Under the pieces are notes generated by a model. That model searched no databases and was not told the origin of the DNA. It saw only the letters and a list, made by a program, of their open reading frames with translations. DNA of 40,000 nt from contig NZ_JBHIKW010000013.1 in NCBI RefSeq assembly GCF_042138895.1, forward strand, positions 54,007 through 94,006, given 5' to 3'. Numbering within the stretch: the first letter of the stretch is position 1; the number at the start of each line of letters is the position of its first letter. Position numbers and translations under genes: made by a program. Positions 1 through 40,000 of the stretch are shown here, one piece after another. The stretch comes from Cedecea selenatireducens. Its GTDB lineage: Bacteria > Pseudomonadota > Gammaproteobacteria > Enterobacterales > Enterobacteriaceae.

Positions 1-1078
1 CGGCGGGGCCATGTTGATGGGTCAGGCCAAAAAAGGTGCCTTTAGCCTGAGGATTGTTGTGCGGGGTTCGTTCGCCGGAAAGATAGGGCAGAAACCAAAT
101 AACGCCCGCCTCCGGGTTAGCCTGTTCCGCCGCCGCCAGCAGGGCCGGAACGCTCCCCAGACCGGTGAGTTTTGCCGCCCAGTCAAGGCAGGAAGCCGCG
201 CTGAGCATGACCGACATCAGGTGCCAACGGTTGGGTAACGCATGGCAAAAACTGTGTACCGCGCTTTCCGGCTTACTGCGAAAACCGTCGCTTACGGCGA
301 AATAGACGCCGGAGGTGCCGAGCGAGAGCATGGCCTGCCCGGCGTCTACCATCCCGACGCCGATAGCCCCGGCGGCATTATCCCCGCCGCCAGCCACCAC
401 GGGCACCGCAGGCATATTCCAGCTTTCAGCGACATCGCGCTTCAGCACGCCGGTGATTTCGCTGCCCTCAAACAATTCGGGCATATGCTGGCGAGAAAGG
501 CGGCAGGCGTCGAGCATCGTGTCGCTCCAGTCGCGCTTTGCCACATCCAGCCACATCGTGCCCGCCGCGTCGGACATATCGCTGGCAAATTCCCCGGTCA
601 TCCTCAGGCGCAGGTAGTCCTTCGGCAGCAGCACTTTATTGATTTGCGCAAAGATATCCGGCTCGTGGCGCTCGACCCACAGCAGCTTCGGTGCGGTAAA
701 GCCGGGCATCATCAGGTTGCCGGTTATGGCTCTTGCCTCTTCAACGTTGCTTTCCAGCAGCGCACATTCTTCGCCGCTGCGGCCATCGTTCCAAAGAATG
801 GCCGGGCGAAGCACGCGCTGTTTGCTGTCCAGTAACGTCGCACCATGCATCTGGCCGGCAAGCCCAATCGCCTTTACGCCGCTAAAAGAACGTTCCGCCC
901 CTAGTGCACGCATCGCGCGGTCTGTGGCCTGCCACCAGTGTTCGGGATCCTGCTCGGACCAAAGGGAGTGAGGCCGGGAAACGGTCAGCGACTCGCTATG
1001 TGCAGCCACCACCTCGCCTGCTTCGCTCAGCAGGATTACCTTCACGCCCGACGTGCCAAGATCGATGCCGATATACAT
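1..1078 (-). CDS. xylB: xylulokinase, N-terminal ~359 codons (C-terminus lies beyond window start)
   Basis: Absent from the ORF track because the frame runs off the window edge. My translation of the - strand from ATG at 1078 (TAAGGAG Shine-Dalgarno just upstream) gives MYIGIDLGTSGVKVILLSEAGEVV..., the canonical XylB/FGGY-kinase N-terminus. It lies directly downstream of xylA, as in the E. coli xylAB operon. Confidence 0.9.
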   Translation of the reverse strand, partial: MYIGIDLGTSGVKVILLSEAGEVVAAHSESLTVSRPHSLWSEQDPEHWWQATDRAMRALGAERSFSGVKAIGLAGQMHGATLLDSKQRVLRPAILWNDGRSGEECALLESNVEEARAITGNLMMPGFTAPKLLWVERHEPDIFAQINKVLLPKDYLRLRMTGEFASDMSDAAGTMWLDVAKRDWSDTMLDACRLSRQHMPELFEGSEITGVLKRDVAESWNMPAVPVVAGGGDNAAGAIGVGMVDAGQAMLSLGTSGVYFAVSDGFRSKPESAVHSFCHALPNRWHLMSVMLSAASCLDWAAKLTGLGSVPALLAAAEQANPEAGVIWFLPYLSGERTPHNNPQAKGTFFGLTHQHGPA

Positions 1079-1123
1079 GGTAGCTCCTTAATATCGCGCC
1101 GCTTTTCGGCGGCGCAGGCAAGT

Positions 1124-2446
1124 TTAGTTATCGAACAAATAGTGGTTAATCAGGTTTTCTAAAAGCTCCTGATGCCCGCTCTGATGCTGCGGGGCCAGCT
1201 TGTGCTGCTCAGCGTACTGCGCCAGCTGCGTGAGCGATATCTGGCCTTTAAGAATTTGCTGGCCCAGCTCACTATTCCACCCGGCGTAACGTTTCGCGAC
1301 GCGTTTATCCAGCTCACCATCCTCAACCATGCGGGCAGCAATTTTTAGCGCCAGCGCCATCGTATCCATGGCGCCGATATGGCCGTAGAACAGGTCATAT
1401 TTATCGGTGCTCTGACGGCGCACTTTGGCATCGAAGTTCAGGCCACCGGTGGTGAATCCTCCGGCCTTCAGAATTTCATACATCACCAGCGCGTTTTCCT
1501 CAACGCTGTTCGGGAACTGATCGGTATCCCAACCCAGCTGTGGATCGCCTCGGTTGGCATCGACCGAGCCAAAGATACCTAATGCAATCGCGCTGGCGAT
1601 TTCGTGGTGGAAGGAGTGACCAGCCAGCGTCGCGTGGTTCGCCTCGATATTGACCTTTATCTCTTTTTCGAGACCAAACTGCTTCAGGAAGCCGTAAACG
1701 GTCGCAACGTCGTAATCATACTGATGCTTGGTTGGCTCCTGCGGCTTCGGCTCGATAAGCAGCGTGCCGCGAAAACCGATTTTATGCTTGTGCTCAACGA
1801 CCATTTGCATGAAGCGGCCAATCTGCTCGCGCTCCTGCCGTAGGTCGGTATTCAATAGGGTTTCATAGCCTTCGCGCCCACCCCACAGCACATAGTTTTC
1901 CCCGCCTAATTGATGCGTGGCATTCATTGCCGTCACGACCTGGGTCGCCGCCCAGGTGAACACTTCGGGATCGGGATTCGTTGCCGCCCCGGCGCCGTAG
2001 CGCGGGTGAGTGAAGCAGTTAGCGGTGCCCCACAGCAGCTTCACGCCGCTTTCCTGTTGTTTTTGCGCCAGGACTTCCGTCATCTGGGCGAAATTGTTTA
2101 GGTATTCCTTCAGAGAAGCGCCTTCCGGTGAGACGTCGACGTCATGGAAACAGTAATACGGCACGCCAAGTTTCTGGAAAAACTCAAACGCCACGTCAGC
2201 CTTGCGCTTCGCCAGCGCCAGTGCGTCTCCAGCCTGCTGCCACGGGCGTTCAAATGCCCCCACGCCGAACATGTCCGCCCCCGTCCAGCAGAATGTGTGC
2301 CAGTAGCAGGCCGCAAAACGCAGGTGCTCTTCCATGCGTTTCCCAAGAATTAATGCATCCGGGTTGTAGTGACGAAACGCCAGTGGGTTGGTGGTTTTCG
2401 GGCCTTCAAAACGCACGCGATCGAGTTGGTCGAAATAAGCTTGCAT
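1124..2446 (-). CDS. xylA: xylose isomerase
   Basis: ORF 1124..2461 is collinear with E. coli XylA ([12 protein letters not shown] ... NHYLFD). I moved the start to ATG 2446 (GGAG 7 nt upstream), which reproduces the E. coli N-terminus. Confidence 0.95.
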
Positions 2447-2817
2447 AATTAACTCCGTCATCAGGAAACAGCGGTCAGGATATTGAGTTATTTCATCCTG
2501 AATTCTCCCTGGCGGTTGCTCAATTACGTTATTTCACTCTGGGGTTAAGAGAATACCCAAATGTGCGTCACCTCGCAAAAAACCACTAAAATAATAAAAA
2601 AATATCGCGCAACGCCTTCCATAAATGAGTGCAACAGGCCGTCAATTCAATATTAAATTAGATCGCCATCATATTTTTACGATTAAACAAAAAAACATAA
2701 CGCGAAGATAAAAATCTGTAATTGATGGTCACGCCTATACGGATAACAATCTACAGGGTCTGCTGATATGAATCATTCTTTACTCCTATAAGCCATTTCC
2801 CCTACAGGTAAAATAAT
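2447..2817. promoter_or_regulatory. divergent xylAB / xylFGH control region (AT-rich, XylR/CRP-dependent promoters expected)
   Basis: A 371-bp AT-rich gap between divergently oriented xylA and xylF. In E. coli this region carries the XylR- and CRP-dependent promoters. Individual XylR sites were not resolved by eye. Confidence 0.6.
2562..2577. promoter_or_regulatory. candidate CRP site TGTGC-N6-TCGCA
   Basis: tgtgcgtcacctcgca matches the TGTGA-N6-TCACA consensus at 4/5 + 4/5 positions and lies inside the xylA-xylF divergent region. Confidence 0.3.
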
Positions 2818-3810
2818 ATGAAGATAAAGAACCTCTTACTCACGCTATGCGCCTCACTCATTCTTACCAGCGTAAGCGGTATCGCCAAAGAAGTGAAAAT
2901 CGGTATGGCGATAGACGACCTGCGCCTGGAGCGTTGGCAAAAAGATCGCGATATTTTTGTGAAAAAAGCGGAATCCTTAGGGGCAAAAGTGTTTGTCCAG
3001 TCCGCCAACGGTAACGAAGAAACGCAGATGTCGCAAATTGAAAACATGATCAATCGCGGCGTTGATGTATTAGTTATTATTCCTTACAACGGCCAGGTAT
3101 TAAGCAACGTGGTCGCAGAAGCGAAACGCGAAGGTATTAAAGTGCTCGCCTACGATCGCATGATTAATAATGCCGACATTGATTTTTATATTTCTTTCGA
3201 TAATGAAAAAGTCGGTGAATTACAGGCTAAAAGTATTGTAAGCAAAGTGCCTCAAGGCAATTACTTTTTGATGGGCGGTTCGCCGGTGGATAATAACGCG
3301 AAATTATTCCGCGCCGGGCAGATGAAAGTATTAAAACCTTATATTGATGAAGGAAAAATTAAAGTCGTCGGCGATCAGTGGGTTGACGGCTGGTTGCCGG
3401 AAAACGCGCTGAAAATTATGGAAAACGCTCTGACAGCGAATAATAACAAGATTGATGCGGTCGTGGCGTCTAACGATGCCACGGCAGGCGGTGCTATCCA
3501 GGCACTAAGCGCGCAAGGACTGGCCGGGAAAGTCGCTATTTCGGGTCAGGATGCTGACCTGGCGGGCATTAAACGTATTATCGCCGGCACCCAAACGATG
3601 ACCGTCTATAAACCCATTACCAAACTGGCAAATACCGCCGCTGAAATTGCCGTCGAATTAGGCGAAGGCAAGCAGCCAGCCACGGATGCCAGCTTAAATA
3701 ATGGCCTGAAGGATGTTCCATCCCGCCTCTTAACCCCTATTGAGGTGGAAAAAAACAATATCGACAGCACCGTTATCGCCGACGGTTTCCACAAAAAGAG
3801 CGACCTGTAG
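2818..3810 (+). CDS. xylF: D-xylose ABC transporter periplasmic binding protein
   Basis: 330-aa ORF with a signal peptide (MKIKNLLLTLCASLILTSVSGIA). Same length as, and collinear with, E. coli XylF. First gene of xylFGH. Confidence 0.95.
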   Translation: MKIKNLLLTLCASLILTSVSGIAKEVKIGMAIDDLRLERWQKDRDIFVKKAESLGAKVFVQSANGNEETQMSQIENMINRGVDVLVIIPYNGQVLSNVVAEAKREGIKVLAYDRMINNADIDFYISFDNEKVGELQAKSIVSKVPQGNYFLMGGSPVDNNAKLFRAGQMKVLKPYIDEGKIKVVGDQWVDGWLPENALKIMENALTANNNKIDAVVASNDATAGGAIQALSAQGLAGKVAISGQDADLAGIKRIIAGTQTMTVYKPITKLANTAAEIAVELGEGKQPATDASLNNGLKDVPSRLLTPIEVEKNNIDSTVIADGFHKKSDL

Positions 3811-3861
3811 CCGCCGGGCCCGCGCGCTTGCGGGCCTTCTCGCTCAACCGGAGGAGAGCTT

Positions 3862-5403
3862 ATGCCTCATTTGTTGGAAATGAAAAACATCACCAAAGCC
3901 TTTGGCACGGTGAAAGCCGTGGATAACGTGAGCCTGACGCTTGAAGCCGGGGAAGTGATGTCGCTGTGTGGCGAAAACGGCTCGGGCAAATCCACGCTAA
4001 TGAAAGTGCTGTGCGGTATTTACCCCCACGGCAGTTACGACGGTGAAATCTGGTTTGCGGGAGAGCTGCTGCAGGCAGGCCATATTCGCGACACCGAGCG
4101 AAAAGGGATCGCCATCATTCATCAGGAACTGGCGCTGGTTAAGCATCTTACGGTTCTGGAAAACATTTTCCTGGGGGCAGAGATTACGCATCGCGGCCTG
4201 CTCGACTTCGACACCATGACGCTTCGCTGCCAGAAGCTGCTTGCCCAGGTGAACCTGTCTCTTTCCCCGGATACGCGCGTGGGGGATTTAGGTCTTGGTC
4301 AGCAGCAACTGGTGGAGATCGCCAAGGCGCTGAACAAGCAGGTCAGGCTGCTGATTCTGGACGAACCCACCGCTTCGCTCACCGAACAGGAAACCGCCGT
4401 GCTGCTCGGGATTATTCGCGACCTGCAGGCTCACGGCATCGCCTGTATTTATATTTCCCACAAGCTCAATGAAGTAAAAGCCATTTCAGACACCATCTGC
4501 GTTATTCGCGACGGGCAGCCCATCGGTACTCGTGAAGCTAAGCAGATGAGCGAGGACGACATCATTACGATGATGGTAGGGCGGGAACTGACGGCGCTTT
4601 ACCCTAACGAGCCGCACCAAACCGGCGACGAGATCCTGCGCGTGGAGCACCTGACCGCATGGCACCCGGTCAACAAACACATTAAGCGGGTAAACGATGC
4701 CTCTTTTTCCCTGCGCAAAGGGGAAATTCTGGGTATTGCCGGGCTGGTCGGGGCCGGAAGAACCGAGGCGGTTCAGTGCCTGTTTGGCGTCTGGCCAGGC
4801 CGCTGGGAGGGCAGAGTCTATATCGACGGTCAGCAAGTGCATATCAATACCTGCCAGCAAGCGATTGCCCATGGCATTGCTATGGTGCCGGAAGATCGTA
4901 AAAAAGACGGCATCGTGCCGGTGATGGCCGTGGGGCAAAACATCACCCTTGCCGCATTAAGTCAGTTCTCTGGGGTATTGAGCAGCCTGGACGAGGCTCA
5001 GGAGCAAAACTGCATGCTGCAGTCGCTCAAGCGTCTGAAGGTTAAAACCTCATCGCCTGACCTGGCCATTGGCCGCCTCAGCGGTGGGAATCAGCAAAAA
5101 GCTATTCTTGCCCGCTGTCTGCTGCTTAATCCACGCATTCTGATACTCGATGAACCCACGCGAGGCATCGACATAGGCGCGAAGTACGAAATCTACAAAC
5201 TTATTAATCAGCTGGTGCAGCAGGGGATTGCCGTCATTGTCATCTCCTCTGAATTACCGGAAGTGCTCGGCCTGAGCGACCGCGTGCTGGTCATGCATGA
5301 GGGCCGCATTAAAGCCGATTTGATTAACCACAATCTGACCCAGGAAAAGGTCATGGAAGCCGCCCTGAGGAGTGACCCCCATGTCGAAAAGCAATTTGTC
5401 TGA
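3862..5403 (+). CDS. xylG: D-xylose ABC transporter ATP-binding protein (tandem ABC domains)
   Basis: 513 aa with two Walker A / LSGGQ-type modules (GENGSGKST; LSGGNQQK). Collinear with E. coli XylG (513 aa). Confidence 0.95.
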
Positions 5404-6562
5404 ACTGAAACTGACGCCACCAGGCCGGGCCTTGCCTGGGGCGCTAAAATCGCTGAATCTGCAGGTTTTTGTCATGATTGCCGCTATTGCCGTCATCATG
5501 CTGTTCTTTACCTGGCAGACGGAGGGGGCTTATTTGAGCGCCCGCAACGTGTCTAACCTGCTGCGGCAAACGGCGATTACCGGCATCCTGGCCGTCGGCA
5601 TGGTGTTTGTCATTATCTCGGCCGAAATCGACCTCTCGGTGGGCTCAATGATGGGGCTGCTCGGCGGCGTGGCGGCCATTTTTGACGTCTGGCTTGGCTG
5701 GCCATTGCCGCTCACGATTGTCGTCACGCTGGCCCTGGGTCTGGTCCTCGGAGCGTGGAACGGATGGTGGGTTGCCTATCGCAAGGTTCCGTCGTTTATC
5801 GTCACGCTCGCGGGCATGCTGGCGTTTCGCGGCATTCTTATCGGCATTACCAATGGCACCACGGTGTCGCCGACCAGCAGCGCAATGTCGCAAATCGGGC
5901 AAAGCTATCTGTCAGGCGGCATCGGCTTCACCGTGGGCGTGCTGGGGCTGATGGCCTTTATTGCCTGGCAGTGGCGGCTTCGCATACGCCGCCAGGCGCT
6001 CGGCCTTGCTGCGCCGGCATCGGGCGGCGTTGTTGGCCGTCAGGCGATCACCGCCGTGGTCGTGCTCGGTGCAATCTGGCTGCTGAACGATTATCGCGGC
6101 GTTCCGACGCCGGTGCTGCTCCTTGCTCTGCTGCTGCTCGCCGGGATGTTTATGGCCACCCGCACCGCGTTTGGTCGCCGTATTTACGCCATCGGCGGCA
6201 ATATCGACGCGGCGCGGCTGTCGGGGATAAACGTTGAACGCACCAAGCTGGCGGTATTTGCGATAAACGGCCTGATGGTGGCGATTGCCGGGCTGATCCT
6301 AAGCTCACGCCTCGGCGCGGGTTCACCTTCCGCCGGTAATATCGCCGAACTGGATGCCATTGCCGCCTGCGTCATCGGTGGAACCAGCCTGGCGGGCGGC
6401 ATCGGCAGCGTCGCCGGGGCGGTCATGGGGGCGTTTATTATGGCCTCTTTGGACAACGGCATGAGCATGATGGACGTGCCCACCTTCTGGCAGTACATCG
6501 TGAAAGGGGCCATTTTGCTGCTGGCGGTATGGATGGATTCCGCGACCAAACGCCGGGCCTGA
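5381..6562 (+). CDS. xylH: D-xylose ABC transporter permease
   Basis: The ORF track starts at 5372. ATG 5381 (GAGGAG 8 nt upstream) gives [11 protein letters not shown]..., matching the E. coli XylH N-terminus MSKSNPSEVKL. Polytopic membrane protein that overlaps the xylG stop. Confidence 0.93.
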
Positions 6563-6672
6563 TGCGCAAGCGGCGCAAAACGTGCAAACGGTCACAATGC
6601 CGGGGCGACGTTCCCCGGCTGGCTCGCAGCTGTGGTATTCAGGTATCTGGCTAGCTACGGGAAACTTTCAGC

Positions 6673-7851
6673 ATGTTTGAGAAACGTCATCGCATCACGC
6701 TGTTATTCAACGCCAATAAAGTCTATGACCGGCAGGTGGTCGAAGGCGTGGGGGAATATTTGCAGGCGTCTCAATCGGAGTGGGACATTTTTATCGAAGA
6801 AGACTTTCGCGCCCGCATCGATAACATCAAAGAGTGGCTGGGCGACGGCGTGATTGCCGATTTTGACGATCGGGAAATTGAACGCCTTCTGGAAGGCGCC
6901 GAAGTCCCGATTGTGGGCGTTGGTGGCTCCTACCACTCGCCGGAGCATTATCCGCCGGTCCACTATATCGCCACCGACAACCATGCGCTGGTAGAAAGCG
7001 CTTTTCTGCACCTGAAAGAGAAAGGCGTCCAGCGCTTTGCTTTCTATGGGCTTCCCGGCTCGAGCGGCAAGCGTTGGGCCACAGAGCGCGAGCACGCTTT
7101 TCGACAGCTGGTTGCGAAGGAGAAGTACCGGGGCGTGGTTTATCAGGGCATCGAAACGGCGCCAGAGAACTGGCAGCACGCACAGAATCGCCTCGCCGAC
7201 TGGGTACAAACGCTGCCGCCGCAAACCGGTATTATTGCGGTAACGGACGCTCGAGCCCGCCACCTGCTGCAGGTCTGCGAGCATCTGCATATTCCCGTCC
7301 CGGAAAAGCTGTGCGTGATCGGCATCGATAACGAGGAACTGACCCGCTATTTATCGCGGGTGGCGCTTTCGTCGGTGGCGCAGGGCACGCGCCAGATGGG
7401 CTATCAGGCCGCCAAACTGCTGCACCGCCTGCTGGACCACGAAAACCTGCCGCTGCAGCGCGTGCTGGTGCCGCCGGTCAGGGTTGTGGAGCGCAGCTCT
7501 ACGGATTATCGCTCGCTGCATGACCCGGCGGTGATCCAGGCCATGCACTACATTCGCAATCACGCCTGCAAAGGCATAAAAGTCGAACAGGTGCTGGATG
7601 CGGTGGGGATCTCGCGCTCAAACCTGGAGAAACGTTTTAAGGAAGAAGTGGGAGAGACGATTCACGCGGTGATTCATGCGGAGAAACTGGAAAAGGCAAG
7701 AAGCCTGCTTATCTCAACGTCTTTATCTATCAATGAAATATCACAGATGTGTGGCTACCCGTCTTTGCAATATTTCTATTCGGTATTTAAAAAAGAGTAC
7801 GACGCCACGCCAAAAGAGCATCGCGATAGATTTAGCGAAATTTTAGTTTAA
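6673..7851 (+). CDS. xylR: xylose operon transcriptional activator (AraC family, periplasmic-binding-protein-like sensor domain)
   Basis: 392 aa, collinear with E. coli XylR (MF.KRHRITLLFNANK...), with a C-terminal AraC-type HTH. Confidence 0.95.
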   Translation: MFEKRHRITLLFNANKVYDRQVVEGVGEYLQASQSEWDIFIEEDFRARIDNIKEWLGDGVIADFDDREIERLLEGAEVPIVGVGGSYHSPEHYPPVHYIATDNHALVESAFLHLKEKGVQRFAFYGLPGSSGKRWATEREHAFRQLVAKEKYRGVVYQGIETAPENWQHAQNRLADWVQTLPPQTGIIAVTDARARHLLQVCEHLHIPVPEKLCVIGIDNEELTRYLSRVALSSVAQGTRQMGYQAAKLLHRLLDHENLPLQRVLVPPVRVVERSSTDYRSLHDPAVIQAMHYIRNHACKGIKVEQVLDAVGISRSNLEKRFKEEVGETIHAVIHAEKLEKARSLLISTSLSINEISQMCGYPSLQYFYSVFKKEYDATPKEHRDRFSEILV

Positions 7852-7861
7852 AGCCATAAAT

Positions 7862-7895
7862 AACAATGCCCTCCGAAGAGGGCATTGTTTAATTT
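7862..7895. terminator. bidirectional rho-independent terminator between convergent xylR and bax
   Basis: Perfect 12-bp stem AACAATGCCCTC / GAGGGCATTGTT with a CGAA loop, flanked by A-rich (left) and T-rich (right) tracts. Confidence 0.7.
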
Positions 7896-7912
7896 CATTC
7901 AGACAATGAAAA

Positions 7913-8749
7913 TTAATTCGGCAGCATGAAACGCTGGTTACTCTGATACATCGCGAACAGGAAATTATTATAGCTGGAGCCTCGGGTTGAATACCCTTTC
8001 AGCTTATGGATCATATTGTTGGCCGTCACTTCCTGATCCGCTTTACGCAGCTTAGCGCGCTCTTTACGGAATGAAGAATAGGCCGGATGGGTATTCAGAT
8101 TCGCCACGTACGCATTAACGCCTTCATTCACAGAACCGTAATGCAGGTAGCCTTTGACCTTGCCCGGCTCGCTGTTGCAGTGGCGCCTGGTACACTTCAT
8201 GCCAAACAGGTTGTTGTTGCTGCGGGCAAGCTTAGAAGTCCCCCAGCCGCTTTCCGCCGCCGCCATCGTCGCCACCATATTGGTAGGGATAATGTCGACT
8301 TTCTCCAGCAGGGTGTTCCACGGCACGCGGTTGGTGTTGCCGCGCCATGCTACCTTATACCGCTGGGTGATTTCTTTCAGGCGTGTGCGCTCACTCGGCG
8401 ACCAACGCTTCTCGTACTGTTTTGAAATCAACCAGTTACGATCGGCAGTTATCACTGCATTTTGGCGGGTAATATATGGCATGACCGTCCGGAGAAACGC
8501 TTTTTTCCTTGGTGTCCCGGAAGGGTATTTTCGCAAATCAGGAAGCGAACCATTTTCACTATTGCGAGAATACTCTTTTTTACTACTTGCCAGCTTACTA
8601 CTTACCGCTTTTTTACTGCTTATTTTCGTTATATGGGCCTTGCTGTGCGATTTAGGCTCATGTTTACTGGCGAACGCGTGACTTGAAAAGCCCACGGTCA
8701 GCAGCATGAGTATCGCGGCCCCGAATCGTCGGAATGGGGGTGATATCAT
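7913..8749 (-). CDS. bax: Bax protein (secreted, glucosaminidase/FlgJ-like domain)
   Basis: 278 aa with a signal peptide. Collinear with E. coli Bax (…LPDLRKYPSGTPRKKAFLRTVMPYIT…AAAESGWGTSKLAR…) and in the same position between xylR and malS. Confidence 0.85.
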   Translation of the reverse strand: MISPPFRRFGAAILMLLTVGFSSHAFASKHEPKSHSKAHITKISSKKAVSSKLASSKKEYSRNSENGSLPDLRKYPSGTPRKKAFLRTVMPYITRQNAVITADRNWLISKQYEKRWSPSERTRLKEITQRYKVAWRGNTNRVPWNTLLEKVDIIPTNMVATMAAAESGWGTSKLARSNNNLFGMKCTRRHCNSEPGKVKGYLHYGSVNEGVNAYVANLNTHPAYSSFRKERAKLRKADQEVTANNMIHKLKGYSTRGSSYNNFLFAMYQSNQRFMLPN

Positions 8750-9096
8750 TAGCTCTCCTGGTCGGATCGATCGTTTCCAGTGCCTTATTTTTTAAAAGGT
8801 TTTAGAAAAATAGGTGCGAATTATATCAAAATTAACCGCTCAGAGCACCTTTAGAAATAGTACTATTCCGAAACAATGTCACCTATGAACTTCTTATAGT
8901 GATAAAAAGTATTGTAAAATTCGGGAGTTAATCACAGTTCATGATGCAGGAAAAAAATGAACTGCTGAGGGCTGTTCCCGCGTTTAGAGAGTGAGATTAT
9001 TGGTTATATTTTTAAGGTGGCGGCGGCAATAACCTGGCAGAGGTGCAACCGGGGTTAAGGCGCTCAGATAACATTTGATACAGGAAAACTGGCAAC

Positions 9097-9852
9097 ATGA
9101 GCCTGGTGCAGAACCTGATAAAAAAAGCCTTTGCGACGGCGAATGCCAACGAAGCCGCCAGCTTCCTGGCCAGCGCATGCAACCGCATGAAATCGCATAA
9201 CAAAGAGCAGATTCAGGCCGAGGTTAGCGCGGCATTAGTCAACGTTAATCTTGTTCGCATCAGTGAAAAACCGCCGCAGACCAAAACGGTTTACCAGGAC
9301 TCGCCGGAAACCCTCCGTCGCTTGAAAGACGCAGAATCTCTCTCTGCCAGCCTGCTTGCCCAGTTGCGTGAAGCCCAGCAGCGTTCCGCTCAGGGCGACA
9401 CCGCAGAAACCACCACCCGCCTGCAAAGATATGAAAAACAGGTCGCAGAGCTCCAGAAAGCGCTGAATATCAGCCAGGAAATGCACCTCAAAGAATCAGC
9501 CCTGGTACGCAGCGTGATGCAGCGGGAAATTGACGAGCTTAAAAGCCTGCTAAACCGCCAGAAAGAGTCCGGGTCCGGGCTGGCGGAGACTCACCAACGC
9601 GAAAAAAACGAGCTGTATCAGCGCCTGGAAGCCGCGGACGAGCTGATAAAAACCCAGCAGGAGGCGCGCTACAAAGCGGAAGAGGAAGTCACCCAGCTAC
9701 ACGAAAAGCTGGCAAACCTGCAGGCAGATAACCACTACAGTTTTGAGCAGTGTGAAACCCTGAACGCCAGGCTCACCAAAACGATCGATGAGCTACTGGC
9801 CACCCGCAATACGCTGACCGCGCACTTCGGCCACTGGCTGACGAATAAATAA
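9097..9852 (+). CDS. hypothetical cytoplasmic coiled-coil protein (orphan)
   Basis: 251-aa ORF with no signal peptide or TM segment. From about residue 75 onward it is a heptad-rich, Q/E/K/L/R-rich sequence typical of a coiled coil. Preceded by a 347-bp AT-rich region. From memory, no counterpart sits at this position in E. coli K-12. The weak SD lowers confidence that it is expressed. Confidence 0.55.
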   Translation: MSLVQNLIKKAFATANANEAASFLASACNRMKSHNKEQIQAEVSAALVNVNLVRISEKPPQTKTVYQDSPETLRRLKDAESLSASLLAQLREAQQRSAQGDTAETTTRLQRYEKQVAELQKALNISQEMHLKESALVRSVMQREIDELKSLLNRQKESGSGLAETHQREKNELYQRLEAADELIKTQQEARYKAEEEVTQLHEKLANLQADNHYSFEQCETLNARLTKTIDELLATRNTLTAHFGHWLTNK

Positions 9853-9907
9853 AAACGTTAACGCCGTCACTCACCCTTGCGGCTCCACCCTGCATAACGT
9901 AGGCGCA

Positions 9908-9914
9908 GGATGAG
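9908..9914 (+). promoter_or_regulatory. candidate MalT box (GGATGAG) upstream of malS
   Basis: malS belongs to the MalT regulon in E. coli. GGATGAG matches the core GGA(T/G)GA of the MalT box and lies about 60 bp upstream of the malS ATG. Confidence 0.25.
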
Positions 9915-9970
9915 CGCCCCCCGTCTGAACGGTGGCAAACTGCGCAATAAATCCCCACAGGATGATGCGT

Positions 9971-12001
9971 ATGAAACGGTTCTCCCTCTGTCTTTTACTC
10001 ACGCCTTACCTCGCTTACGCAGGCTGGACCGCACCGGGACTTCCTGCTTTTCAGGAAACGGGTCCGGGCCAGTTCATCAGCACCGCTCATCTGGCCAAAG
10101 GCTCGCTGCCGCTTAATCTGAAGCTAGATAACCAATGCTGGCAGCCTGCAGAAACCATCAAGCTTAATCAGGCTCTTTCACTCAGGCCGTGCTCAGGCGA
10201 TGCGCCTGCGTGGCGACTTTTCCGAGCCGGAGAATACCAGGCACAGATAGATACCCGCAGCGGTACCCCCACGCTGATGCTCAGCATTAAGCCCGAGGCC
10301 AGCAGCCAGCCTCAACAGACGGTGGCGCAGTGCCCTAAATGGGATGGAAAGCCACTCACCGTCGACGTTAGCAGTACTTTCCCGGAAGGTTCACTGGTGC
10401 GTGATTTCTACAGCGGAGGCACGGCAAAAGTTGAGCAAGGCCATATCACGCTGATGCCTGCCGCCGGAAGCGACGGTTTATTGCTGCTGGAATCCGCAGC
10501 CGTAGAAAAACCAGCGCCGTTTAGCTGGCACAATGCGACGGTCTACTTCGTTCTGACCGATCGTTTTGAAAACGGCAACCCTGCAAACGATAGCAGCTAT
10601 GGCCGCCACAAAGACGGAATGCAGGAGATAGGCACCTTCCACGGAGGCGACCTCGCGGGGCTCACCAACAGGCTGGATTACCTGCAGCAGCTTGGTGTTA
10701 ACACGCTCTGGATAAGCTCCCCGCTGGAGCAAATTCACGGCTGGGTGGGCGGCGGCACCAAAGGCGACTTCCCACACTACGCCTACCACGGTTACTACAC
10801 CCTGGACTGGACGAAGCTTGACGCCAACATGGGTAACGAAGCCGAGCTCCGCAAACTGGTGGATGAAGCCCACAGGCGCGGGATCCGCATTCTGTTTGAC
10901 GTTGTCATGAACCACACAGGCTATGCGACGCTCGCCGACATGCAGGAGTACCAGTTTGGCGCGCTGTATCTCAAAGGGGATGAACTCAGGAAAACGCTCG
11001 ACGAGCGCTGGACTGACTGGCAGCCAGCGGCGGGCCAAAGCTGGCACAGCTTTAACGACTACATCAACTTTAGCGACAAAGCCGCGTGGGATAAGTGGTG
11101 GGGCAAGGCCTGGATCAGAACGGACATTGGCGATTACGACAACCCTGGCTTCGACGACTTAACTATGTCGCTCGCCTTCTTGCCCGATTTGAAAACCGAA
11201 GCGACCGCTCCGGCAGAACTCCCGATATTTTACCGGCACAAGCCCGATACCGCCGCGAAGGTGATACCTGGCTACACCGTTCGCGACTACCTGAGCCACT
11301 GGCTTAGCCAATGGGTACGTGACTATGGCATTGATGGTTTCAGGGTAGATACCGCAAAACACGTTGAAAAAGCGGCCTGGCAGCAATTAAAAACGCAGTC
11401 CAGCGCGGCATTAGCCGAATGGAAGCAGGCCAACCCGGACAAAAAAATCGATGATGCACCGTTCTGGATGACGGGCGAAGCCTGGGGCCACGGCGTGATG
11501 AAAAGCGATTACTACGCGAACGGCTTCGACGCGATGATCAACTTCGACTACCAGGAGCAGGCGGCCAAAGCGGTGGAATGCCTGGCCACGATTGCCCCTA
11601 CATGGCAACAAATGTCGGACAAACTCCAGCAATTTAACGTGCTGAGCTACCTGTCCTCCCACGACACCCGCCTGTTCCGGGAAGGCGGACAAAAAGCGGC
11701 GGAGCTGCTGTTGCTCACGCCAGGCGCGGTACAGATTTTCTACGGCGATGAAACGCAAAGACCATTTGGCCCAACGGGGTCTGACCCGCTGCAGGGCACC
11801 CGCTCGGACATGAACTGGCCGGACGCCACAAGCAAGCAGGCCGCAACGCTTGCTCACTGGCAGAAGCTGGGCCAGTTCCGCGCCCGCCATCAGGCCATCG
11901 GCGCAGGAAAACAAACGACGTTAAGCGTCAAACAGGGCTATGCCTTTAGCCGGGTCAGCGGCAATGACAAGGTGATGGTGGTGTGGGCGGGGAATCGATA
12001 G
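9971..12001 (+). CDS. malS: periplasmic alpha-amylase
   Basis: The ORF track starts at 9932. ATG 9971 gives MKRFSLCLLLTPYLAYA (signal peptide) and a 676-aa product, the same length as E. coli MalS. Collinear throughout (…FHGGDLRGLT…GFRVDTAKHVE…). Confidence 0.93.
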   Translation: MKRFSLCLLLTPYLAYAGWTAPGLPAFQETGPGQFISTAHLAKGSLPLNLKLDNQCWQPAETIKLNQALSLRPCSGDAPAWRLFRAGEYQAQIDTRSGTPTLMLSIKPEASSQPQQTVAQCPKWDGKPLTVDVSSTFPEGSLVRDFYSGGTAKVEQGHITLMPAAGSDGLLLLESAAVEKPAPFSWHNATVYFVLTDRFENGNPANDSSYGRHKDGMQEIGTFHGGDLAGLTNRLDYLQQLGVNTLWISSPLEQIHGWVGGGTKGDFPHYAYHGYYTLDWTKLDANMGNEAELRKLVDEAHRRGIRILFDVVMNHTGYATLADMQEYQFGALYLKGDELRKTLDERWTDWQPAAGQSWHSFNDYINFSDKAAWDKWWGKAWIRTDIGDYDNPGFDDLTMSLAFLPDLKTEATAPAELPIFYRHKPDTAAKVIPGYTVRDYLSHWLSQWVRDYGIDGFRVDTAKHVEKAAWQQLKTQSSAALAEWKQANPDKKIDDAPFWMTGEAWGHGVMKSDYYANGFDAMINFDYQEQAAKAVECLATIAPTWQQMSDKLQQFNVLSYLSSHDTRLFREGGQKAAELLLLTPGAVQIFYGDETQRPFGPTGSDPLQGTRSDMNWPDATSKQAATLAHWQKLGQFRARHQAIGAGKQTTLSVKQGYAFSRVSGNDKVMVVWAGNR

Positions 12002-12017
12002 TCGTCATATCGACTAT
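11998..12017 (+). terminator. weak hairpin overlapping the malS stop (possible terminator)
   Basis: ATAGTCG-tcatat-CGACTAT, a 7-bp AT-rich stem followed only by TT. A poor intrinsic terminator, so malS transcription may read into the downstream element. Confidence 0.25.
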
Positions 12018-12031
12018 TTAAGTTCGGCTAA

Positions 12032-12606
12032 GGTTCCGTTCACTTCCAGTTCGGTTTCATATGTCACCACCGAACCGGTGAACGACTCGGGGAAGTCACC
12101 GTCACTTCCCCGAGACCCCGGACTCCCGGCCAAATAAATCGACCGCTAAAGCGGCAGACCTCCGTTTTATCTCCCAGTCCTGGGTCGGCTGAGATGCGTT
12201 CCCGACGCTCTCAGCCTCCGGCCGTTCCCGACGTCCGGACCCTGGCCAGTCGGAGAGAAAACGGAGGCGATTTAAGCCGGAACCGTGCCTCGCTTTTTGT
12301 TCCCAGCCACGCTGAACATCCCTGTCGCTTCAAGACTTACAGCCACTCCCTTGTTCCCGGCTCTTATCGCCCCCGGTTATGACCCAACTCAGGCGGGGTT
12401 GAGCTGCCGGGAGCAGCGAAAGAGAGCGATCGTCGGGAACGAATCGGGAACGACCCCGAATGTTTGGGTGATAGCCGGTGGGTTTACCGCTTTAGCGGCG
12501 ATGAGCTCGCCGGGCGCCGGGGCTGTTCGGGGGATGGCGTTATCCCCCGGACACGTTCACCGTGCGCTGAAAGTGCAGGGGAAGCAGATCTCAAGGTGAA
12601 CGGAAC
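12032..12606. repeat. non-coding inverted-duplication element: two diverged, convergent copies of a ~190-nt hairpin-rich module flanking a ~185-bp unique core (candidate structured ncRNA or MITE/foldback element)
   Basis: GTTCCGTTCAC (12033-12043) is the exact reverse complement of 12596-12606. The arms align block by block: CGGTGAACG, an 11-bp hairpin, CCCCGG, CCCGGC, CCGC-TAAA-GCGG and tandem CGTTCCCGA. There is no credible ORF. See findings. Confidence 0.6.
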
Positions 12607-12798
12607 TTCATCCGTTTTCCCATAGAAAATATCATATGAGCCAGCATCAATGATGCCGCCGCCATTCAACATATCCTGCTACACAGCACGAATCCCACAG
12701 CATATTCGCCAACAGTGGCCAGGCTTACCGGGTTTGCACGGCGTTATTTGTAGCGCTATGGTTAGCCTCTTTTCAAAAGCATTCAGCAGACCCACGTT

Positions 12799-14052
12799 AT
12801 GACGTTTTCACTTTTCGGCGACAAATTTACCCGCCATGCAGGCATTACCCGCCTGATGGAGGATCTCAACGACGGCCTGCGCACGCCCGGCGCTATCATG
12901 CTTGGCGGCGGTAACCCTGCGCAAATCCCGGCGATGAACGACTACTTCCAGCAGCTGCTTTCCGAGATGCTGGCCAGCGGCAAACTGACCGACACGCTAT
13001 GCAACTACGACGGTCCGCAGGGGAAAAGTGAACTGCTAAAATTGCTTGCCGGAATGCTGCGCGATGAATTGGGTTGGGACATCGAACCACAGAATATTGC
13101 ACTAACAAATGGCAGTCAGAGCGCGTTTTTCTACTTGTTTAACCTTTTCGCCGGACGTCATGCGGATGGCCGCACCAAAAAGGTGCTTTTCCCGCTGGCG
13201 CCGGAGTACATCGGCTACGCGGATGCCGGGCTTGAAGAAGATCTGTTTGTCTCCACTCGCCCGAACATCGAACTGCTGCCGGAAGGCCAGTTTAAGTACC
13301 ACGTTGACTTCGAACATCTGCATATCGGCGAAGATACCGGCATGATTTGCGTATCACGCCCGACTAACCCGACCGGCAACGTGATAACCGATGAAGAGCT
13401 AATGAAGCTGGACGCGCTGGCCAACCAGCACGGTATTCCGCTGGTTATCGATAACGCTTACGGCGTACCGTTCCCCGGCATTATCTTTAGCGAAGCCCGC
13501 CCGCTGTGGAACCCGAACATCATCCTGTGCATGAGCCTGTCCAAGCTCGGCCTGCCGGGCAGCCGCTGCGGAATCATTATCGCGAACGAGAAAATCATCT
13601 CCGCGATCGGCAACATGAACGGCATTATCAGCCTGGCGCCGGGCGGGATTGGCCCGGCTATGGCCTGCGAAATGATTAAGCGTAACGATCTGCTGCGCCT
13701 GTCCGAGACGGTTATCAAGCCGTTCTACTACCAGCGCGTGCATGAAACTATCGCCGTTATTCGCCGCTACCTGTCGCCGGAGCGCTGCCTGATTCACAAA
13801 CCGGAAGGCGCTATCTTCCTGTGGCTGTGGTTTAAAGACCTGCCTATCACCACCGAACTGCTGTACCAGCGCCTGAAAAAGCGCGGCGTGCTGATGGTGC
13901 CGGGCGATTACTTCTTCCCAGGCCTGGATAAGCCGTGGCCGCACACTCACCAGTGCATGCGCATGAACTATGTGCCGGAGCCAGAAAAAATTGAGGCGGG
14001 GGTGAAAATCCTGGCCGAAGAGATTGAGCGAGCCTGGGCGGAAGCCGGGTAA
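12799..14052 (+). CDS. avtA: valine-pyruvate aminotransferase (transaminase C)
   Basis: 417 aa, the same length as E. coli AvtA and collinear with it. Follows malS as in E. coli. Confidence 0.95.
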   Translation: MTFSLFGDKFTRHAGITRLMEDLNDGLRTPGAIMLGGGNPAQIPAMNDYFQQLLSEMLASGKLTDTLCNYDGPQGKSELLKLLAGMLRDELGWDIEPQNIALTNGSQSAFFYLFNLFAGRHADGRTKKVLFPLAPEYIGYADAGLEEDLFVSTRPNIELLPEGQFKYHVDFEHLHIGEDTGMICVSRPTNPTGNVITDEELMKLDALANQHGIPLVIDNAYGVPFPGIIFSEARPLWNPNIILCMSLSKLGLPGSRCGIIIANEKIISAIGNMNGIISLAPGGIGPAMACEMIKRNDLLRLSETVIKPFYYQRVHETIAVIRRYLSPERCLIHKPEGAIFLWLWFKDLPITTELLYQRLKKRGVLMVPGDYFFPGLDKPWPHTHQCMRMNYVPEPEKIEAGVKILAEEIERAWAEAG

Positions 14053-14065
14053 CGAGCAGCAATAG

Positions 14066-14094
14066 AAAACGGGGCTCAAGGCCCCGTTTTTTTA
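14066..14094. terminator. bidirectional rho-independent terminator between convergent avtA and the Ni transporter gene
   Basis: AAAACGGGGC-tcaag-GCCCCGTTTTTTT: a GC stem with a T7 run on the + strand and an A-run on the other side. Overlaps the stop codon of the - strand gene. Confidence 0.8.
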
Positions 14095-15114
14095 TCTCAC
14101 CACTAAAGCGTCGTACCCTTTCCAGCGGTAGTTCAGCATCGAAATTCCCCAGCAGGCGATAAACAGCCCGACGACGACAAATCCTGCGTTGCCGAGATTA
14201 TCGTTGAGCGCGCCAACCCACGACCAGATACCGTCCTCAAGCCCGAACTTGTCCGCCAGCAGGCCCAGCGCCTCGAGGCCGCCGATAAACAACGCCACCA
14301 CCACAGAAGTGCCGGTAATCGTCATGTTGTAGTAAAGCTTGCGCTGCGGCTTGTTGAAGGCCCAGCCGTAAGCGCCAACCATAATCACGTTGTCGAGGGT
14401 ATCCACCAGCGCCATGCCGCTGGCAAACAGCGCCGGGAACACCAGAATCGACCAGATAGACATCCCGCTGGACGCGCTGGCGGCAGAAATGCCCAGCACG
14501 CCGATTTCGGTGGCGGTATCAAAGCCCAGGCCGAACAGGAAACCAACCAGGTACATGTGCCAGCTTTTGCCGATCAGGCGGAAAACGGAGTTAAACAGCC
14601 AGCTCATCATGCCGCCGCCGGTCATTTCCGTCGCGTCTGCCGCCAGCGGCTCGCCGCGTTTAAGCTGGCGGAAGTTGCGCCACACGCCGCGTAAAATAAC
14701 GAGGTTCACCAGCGCCATCGCCAGCAGGAAGCAGGCTGAAACAGCGGTGCCGATCACGCCGCCAACGTCGTGAAACCAGTCCATTCTTTGCTGGAAGGCC
14801 GCCGCCGTGGCCGCAATAGCGACAGAAGCCAGAATCACAATGCTGGAGTGGCCCAGCGAGAACCAGGCCCCCACGCCAAACGGGCGTTTTCCCTGCTGCA
14901 TCATCTTGCGGGTCACGTTATCAATCGCGGCAATATGATCGGCATCTACCGCGTGACGCAGGCCATAACACCAGGCCAGCAGGCTGGCCGCCATCAGCGC
15001 CGAGCTGTGGTTAAACGCCACCAGCGCCCAGGCCCATGCGGCAAAGTTAGCCGCCACTAAAACCGCCAGCAGCAGGCCGGCTCGTGGATTGTCACGAAGA
15101 ACACGCATTAACAT
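14092..15114 (-). CDS. hoxN: high-affinity nickel/cobalt permease, NiCoT (HoxN/HupN/NixA) family
   Basis: 340-aa polytopic membrane protein carrying the NiCoT signatures [13 protein letters not shown] (HX4DH) and GLGFDTATE. Its start overlaps the hypF stop by 23 nt. The start could instead be 15108. Confidence 0.85.
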
Positions 15115-17350
15115 CTTTTTTATCCTTGTGGTGATTCAAATAGCGGGCAGCGGCAACCACTGCCTGCCCCAGGGAAAGCGCCCCGTCGCCGGCCGGAAGC
15201 CGCATCGGGAAGAGAGTTTTAAAATCGGAGAGGTAGAACGCGAGACGCTCGCGCAGCAGACGGTTGTGCAGCACGCCGCCACAACAGGCCACGTTGGTTA
15301 CGCCGGTCAGCAACGCATGATGGCGAACCAGCTCAGCAAGCCCTTTCGCCAGCGCATCGTGGAAAGCCCAGGCCCGCGCGCCGTCCTCGACCTGCCAGCC
15401 AAACCACTGCCGCCAGAACGCCGCGAAATCGAGATGACCGTTCACCAACGGCAGCGTGACCGGATGCGAACAGGGGCCCGCCTCCAGCGCCAGCACCTCA
15501 AGGCGGCAGGCGGCTTCGCCTTCGTAGCTTTGCTGGTGGGGGGCACAGTTAAGCGCGGCGGCAACCGCATCAAACAGACGTCCGCAAGAAGAGGCCAACG
15601 GAGCGTTAACCCCGCGCGCTACGGCTCTAGCCAGCGGCTGCCAGTTCTGCGCCCTGATAGCTTCCGTTTCGGGATAGCGCTGCCAGCCGGGCACAAACGC
15701 CTCGCATTGCGCCAGCAGGTTGCGCCACGGCTGCACGGCCGCCAAATCGCCACCCGGTAGAGCCACGGCAGGCAGTCCGCCAAGGTGTACGCAGCGGCGG
15801 TAATTCACCAGCAGGCATTCCCCGCCCCAAAGCCTGCCGTCCTCGCCATAACCAATACCGTCCAGCGCGAGAGCAATCACCTTGCCGCCGTTCAGCGGCC
15901 AGCCGTGTTCGGCCAGGCAGGCCGCCGCGTGGGCGTGGTGATGCAGCACTTCGCTGACCGGCAGCGCCATTTCACGCCCCAGCTGCGAGCTGCAGTAGCC
16001 GGGGTGAGCGTCGAGCGCGACATGTTCAGCTGTAAAGCCGTAGATCTCGCTCATCAGCGCCAGCGAACGCTGCCATTGAGCCTCCACGCCTTCCTGAGCC
16101 AGATCGCCAAGGTGCTGGCTGAGCACCGCCTGCCCGCCGCGAACCAGGCAGAAGGTATTTTTAAGATCGCCGCCCAGCGCCAGAATCGGCGGCAGGTCTT
16201 TAAAACCCGCAGGCAAAGGCAGTGCATCGGGCACAAAGCCCCGTGCACGACGCAGCATTTCGCCGCTGGGGCGCACAACGGAGTCGTCCATGCGCTGAAG
16301 AATGTCGCGGTTATGCAGCAGAAAGCCGTCGGCAATAGCCTCAAGATCCTGAAGAGCCCGGGCATTATCAACAGCTGGCGGTCTGCCGTTCAGGTTTCCG
16401 GAGGTCATCACCAGCGGGCCGCCGAAGTCCTGCGCCAGCAGGTGCTGGAGGGGATTGGCGGGCAACATCACGCCGATTTCATTCCGCCCCGGCGCCACGG
16501 CAGCGCTCAGCCCATGCAGGCAGTTGCTTGCCACCAGCACTACCGGCGCAGCGGGAGTTGAAAGCAGCGCCACGGCCTGCTCGGGCAGCCCTTCGGTCGT
16601 GGCAATCATCACCGCCAGCGGTTTGGCAGGCCGCTGCTTACGCGCCCGGAGGCGTTCAACGGCGGCATCGTTACGGGCATCCACGGCAAGATGAAAACCG
16701 CCGAGGCCTTTCACCGCAACGATTTTGCCCTCGTGCAGCGCGGCAACGGCCTGTGCAAGCGCCAGCTCGCCCTCGAGTCGTTGCTCTCCCTGCTGCCAGA
16801 AAATCTGCGGCCCGCAGTCCGGGCAGGCTACCGGCTGAGCGTGAAAACGCCTGTCCATCGGGTTGCGATATTCCTCATCGCAAGCCTTACAGAGCGGAAA
16901 CGCCGCCATCACCGTGGACGGACGGTCATAAGGCATCGCGCGGATGATGGTGAAGCGCGGCCCACAGTGGGTGCAATTGATAAACGGGTAGCGGTATCTG
17001 CGGTCGGCGGGATCGTTCAGCTCACGCAGGCATTCGGGGCAGGTGGCGGCATCCGGCACGATTTGGGTGTCCATCGCGCCGCTGCCGCTGTGGCGAATGC
17101 TAAAGTCCGCAGGCAAAACGTCCCAGGTCATGGGCTGCTGCACCACGCTGTCGATGCGAGCCAGCGGCGGGCAATGTGCGTAAAGCTCGGCCAGAAACAC
17201 TTCCGGGCTGGCCGCCAGGCGAACCACAACACCTTCGCCGTCGTTGCAGACGTCGCCCACCAGCTTAAGGCGCTGTGCGATTTGCCAGACAAACGGCCGA
17301 AAGCCAACGCCCTGCACTTTGCCGCGAATGCGGAGTACGGTGCCCCTCAC
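15092..17350 (-). CDS. hypF: [NiFe]-hydrogenase maturation carbamoyltransferase
   Basis: Collinear with E. coli HypF: acylphosphatase-like [17 protein letters not shown], two CxxC zinc-finger pairs, and YrdC- and Kae1-like domains. The 799-aa track ORF (to 17491) begins inside REP-like repeats. I place the start at GTG 17350 (GGAGAGGG upstream), giving 752 aa against 750 in E. coli. The exact start is uncertain. Confidence 0.88.
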
Positions 17351-17482
17351 CCTAACCCTCTCCCCATAGGGGCGAGGGGACAGATCGAGTTCAACCACAG
17401 CTTCTCCCACTTCTGAACGAGGAGAGACATCAGACTCAGATCTTCCCCCTCTCCCTTCCAGGGAGAGGGCCGGGGTGAGGGT
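17343..17482. repeat. REP/REPIN-like doublet A (two inverted palindromic units)
   Basis: Unit 17343-17379 is CCCCTCACCCTAACCCTCTCCCCATAGGGGCGAGGGG. Unit 17445-17482 is the same motif in inverted orientation (CCCCCTCTCCCTTCCAGGGAGAGGGCCGGGGTGAGGGT). The same family recurs at 22590, 28490 and 37652. Confidence 0.8.
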
Positions 17483-17487
17483 AAAAA

Positions 17488-19638
17488 TCACGCTTCCACC
17501 GCCTCGCGCAGCCGCGCCTTCATGCTGTTGTAGGTCGTTTGCGCGTAGTTCTCGGCCCAGGCCTGATCCTCAATCGCGCTAACCTTCACCGCGCAATACT
17601 TGGTTTCCGGCGTTTTGGAGATCGGGTCGAGATTATCCTGCGTCAGTTCGTTACAGGCGCCAATCCACCACTGATAGGTCATGTAGACGGAGCCTTTGTT
17701 AATGCGCTCGCTCACGTCGGCTCGGCTGATAACCTTGCCGCGACGCGAACTTACCCAAACCAGCTGCCGGTCTTTAATACCTAACGCATCCGCATCCAGC
17801 GGGTTGATTTGCACAAAGCCGGGCTCGTCGGCGAGAGTTTGCAGCGCGGCACAGTTGCCGGTCATCGAGCGGCAGGAGTAATGCCCGACCTCACGCACGG
17901 TGCAAAGCACCAGCGGGTAGCTGTCGTCGGGAACTTCGGCTGGCGCGCGCCATGCGGCGGCAAACAGCTGACCTTTGCCTGTCGGCGTGTCGAATTTGCT
18001 CCCCTTGTAGAGATACGGCGTGCCGGGATGATCGAGCGTCGGGCAGGGCCACTGCACGTGCCCCATATCGCCCATTTTTTCGTAGGTTACGCCGTAAAAC
18101 AGCGGGCACAGTTCGCGCAGCTCATCCCAGATTTGCTGGTTGTTTTCGTAGCGCATCGGGTAGCCCATCGCCGTCGAAAGCAGGCTGATGATTTCCCAGT
18201 CGCGCTTCACGTTGTACTTCGGCTCAATCGCTTTTTCAAAACGCTGGAAGCCCCGGTCGGCGCAGGTAAAGACGCCGCCGTGCTCGCCCCATGAGGTCGC
18301 CGGCAGCAGCACGTCCGCCACTTCGGCCGTTTTAGTCATGAAGATGTCCTGCACCACCACGAAGTCGAGCGCCTCAAACCCTTTGCGCACCAGGCCCAGG
18401 TCCGCTTCGGTCTGGAGCGGATCCTCGCCCATGATGTAATAGGCTTTAACCTTGCCCTCTATCGCCAGGTGCGGCACTTCGGTAATGCGCACGCCAACTT
18501 TGTCATCCATCACCGCCGGGTCGATGCCCCAGGCTTTGGCAAACTTCGCGCGAACCTCGGGATCGACCACATCCTGGTAGCCGGGGAACTGGTTAGGCAG
18601 CACGCCCATATCGCAGGCGCCCTGCACGTTGTTCTGTCCGCGTACCGGACCAACGCCGACGTTTTCGCGGCCCAGATTGCCGGTGAGCAGCGCCAGGCTG
18701 GACAGTCCTTTAACCACGTCTACAGCCTGGCCAAACTGGGTCACGCCCATGCCCCACATAATGGTGGCAGAAGGGGCCGCGGCGAAGGTGCGCATCGCCT
18801 GGCGAACCTGCTGCGCGGGAATGCCGGTCAGGTGCTCGACGTCCTCTGGCGCATACCCCTTCACGGTTTCGCGGTAGGCATCCAGCCCTTCGGCATATTT
18901 GGCGACGTACTCTTTGTCGTACAGCTGCTCTTCCAGCAGCACGTAGCCAAAGGCGTTTACCAGCGCCATGTTGCAGCCGTTTTTGATTTGCAGATGCTGG
19001 TCGGCAATGCGGGCGGTTTCAATGCGGCGCGGGTCGCAGACGATAATTTTGGCGCCGTTGCTTTTGGCCTTAATTACCCGGCGCGCCACGATAGGATGCG
19101 AGTCGGCGCAGTTGTAGCCCACCACCAGCAGGCATTTGGAGTTTTCGATATCGCCGATGGAGTTGCTCATCGCCCCGTTACCCAGCGTCGCCTGCAGCCC
19201 GGCAACGGAAGGGCCATGGCACACGCGGGCGCAGCAGTCGACGTTGTTAGTGTTCAGCACCGCGCGGGCAAATTTCTGCATCACGAAGTTGGTTTCGTTC
19301 CCCGTTCCGCGCGAGGAACCGGTGGTCATAATGGCGCGTGGGCCAAACTGCTCTTTGATCGCCTTCAGGCGCGCAGCGGTATAGCTAATCACCTCTTCCC
19401 AGCTGACAGGCTGCAGCTTGCCGCCCTTCTCGTAGCGGATCATCGGCTGCGTAAGACGAGGGGTCAGCAGCTTGGTGTCGTTAAGAAAATCCCAGCCGTA
19501 GTAGCCTTTCAGGCAGAGTTCGTTTTGGTTAGTCACGCCCTCGGCCGCTTCGGCGCGAATGATTTTGTTGTTCTCGACGACCAGTTTCAGTTTGCAGCCT
19601 GCGCCACAGTAAGGGCAGACGCTGGTAATTTTTTTCAT
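17488..19638 (-). CDS. fdhF: formate dehydrogenase H-type catalytic subunit, cysteine variant (Cys140 in place of selenocysteine)
   Basis: 716 aa, collinear with E. coli FdhF (715 aa): MKK..VCPYC..GC N-terminal Fe-S motif and [12 protein letters not shown]. The active-site segment is [17 protein letters not shown], with TGC at 19219-19221 where E. coli has UGA (Sec140). Confidence 0.9.
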
Positions 19639-19675
19639 CAGTAACAGACCTGTTAAAAGTTGAAATGCATAGGGA

Positions 19676-20221
19676 TTAGAAGGTCAGGGCCGCAGGGGCA
19701 TCTAACGCAGCGCGGCGACGTTTTTCCGCGCTCATTTGTTCCAGCCGGTTACGGTCAACGCACAGAATGGCGTTGGTCGGACAGGCTTCCAGACAGGCCG
19801 GGCCAGCCTCGCGGTGGTAGCAAAGGTCACATTTGTTGGCCTCGGCTTTTTCCGCCATCACGTTCAGCCCGGCACCGCTGTTGCGAATCACCGGCCGCAC
19901 GACGACCTCCATCGCGCCATAAGGGCAGGCGACGACGCAGGTTTTGCAGCCGATGCAGCGTTCCTGCATCACGTGCACAAAGCCCTGGTCCCGGCTGATG
20001 GCGCCGTTAGGGCAGACGTTCGCGCAGGGCGCGTCCTCGCACTGGCGGCACATGGTGGCCGTAGATACGTTCACGCCTTTGATGACGTGAATGCGCGGCA
20101 AGAAAGTTTGTGGGGTCAGCGCCGAGCAGTCCTGGTTCTCCTGGTGGGAGACGACGCAGGCCACCTCACAAGTGCGACAGCCGATGCATTTGCTCGAATC
20201 GGCAATGATGAAGCGGTTCAT
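19676..20221 (-). CDS. hydN: 4Fe-4S ferredoxin-type electron-transfer protein HydN
   Basis: Collinear with E. coli HydN (MNRFIIAD.SKCIGCRTCEVACV…). The track ORF starts at 20236; ATG 20221 reproduces the E. coli N-terminus (GGAG 6 nt upstream). Confidence 0.9.
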   Translation of the reverse strand: MNRFIIADSSKCIGCRTCEVACVVSHQENQDCSALTPQTFLPRIHVIKGVNVSTATMCRQCEDAPCANVCPNGAISRDQGFVHVMQERCIGCKTCVVACPYGAMEVVVRPVIRNSGAGLNVMAEKAEANKCDLCYHREAGPACLEACPTNAILCVDRNRLEQMSAEKRRRAALDAPAALTF

Positions 20222-20260
20222 CATAAACTCCTGCAATAAGTGTGTTATCGCAGGGGCTTA

Positions 20261-20276
20261 TTCACAAACCGTGCCA
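20261..20276 (-). promoter_or_regulatory. candidate sigma54 promoter for hydN-fdhF-hypF-hoxN (weak -12)
   Basis: The - strand reads TGGCAC-GGTTT-GTGAA, about 40 nt upstream of the hydN ATG. The -24 element is perfect, but the -12 has GA where GC is expected. In E. coli, hydN-hypF is FhlA/sigma54-dependent. Confidence 0.3.
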
Positions 20277-20330
20277 GAAATTAAAAACCAATAATTTCAA
20301 TGCATTGAATTGAAAGGATCAATAAAAGTA

Positions 20331-20363
20331 GATGACATCGACACTAATGACGATGTCATTAGT
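20331..20363. promoter_or_regulatory. overlapping palindromes; candidate FhlA upstream activating sequence for the hydN operon (also immediately 3' of hycI)
   Basis: ATGACATCG/CGATGTCAT (20331-39 / 20350-58) and CACTAATGAC/GTCATTAGTG (20341-50 / 20354-63). Centred about 95-100 bp upstream of the transcription start predicted from the candidate sigma54 promoter. Shares TGAC/GTCA + TCG(A/T)CA half-motifs with 27806-27860 and 28444-28478. Confidence 0.3.
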
Positions 20364-20366
20364 GAC

Positions 20367-20846
20367 TTACAGACCTTCTGTTTCTTCCGCCGTCAGCTGG
20401 GCATACCCACCGTAACCGGACCACGTCGCCAGCCGCTGGTAAACCTGCTCCACTGCCGCTTTCACCGCCTCCGTCATCGGATAGTAAAAACCGACGATAT
20501 CCGGCTGAATGCCAAGGAACACCACTTCGCCGACATCCTCTTGAAGCTGATCGACCAGATAATTAAGCGGCATGTTGTGGGTGGTCATCATAAACATCTC
20601 GGCGATGTCGTCCGGGTCGATGACGCGGATCTCGCCGGGATTGAGCATCATGTCGGTGGCATCGACAATCAGCAGCAGTTCCGGGCGCAGTTCGCGGATG
20701 GCAACCACGTCGTTTTCCGGCGCGCTGCCGCCGTCGATCACCACCCAGTCCCCCTGCGGAGAAGCCTGACACTTCTCGGCCAGCAGCGGGCCAGCCCCAT
20801 CGTCACCCATCATGCTGTTGCCTACGCAAAGCAGTACCTTAGTCAT
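20367..20846 (-). CDS. hycI: hydrogenase 3 maturation endopeptidase
   Basis: 159 aa, collinear with E. coli HycI (…LLCVGNSMMGDDGAGPLLAEK…). Confidence 0.93.
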   Translation of the reverse strand: MTKVLLCVGNSMMGDDGAGPLLAEKCQASPQGDWVVIDGGSAPENDVVAIRELRPELLLIVDATDMMLNPGEIRVIDPDDIAEMFMMTTHNMPLNYLVDQLQEDVGEVVFLGIQPDIVGFYYPMTEAVKAAVEQVYQRLATWSGYGGYAQLTAEETEGL

Positions 20847-21249
20847 AGCGTCTCCTTACCATCAGGTAGATGGCGGGTTCTTGTTGAATGGCCTGCAGCA
20901 TGTCGAGCAGCGCCTGGCTCCAGCCCTGCTGTTCAGCCGTTTGCGTCGGCTTAGCGGCATCAAACGCGCGGGCCAGCATCACCACGTGGTTCTGATCGAT
21001 AACGATTTCACCGTAGCGCGGCACGCCGTTCATTTTGCGCCGGGCCTCGCCGTCGGCCTCAAGCGTAGCTATCCACGCCTGATAAGCTTCAAGCGGGCAA
21101 ACCAGGCTCTCTTTCAGGCAGTCGATCACCCCCAAATGGTGGCCAATCGCCAGGCTGTAGTAGACCACCTGCTGGGCGTCAGCCGGGGTGTTGTCGTTCT
21201 CGTCGACAAACTTGCGGCTGAGCTGACAGAACACCACCGACTCGCTCAT
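20839..21249 (-). CDS. hycH: formate hydrogenlyase maturation/assembly protein
   Basis: 136 aa, the same length as E. coli HycH and collinear with it (…VVYYSLAIGHHLGVIDCL…IYLMVRR). Overlaps hycI by 8 nt. Confidence 0.93.
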   Translation of the reverse strand: MSESVVFCQLSRKFVDENDNTPADAQQVVYYSLAIGHHLGVIDCLKESLVCPLEAYQAWIATLEADGEARRKMNGVPRYGEIVIDQNHVVMLARAFDAAKPTQTAEQQGWSQALLDMLQAIQQEPAIYLMVRRRYD

Positions 21250-22013
21250 TACGCGCGCTCCTGATGAACCAGATGCTCAAGGTTAGTGACGATTTCCGTC
21301 AGGCGTGGGTCGTTTTCCGCGCTCAGCCACTGCTGAACAGCATCGCCTCCGGCCGTCAGGTTTGTCATGTAGCTGTCGGCAATCTGGCGACCATAGCGGT
21401 AACCGGCCAGGCGACGAGCGGCGCGGTCAATGCGCACGCGCAGCGGCTGCACCATATCCGGATGCAGGATTTTTGCCGGTTCTACGTCCAGCTCGCTTGC
21501 CGGGCGGGCGTGAATTTTTTGCTCCAGCAGGCCAAGCGCCATCGCGAAGCCGTACAGCGTGGCGGCTGGGGTTGGCGGGCAGCCAGGGATGTAAACGTCG
21601 ACCGGTACGATTTTGTCGGTGCCGCCCCACACGCAGTAAAGGTCGTGGAAAATCCCACCGCTGTTGCCGCAGGCACCGTACGAGATGCAGATTTTAGGAT
21701 CGGGTGCCGATTCCCAGGCACGCAGCGCCGGAGAGCGCATCGCGCGGGTTACCGCGCCGGTAAACAGCAAAATATCGGCATGGCGCGGTGACGGAACAAC
21801 TTTAATGCCAAAACGTTCTGCATCGAACAGCGGCGAAAGCGTAGCGAAAATCTCGATTTCACAGCCGTTACAGCCGCCGCAGTCCACGCGGTAAACGTAG
21901 GCGGAGCGTTTGATGTTTTTCAGCAGCGACGCCTTCATGCTGGCGATAGATTCGTCCACCGTCATCGGCACCGGAATGCCATTGTGGTCGCGCGGCCCCA
22001 GTAGGTTACTCAT
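21249..22013 (-). CDS. hycG: hydrogenase 3 small subunit (NuoB-like, Fe-S)
   Basis: 254 aa, collinear with E. coli HycG, with NuoB-type Cys motifs (GGCNGC…, [14 protein letters not shown]). Confidence 0.94.
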
Positions 22014-22555
22014 TAGCTGGCCTCTCTCATCTGACGGCTAAAGTCGATCCGGTCGGACGACACCAGGCTTTGCTGGCGCTTGCAGTCCGGGCAGGTTTCA
22101 AATGCCCCACGGCGGCTTTCCGCGCGGGAATCGCCGTTGTGCTCAAGCAGCGCAATGGCGTAGTCGATCTCTTTTTGCACGGCGAACGGACGGCCACACT
22201 CGCGGCAGTTGCACAGCGGGAAGCTGGCCTGCTGCAGGAAGTCGGCTTTATTCCATACCGCCAGCTCGTACTGCTGCGAAAGCTTGATGGCGGCAGTCGG
22301 GCAAACCTCTTCGCAGCGCCCGCAGAAGATGCAGCGCCCGAGGTTAAAGCTCCACTGCAGTTGCCCGGCGGCAAGATCGGTCTCAACGCTCAGCGCATTG
22401 GACGGGCAGGCGTTAACGCAGGCGGCACAGCCGATGCACTGCTGCGGGTTGTGTTCGGGCTTGCCGCGAAAATTCGGGTCCACGGCAATGGGCTGGAGCG
22501 GATAAGACTCGGTTGCAACGCCGCCCTTGATGGCTTTTTTGATGAAGTTAAACAT
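22013..22555 (-). CDS. hycF: formate hydrogenlyase 2x[4Fe-4S] subunit (NuoI-like)
   Basis: 180 aa, the same length as E. coli HycF, with two CxxCxxCxxxCP motifs. Confidence 0.94.
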
Positions 22556-22589
22556 GCGTTTTCCTTGTTTGCCTGGTCTTAGTGATTGA

Positions 22590-22683
22590 CCCTCTCCCCG
22601 GCCCTCTCCCTGGAAGGGAGAGGGGGGAAAGCTAGCTCGATCCAGTTCCCTCTCCCCTTTGGGGAGAGGGTTAGGGTGAGGGG
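22590..22683. repeat. REP/REPIN-like doublet B inside the hyc operon (hycE-hycF spacer)
   Basis: Units at 22590-22627 (CCCTCTCCCCGGCCCTCTCCCTGGAAGGGAGAGGGGGG) and 22648-22683 (CCCTCTCCCCTTTGGGGAGAGGGTTAGGGTGAGGGG), in inverted orientation. Confidence 0.8.
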
Positions 22684-22710
22684 CTGCTCATCACCGACCA
22701 GACATCAAAA

Positions 22711-24420
22711 TTATTTCAGCGGCGAATTGGTGCGCTCAATGCTGTAGCGCTCCAGCTCTTTGTACGGCACCACCTGGCTTTTCTTCTTGCGCACGTCCAC
22801 CACCGTCATGCGGTCGGTGCAGGAGTAGCAAGGGTCAAGGCTGCCGATAATCAGCGGGGCATCTGACACCGTGTTGCCGCGCAGCATGTAGCGCAGCGTT
22901 GGCCAGTTGGCGTAGGTCGCCGCCCGGCAGCGCCAGCGGTAAAGCTTCTGGTTGTCGCCGGTCATGCTCCAGTGGATATCGTCCCCGCGCGGCGCTTCCG
23001 AGAAGCCAAGCGCAAAGCGGTTTGGAATGTAGGTAAAACCATCCACGGCGAGCGGGCCACCCGGCAGGTTATCCAGCCCGAAATCAATCATGTTCAGCGC
23101 GGTGAAGACTTCGTTGATGCGCACTTTCAGGCGGGAAAGCACGTCGCAGCCGTCGAGGCTGTGTACTTCCATCGGCAGCAGGCCGTAACCCACAAACGGG
23201 TGATCGGCGCGGGTATCGCGGGCGTGGCCGCTGGCGCGAACCATTGGGCCGACGTTGCTGAAGTCGCGGGCGATTTGCGGGTCAAGGCGGCCAATGCCCA
23301 CGGTGCGCTGCTCGATGTTCGGCGTGCTCAGCAGAATATCTACCAGATCTTTCACTTCCCGACGCATCTGCTGGGCGAGCTGGCGGGTCTGGATCATGTC
23401 GTCTTTCAGCAGGTCGCGGCGGATGCCGCCGATCAGGTTCAGGCCGTAGGTTTTACGCGCCCCGGTCAGGATCTCCGCCATTTTCATCGACATTTCGCGC
23501 ACCCGGAAGAACTGCATAAAGCCGGAGTCGAAGCCCACGAAGTGACAGGCCAGGCCGAGGTTCAGCAGGTGGCTGTGCAGGCGCTCAACCTCCAGCAGGA
23601 TGGCGCGAATCATCTGCGCACGTTCCGGCACCACAATACCCATCGCGTTTTCGACCGAGGTGGTATAGGCGGTGCTGTGGGCGAAGCCGCAAATGCCGCA
23701 CACGCGGTCGGACAGGAAGGTGACTTCGTTGTAGCCCATGCGGGTTTCCGCCAGCTTCTCCATGCCGCGGTGGACGTAGAACAGGCGATAATCGGCGTCG
23801 ATAATGTTTTCGCCATCGACGAACAGGCGGAAGTGGCCCGGTTCGTCAGAAGTGACGTGCAGCGGGCCAATCGGCACCACGTTGTTCTTTTTCGTGCCCA
23901 GTTCGTTAATGAACTCGTAGGTCTCTTTGTCGGTGGTCGGCGCCGGGCGCTGGCGGTAATCCATGCTGTCTTTACGCAGCGGATAAAGATCGTCCGGCCA
24001 GTCGTCCGGCAGCACCAGGCGGCGTTCATCGGGCAGGCCAACCGGCTGCAGGCCGTACATATCGCGGACTTCGCGCTCGCCCCAAACGGCGGCAGGCACA
24101 CGAGGCGTGACGGACGGGAACTCCGGTTTGTCGGCGTCTACTTCCACACGCACGGTGATCCAGCACTTCACGCCGCTTTCCATCGACAGCACGTAATACA
24201 CCGCATAGCTGCCGCACAGCTGGCGTTCATCGTTCCCAAACAGCACCGAAAGCCAGCCACCCTGCTGGTAGTAAAGCCATTCCACCACGTCCGGCAGCAT
24301 GTTGAGCTTCACGGTGACGGTGATTTGATCTTTCGTCTGCCAGGCTTCGTCGAGCACGGCATTCGGGAATTGCTGATGCAGCGCGGCGAGATACTGTTGA
24401 CCAATTTTTTCTTCAGACAT
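22711..24420 (-). CDS. hycE: hydrogenase 3 [NiFe] large subunit (NuoC/NuoD-like fusion)
   Basis: 569 aa, the same length as E. coli HycE. Carries the N-terminal RxCGxC and C-terminal DPCxxC Ni-binding motifs (RVCGICGFAH; SLDPCYSCTDR). Confidence 0.95.
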   Translation of the reverse strand: MSEEKIGQQYLAALHQQFPNAVLDEAWQTKDQITVTVKLNMLPDVVEWLYYQQGGWLSVLFGNDERQLCGSYAVYYVLSMESGVKCWITVRVEVDADKPEFPSVTPRVPAAVWGEREVRDMYGLQPVGLPDERRLVLPDDWPDDLYPLRKDSMDYRQRPAPTTDKETYEFINELGTKKNNVVPIGPLHVTSDEPGHFRLFVDGENIIDADYRLFYVHRGMEKLAETRMGYNEVTFLSDRVCGICGFAHSTAYTTSVENAMGIVVPERAQMIRAILLEVERLHSHLLNLGLACHFVGFDSGFMQFFRVREMSMKMAEILTGARKTYGLNLIGGIRRDLLKDDMIQTRQLAQQMRREVKDLVDILLSTPNIEQRTVGIGRLDPQIARDFSNVGPMVRASGHARDTRADHPFVGYGLLPMEVHSLDGCDVLSRLKVRINEVFTALNMIDFGLDNLPGGPLAVDGFTYIPNRFALGFSEAPRGDDIHWSMTGDNQKLYRWRCRAATYANWPTLRYMLRGNTVSDAPLIIGSLDPCYSCTDRMTVVDVRKKKSQVVPYKELERYSIERTNSPLK

Positions 24421-24437
24421 CGATAAATTCTCTTAAA

Positions 24438-25364
24438 TCACGCCGCCAGCAAGGAGACGAAGGCTAAAAAGGCAAAGCCAAAACCGGCCCAGGTAATGCG
24501 CGAGGTTTCCAGCATCCGCAGGCGCGCCATGCTGTTTTCAAACAGCGCGATAATCAGTACGCCCACCACCAGCTTGACGACGGCCAGCGCTACGGCGAGA
24601 ACAAGTCCACCCCAGCTAAAGGCGCTCATTTGCCCCCACGGCAGGAACACGCCGACAAACATTTGCAGAACAACCAGCTGCTTGAGGGAAATACCCCACT
24701 TCAGCACCGCAAAACCCGCGCCGCTGTATTCAGACAGTGGCCCTTCCTGCAGCTCCTGTTCGGCTTCGGCAAGGTCAAACGGCAGCTTGCCCATTTCAAT
24801 GAAGGTCGCAAAAGCGCAGGCGACGAAGGCCAGTATCAGCGTCAGGCTTTGCGCCACCGGCCAGGCGTGAATAGCCCCGGCGATATTGCTGATGTGCGTG
24901 CTGCCCGCAACCTGAGCGGCCACCCACAGGCTAAGCAGCAGAATCGGCTCGACCAGCACGCCGAGCATCGCTTCACGGCTCGCGCCAATCCCGGTGAACG
25001 GGCTGCCGGTGTCTAACCCGGCGATGGCGAAGAAGAAGCGGGCGATGGCGAACAGGTAAATTAAGGTGATCAGGTCACCTAATGACGGCAGCGGCGAGGC
25101 AATAGTCACCACCGGCAGCGCGGTGGCGATGGTCAGCATCACGCCAACCATCACGAACGGCATCAGGCGGAAAACCCAGCCGGACGCGGCGGGCGCCACG
25201 CTCTGGCGACCCAGCAGCTTGAACAGATCCCGGTATTCCTGCAGCACGCCGGGGCCACGGCGGTTATGCAGGCGGGCTCGCGTCACGCGGGTAATGCCGG
25301 ACAGCAGCGGCGCGGCAAAAAACAGCGCCAGCGCCTGGATCAGGGCAAATAAAAACGTAGTCAT
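24438..25364 (-). CDS. hycD: formate hydrogenlyase membrane subunit (NuoH-like)
   Basis: 308-aa polytopic membrane protein in the position of E. coli HycD (307 aa). Confidence 0.92.
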   Translation of the reverse strand: MTTFLFALIQALALFFAAPLLSGITRVTRARLHNRRGPGVLQEYRDLFKLLGRQSVAPAASGWVFRLMPFVMVGVMLTIATALPVVTIASPLPSLGDLITLIYLFAIARFFFAIAGLDTGSPFTGIGASREAMLGVLVEPILLLSLWVAAQVAGSTHISNIAGAIHAWPVAQSLTLILAFVACAFATFIEMGKLPFDLAEAEQELQEGPLSEYSGAGFAVLKWGISLKQLVVLQMFVGVFLPWGQMSAFSWGGLVLAVALAVVKLVVGVLIIALFENSMARLRMLETSRITWAGFGFAFLAFVSLLAA

Positions 25365-25373
25365 ATCAGTTCC

Positions 25374-27182
25374 TCAGGCAACCATCGCCACCAGTAAGAC
25401 CGCCAGCTCAACCATCGCCAGGCGGCGGAACGTGCCGGACAGGCACTCGCACTGCCAGCCGGGCATCCATTTCCCAGGGTTCAGGGTGTGGCGCAGCTTA
25501 AGCAAAGGCGCGAACGCCGCTTTTACCGGCTGGGCAAAGCCCGTCGCGGTGATCACCATCGCCTGTTCATGGTCGTAGCCGCAGACCCATGCCGAGCCGC
25601 GAGAGCGGTTTGGCAGGCGCTCGCCACGGAAAACGATCGTCAAAATAAACGGCAGCAGCGGAGAGGCGACCAGCAGCAGCGTCATCATTGGCTGAGAAAC
25701 AGCGGTATGCGCCGTTTGCAGCGGCAGCGGAACGGCGTGCTGAAGCAAAGGCAGCAGCCACGGCGAAGCCACACCGGCCACAACGCAGCACGCGGCCAGT
25801 AACGCTACGCTCACGTTCATCAGCCACGGCGCAGAGCTCGCGTTTTCTGCTTCTTTGGTACGCGGCGCGCCCAGGAAAGTGACGCCATAAACTTTCGCCA
25901 TGCACATCACCGCCAGCGCGCCGGTAATCGCCAGCCCAACGGCCAGCAGCGGGCCGATAAAGCGGCCGACAAACAGCGGCAGGCTGCCGAGACGGAAGAA
26001 TGACTGATAGATAACCCATTCCCCGGCAAAGCCGTTCAGCGGCGGCAACGCGGCCATCGCCATCAGCCCGACCAGCATCGCCAGCGAGATAACCGGCATG
26101 CGTTTACCGATCCCGCCCAGTTTCTCGATGTCACGGTGTCCGGTACGGAACCAAACCGCGCCAGCGCCGAGGAACAGCGTGGTTTTAAACAGGCTGTGGT
26201 TGAACAGGTGATAAAGGCCGCCGGTCATGCCCAGCGCCACCAGCACCGGCTCATTCAGCGCGATACCGATCAGGCCGCAGCCCAGGCCCAGCAAAATAAT
26301 GCCGATGTTTTCAAGGGAGTGATAAGCCAGCAGGCGGTTGATGTTGTGCTCCATCAGCGCGTAAAGCCCGCCGATAAACGCCGTGATCATGCCGACCACC
26401 ACCACCAGCACGCCCCACCACAGCGGCAAAACGTTGCTGATAAGCGAGAAGCACATGATGCCGTACAGGCCAATCTTCAACACCACGGCGGAGAACAGCG
26501 CGGCTGCCGGAGCAGAGGCATTCGCATGCGCCTGCGGCACCCAGCCGTGCAGCGGAATAATCCCGGCCAGCAGCCCAAAGCCGAGCAGCGCGAGGATCAG
26601 CACCGGCGTAGGCAGCGGCGCACCGGCGACAAGATGGCGCAGTTCGCCGTAGCCCAGGGTGCCGTAGCGCTGCCACATCAGCCAGCAGGCGATGACCAGC
26701 AGCGCGGTGCCGAGGCGGCCCAGCGCAAACCACAGCTGCCCGGACTTCTGGCAGCCGGTCAGGAAGTAGCCTGCCAGAGAGATGATTTCCGCCATCGCCA
26801 CCAGGGTGACGAAGTTGTCGGCCACCAGCGCCGCCACGCTAGCCGCCAGGATTAAATTAATCAGCAGGCCGTTGGCTTTTATTTCAGGATGACGATGCCA
26901 CGCGCAGTTAAACAGGGAGATGAACAGGCCGCTGAGCGCCACGGTGACCAGCCAGACGCCGTTAAAGGCGTTAAGCTGAAGGTGCCAGTGCCAGATTTGC
27001 GCGTCGCCGTTAAAGCCCAGCAGCGCCTGAGCGCCCGCGACCAGCAAAAGCACCGAGCTGATTGCGCCGCCAACGCCGGCGAAAAATCCGCTAATCGGCT
27101 TAGAAAATGCCAGAACTCCGGCTAACACGGCGCTAACGACAAACCCCAAAAGCGCCCAGTGAATCAGTAGAAAAGCATTCAT
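25374..27182 (-). CDS. hycC: formate hydrogenlyase membrane subunit (NuoL/M/N antiporter-like)
   Basis: 602-aa polytopic membrane protein in the position of E. coli HycC (608 aa). Confidence 0.92.
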   Translation of the reverse strand: MNAFLLIHWALLGFVVSAVLAGVLAFSKPISGFFAGVGGAISSVLLLVAGAQALLGFNGDAQIWHWHLQLNAFNGVWLVTVALSGLFISLFNCAWHRHPEIKANGLLINLILAASVAALVADNFVTLVAMAEIISLAGYFLTGCQKSGQLWFALGRLGTALLVIACWLMWQRYGTLGYGELRHLVAGAPLPTPVLILALLGFGLLAGIIPLHGWVPQAHANASAPAAALFSAVVLKIGLYGIMCFSLISNVLPLWWGVLVVVVGMITAFIGGLYALMEHNINRLLAYHSLENIGIILLGLGCGLIGIALNEPVLVALGMTGGLYHLFNHSLFKTTLFLGAGAVWFRTGHRDIEKLGGIGKRMPVISLAMLVGLMAMAALPPLNGFAGEWVIYQSFFRLGSLPLFVGRFIGPLLAVGLAITGALAVMCMAKVYGVTFLGAPRTKEAENASSAPWLMNVSVALLAACCVVAGVASPWLLPLLQHAVPLPLQTAHTAVSQPMMTLLLVASPLLPFILTIVFRGERLPNRSRGSAWVCGYDHEQAMVITATGFAQPVKAAFAPLLKLRHTLNPGKWMPGWQCECLSGTFRRLAMVELAVLLVAMVA

Positions 27183-27784
27183 TTTCTCGCCTCTGGCTGG
27201 GTAAACAGGGTCAGGTCGCCGAGCGACGCACCAAGCGTCAGCTCACGCTTACGTTTGCTGGCCTGGGCGATGTCTTTGTTGTCGATAAGGCGCAGCGCCT
27301 TGGTCGGGCAGGTGCGAACGCAGGCCGGGCCGTTTTCATCGAAGCTGCACAGGTCACATTTGACCGCGATAGCGCGAACGCCGGGCACCCAGTCGAGCAG
27401 CGGGCTAACGCGAGCCGGGGCCGGAGGTGCAGGCGGCGCTTTCGGGCTGTTAACGTTGGCGGGAATATGCAGCGGGCGGCTGCCGGAGAATTCAATGGCG
27501 CCGAACGGGCAGGCAATACCGCAAAGTTTGCAGCTTACGCACAGGCTTTCATTCAGCTGTACGGCCCCGTCCACGCGGGTAATAGCGTTAACCGGGCAAA
27601 CCCCGGCGCAGGGTGCGTCTTCGCAGTGGTGGCACATCTGCGGCGCAGATTCATTCAGGTTGCGCATGACTTTCAGGCGCGGCAGGGACTGCAGGCCGTG
27701 CAGACGGTGCGTCTCGGCGCAGGCCGCTTCGCAGGTATGGCAGCCCATACACAATTTTGAGTCAGCGATTACAAAACGGTTCAC
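27179..27784 (-). CDS. hycB: formate hydrogenlyase Fe-S electron-transfer subunit
   Basis: 201 aa with four ferredoxin-type Cys clusters. Collinear with E. coli HycB. Overlaps hycC by 4 nt. Confidence 0.93.
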   Translation of the reverse strand: MNRFVIADSKLCMGCHTCEAACAETHRLHGLQSLPRLKVMRNLNESAPQMCHHCEDAPCAGVCPVNAITRVDGAVQLNESLCVSCKLCGIACPFGAIEFSGSRPLHIPANVNSPKAPPAPPAPARVSPLLDWVPGVRAIAVKCDLCSFDENGPACVRTCPTKALRLIDNKDIAQASKRKRELTLGASLGDLTLFTQPEARK

Positions 27785-27805
27785 CAGCTCTTCCTCAGGT
27801 GACGA

Positions 27806-27860
27806 TCGTCATTTTTGACGAAAACATGCCGAAAAGCTGCCGGTTCGACAGTTCTCGACA
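27806..27860. promoter_or_regulatory. palindrome TCGTCA-TTTT-TGACGA plus direct TCGACA repeats in the hycA-hycB spacer (candidate FhlA binding region)
   Basis: Perfect 6+6 palindrome at 27806-27821. TTCGACA and CTCGACA at 27844-27850 and 27854-27860 are one helical turn apart. The motifs resemble those at 28444-28478 and 20331-20363. As I recall, an FhlA UAS has been mapped between hycA and hycB in E. coli, but I cannot verify this here. Confidence 0.25.
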
Positions 27861-27872
27861 CCCCAAATCTCT

Positions 27873-28328
27873 TCATGCCACGGCGGACTGCTGAAGCAGC
27901 GTCATGGACAGCGGGGTGTTTTGCTGCACGGCCAGATAAAGGCTGTCGTACACCGGGCGGATAAGCTCCAGGTAGTGGTCGAGCACTTTCTCGCGGTCGC
28001 GGTTGCTGATGGCGTTATCAATCAGCCCGTCATCGTCGATAGTCGCCTTTGCAATCAGCACCTTATCGCTGCCGTCACGCAGTTCGATGGCGTACTCGAT
28101 GGTGTGGCTGTTAAAGCCTTCGGCGAGGTTGATTTGAATGACGAAGTGGTCAAACAAGAAGAAGCGCAGGCTTTCGTCCGGGTTGCAGCCCACGGCGTGA
28201 TGCAGCTTCGCTTTCGATAAGGTGATCCCCTGAATCAGGGTGTTGCCGTAGTGATGCCACTGCGAAAGCAGGCGTTGGTGCTTGTCGGCGATATACTCGG
28301 CTTTCTCGCTCAGTTCCCAAATGTTCAT
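27873..28328 (-). CDS. hycA: formate hydrogenlyase regulatory protein (FhlA antagonist)
   Basis: 151 aa, collinear with E. coli HycA (M.IWE.SEKA.YIA..H.RL…GITLSKA.LHHA…). Confidence 0.92.
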   Translation of the reverse strand: MNIWELSEKAEYIADKHQRLLSQWHHYGNTLIQGITLSKAKLHHAVGCNPDESLRFFLFDHFVIQINLAEGFNSHTIEYAIELRDGSDKVLIAKATIDDDGLIDNAISNRDREKVLDHYLELIRPVYDSLYLAVQQNTPLSMTLLQQSAVA

Positions 28329-28364
28329 GTTTTGTTCACTCTGTTAATGCTTGTCCCTCCGTAA

Positions 28365-28380
28365 GGCACATTTCGTGCCA
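28365..28380 (-). promoter_or_regulatory. sigma54 (-24/-12) promoter of the hyc operon
   Basis: The - strand reads TGGCAC-GAAAT-GTGCC (GG-N10-GC spacing correct), about 37-52 nt upstream of the hycA ATG. The E. coli hyc operon is sigma54/FhlA-dependent. Confidence 0.6.
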
Positions 28381-28443
28381 TGTTTTTAATTAATTGTATT
28401 TAAATGCTTTTTCGTTAAATGGTTGGCGGAAAAATGACGGGTG

Positions 28444-28478
28444 ACGTGTCATTTCGTCATCTTTGACTTTTCGTGTCG
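28444..28478. promoter_or_regulatory. candidate FhlA upstream activating sequence in the hycA-hypA divergent region
   Basis: ACGTGTCATTTCGTCATCTTTGACTTTTCGTGTCG: repeated (T)GTCA/TGAC and TTTCGT motifs, centred about 105 bp upstream of the predicted hyc transcription start. This is the distance expected for FhlA UAS elements. Confidence 0.35.
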
Positions 28479-28489
28479 GGATTTTTTTA

Positions 28490-28637
28490 CCCTCACCCTA
28501 ACCCTCTCCCTGGGAGGGAGAGGGAATAAAAAGCAGGGCTGGAGAACCCTCTCCCTGCAAGGGTGAGGGGATAAATCATTCCCTTTCCTTTAAAGAATTC
28601 TCCCTCGCCCCTTCGGGGAGAGGGCCGGGGTGAGGGG
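28490..28637. repeat. REP/REPIN-like cluster C (three units) in the hyc-hyp control region
   Basis: Three units: 28490-28524 (CCCTCACCCTAACCCTCTCCCTGGGAGGGAGAGGG), 28547-28570 (CCCTCTCCCTGCAAGGGTGAGGGG, short form) and 28600-28637 (inverted: CTCCCTCGCCCCTTCGGGGAGAGGGCCGGGGTGAGGGG). Confidence 0.8.
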
Positions 28638-28649
28638 CAAAAAAAGGCC

Positions 28650-28665
28650 TGGCACCGTCTTTGCA
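28650..28665 (+). promoter_or_regulatory. sigma54 (-24/-12) promoter of the hyp operon
   Basis: TGGCAC-CGTCT-TTGCA is a perfect match to the TGGCAC-N5-TTGCA consensus, ending 30 nt upstream of the hypA ATG. Confidence 0.75.
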
Positions 28666-28695
28666 TTACCAGCCCCAGTTAACCCCGGAGGCCCC

Positions 28696-29058
28696 ATGCA
28701 CGAAATCACCCTTTGCCAGCGCGCAGTCGAACTTATCGAAAGCCATGCCCGCCAGAACAACGCCCGCCGCGTCACCGGCGTCTGGCTGGAAGTCGGCGCC
28801 TTCTCGTGCGTGGAAACCAGCGCCCTGGAGTTTTGCTTTGATCTGGTCTGCCGCGGCACGCTGGCGGAAGGCTGCGAGCTTCATGTCCACCAGCAGGAAG
28901 CCGAATGCTGGTGCCATGACTGCCAGCAGTTCGTCACGTTGCTGACCCAGCGCGTGAAGTGCTGCCCCAACTGTAACGGCAGCAACCTGCGCATCGTGGC
29001 GGATGACGGCATGCAGATTAAGCGTCTGGAAATCGATCAGGAGATAGCTCATGTGTAG
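28696..29058 (+). CDS. hypA: hydrogenase nickel-insertion metallochaperone
   Basis: The track ORF starts at 28630 inside the repeats. ATG 28696 gives [14 protein letters not shown]…, the E. coli HypA N-terminus (MHE Ni site), with a CxxC…CPxC zinc site. Confidence 0.93.
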
Positions 29059-29914
29059 CACTTGCGGTTGCGGTGAAGGCAACCTGTATATTGAAGGGGA
29101 CGAGCGTAATCCTCACTCAGGCTTTCGCAGCGCCCCGTTTGCCCCGGCGGCACGCCCGCTGCAGCAGATAACCGGCGTCAAGTTCGCCCCGACGGCCGAC
29201 GAGCAGGGCGACCTGCATTACGGCCACGGCGCGGCGGGCACCCACGCGCCGGGCATGACGCAGCGCAAAATGCTGGAGATTGAGCTGAACGTGCTGGATA
29301 AAAACAACCAGCTCGCCGCCCATAACCGCGAACGCTTTGCCAGCCAGAATCAGCTGGTGCTGAACCTGGTGTCCAGCCCCGGCTCAGGCAAAACTACCCT
29401 GCTCACCGAAACGCTAAAACGTCTGAATACTAAAGTGCCGTGCGCGGTTATCGAAGGCGATCAGCAAACGGTGAACGACGCGGCGCGCATCCGCGAAACC
29501 GGGACGCCGGCCATTCAGGTGAATACCGGTAAAGGCTGCCACCTTGATGCCCAAATGATCCGCGATGCCATGCTGCGCCTGCCGCTTGAGCAGGACGGCG
29601 TGCTGTTTATCGAAAACGTCGGCAACCTGGTCTGCCCGGCGAGCTTTGATTTAGGCGAACGCCACAAGGTCGCGGTGCTGTCGGTCACGGAAGGGGAAGA
29701 CAAGCCGCTCAAATACCCGCATATGTTCGCCGCCGCGTCATTGATGCTGCTGAACAAAATCGATCTGCTGCCGTACTTGCAGTTCGACGTCAACAAATGC
29801 CTGGCCTTTGCCCGCGAGGTCAATCCGGACATCAAAATTATTCTGGTTTCTGCGACCAGCGGCGAAGGAATGGACGAGTGGCTTAGCTGGCTGGAGGCGG
29901 AACGATGTGCATAG
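29051..29914 (+). CDS. hypB: hydrogenase maturation nickel-binding GTPase
   Basis: 287 aa with the N-terminal CxxCGC high-affinity Ni motif ([10 protein letters not shown]) and P-loop [10 protein letters not shown]. Collinear with E. coli HypB. Confidence 0.94.
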
Positions 29915-30165
29915 GCATTCCCGGCCAGATAGTCGAGCGGCTGGCCGACGGTAGCGCAAAAGTGGACGTCTGCGGCGTACAGCGCGACGTGAATTTAACC
30001 CTGGTCGGCGACGCCGCCGTGGGGCAATGGGTGCTGGTCCACGTCGGGTTTGCCATGAGCATCATTGATGAAGCCGAAGCGCGCGACACGCTCGATGCCC
30101 TGCAAAACATGTTCGAGGTGGAGCCGGACGTCGGCGCCCTGCTCTACGGCGAGGAGCATCGCTGA
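29905..30165 (+). CDS. hypC: hydrogenase maturation chaperone
   Basis: 86 aa beginning MCIGIPGQ (the essential Cys2). Collinear with E. coli HypC. Confidence 0.93.
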
Positions 30166-31286
30166 TGCGCTATGTCGACGAATACCGAGATCCGGAACGC
30201 GTGATGCAGCTGATTGAGACGCTGAAAGTACGCGCCCCGCTGCTGGACTACACGGCAGCCCGCCCGTTGCGCATCATGGAGGTTTGCGGCGGCCATACCC
30301 ACGCTATTTTTAAATTCGGCCTCGACCAGCTGCTGCCGGAAAACATCGAGTTTATCCACGGCCCAGGCTGCCCGGTTTGCGTGCTGCCGATGGGGAGAAT
30401 CGACAGCTGCATTGAGATAGCCAGCCATCCGAAGGTGATTTTCTGCACCTTTGGCGATGCGATGCGCGTGCCGGGAAAAAACGGTTCGCTGATGCAGGCG
30501 AAGTCGCGTGGCGCGGACGTCAGGGTGATTTACTCACCAATGGACGCGCTGACTCTGGCACGTCAAAACCCGGAACGGAAAGTGGTGTTCTTCGGGCTCG
30601 GCTTTGAAACGACTATGCCCGCCACGGCGATTACCCTGCAGCAGGCAAAGTCGCAGGGCATCGATAACTTCTATTTCTTCTGCCAGCACATCACGCTGAT
30701 CCCGACGCTGCGTAGCCTGCTTTCCCAGCCCGATAACGGCATCGGCGCTTTCCTCGCGCCGGGGCACGTCAGCATGGTGATTGGCACCGAAGCCTATGAC
30801 TTTATCGCCTCTGAGCACCAGCGGCCGCTGGTTGTAGCCGGCTTTGAGCCGCTCGATCTGCTGCAGGGCGTGCTGATGCTGGTGGAGCAAAAAATCCAGC
30901 AGCACAGCGAGGTAGAAAACCAGTACCGCCGCGTAGTGCCGGAAGAAGGCAACAGGCTTGCACAAAAAGCGATAAGCGAAGTGTTTACCGTACGCGGCGA
31001 AGCCGAATGGCGCGGCCTGGGGGTTATCAGCGATTCCGGCGTCCAGCTCACCGAAGCGTACCGTCAGTTTGACGCCGAAGACCATTTCCAGCCCAAACCT
31101 CAGCGTGTTTACGACGACCCAAACGCCCGCTGCGGCGACGTCCTTACAGGGCGCTGCAAGCCGCAGCAATGCCCGCTGTTCGGCAGCGGCTGCAACCCGC
31201 AAAACGCTTTCGGCGCGCTGATGGTCTCCTCCGAAGGAGCCTGCGCGGCGTGGTATCAGTACCGTTCTCAGGAGTGTGAAGTATGA
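30165..31286 (+). CDS. hypD: hydrogenase maturation Fe-S scaffold protein
   Basis: 373 aa, the same length as E. coli HypD, with motifs CGGHTH and GPGCPVCV. Confidence 0.94.
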   Translation: MRYVDEYRDPERVMQLIETLKVRAPLLDYTAARPLRIMEVCGGHTHAIFKFGLDQLLPENIEFIHGPGCPVCVLPMGRIDSCIEIASHPKVIFCTFGDAMRVPGKNGSLMQAKSRGADVRVIYSPMDALTLARQNPERKVVFFGLGFETTMPATAITLQQAKSQGIDNFYFFCQHITLIPTLRSLLSQPDNGIGAFLAPGHVSMVIGTEAYDFIASEHQRPLVVAGFEPLDLLQGVLMLVEQKIQQHSEVENQYRRVVPEEGNRLAQKAISEVFTVRGEAEWRGLGVISDSGVQLTEAYRQFDAEDHFQPKPQRVYDDPNARCGDVLTGRCKPQQCPLFGSGCNPQNAFGALMVSSEGACAAWYQYRSQECEV

Positions 31287-32293
31287 AAACCGTTGAGCTG
31301 GCCCACGGCAGCGGCGGCCAGGCGATGCAGCAGCTGATCGCCAGCCTGTTTATGCAGGCCTTCGATAACCCCTGGCTCGCAGAGCAGGAAGATCAGGCCC
31401 GACTTTCCCTGGCGGAGCTTACCGCCGGCGGCGACCGGCTGGCATTTTCCACCGACAGCTACGTTATTGACCCGCTGTTTTTCCCCGGCGGCGACATCGG
31501 CAAGCTGGCCGTGTGCGGTACGGCGAACGACGTCGCGGTGAGCGGCGCTACGCCTCGCTGGCTGTCGTGCGGATTTATTCTCGAAGAAGGCTTGCCGTTT
31601 GAAACGCTTGAGCGCGTGGTCACCAGCATGGCAAACGCCGCCCGTGCGGCAAATATCGCCATCGTGACCGGCGACACCAAAGTGGTGCCTCGCGGCGCGG
31701 CGGACAAACTGTTTATCAACACTGCCGGGATCGGCGCTATTCCTGTCGGCATCAACTGGGGCACGGCTCAGATTAAAACCGGGGATTTGCTCATCGTCAG
31801 CGGCACGCTCGGCGACCACGGTGCAACCATCCTTAATTTGCGCGAGAAGCTTGGCCTGGACGGCGATCTACAGAGCGACTGCGCGGTGCTGGCGCCGATG
31901 ATTGCCCCACTGCTTCATATTCCCGGCGTAAAAGCCTTGCGGGACGCCACGCGCGGCGGCGTAAACGCCGTTCTGCATGAGTTTGCAGACGCCAGCGGCT
32001 GCGGCATGGAAATCAGCGAAAACCAACTGCCGCTGAACCCGGCGGTGCGCGGAGTTTGCGAGCTGCTTGGGCTGGATGCGTTAAATTTTGCTAATGAAGG
32101 CAAGCTGGTTATCGCCGCTTCCCCCGAGTCTGCCCCTGCGGTTCTACACGCTTTGCAGCAGCATCCCTGCGGCAAACAGGCCACGATCGTAGGTGAGGTC
32201 GTGGAGCGTAAAGGCGTGCGCGTGACGGGGCTTTACGGCGTAAAACGCACCCTCGACCTGCCGCACTTTGAACCCTTACCGCGCATTTGTTGA
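31283..32293 (+). CDS. hypE: hydrogenase maturation carbamoyl dehydratase
   Basis: 336 aa with a PurM-like fold and C-terminal PRIC, as in E. coli HypE. Confidence 0.94.
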   Translation: MKTVELAHGSGGQAMQQLIASLFMQAFDNPWLAEQEDQARLSLAELTAGGDRLAFSTDSYVIDPLFFPGGDIGKLAVCGTANDVAVSGATPRWLSCGFILEEGLPFETLERVVTSMANAARAANIAIVTGDTKVVPRGAADKLFINTAGIGAIPVGINWGTAQIKTGDLLIVSGTLGDHGATILNLREKLGLDGDLQSDCAVLAPMIAPLLHIPGVKALRDATRGGVNAVLHEFADASGCGMEISENQLPLNPAVRGVCELLGLDALNFANEGKLVIAASPESAPAVLHALQQHPCGKQATIVGEVVERKGVRVTGLYGVKRTLDLPHFEPLPRIC

Positions 32294-32402
32294 CCTGCGC
32301 CAGTACGCAATCACCTCACGCCGACTAAACTTAAAAAATATTTATATTAATAAAATCTTTTAGCCCTGCGCCCGCCGCGGGGCATTTCAATGGAAAGCAA
32401 AC

Positions 32403-34487
32403 ATGTCATACACGCCGATGAGCGATCTCGGGCAGCAGGGGTTATTTGATATTACCCGTACGCTGCTGCAGCAGCCCGATCTCAACGAACTCGCCAGCAG
32501 CCTGACGCAGCTGGTGAAACAGGGCGCGCTGGCCGATCGCGTAAATATCCTGCTTTACCATCCCCAGCACCAACGGGTGAGTTTTTACGGTAAGGATAAA
32601 CACGGCAAGGGACTGCACTACGAAGATGAAATGGCGCTGGCCAACGGCCCGGTGCGCCGCATGCTGTCGCGCCCGGAGGCGCTAATTTGCAGCCAGCAGG
32701 AGTTTGATGAAACCTGGCCGCAAATGGCGAGCCTTGATTTGTACGCCCCTTTTGGCCGCTACGGCCTGCTGCCGCTGGCTTCAGAAGGCAAGATTTTCGG
32801 CGGCTGCGAATTTATTCGCGACAGGACGGATGCCTGGACCGAAAAAGAACTTAACCGACTTTACACCCTGGCGCAGATCGTAGGCCTGGTGACCGAGCAG
32901 ATCCAAACCCGCCTTAACTCGAGCCACGATCATCAGCTGCTGTGCCGCGAACGCGACGACTTTCGCATTCTGGTGGCCGTCACCAACGCCGTGCTGTCGA
33001 AGCTGGATCTGGACGAGCTGATAAGCGAGATTGCCCGCGAAATTCACTACCACTTCGCCATTGATTCCATCAGCATTGTGCTGAAAAGCAGCCGCAAGTC
33101 GCGGCTCACGCTCTACTCCACCCACTTTGTTGATGAAGCCTCGCCGATTCACGATCAGAGCGATGTCCTTGAGACCGGCACCCTTTCGGAGCGGGTCTTT
33201 AAAAGCGGCGAGATGCTGCTGCTCAACCTTTGCCCCGGCGACAAGCTGGCACCGTATGAGAGGATGCTGCTCGAGATGTGGGACAACAAACCGCAGATGC
33301 TTTGCCTGCTGCCGCTGAAGTTTGGCAACAATATGCTGGGCGTGCTGAAGCTTGCCAGGTGCAGCGAACAGGGCTTTACGCCGGCCAACCTGAAGCTGCT
33401 GCGCCAGATTGCCGAACGTATCGCGATTGCGGTGGATAACGCCCTTGCCTATCAGGAAATCAACCGCCTGAAAGAAAACCTGGTGGATGAAAACCTCTAT
33501 CTCACCGAGCAAATTAATAACGTCGACAGCGATTTTGGCGAAATTATCGGCCGCGGCGAGGCGATGTCTATCGTGCTCAAACAGGTAGAGATGGTCGCCA
33601 GCAGCGACAGCACCGTGCTGATCCTCGGCGAAACCGGCACCGGTAAAGAGCTGATTGCCCGCGCGATCCATAACCTGAGCGAGCGCAACGGCCGCCGGAT
33701 GGTGAAGATCAACTGCGCCGCAATGCCCGCCGGGCTGCTGGAGAGCGATTTGTTCGGCCACGAGCGTGGGGCGTTTACCGGAGCCAATAATCAGCGAATC
33801 GGCCGCTTTGAGCTGGCGGACAAAAGCTCGCTGTTCCTGGACGAAGTCGGTGATATGCCGCTTGAGCTTCAGCCCAAGCTGCTGCGCGTGCTGCAGGAGC
33901 AGGAATTCGAGCGCCTCGGCAGCAATAAAGTCCAGGAAGTGGACGTGCGCCTGATAGCCGCCACCAACCGTAACCTGAAAGAGATGGTGGCCGACCGCGA
34001 GTTCCGCAGCGACCTTTACTATCGGCTGAACGTTTTCCCTATCACCCTGCCGCCGCTGCGCGAGCGCCCGGAGGACATCCCTCTGCTGGTGAAATCCTTC
34101 ACCTTTAAAATCGCCCGCCGCCTGAACCGCAACATCGACAGTATTCCGGCGGAAACGCTGCGCGCCCTGAGCCGCATGGAGTGGCCGGGTAACGTGCGTG
34201 AGCTGGAAAACGTGATTGAGCGCGCCGTGCTGCTGACGCGCGGCAACGTGCTGCATCTTTCGCTGCCGGAGGTGGACTACCATCCGTCAGTTGAGCGAAC
34301 GCTGTCTGGCCTCGCCAGTGAAGAGATACGTGAAGATGAAGACGAGTATCAGCGCATCCTGCGCGTGCTGAAAGAGGCAAACGGCGTCGTTGCCGGGCCT
34401 CGCGGCGCGGCTCAGCGTTTAGGGCTGAAGCGCACCACGTTACTTTCGCGGATGAAGCGTCTGGGGATTGATAAAGACGCGCTTTAG
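32403..34487 (+). CDS. fhlA: formate hydrogenlyase transcriptional activator (sigma54 enhancer-binding protein)
   Basis: 694 aa. It has the N-terminal GAF-type region, an AAA+ domain (GETGTGKE, GAFTGA motif in ERGAFTGA) and a C-terminal Fis-type HTH. Collinear with E. coli FhlA (692 aa). Confidence 0.94.
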   Translation: MSYTPMSDLGQQGLFDITRTLLQQPDLNELASSLTQLVKQGALADRVNILLYHPQHQRVSFYGKDKHGKGLHYEDEMALANGPVRRMLSRPEALICSQQEFDETWPQMASLDLYAPFGRYGLLPLASEGKIFGGCEFIRDRTDAWTEKELNRLYTLAQIVGLVTEQIQTRLNSSHDHQLLCRERDDFRILVAVTNAVLSKLDLDELISEIAREIHYHFAIDSISIVLKSSRKSRLTLYSTHFVDEASPIHDQSDVLETGTLSERVFKSGEMLLLNLCPGDKLAPYERMLLEMWDNKPQMLCLLPLKFGNNMLGVLKLARCSEQGFTPANLKLLRQIAERIAIAVDNALAYQEINRLKENLVDENLYLTEQINNVDSDFGEIIGRGEAMSIVLKQVEMVASSDSTVLILGETGTGKELIARAIHNLSERNGRRMVKINCAAMPAGLLESDLFGHERGAFTGANNQRIGRFELADKSSLFLDEVGDMPLELQPKLLRVLQEQEFERLGSNKVQEVDVRLIAATNRNLKEMVADREFRSDLYYRLNVFPITLPPLRERPEDIPLLVKSFTFKIARRLNRNIDSIPAETLRALSRMEWPGNVRELENVIERAVLLTRGNVLHLSLPEVDYHPSVERTLSGLASEEIREDEDEYQRILRVLKEANGVVAGPRGAAQRLGLKRTTLLSRMKRLGIDKDAL

Positions 34488-34533
34488 CCGGAAACTGGGC
34501 ATAACCCTACATTTTTTGTCTGGAACCTGAATC

Positions 34534-34878
34534 ATGGCAATTATTCCCAAGAACTATACGCGGCTGGAAAGCGGCTACCGCGAAAAGGCGCTGAAGCTTT
34601 TCCCGTGGGTGTGTGGCCGCTGCTCCCGCGAGTTTGTGTATTCCAATCTGCGCGAGCTGACCGTTCATCATATGGATCACGATCATACCAATAATCCGGA
34701 AGATGGCAGCAATTGGGAGCTTTTATGCCTGTATTGCCACGATCATGAGCATTCGAAATACACCGAAGCAGACCAGTACGGCTCGAGGGTGATTGCCGGC
34801 GAGGATGCGCAAAAGGACGTGGGCGAAGCGACCTATAATCCATTTGCCGACCTGAAAGCGATGCTGAACAAGAAGTAG
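34534..34878 (+). CDS. yajD: small HNH-endonuclease-family protein, YajD-like
   Basis: 114 aa with HNH features (CGRC … HHMDHDHTNN … LLCLYCHDHEH). It resembles E. coli YajD (115 aa) as I recall it. The genomic position differs from K-12. Confidence 0.75.
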   Translation: MAIIPKNYTRLESGYREKALKLFPWVCGRCSREFVYSNLRELTVHHMDHDHTNNPEDGSNWELLCLYCHDHEHSKYTEADQYGSRVIAGEDAQKDVGEATYNPFADLKAMLNKK

Positions 34879-34939
34879 TAAGCGCTATCCGTTGAGAGGG
34901 AGTCACTTCCCTCTAAACGAAATCATTTCACCTTCTCCC

Positions 34940-34966
34940 TTCATTTTTTCCTGCTGCTGCCGATAA
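34940..34966 (+). promoter_or_regulatory. candidate sigma28 (FliA) class-3 flagellar promoter for cheV
   Basis: TTCATTTT-N11-GCCGATAA compared with the consensus TAAAGTTT-N11-GCCGATAA: the -10 element is perfect and the -35 matches 5/8. It lies about 60 nt upstream of the cheV ATG. Confidence 0.45.
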
Positions 34967-35028
34967 CTTATACAAGCATTCACTCCGTACGGTTGGGTTC
35001 TGAGGCCGGGTTATCACTTGAGGTTAAA

Positions 35029-35997
35029 ATGGATAGTTTTCAGAAAGATATCGATGAAAGGGCCAACCTGGCGTTATCCAACAAGTTCGAGCTGCTGCTG
35101 TTCCGCTTAGGCACAGGCCAGCACGACAGCAAGTCCGAGCTGTACGGCATCAACGTCTTTAAGCTGCGTGAAATTGTGCCCATGCCGAAGATTAACCGTG
35201 CCGCAGGCATGGAGTCGCCGCTGCTGGGGATGGCCAATATTCGCGACCAGATTATCCCGGTCATCGACCTTCCCGCCGTGACCGGCTGCACGCCTAAGAC
35301 TGGCTTAAATTTATTACTGATCACCGAATACGCCCGCAGCACCCAGGCTTTTGCCGTGGAGTCCGTGGAGAATATTATTCGCCTCGACTGGAGCCAGGTG
35401 CACGCCGCCGAAGCCGGGGTCAGCAGCCGCAATATCACCAGCATCGCCAATATTGACGATCCGCTGACCGGTAAAGACCTGGCGCTGGTGCTGGACGTGG
35501 AGCAGATCCTCTATGACATCATCCCGTCCGGGAGAGATGTGAACATTGCCGCGATTGAAGAGAAAACCTATACCCTGAAGCCGGGCGCGGTGGCTATCGT
35601 TGCCGAAGATTCCAAAGTCGCGCGTTCGATGCTGGAGCAGGGCCTGAAGGGGATGGGCATTCCGGCCATCATGCACGCCACCGGCCTGGAGGCCTGGGAA
35701 AAAATCAAAGCTATTGCCGCCGATGCCAAAGCTTCCGGCACGCCGATAACCGATAAAATCGGCCTGGTGCTGACCGATATCGAGATGCCGGAAATGGACG
35801 GTTTTACCCTGACCCGCAACATCAAAACCGAGCCAACGCTTAAGCATATCCCGGTGGTGATTCACTCCTCGCTTTCCGGCAGCGCCAACGAAGATCACGT
35901 GCGTAAAGTCGGTGCCAACGGCTACGTTGCGAAGTTCGACGTGGTCGAGCTTTCTGCCGTGATCCACAAAGCGCTGGAAGACGCCGCCCGTCAATAA
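35029..35997 (+). CDS. cheV: chemotaxis coupling protein CheV (CheW-like domain fused to a receiver domain)
   Basis: The track ORF starts at a non-ATG codon at 34993. ATG 35029 (GAGG 7 nt upstream) gives MDSFQKDID…. There is an N-terminal CheW-like domain and a C-terminal REC domain (…VLTDIEMPEMDGF…). Present in Salmonella and Enterobacter, absent from E. coli K-12. Confidence 0.85.
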   Translation: MDSFQKDIDERANLALSNKFELLLFRLGTGQHDSKSELYGINVFKLREIVPMPKINRAAGMESPLLGMANIRDQIIPVIDLPAVTGCTPKTGLNLLLITEYARSTQAFAVESVENIIRLDWSQVHAAEAGVSSRNITSIANIDDPLTGKDLALVLDVEQILYDIIPSGRDVNIAAIEEKTYTLKPGAVAIVAEDSKVARSMLEQGLKGMGIPAIMHATGLEAWEKIKAIAADAKASGTPITDKIGLVLTDIEMPEMDGFTLTRNIKTEPTLKHIPVVIHSSLSGSANEDHVRKVGANGYVAKFDVVELSAVIHKALEDAARQ

Positions 35998-36168
35998 TAA
36001 AGATTCCGGCTCTGCCTAAAGGTGGAGCCGTTATGCCTCTTTTTATTCCCCCGTCATGCTCGGGTAACACGTTTCACTTACCCTCAGCACAAAGCTTTTT
36101 ACCCGCTGCGTTATAGCCGTAAGCCGTGGTTTCATGAAGAAAAGTTATAACCACACGCTAAGTACGGC

Positions 36169-36207
36169 ATTGATAAACATTTTCAATATCATTTAATTAA
36201 CTATAAT
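36169..36207 (+). promoter_or_regulatory. sodA promoter with Fur-box-like operator
   Basis: ATTGATAAACATTTTCAATATCATT is Fur-box-like, followed by the TATAAT -10 element at 36202-36207. As I recall it, this nearly matches the E. coli sodA promoter region. Confidence 0.6.
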
Positions 36208-36271
36208 GAACCGACTGATTACGCGGCGTTAACAGCACTACAGCCGCTCTACGTTAATGGAGACGATGAAT

Positions 36272-36892
36272 ATGAGCTATACACTGCCATCCCTGCCTTA
36301 CGCTTACGACGCGCTGGAACCGCATTTCGATAAAGAAACCATGGAAATCCACCACAGCAAACACCACCAGGCCTACGTTAACAACGCGAACGCCGCGCTG
36401 GAATCCCTGCCTGAGTTTGCCAGCCTGTCTGCTGAAGAGCTGATTACCAAACTGGATCAGCTGCCTGCTGATAAGAAAACCGCGCTGCGTAACAACGCCG
36501 GCGGCCACGCTAACCACAGCTTCTTCTGGAAAGGCCTGAAAAAAGGCACCGAGCTGAAAGGTGACCTGAAAGCCGCTATCGAGCGTGATTTCGGCAGCGT
36601 TGACGCGTTCAAAGCTGAGTTCGAAAAAGCTGCAGCTACCCGTTTCGGCTCCGGCTGGGCGTGGCTGGTGCTGAAAGGCGACAAACTGGCCGTAGTGTCT
36701 ACTGCAAACCAGGACAGCCCGCTGATGGGCGAAGCTATCTCCGGCGCTTCCGGCTTCCCGATTGTGGGCCTGGACGTTTGGGAACACGCTTACTACCTGA
36801 AATTCCAGAACCGTCGCCCGGACTACGCAAAAGAGTTCTGGAACGTGGTTAACTGGGACGAAGCAGCAGCCCGTTTCGCCGCTAAAAAATAA
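36272..36892 (+). CDS. sodA: manganese superoxide dismutase
   Basis: ATG 36272 gives [21 protein letters not shown]… and a 206-aa product nearly identical to E. coli SodA. The track ORF starts 15 nt earlier. Confidence 0.96.
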
Positions 36893-36912
36893 GGTTGCAA
36901 TACGACCTTAGA

Positions 36913-36940
36913 GAAGCGAGCCTGATGGCTCGCTTTTTTT
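36913..36940 (+). terminator. rho-independent terminator of sodA
   Basis: GAAGCGAGCC-tgat-GGCTCGCTTC-like stem followed by a T run (…GGCTCGCTTTTTTT). Confidence 0.8.
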
Positions 36941-36970
36941 ATGTCCGTAGCACAACGCAGGGAGTCGCTT

Positions 36971-37648
36971 ATGCACCGCTATCCGCTTCAGGTTTACGCT
37001 GGCCAGATTCGTGATTACGAAGGGAGCCGGCCCAGCGCCATCGCCAAGGTTCAGGTGGACGGCGAGCTTCGCTTAACCGAGACTGGGCTTGAGGGCGATC
37101 AACAGGCGGAGAAGGTGATTCACGGCGGGCCAGACAGGGCGCTGTGCCACTATCCGCGCGAGCATTATCAGCATTGGGCGCAAATCTTCCCGGATAAGGC
37201 GGATCTGTTTAATGCCCCGGCCTTCGGCGAAAACCTGTCTACGCAAGGGATGACGGAAAAGAACGTCTATATGGGCGATATTTACCGCTGGGGTGAGGCG
37301 CTGATTCAGGTGACCCAGCCTCGCTCGCCGTGCTTTAAGCTTAACTACCATTTTGGCGTAGAGGATATGGCGGCACGGATGCAGGAAGCAGGCTACTGCG
37401 GCTGGCTTTATCGCGTGATTCTGGCGGGGAGCGTTTCTGCCGATGCGCCGCTGGAGCTGGTTTCACGCGTTAGCGACGTGACGGTGGCAGAAGCTATCGC
37501 CATTGCCTGGCATATGCCGTTTGATGATTCGCAATATCATCGGCTTTTGTCGGCGGCTGGGTTGTCGGTGAGCTGGAGCAGAACGATGCAGAAAAGGCGT
37601 ATTTCAAGAAAGATAGAGGATAATTCGCGGCGTTTGCTCGGGAAGTAA
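36971..37648 (+). CDS. yiiM: MOSC-domain protein (6-N-hydroxylaminopurine resistance, YiiM-like)
   Basis: ATG 36971 gives MHRYPLQVYAGQI…. Collinear with E. coli YiiM (…KVIHGGPDRALCHYPREHY…QPRSPCFKLNYHF…). Confidence 0.88.
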   Translation: MHRYPLQVYAGQIRDYEGSRPSAIAKVQVDGELRLTETGLEGDQQAEKVIHGGPDRALCHYPREHYQHWAQIFPDKADLFNAPAFGENLSTQGMTEKNVYMGDIYRWGEALIQVTQPRSPCFKLNYHFGVEDMAARMQEAGYCGWLYRVILAGSVSADAPLELVSRVSDVTVAEAIAIAWHMPFDDSQYHRLLSAAGLSVSWSRTMQKRRISRKIEDNSRRLLGK

Positions 37649-37651
37649 CTG

Positions 37652-37731
37652 CCCCTCACCCCAGCCCTCTCCCCAAAGGGGCGAGGGAGAAAAAAGATGT
37701 GCCGGCCCTCTCCCCAAAGGGGAGAGGGGGG
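37652..37731. repeat. REP-like cluster D (two units, same orientation) between convergent yiiM and phoU
   Basis: 37652-37687 is CCCCTCACCCCAGCCCTCTCCCCAAAGGGGCGAGGG. 37702-37731 is CCGGCCCTCTCCCCAAAGGGGAGAGGGGGG. Confidence 0.8.
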
Positions 37732-37743
37732 AAAGAAGTGCAC

Positions 37744-38469
37744 TTACTCTTTCGGGTCTTTACCCGCCAGCAGCTTGTCCAGCTCATCGCCGCCCACGTG
37801 ACGGAAGTCCTGTCCCTTCACGAAGTAGAAGATGTATTCGCAGATGTTCTGGCAACGGTCACCGATACGCTCGATGGAACGGGCGCAGAACAGCGCGGTC
37901 AGCACGCTTGGAATGGTGCGGGAGTCTTCCATCATGTAGGTCATCAGCTGACGCACGATACCTTCATATTCCTGGTCAACTTTCTTGTCTTCGCGGTAGA
38001 TACGTACCGCTTCATCCAGATCCATACGCGCGAAAGCGTCCAGCACGTCGTGCAGCATTTGCACGGTGTGGCGCCCCAGCGACTCGAGGCTGACCAGCAG
38101 TGGCTGGTGCTGCTGGGAGAATTTCTCCAGCGCGGTGCGGCAGATTTTATCCGCTACGTCACCAATACGTTCCAGCTCGGCGATGGTTTTGATGATGGCC
38201 ATCACCAGGCGCAGGTCGCTGGCGGTTGGCTGGCGTTTGGCGATGATGCGCACGCAGGCTTCATCGATCGCCACTTCCATCATGTTGACCTTTTGGTCAC
38301 CGGCGATAACGCGCTTCGCCAGCTCGCTGTCCTGGTTGTGCATCGCGGTGATCGCGTCGGAGAGCTGCTGTTCCACCAGCCCGCCCATCGTCATCACCTG
38401 AGTACGGATGTACTCCAGCTCGGCGTTGAACTGACCAGAAATATGTTTGTTTAAGTTGAGGTTATCCAT
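37744..38469 (-). CDS. phoU: phosphate signalling complex protein PhoU
   Basis: ATG 38469 gives [19 protein letters not shown]… and a 241-aa product like E. coli PhoU. The track ORF starts 12 nt earlier. Confidence 0.95.
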
Positions 38470-38481
38470 CGCGCTCTCCAA

Positions 38482-40000
<1,519 letters not shown>

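Follow-up and report, generated by a model that had tools for sequence, protein, structure and literature searches.

We find that the segment from about 12033 to 12606, with weaker outer parts extending it to about 11999-12640, of a 40,000-nt stretch of the Cedecea selenatireducens genome (hereafter the window) is probably (roughly 70%, in our estimate) a copy of a chromosomal, GC-rich, non-coding repeat family of the Enterobacteriaceae that includes the TRIP1 repeats of E. coli. The unit of this family would be a module of ~250 nt, the tail-to-tail placement of an L-type and an R-type module being the family's commonest arrangement, and each module would fold, as single-stranded RNA or DNA, into a terminal hairpin with invariant base, a GC hairpin and a stem-closed Y that presents the same loop twice.

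The element lies in the 797-nt gap between the stop codon of malS (12001) and the start codon of avtA (12799), its core starting 31 nt past the malS stop, and its GC content is 60.7% versus 57.6% for the window. A preliminary description of this DNA had claimed that the gap is non-coding. Our results agree: the open reading frames in the gap span 40-104 aa, a Pfam search of them returned no match (best E=0.24), and 12033-12606 is non-coding. The same description had regarded the segment as an inserted element, and had proposed a blastn check of its copy number and empty sites. The element is indeed missing from the malS-avtA spacer of E. coli (177 nt), Klebsiella (174 nt in K. michiganensis), Buttiauxella (183 nt) and two other Enterobacteriaceae lineages (218 and 221 nt), and it belongs to a multi-copy family.

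The element consists of two diverged ~250-nt modules arranged tail to tail with their heads outward (Table 1). The 11-mer GTTCCGTTCAC at its left end is the exact reverse complement of its right end (11/11 positions), as first described, and these are the only exact copies of the 11-mer in the 40 kb. A self-comparison with blastn aligned 12025-12210 (+) with 12614-12428 (-) at 66.8% identity over 193 nt (E=0.008), and a family profile recovered each arm as a full module, the left one on the + strand (12012-12334, E=3e-53) and the right one on the - strand (12625-12301, E=4e-53). The block-by-block alignment of the arms proposed earlier is thus confirmed with all its listed blocks, including the CGGTGAACG block found in both arms, the hairpins with 11-bp stems (P2) and the mini-hairpins (P3), but the homologous arms are ~250 nt long rather than ~190-210 nt. 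Likewise, the reported tandem pairs of CGTTCCCGA motifs are present, but the left-arm pair forms the loops of two separate hairpins, and the second copy in the right arm arises by one substitution, G12447 (family consensus C), within a hairpin stem. Family-conserved sequence runs ~35-45 nt past both 11-mers. The hairpin density of the element exceeds chance expectation, in line with the earlier impression, with RNA-fold z-scores of -6.7 for the left module and -3.0 and -5.4 for the two strands of the right module; the modules fold at -121 and -108 kcal/mol, a stem enclosing a pair of hairpins in both folds, and the whole element folds at -296 kcal/mol (z=-10.2 versus shuffled sequences) with both termini paired together.

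Table 1. Parts of the malS-avtA element in window coordinates (parts of the right module are given in + coordinates).
Feature	Position	Strand	Remarks
Outer segment, left L-type head	11999-12032	+	weak alignment to family L-type outer flank CTTAGTCACAAATACC.ACGATTATGCAGGGCCGGCTAAG; contains malS stop TAG (11999-12001) and small hairpin ATAGTCG-TCATAT-CGACTAT; kept in the Buttiauxella ortholog
Left terminal motif GTTCCGTTCAC	12033-12043	+	exact inverted copy of 12596-12606
P1 hairpin, left module	12037-12084	+	base CGTTCACT/GGTGAACG invariant; inner stem GTTCGGT/ACCGAAC variable
P2 GC-rich hairpin, left module	12086-12114	+	CTCGGGGAAGT...ACTTCCCCGAG; 11-bp stem
Stem-closed domain, left module	12126-12280	+	
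Closing stem, left module	12126-12130 and 12135-12141 with 12268-12274 and 12276-12280		
P3 mini-hairpin, left module	12143-12154	+	CCGC-TAAA-GCGG
Inner stem, left module	12159-12174 with 12252-12267		
Y-hairpin A (helix 7), left module	12187-12216	+	loop TTCCCGA at 12199-12205
Y-hairpin B (helix 8), left module	12217-12239	+	loop TTCCCGA at 12225-12231, 26 nt past loop A
Spacer between module tails	12284-12355	none	between the two closing stems; no promoter-like site found
Right R-type module	12356-12606	-	
Closing stem, right module	12497-12514 with 12356-12371		
Y-hairpin B, right module	12403-12417		
Y-hairpin A, right module	12426-12452		
Strain-variable 11-nt segment TCGGGAACGAA	12433-12443	none	absent in L001, L003, L005 and L007 (strain alignment)
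P3 mini-hairpin, right module	12487-12498		CCGC-TAAA-GCGG
P2 hairpin, right module	12524-12553		11-bp stem
P1 hairpin, right module	12554-12602		
Right terminal motif	12596-12606	-	
Outer segment, right R-type head	12607-12640	-	weak similarity to family R-type outer flank GATATCTTTCGCTCCGCAGTT; part kept in the Buttiauxella ortholog

Searching with the pattern GTTCCGTTCAC-N30-38-CGGTGAACG gave, among the matches listed, more than 120 metagenome loci and at least 117 genome loci. Modules number 5-20 per genome in genera that include Cedecea, Buttiauxella, Leclercia, Kluyvera, Enterobacter and Kosakonia, and the named hosts further include Cedecea neteri, Cedecea davisae, Lelliottia, Pluralibacter, Citrobacter amalonaticus, Klebsiella indica and Rosenbergiella, among others; at least seven of the listed loci are in C. 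neteri and at least 11 in strain RIT693. The plasmid and phage collections contained no match to the element, and a literature string search for the terminal motif returned unrelated primers only. The usual form of the family is a heads-out pair of 530-720 nt. Among 345 module hits, 80 pairs are in this +- orientation, compared with four -+, six ++ and eight -- pairs; solo modules, tandem modules and one array of five modules in alternating orientation are also seen. The earlier proposal of two convergent repeat modules came closest of its three candidate identities, but the pair is not the only form that the modules take. For 63 of 73 modules the best match lies within the same genome (about 5.7 expected by chance), and the family thus expands in a lineage-specific manner. 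The family also strongly prefers sites just 3' of gene ends: the neighbouring genes of 116 distinct elements are convergent in 69 cases, tandem in 39 and divergent in 8, with a median distance to the facing stop codon of 82 nt, and for L-type heads a distance of 59-69 nt to a stop codon is frequent. Solo modules are sense to the upstream gene in 12 cases and antisense in five, a weak bias that is not significant. Members of the family often adjoin REPs, the flanking Rfam matches being REP (naRNA4) and RyhB. The family also breaks assemblies and can yield chimeric contigs, an example of which occurs at the malS-avtA locus itself.

The folded structure is under selection, as revealed by two alignments, A4 (22 window-type modules, 54 base pairs) and A3 (71 sequences of the family). 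Pairing in A4 is 95.6% versus 83.6% in shuffles, none of the 500 shuffles being as high, and is just 27-42% in controls with slid partners. Double changes are seen in 24 of the 54 pairs, and double-change cells number 149 versus 42 in shuffles, these cells not being independent events since the A4 sequences are related. No helix of the family covaries more strongly than P2, which has compensatory double changes at 9 of its 11 pairs in A4 and, for its pairs in A3, in 14-34 of the 71 sequences. The long-range helices 4 and 5 covary at 4/7 and 4/5 pairs, respectively; helices 3-5 close, with covariation, over helices 7 and 8; and the P3 stem reads CCGC/GCGG, GTGC/GCAC, TCGC/GCGA or TTGC/GCAA in the family alignment. 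The earlier view that structure was kept as sequence drifted is thus supported, its example of two hairpins being P2. By comparison, 6 of the 8 pairs of helix 1 (P1) never vary, and TTCCGTTCAC of the terminal motif shows little or no variation across 71 diverse arms, an invariance that is partly circular because the family sampling was seeded by this same conserved motif. We considered and rejected a short leader-like reading frame across P1 (FRS...R*, with its ATG some 19 nt upstream), because the 32-34 nt spacing varies, which breaks the frame, because the left arm of the window copy lacks the ATG, and because base pairs covary in this region instead. Nearly all of the covariation is Watson-Crick, with G:U and A:C each seen four times in about 930 pairs; choosing the functional strand by this asymmetry was uninformative, and covariation without strand asymmetry does not by itself point to RNA over DNA. 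In addition, the right module is decaying through a stem-breaking substitution and the strain-polymorphic deletion of TCGGGAACGAA, which destroys its Y-hairpin A, and this argues against strong selection on the window copy in particular.

To place the TRIP1 repeats, we used an nhmmer profile built from the 22 window-type modules without any E. coli sequence, in a search space of 2 Mb, with the TRIP1 loci as given in PMC10888264. It matched TRIP1b (1e-5), TRIP1d (1.4e-4) and TRIP1a (1.7e-3), all at the right place and strand, as well as the E. coli asmA-yegH (1e-16) and mmuM-tauA (4e-19) loci. The asmA-yegH copy shares 78-85% identity with TRIP1a, b and d, and the mmuM-tauA arrangement occurs in only 18 genomes. 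Judging from these profile matches, the window family is related to TRIP1, which would be its E. coli members. The relationship is distant, since direct blastn of the window spacer against 5426 E. coli genomes returned nothing. The earlier statement that the element has no catalogued relative consequently stands for Rfam, but not for TRIP1, nor for the TwoAYGGAY architecture that it shares on the opposite strand (see below).

The alternative that survives best, though we consider it unlikely, is that the element is a MITE, the second identity proposed earlier: a 574-nt unit cut and pasted by a transposase that is encoded elsewhere and recognises GTTCCGTTCAC terminal inverted repeats. This would fit the exact 11-bp termini, whose inverted similarity reaches 34 nt at 74%, the invariance of the terminal motif, as expected for a protein-recognition site, the multi-copy, within-lineage expansion and the orthologous spacers that lack the element. 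It would also fit a second full dimer (L089), which is 90% identical over 581 nt, both arms and spacer included, as if copied whole, and which comes from the same sample as a contig bearing this exact malS-avtA locus. Moreover, the best 'excision' relative to the Buttiauxella ortholog is exactly 12033-12606, and the Buttiauxella spacer may be either an empty site or a deletion footprint. However, no flanking direct repeats (target-site duplication) were found at any of 52 dimers, although their ends are defined only to within about 40 nt and a short duplication further out is conceivable; their flanks are inverted or family-conserved instead, for a further 35-45 nt. Across 254 loci (about 2 Mb), no transposase was found in or next to the space between the heads, and no copy with a gene between its heads; the interruptions, including the ~1.3 kb gaps, are unrelated IS3-like and IS481-like elements. 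Furthermore, 159 of the 345 module hits lack a partner module in the surrounding 400 nt (in some cases only because the retrieved locus stops there), tandem and alternating arrays exist, and the arms are just 67% identical, with L and R types that stay distinct across genera. Comparison of filled and empty sites within E. coli did not reveal clean insertion either, as the polymorphic TRIP1d site at alx-sstT has three replacement alleles and no clean junction, indicating segment replacement. We also rejected the idea that the flanks are halves of an independent REP-type target, as no such solo palindromes were found in about 2 Mb and the flanks proved to be family-conserved.

Slightly further down our ranking, and improbable, is the possibility that the modules are stand-alone sRNA genes of the TwoAYGGAY class, transcribed on the GGA strand outward from the spacer and titrating CsrA through their two loops. 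TwoAYGGAY (Rfam RF01731; Weinberg et al. 2010, PMC2864571) has multiple copies in certain gamma-proteobacteria, with several Psychromonas copies in the published alignment (PMC2864571); it shares Rfam clan CL00106 with RsmW and is predicted to bind CsrA (PMC4333381). In a local search (E=2.5e-4), TRIP1d and TRIP1a aligned over the full length of RF01731, on the reverse strand relative to the module sense, scoring 36.6 and 30.6 bits, respectively, against a gathering threshold of 43 bits. The spacing of the two Y loops is fixed at 26-28 nt, and GGA stands in both loops on one strand. The E. coli-type loop CATCC(A/C)TG reads CAUGGAUG on the opposite strand, as in other members of the family, and many family loops read ACAUGGAUGU on the GGA strand, which is close to the CsrA SELEX consensus RUACARGGAUGU (a string confirmed in the literature). 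At least one CANGGANG is present in 49 of the 71 family modules. On the other hand, the window-subfamily loop TTCCCGA reads YCGGGAR on the opposite strand (UCGGGAA or CCGGGAG in the window, UCGGGAAC) rather than AYGGAY, so that it fits the CsrA consensus no further than GGA and its flanks are off ANGGA / CANGGANG. A search of the window copy against Rfam matched no family (E<=1), nor TwoAYGGAY even at E<=10; another locus of the family, L028, had no TwoAYGGAY match; and no family reached threshold for the window, eight family loci or the E. coli TRIP1 loci, weak matches to VA, Scr4115 and anti-hemB being noise. In addition, a consensus scan of 11900-12900 found no sigma-70-like promoter site, within the element only the short P3 hairpin (5-bp stem), read on the - strand, looks like a terminator, G:U is as rare as A:C, an atypical pattern for RNA under selection on a single strand, and 5-20 copies per genome with indel decay are unlike Csr/Rsm sRNA genes.

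A single structured ncRNA of ~0.6 kb across both arms, the first identity proposed earlier, is very improbable. The stable whole-element fold with its paired termini would suit it, but the covarying long-range stems close each module on its own, the modules also stand solo, in tandem and in the array of five, the outer flanks are non-complementary in most copies (2-18 of 22 positions), and the arms, at 67% identity, form a poor duplex. Finally, neutral spacer or the remains of a protein gene, for which one could cite the 104-aa hypothetical ORF that the annotation of CP009451 places at this element, is effectively refuted by the absence of a Pfam match and by a conserved, covarying multi-copy family.

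If the element is a member of the Enterobacteriaceae repeat family, as we favour, several further readings may be entertained. By analogy with REP/BIME, its modules might be duplicated by a non-autonomous mechanism and tolerated only behind genes, which we regard as possible rather than probable. With similar reserve, its position suggests that the element may be co-transcribed into the 3' UTR of a neighbouring gene, here malS. The twin identical loops are, also tentatively, a candidate paired site for a dimeric factor, which could be CsrA, on the GGA strand, for the CAUGGAUG-loop members; a TCC core is found in both Y loops wherever loop hairpins were detected in the family, and in 51 of the 71 modules the GGA strand carries two or more CANGGANG or YCGGGAR motifs, 26-28 nt apart. 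More speculatively still, TRIP1, TwoAYGGAY and the dimers could be one widespread class of selfish structured elements that set down behind genes a double target site for a dimeric protein with affinity for RNA or ssDNA, this protein being CsrA in the CAUGGAUG dialect; alternatively, the element may be a giant REPIN-like element moved by a hairpin-recognising enzyme. If such a class exists, the two converging transcripts would, through the heads-out pair, each carry a module in like orientation, and the elements would make up a layer of post-transcriptional control that is dispersed and evolvable, or a pool of decoys. In any case, TRIP1, reported from E. coli since 1999 and regarded in the sole recent study (PMC10888264) as single units peculiar to that species, would now be part of a multi-genus family that conserves a multi-helix architecture, favours mirror-image pairs and strongly prefers gene 3' ends, in which the terminal hairpin base and the twin loops are invariant and look like recognition sites. 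The sub-threshold TwoAYGGAY match and the likeness of E. coli-type loops to high-affinity CsrA ligands provide a testable hypothesis for this old repeat.

Compared with MITEs such as ERIC/IRU, the window element is likewise a short, non-coding, multi-copy intergenic element of Enterobacteriaceae with inverted termini, but no target-site duplication was seen at the dimer flanks, no cognate IS was found in the 254 loci, and its halves are diverged paralogous modules rather than a simple foldback. Similar to REP/BIME/REPINs, the family comprises extragenic palindromic repeats that cluster 3' of genes, often in alternating orientation, show near-pure Watson-Crick compensatory changes and serve IS elements as insertion sites. 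However, its ~250-nt, multi-helix unit is about ten times larger than a REP unit, a ~35-nt imperfect palindrome, and it does not resemble the REP type of the host itself (CCCTCTCCC..GGGAGAGGG). With TwoAYGGAY it shares a closing stem, sometimes very long, around two adjacent hairpins with identical GGA-containing loops, but all tested family members score under the gathering threshold, the window loops are YCGGGAR, and the Rfam model spans the Y domain alone, without P1, P2, P3 or the dimer. The closest known relatives are the TRIP1 repeats (Rudd 1999; Li et al. 2024, PMC10888264), which have been reported from E. coli alone, at five loci, as single units 146-273 bp long with a few copies per genome, a GC content of 62-65%, a very stable predicted 'double-Y' fold, sites tens of nt 3' of a stop codon and a role called unclear (PMC10888264). 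The window element resembles them as a GC-rich, non-coding intergenic repeat with a ~250-nt unit and a stable fold of 'double-Y' type placed shortly downstream of a stop codon, but it is an inverted pair of diverged modules (574-nt core) rather than a single unit, its loop is TTCCCGA where that of TRIP1 is CATCCATG, and it adds the invariant terminal hairpin GTTCCGTTCAC...GTGAACG, a sequence that TRIP1a lacks.

The element between malS and avtA is best explained as the dimeric form of a TRIP1-family repeat (in E. coli, the intergenic repeats TRIP1a-e), which is structured, extragenic, non-coding and duplicative. As the preliminary description had it, the gap (malS end 12001, avtA start 12799) is non-coding, since its ORFs are only 40-104 aa long and none has a Pfam match. 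The 11-mer GTTCCGTTCAC occurs exactly only twice in the 40-kb window, at 12033-12043 and, as its reverse complement, at 12596-12606, confirming the inverted ends, and every block on the earlier list was found in place. However, the claimed tandem CGTTCCCGA stands only in part: the + strand pair is present and represents the two Y loops, but the second right-arm copy on the - strand arises from one substitution within a stem. The two arms are 66.8% identical over 193 nt (E=0.008), and the element consists of two homologous modules of ~250 nt, tail to tail. Folding is much more stable than in shuffled versions: z reaches -10.2 for the element as a whole and -6.7 for the left module, and the right module scores -3.0 on one strand and -5.4 on the other.

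Anatomy of the element, family-conserved flanks of other copies, and malS-avtA spacers compared
Feature	Position or length	Strand	Sequence or description	Occurrence
Left module	12033 to ~12283	+		window
Right module	12606 to ~12356	-		window
Spacer between modules	72 nt			window
P1			hairpin with base CGTTCAC/GTGAACG after terminal motif	each module
P2	11 bp		GC hairpin	each module
Long-range closing stem			CCGGC..TAAATCG paired with CGATTTA..GCCGG	each module
P3			mini-hairpin CCGC-TAAA-GCGG	each module
Inner stem				each module
Y			two hairpins sharing 7-nt loop TTCCCGA	each module
L-type outer flank			CTTAGTCACAAATACC.ACGATTATGCAGGGCCGGCTAAG	
R-type outer flank			GATATCTTTCGCTCCGCAGTT	
malS-avtA spacer	797 nt			window
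malS-avtA spacer	177 nt			E. coli
malS-avtA spacer	174 nt			K. michiganensis
malS-avtA spacer	183 nt			Buttiauxella MAG (AvtA 93% identical)
malS-avtA spacer	218 and 221 nt			two further lineages

Scanning metagenome and genome collections with the pattern GTTCCGTTCAC-N-CGGTGAACG (20 specified bases) returned more than 120 metagenome and at least 117 genome loci, with about a dozen and nine chance matches, respectively, among the listed loci; the nine lie outside Enterobacterales, as expected with 20 specified bases. The true matches come from Cedecea, Buttiauxella, Leclercia, Kluyvera, Enterobacter, Kosakonia, Lelliottia, Pluralibacter, Silvania, Scandinavium, Mangrovibacter, Siccibacter, Yokenella, Citrobacter amalonaticus, Klebsiella indica, E. 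coli, E. albertii and Rosenbergiella, with 5-11 loci per genome among the matches listed. In the family sample, i.e., the matches listed for one seeding motif, an iterated nhmmer profile detected 345 modules across 254 loci, and the heads-out pair (+-; total length 530-720 nt) is dominant, with 80 cases versus 4 of the -+ arrangement. A five-module array of alternating orientation (- + - + -) in Cedecea davisae (L159 2617-3784) recalls BIME clusters. Another contig of the same sample (L089) carries a second complete dimer with 90% identity over 581 nt, ~700 nt away from a RyhB gene (114-179, 86 bits). A solo L-type module sits upstream of the window element at a distance of 12.8 kb, just beyond the window edge. 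The best match is in the own genome for 63 of 73 modules versus ~5.7 expected by chance; by sequence, the modules cluster by genome, a sign of lineage-specific expansion. The plasmid and phage collections held no match to the element.

No module is present in the malS-avtA spacers of the five other lineages (174-221 nt), the kind of empty site that the preliminary description had proposed to seek, so the element is either derived in the Cedecea lineage or lost elsewhere. The Buttiauxella spacer aligns best when exactly 12033-12606 is taken out, and its retained flanks form a short palindrome, GTCGGATAAG-CGAAGCG-TCATCCGAC; this spacer may be a deletion footprint instead of an empty target. As flanks of other copies are family-conserved for 35-45 nt, the complete element probably reaches from ~11999 to ~12640 and adjoins the malS stop codon. 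A classical MITE is a rival explanation of such a repeat, but no target-site duplication was seen at the copies' flanks and no autonomous relative was found among the loci collected, the ~1.3-kb interruptions being unrelated IS elements. These split family members at L129 6556-7811 (IS3-like orfAB), L100 179-1479 (IS481-like), L041 2523-3889, L045 7285-8652, L153 393-1756 and L094 ~2835; in L094 and L100 the insertion point is in the P2 loop, after CTCGCC|G, which suggests hairpins as IS targets. The E. coli alx-sstT spacer (L134 1688-2302, compared with L254 and L255) has three alleles, which contain TRIP1d, a 224-nt stretch bearing REP-like repeats, or a stretch of 147 nt, a case of segment replacement and not of simple insertion.

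At 11998-12020 the malS stop TAG is part of a hairpin with a 7-bp stem (ATAGTCG-TCATAT-CGACTAT) that runs into TTT; this is a weak terminator-like site or else the diverged outer end of the element. Lineages without the element carry a hairpin GGCT(T/C)CCC..GGG(A/G)AGCC after malS (L136 ~1195-1235; L262 ~1335-1365; L264 and L265 ~1285-1310); the E. coli one, GGCTTCCCGTTCG, is similar to the terminus of the element and to its loop motif TTCCCG, probably by coincidence.

The exact window AvtA protein also occurs on several JGI contigs and on GenBank CP009451.1 (Cedecea neteri). That the locus holds a repeat was first indicated by an N-gap interrupting the element in one assembly, a contig beginning inside it, and the different left flank of an ENA metagenome contig (L007 1-2250), in which LytTR response regulator and histidine kinase genes meet the element exactly at its end, CTAAG|GTTCC. 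The left arm of this contig is a different variant from the window's, and the contig represents either a second copy beside those genes or a chimeric assembly across the repeat. The 11-nt segment TCGGGAACGAA (12433-12443) is present or absent among strains with identical AvtA, a C/A polymorphism lies at 12203 within the first Y loop, and a substitution disrupts a stem of the right module. Judging from this substitution and the strain-polymorphic 11-nt deletion, the window copy is decaying.

Convergent genes flank 59% of 116 distinct elements, tandem genes 34% and divergent genes 7%, at a median distance of 82 nt to facing stop codons versus 236 nt to facing gene starts. L-type heads (the module ends with the terminal motif and P1) are often 59-69 nt from a stop codon, where a terminator would hardly fit in between, and the element is therefore likely co-transcribed with the upstream gene; solo modules are sense to that gene in 12 cases and antisense in 5. 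The element would be tolerated, or useful, only behind genes, and would probably be carried into 3' UTRs. A rival view holds the modules to be stand-alone sRNA genes of the type of TwoAYGGAY (Rfam RNA motif RF01731); no promoter-like site was found in the window element. The host's own REP-type palindromes, CCCTCTCCC-n4-GGGAGAGGG then (TTA/CCG)GGGTGAGGGG, are unrelated to the element and cluster in both orientations at 17341-17487, 22586-22703, 28484-28642 and 37632-37735.

The covariation check suggested in the preliminary description supports its claim of selection on structure. In a broad alignment of 71 diverse arms, the P1 base is invariant, in part because the search was seeded with that motif, and P2 has pairs with 14-34 double compensatory changes. 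For 22 window-type modules, including both window arms, RNAalifold gave 8 helices with 54 pairs, 24 of them with double changes; paired cells reach 95.6%, a level that none of 500 shuffles attained (83.6%), versus 27-42% in slid-partner controls, and double-change cells number 149 versus 42 in shuffles, the counts not being independent events as the aligned sequences are related. On this comparative evidence, the module structure is under selection. Compensation is almost purely Watson-Crick (four G:T and four A:C of ~930 stem pairs), so the folded species may be either strand, RNA or DNA. As to the rival reading of a single 0.6-kb RNA, the long-range closing stems covary, making each module a self-contained fold.

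The window has no Rfam match, nor does the element alone even at E<=10, in agreement with the preliminary description. The E. coli copy bearing the terminal motif is in the asmA-yegH spacer, and as a blastn query it retrieved aqpZ-lysO, putP-efeU and alx-sstT, which are TRIP1a, TRIP1b and TRIP1d of Rudd (1999) and Li et al. 2024 (PMC10888264). TRIP1 repeats are 146-273 bp long, have 62-65% GC and a 'double-Y' fold, and lie 38-96 bp downstream of stop codons, their role being unknown; the paper makes no mention of other genera, Rfam or CsrA (PMC10888264). A profile made exclusively from window-type modules picks up TRIP1b, d and a with E-values from 1e-5 to 2e-3, the asmA-yegH copy at E=1e-16 and a mmuM-tauA copy at E=4e-19, pointing to a real but distant relationship at the sequence level. 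These two copies (L131 2552-2830 and L132 1976-2273) lie beyond the five published TRIP1 loci; among 5426 genomes, 1932 cover at least 80% of the 286-nt asmA-yegH query and others have variants with internal deletions, and the mmuM-tauA copy occurs in 18 genomes.

On the strand opposite to module sense, TRIP1d and TRIP1a match TwoAYGGAY end-to-end with 36.6 and 30.6 bits, both below the gathering score of 43 (E=2.5e-4 in local search). Known from gut metagenomes, gamma-proteobacteria and Clostridiales, TwoAYGGAY is a candidate RNA (PMC2864571) that is multi-copy in Psychromonas in the published alignment and predicted to bind CsrA (PMC4333381). Likewise opposite to module sense, a near-threshold match to Rfam Aggregatibacter sRNA 22 (36.9 versus 39.8 bits) falls within a family member (L014 1533-1628). 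Wherever loop hairpins were detected, both Y loops hold a TCC core (GGA on the other strand) at a constant spacing of 26-28 nt, and these twin loops, together with the P1 base, would give the element two invariant features for recognition. The loops come in two dialects, caTCC(A/C)tg and gtTCCCGac, which read CAUGGAUG and GUCGGGAAC on the other strand. CsrA binding to the latter, the window's dialect, is doubtful; for E. coli-type members, binding to the GGA strand would be a concrete hypothesis, and the loop CAUGGAUG is close to the CsrA SELEX consensus RUACARGGAUGU.

Follow-up and report, generated by a model that had tools for sequence, protein, structure and literature searches.

A highly amplified member of the enterobacterial TRIP1/RRS repeat family in Cedecea

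The window, a stretch of 40,000 nucleotides of Cedecea selenatireducens DNA, contains a branched domain that is part of a dispersed intergenic repeat, the homologue of Escherichia coli TRIP1 (also named RRS). The Cedecea element is a new, highly amplified member of this known enterobacterial repeat (TRIP1/RRS, TwoAYGGAY-related): a unit of ~270 nt, consisting of a terminal hairpin, a second hairpin, and the domain, has been amplified to ~56 copies at ~50 loci. Read on the opposite strand, the domain is a TwoAYGGAY-type fold, with a basal stem and two hairpins that display GGA-containing loops. The finding thereby joins three subjects: Rudd's TRIP1 repeats, the replication risk sequences, and the TwoAYGGAY RNA motif.

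A branched domain within a repeated unit

The original prediction described a three-way-junction-like structure at 12159–12267, in which a 16-bp helix encloses twin hairpins with identical 7-nt loops. Direct inspection of the sequence bears out the helix, which pairs 12159–12174 (CCTCCGTTTTATCTCC) with 12252–12267 (GGAGAGAAAACGGAGG) through 15 Watson–Crick positions out of 16, the mismatch being A12169/G12257. The two hairpins share the same CGTTCCCGACG core at 12197–12207 and 12223–12233, and every predicted recurrence of the motif was found, with GTTCCC at 12299 and 12353 and TCGGGAAC at 12433 and 12444. The second TCGGGAAC (12444) is private to the window copy; the other 27 aligned full-length copies read TCGCGAAC, with C in place of G12447. 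The helix and hairpins form the distal "Y" (the 16-bp helix P1, P2, H1, and H2) of a single structured domain of ~170 nt, which lies within the following features (a sign gives the strand where one is assigned):

12000–12032: outer left segment, degenerate here, reading TTAGTCACAAATA...TATG in many other copies (flank comparison of 29 full-length copies); an orthologous site of a second species has the whole segment and the element inverted together
12033–12043 (+): outer terminal inverted repeat GTTCCGTTCAC, partner of 12596–12606; the same end occurs in the E. coli asmA–yegH copy and in another genus
12044–12075: variable spacer within the terminal hairpin, with majority-base identity of 78–86% (12050 and 12070 bins) versus 96–98% in the core
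12076–12084 (+): inner end-motif copy CGGTGAACG, inverted relative to the outer copy, GTGAACG being invariant
12086–12114: hairpin CTCGGGGAAGTCAC/GTCACTTCCCCGAG, with compensatory changes at five pairs
12117–12286 (+; TwoAYGGAY-type sense, −): L-domain, the whole conserved fold of ~170 nt (covariance model R1, 150.8 bits, E = 5e-33)
12126–12141 (+): 5′ strands of the stalk, CCGGC (12126–12130) pairing with GCCGG (12276–12280) and TAAATCG (12135–12141) with CGATTTA (12268–12274), from the RNAalifold consensus
12143–12154 (+): side hairpin CCGC-TAAA-GCGG (helix 3; 4/4 pairs covary)
12159–12174 (+): P1, 5′ strand of the 16-bp helix (helix 4; 7/10 pairs of the outer 10 bp covary across genera)
12179–12186 (+): P2, 5′ strand of the inner 7-bp helix, CCTGGGTC, partner 12238–12245 (helix 5)
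12187–12216 (+): hairpin H1, loop T-TCCCG-A (helix 6; 8/8 pairs covary across genera)
12217–12239 (+): hairpin H2, loop T-TCCCG-A (helix 7; 9/9 pairs covary, the loop-closing T-A changing to C-G)
12252–12267 (+): 3′ strand of the 16-bp helix, with two positions (12263 and 12264) hypervariable among Cedecea copies
12268–12280 (+): 3′ strands of the stalk, CGATTTA, A, and GCCGG (alignment of 26 sequences from three genera: GCGAT and GCCGG never vary, and conservation at T12273 and A12275 is at least 90%)
12287–12350: variable inter-unit linker, with majority-base identity of 76–84%, and 62% identity between orthologous copies in two species
12351–12522 (−): R-domain, a paralogue of the L-domain that is inverted and diverged but shares its architecture (R1, 134.8 bits); its loops on the + strand are CGGGA at 12408–12412 and 12434–12438
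12524–12553: right-arm hairpin, the counterpart of 12086–12114, with compensatory changes
12554–12606: right terminal hairpin, with inner motif CGTTCACCG, a variable spacer, and outer repeat GTGAACGGAAC at 12596–12606
12607–12640: outer right segment, degenerate (flank comparison of copies)

The L-domain thus comprises a stalk, a side hairpin, the 16-bp helix, the 7-bp helix, and the twin hairpins. Folding of 12159–12267 as RNA gave −59.7 kcal/mol on the + strand (z = −6.38), where none of 200 shuffles was as good, and −58.9 kcal/mol on the − strand (z = −4.49). The minimum free energy fold contains the predicted helix and both hairpins and adds the 7-bp helix (12179–12186 with 12238–12245). 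When the whole 596-nt element was folded, z-scores were −10 to −11 on both strands; the helix and twin hairpins were retained on the + strand, and on the − strand long-range pairing to the right half competed with the domain fold.

The helix had been read as joining the left arm to a unique core. That core proved not to be unique: since 12351–12522 is an inverted copy of the domain, the helix is internal to one repeat unit, and the element here is a head-to-head doublet of ~575–640 bp with the L-domain in one half and the R-domain in the other. The terminal inverted repeats GTTCCGTTCAC and GTGAACGGAAC bound the doublet, their core CCGTTCAC/GTGAACG is invariant among 28 copies, and GTGAACG occurs four times in the element. 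A coding reading based on frames of 62 and 104 aa was rejected because these frames span the hypervariable linker with its small indels.

BLAST of the window's own genome returned 51 loci, and the covariance model gave 56 domain matches; the repeat was found in all 10 Cedecea species searched (the window's and 9/9 others). Most Cedecea species show 97–100% identity over the L-domain, and the most divergent species shows 93%. Spacers between convergent genes hold 23 of 37 loci. All 12 doublets have the same relative orientation, divergent in the TwoAYGGAY sense, with an inter-domain gap of 63–64 nt in nine and 118–157 nt in the remainder. Some copies lack the twin hairpins (12189–12248 deleted) or the 5′ strand of the helix.

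Covariation across genera establishes that the junction-like domain is real and conserved. Model R1, built from Cedecea and two other genera only, matched in 25 of 150 Enterobacteriaceae genera, the copies being diverged, and independent folding of every homologue returned the same architecture. Among the three genera, 95.3% of cells were paired and 22 of 48 pairs had changed on both sides, giving a covariation score of 0.228 (slid controls, 0.02–0.05; 0 of 500 shuffles as high). Over ~25 genera, 46 of the 48 modelled pairs covary (score 0.428 versus 0.06). Stalk helices 1 and 2 are 99–100% paired, with 11 of 12 pairs covarying across genera, and the distal part of P1 has a wholly different yet complementary sequence in other genera. 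The R-domain shows such exchanges among the Cedecea copies, CTGC[CGGGA]GCAG alternating with CTGT[CGGGA]ACAG in 12 of 28 copies.

The loops behave differently from the stems. The loop variants encountered (UCCCG, AUCCCU, AUCCAU, UCCUG, and UCCAG) keep TCC, hence GGA on the opposite strand, in nearly all cases, and one other genus has a 74-nt unit with the same loop inserted in the H1 loop. The proposed 7-nt loop TTCCCGA is indeed identical in both hairpins, but the heptamer is not invariant in homologues: its first T and last A are replaced by C and G in 4 of 28 full-length Cedecea copies and also in other genera. Because the T-A and C-G pairs exchange, the outer bases probably pair, leaving TCCCG as the real loop. 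From these substitution patterns we infer that selection on base pairing preserves the fold, with the loop TCC/GGA held constant. The broad, covariation-rich alignment offers a sounder structural model of the family than the single-sequence folds of the TRIP1 paper.

Homology to TRIP1/RRS and to TwoAYGGAY

In E. coli K-12, R1 matched 915025–915193 (E = 1.4e-6) and 2229210–2229378 (E = 1.0e-5) and nowhere else, with scores of 43.1 and 39.3 bits when filters were off. These sites, aqpZ–lysO and yohP–dusC (yohI/dusC), are the published TRIP1a and TRIP1c, or RRS-lysO and RRS-dusC (PMC10888264, PMC11194060). The TRIP1 repeats of E. coli (Rudd 1999; Li et al. 2024, PMC10888264) are the same sequences as the replication risk sequences, RRS (Pham et al. 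2024, PMC11194060). Direct BLAST of the Cedecea element against E. coli genomes gave no match, so the homology is distant; the link emerged solely through the covariance model and intermediate genera, one intermediate homologue being 85.7% identical to the E. coli copies. A unit-wide alignment with E. coli revealed shared blocks, including the end motif in the asmA–yegH copy.

The general properties of the two agree. TRIP1/RRS are described as intergenic units of 146–273 bp with 62–65% GC and a very stable predicted "double Y" fold (PMC10888264, PMC11194060). The Cedecea unit is of similar size (~270 nt), its domain has a GC content of 0.62–0.63, it is likewise intergenic and just 3′ of genes, and its very stable predicted fold is a stalk with a side hairpin that branches into two hairpins. 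Alignment with TRIP1a and TRIP1c places a G-rich stretch at the same position and on the same strand: the 3′ half of the 12086–12114 hairpin and the bases following it, G-rich on the − strand, are the positional homologue of the E. coli RRS G-quadruplex stretch. In the other half, 12512–12536, which overlaps the 5′ arm of the right-arm hairpin, is G-rich on the + strand.

The differences are equally clear. E. coli has 2–5 copies per genome versus ~56 in Cedecea, and the K-12 copies are single units, whereas many Cedecea copies are head-to-head doublets with a gap of ~64 nt. The loops are ATCCCTG/ATCCATG in E. coli and TTCCCGA in Cedecea. The published E. coli G-quadruplex sequence, GGGGGTGCAGGGGGCGGCGG, is not conserved in Cedecea, where the homologous stretch on the − strand reads GGGGTCTCGGGGAAGTGACGG. 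No canonical four-tract G-quadruplex motif was detected in the Cedecea element, by a regular expression that also misses the published E. coli G-quadruplex. Some G-richness is left, with G4Hunter-like scores of 1.52–1.68 in Cedecea (−1.52 in the 12086–12114 region and 1.68 at 12512) versus 1.84 in E. coli.

The second link is to the TwoAYGGAY RNA motif, Rfam RF01731 (Weinberg et al. 2010, PMC2864571). RF01731 matched the strand opposite to that of the R1-matched domains, at 30.6 bits in E. coli, where it aligned over the full model, and at 44.5 (L206), 39.2, and 37.2 bits in domains from other genera (gathering score, 43). In the window, RF01731 had no match on either strand of 11950–12700 even at E ≤ 10, and an Rfam search at gathering and relaxed thresholds returned nothing relevant and no large RNA family. 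The Cedecea domain carries two consecutive GGA-loop hairpins on a common basal stem, as TwoAYGGAY does. AYGGAY itself is absent from the Cedecea loops, which read U-CGGGA-A on the − strand and so keep GGA but not the flanking A and Y; the loops of other genera include AUGGAU and AGGGAU. Rfam lists TwoAYGGAY in clan CL00106, which we take to be the Csr/Rsm clan.

TwoAYGGAY of Pseudomonas occurs in an extended multi-copy form with a longer basal stem and extra hairpins, frequently as divergent doublets, in association with REP-type repeats and with upstream arrays of 5–6-nt repeats (bioRxiv 10.64898/2026.09.22.753630). The Cedecea repeat resembles it in being multi-copy, in its extended basal stem and extra hairpins, in its divergent doublets (12/12), and in its association with REP-type repeats. 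It differs in its loops (CGGGAA instead of AYGGAY) and in the doublet gap, 64 nt in Cedecea versus a median of 249 bp in Pseudomonas (bioRxiv 10.64898/2026.09.22.753630).

Candidate functions and the spread of the repeat

The explanation that we favor, with moderate confidence, combines TRIP1/RRS identity, amplification in Cedecea, and a mechanism at the RNA level. In this mechanism, the GGA-bearing strand would be transcribed, which is the − strand for the L-domain and the + strand for the R-domain. Spaced 26 nt apart, the two GGA loops would act as a bivalent binding site for a dimeric CsrA-type protein that recognizes GGA, and a doublet would provide one such site for transcription arriving from either side. 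The amplification would be that of a mobile or recombining repeat. The specific proposal that a GGA-strand transcript serves as a bivalent site for a dimeric CsrA-type protein is tentative: it is the reading that we adopt, at somewhat less than even odds. A platform for a dimeric protein had already been suggested from the twin loops, and the combination of invariant loops with variable stems does fit a sequence-specific, possibly dimeric partner; the accompanying picture of an ornate RNA at a single locus gives way to one of ~56 copies of a dispersed repeat.

Several observations weigh against the CsrA-type reading. No sigma-70-like promoter was found in the element. An RNA acting from one strand should show asymmetry in its wobble pairs, but the counts show no clear asymmetry: G-U and A-C pairs number 10 and 16 in the three genera and 46 and 34 across genera, a single pair accounting for 23 of the 46. 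One-sided, pair-keeping changes of the G-U type are rare (5 cells versus 101 changed on both sides). Read-through into a doublet between convergent genes would meet the antisense domain first. The Cedecea loop CGGGAA also departs from AYGGAY, and the Cedecea copy has no RF01731 match.

A strand-symmetric constraint on pairing is what would be expected of DNA, and an RRS-type action at the DNA level is possible, although on balance unlikely. By analogy with E. coli, the hairpins and the G-rich stretch would fold in the single-stranded lagging-strand template, hindering polymerases and leaving gaps after replication, with an effect on topology. The obstacle would include the twin hairpins, and a doublet would present a G-rich GGA-loop strand on each DNA strand and so work in either orientation. 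The homologous RRS-lysO and RRS-dusC block Pol I, II, and IV in vitro and give lagging-strand gaps in vivo (PMC11194060). At least one RRS appears essential in E. coli, where the sequences are reported as conditionally essential (PMC11194060). The strong folding of the whole element on both strands is consistent with such an obstacle, as are the G4Hunter-like scores of 1.5–1.7 obtained at the G-quadruplex-homologous position on the GGA-loop strand of each unit. However, an obstacle that could be any stable hairpin leaves unexplained why TCC/GGA is constant over ~25 genera in which the stems change, and a genome with ~56 gap-forming sites would be heavily burdened. The Cedecea copies also depart from the rule described for RRS, namely conserved positions near lysO and dusC that flank the Ter domain, with the G-rich strand as the lagging-strand template (PMC11194060). 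The lysO–aqpZ spacer and the region downstream of dusC in Cedecea held no domain even with filters off, and solo copies showed no orientation bias relative to local GC skew (12 versus 8, in a 45-contig assembly). That the E. coli G-quadruplex sequence is not conserved in Cedecea counts against this account as well.

In current papers, TRIP1/RRS figure as a pair of positioned "topological relief valves" on either side of the E. coli terminus. Cedecea provides a natural test case, with ~56 copies, none at the two positions reported as conserved; the loops of these copies differ, and a canonical G-quadruplex is absent. If RRS function needs position and a G-quadruplex, Cedecea should differ from E. 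coli; if it needs the fold and the GGA loops, that function should be easiest to see in Cedecea.

Another account dispenses with any gain to the host. The repeat would be a purely selfish, non-autonomous element of MITE or REPIN type, whose constant-loop hairpins would be the structure recognized by a transposase or recombinase on folded single-stranded DNA or a cruciform. We consider it rather improbable, although several observations speak for it. Copy number rises from 2–5 in E. coli to 56 domain matches at ~50 loci in Cedecea, orthologous sites differ in presence or absence, and at one site the whole element lies in opposite orientation in two species. The invariant terminal inverted repeats with their four GTGAACG copies, the deletion derivatives bounded by short direct repeats, the preference for convergent-gene spacers, and the 74-nt same-loop insertion in the H1 loop of another genus all agree with mobility. 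So do species-specific substitutions common to the copies within a species, such as seven fixed differences in C. davisae. Like REP doublets, ERIC, and Correia elements, the repeat is noncoding, palindromic, and intergenic, lying mainly at the 3′ ends of convergent genes, and it shares their inverted doublets, compensatory stem changes, and deletion variants.

Against simple mobility, and against the selfish reading in particular, no cognate transposase was found. A Y1/RAYT transposase (PF01797) had no match in the 100%-complete genome under a search to which control genomes responded, which separates the Cedecea repeat from REP/REPIN systems. No pair of ends 1–3 kb apart enclosed a gene in the window's own genome, and a BLAST search of plasmids with the element found nothing. 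At four orthologous loci, neither a target-site duplication nor a clean empty site could be read; the element-less sites hold REP-like units or shell forms. The Cedecea domain is moreover a branched structure of ~170 nt, in contrast to the 20–40-nt hairpin of REPIN/BIME/MITE elements. Its conservation is the reverse of that of a typical MITE: between orthologous copies, the interior domain is 98.6% identical, compared with 86–87% for the sub-terminal arms and 85–90% for the flanks, and the same trend holds among copies. This gradient suggests that selection or gene conversion may act on the fold. Identity with the old "RSA" repeat found no confirmation in the literature searched and was dropped as a candidate; literature searches on Cedecea repeats and on the end motif as a string returned nothing.

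The sense in which the structure was first described, a + strand RNA junction whose two UUCCCGA loops bind a dimeric protein or make loop–loop contacts with the CGGGA loops of the right half, is very improbable: the + strand fold is the more significant (z of −6.4 versus −4.5) and survives in the full-length fold, and complementary CGGGA loops do lie on the same strand, but every doublet carries the domain in both orientations so that neither strand is privileged, the opposite strand folds ~5 kcal/mol better in the mean of 26 homologues, the family's described motif with its GGA loops lies on the − strand here, should RNA be the active form, and neither a promoter nor a large Rfam RNA family supports it.

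Returning to the CsrA-type reading, its most general version is doubtful. In that version, TRIP1/RRS would be a mobile, structure-selected repeat family with a conserved bivalent GGA-loop platform, present in Cedecea as ~56 copies away from the supposedly conserved positions, and its doublets would place a CsrA-type site on both transcripts of each occupied convergent gene pair. If so, the repeat would constitute a genome-wide, repeat-borne layer of post-transcriptional control or, alternatively, a protein sponge. Public runs labelled as RNA hold parts of the element in contigs without direction, which are probably DNA and indicate presence only. One incidental terminator-like site lies within the element.

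Architecture of the domain and of the full element

The structure at 12159-12267 does not represent a novel type of element: it belongs to the TRIP1/RRS family of E. coli repeats (RRS, replication risk sequences), as a diverged and strongly amplified member of the type of the TwoAYGGAY RNA motif (Rfam RF01731), seen from the strand opposite to the described motif. The original prediction described a 16-bp helix (P1) around twin hairpins (H1 and H2) with TTCCCGA loops, and the sequence agrees: the two 16-nt arms are 94% complementary, and the 11-mer CGTTCCCGACG of the identical loops occurs twice at a spacing of 26 nt. In isolation, these 109 nt fold with z-scores of -6.38 on the + strand (-59.7 kcal/mol) and -4.49 on the - strand (-58.9 kcal/mol), and none of 200 shuffled controls matched the native folding energy. 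The minimum-energy fold contains an extra 7-bp helix between the long helix and the hairpins (12179-12186 with 12238-12245). Upon the addition of 30 nt on the 5' side, a consensus fold of the full domain was obtained.

Features of the consensus fold of the left domain (12117-12286, + strand)
12126-12130 (CCGGC) with 12276-12280 (GCCGG): stalk, first part
12135-12141 (TAAATCG) with 12268-12274 (CGATTTA): stalk, second part
12143-12154: side hairpin
12159-12174 with 12252-12267: P1, the 16-bp helix of the original prediction
Within P1: P2, a 7-bp helix
12187-12216 and 12217-12239: twin hairpins H1 and H2

The malS-avtA spacer that holds the element (12002-12798) contains no credible gene. When 28 full-length copies representing ten species were aligned, the outer ends (GTTCCGTTCAC and GTGAACGGAAC) showed no variation. 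The alignment also revealed an inner inverted copy of the end motif at either end, variable spacers between these motifs, and one covarying hairpin in each arm. Two highly conserved cores (12150-12290 and 12350-12510; 96-98% identity to the majority base) flank a variable linker. R1, our covariance model of the domain, scored 150.8 bits on 12117-12286 (+) and 134.8 bits on 12351-12522 (-). Given that R1 scores the inverted right core, the element is a head-to-head doublet of ~270-nt units. P1 therefore does not join the left arm to a unique core, as had been proposed, but sits within one unit, the right core being an inverted, diverged copy of the left. A right-side twin, TCGGGAAC, is likewise present here, but its second member is due to G12447, a base private to the window copy; the other 27 aligned full-length copies have C (TCGCGAAC).

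At its outer edge, the element's degenerate segment (to 12032) immediately adjoins the malS stop codon TAG (11999-12001); species without the element have GCGTTAA and then a REP unit after the malS stop. Five other Cedecea species lack the large element in their malS-avtA spacers and carry one or two REP-like units (CCCTCACCCCGGCCCTCTCCCCAGAGGGGCGAGGG) there instead. Copies of this REP family are numerous in Cedecea, but the window's genome lacks a Y1/RAYT transposase (no match to PF01797).

Copies and variation within Cedecea

The 631 nt around 12159-12267 recur at ~51 loci in the window's genome, including nine full-length copies; many of the remaining loci carry half-length or internally deleted forms. 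Counted as domains, 44 are intact (12 doublets and 20 solos) and 12 are partial, for a total of ~56 copies. All 12 doublets share one relative orientation, with a gap of 63-64 nt in nine. Convergent-gene spacers hold 23 of 37 loci, and in tandem-gene contexts the two orientations are equally frequent (6 versus 6). The element was present in all nine other species of the genus examined and absent from 30 of 31 other genera in a first sample, the remaining genus giving a weak match; BLAST against E. coli genomes and against plasmids returned no match.

The domain is nearly invariant in Cedecea, where 102 copies differ mainly by single changes. Variation falls at the bulges 12195 and 12234 and, within the helix, at 12263 and 12264; the last three of these are hypervariable among near-identical copies. 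T, C and G are all seen at 12234, which lies opposite C12222 at a C/T mismatch in H2, and all four bases are seen at 12263; variants at 12263 and 12264 disrupt G-C pairs of P1 in many copies. Identity between orthologous copies of two species is 98-99% for the cores, 86-87% for the arms, 62% for the linker and 85-90% for the flanks, and seven substitutions are common to all C. davisae copies. These two patterns together point to concerted evolution acting alongside constraint on the fold.

Three copies in the window's genome (C12:239855-240262, C12:424045-424413 and C23:396620-396825) have precisely lost the twin hairpins (12189-12248), and a short TCGG repeat marks the deletion junction. In others the outer end is fused straight to 12171, with CTTCCAGTCC/CTCCCAGTCC as the direct repeat at the join. 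The two forms resemble slippage deletions across hairpins. In one orthologous convergent-gene spacer (L004 in the window's genome, L105 in genome G002), the whole element, including the outer ~45-75-nt segments, lies in opposite orientation in two species, which points to same-site re-insertion or whole-unit inversion rather than arm-to-arm recombination.

Covariation and relationship to TRIP1/RRS and TwoAYGGAY

A wider BLAST search retrieved copies from two more genera at 70-79% identity. In the resulting three-genus alignment (26 sequences, L- and R-type domains both included), 95.3% of cells at paired positions were paired and 22 of 48 pairs showed changes on both sides; the covariation score was 0.228, versus 0.02-0.05 with slid partners, and none of 500 shuffles reached it. 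Seven of the outer 10 bp of P1 covary. Genera differ in the sequence and length of the distal 6 bp (for example, CCTCATTTTTAGGG paired with CCCTAAAAATGAGG), and a continuous helix is kept in every homologue. R1 matched at full length in 25 of the 150 Enterobacteriaceae genera searched; among 48 matches, 46 of 48 pairs covary (0.428 versus 0.06) in an alignment fitted to R1 and hence biased toward structure. Of the loop, TCC (GGA on the opposite strand) is nearly always kept, but the rest varies (UCCCG, AUCCCU, AUCCAU, UCCUG, UCCAG). The fold is maintained through compensatory change with a constant loop triplet; the structure first noted does exist and is under genuine selection.

All 5426 E. 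coli genomes contain sequences that share 85.7% identity with a homologue from one other genus. In E. coli K-12, R1 matches only 915025-915193 (aqpZ-lysO) and 2229210-2229378 (yohP-dusC), the positions of TRIP1a and TRIP1c (Li et al. 2024, PMC10888264); the RRS paper (Pham et al. 2024, PMC11194060) itself equates RRS with TRIP1. Unit-wide alignment of Cedecea and E. coli revealed blocks in common, and an E. coli copy at asmA-yegH (L217:1030-1495), with a REP unit on either side, is a full unit with the GTTCCGTTCAC end and an inner GGTGAACG motif. K-12 has a truncated copy of 173 nt there, and Rfam naRNA4 matches the flanking REPs only. The Cedecea family differs in abundance (~56 domain copies versus 2-5 in E. 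coli) and does not conserve the published E. coli G-quadruplex sequence, although on that strand the homologous stretch is still rich in G (G4Hunter-like score 1.5-1.7 versus 1.84). The TRIP1/RRS positions lysO-aqpZ and dusC hold no copy in Cedecea, and solo copies show no orientation bias relative to GC skew.

On the opposite strand, RF01731 (gathering score 43) scores 30.6 bits in a full-length alignment with E. coli TRIP1a, and 44.5, 39.2 and 37.2 bits on R1-matched domains from two other genera. It does not match the window copy, and Cedecea loops read CGGGAA rather than AYGGAY. Rfam assigns TwoAYGGAY to clan CL00106, the Csr/Rsm clan. TwoAYGGAY elements of Pseudomonas are reported to be multi-copy, with extended stems, and often to form divergent doublets (bioRxiv 10.64898/2026.09.22.753630, September 2026), an arrangement like that of the Cedecea doublets.

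Possible roles and hairpins with the same loop

The GGA-loop strand may act as an RNA platform, a bivalent site for a dimeric CsrA-type protein, a reading we hold tentatively and at somewhat less than even odds. A CsrA dimer bridges paired sites separated by 10-63 nt. The two GGA loops, with a same-strand spacing of 26 nt, would be well placed for such a protein, and the doublet would offer one GGA domain to transcription from either side. Against the RNA platform, a search of the element found no promoter, public-run sequences holding it gave no transcript evidence, wobble pairs in the domain alignments showed no strand asymmetry, and the Cedecea loop departs from the consensus. Action as a DNA obstacle, as in RRS, is rather unlikely: experiments on the E. 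coli homologues and the strand-symmetric constraint on pairing speak for it, but it leaves the constant loop triplet unexplained and fits poorly with 56 copies, lost positions and random orientation. Less probable again is a selfish repeat as the whole story, which accounts for copy-number variation, presence/absence differences, the whole-element inversion at one orthologous site and the deletion variants, but for which a mobilising enzyme and a target duplication were sought and not found. The three readings are compatible with one another.

The TTCCCGA loop also occurs just 3' of a tRNA-Phe gene in the window's genome (C41:256550-256800), where each of three tandem copies of a 74-nt unit terminates with the hairpin AAAACG-TTCCCGA-CGTTTT. 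In one homologue outside Cedecea (L119:~675-755), the H1 loop contains an insertion of a related unit, and E. coli iscX-pepB (L126:1500-1545) holds the same unit with a different loop (CAATG). In an unrelated context, 3' of an rRNA operon (C23:510840-510900, the counterpart of E. coli rrnB T1-T2), the hairpin AAAATCG-TCGGGAA-CGATTTT displays the - strand heptaloop of the twin hairpins; the corresponding E. coli hairpin is AAATCCG-CCGGGAG-CGGATTT.
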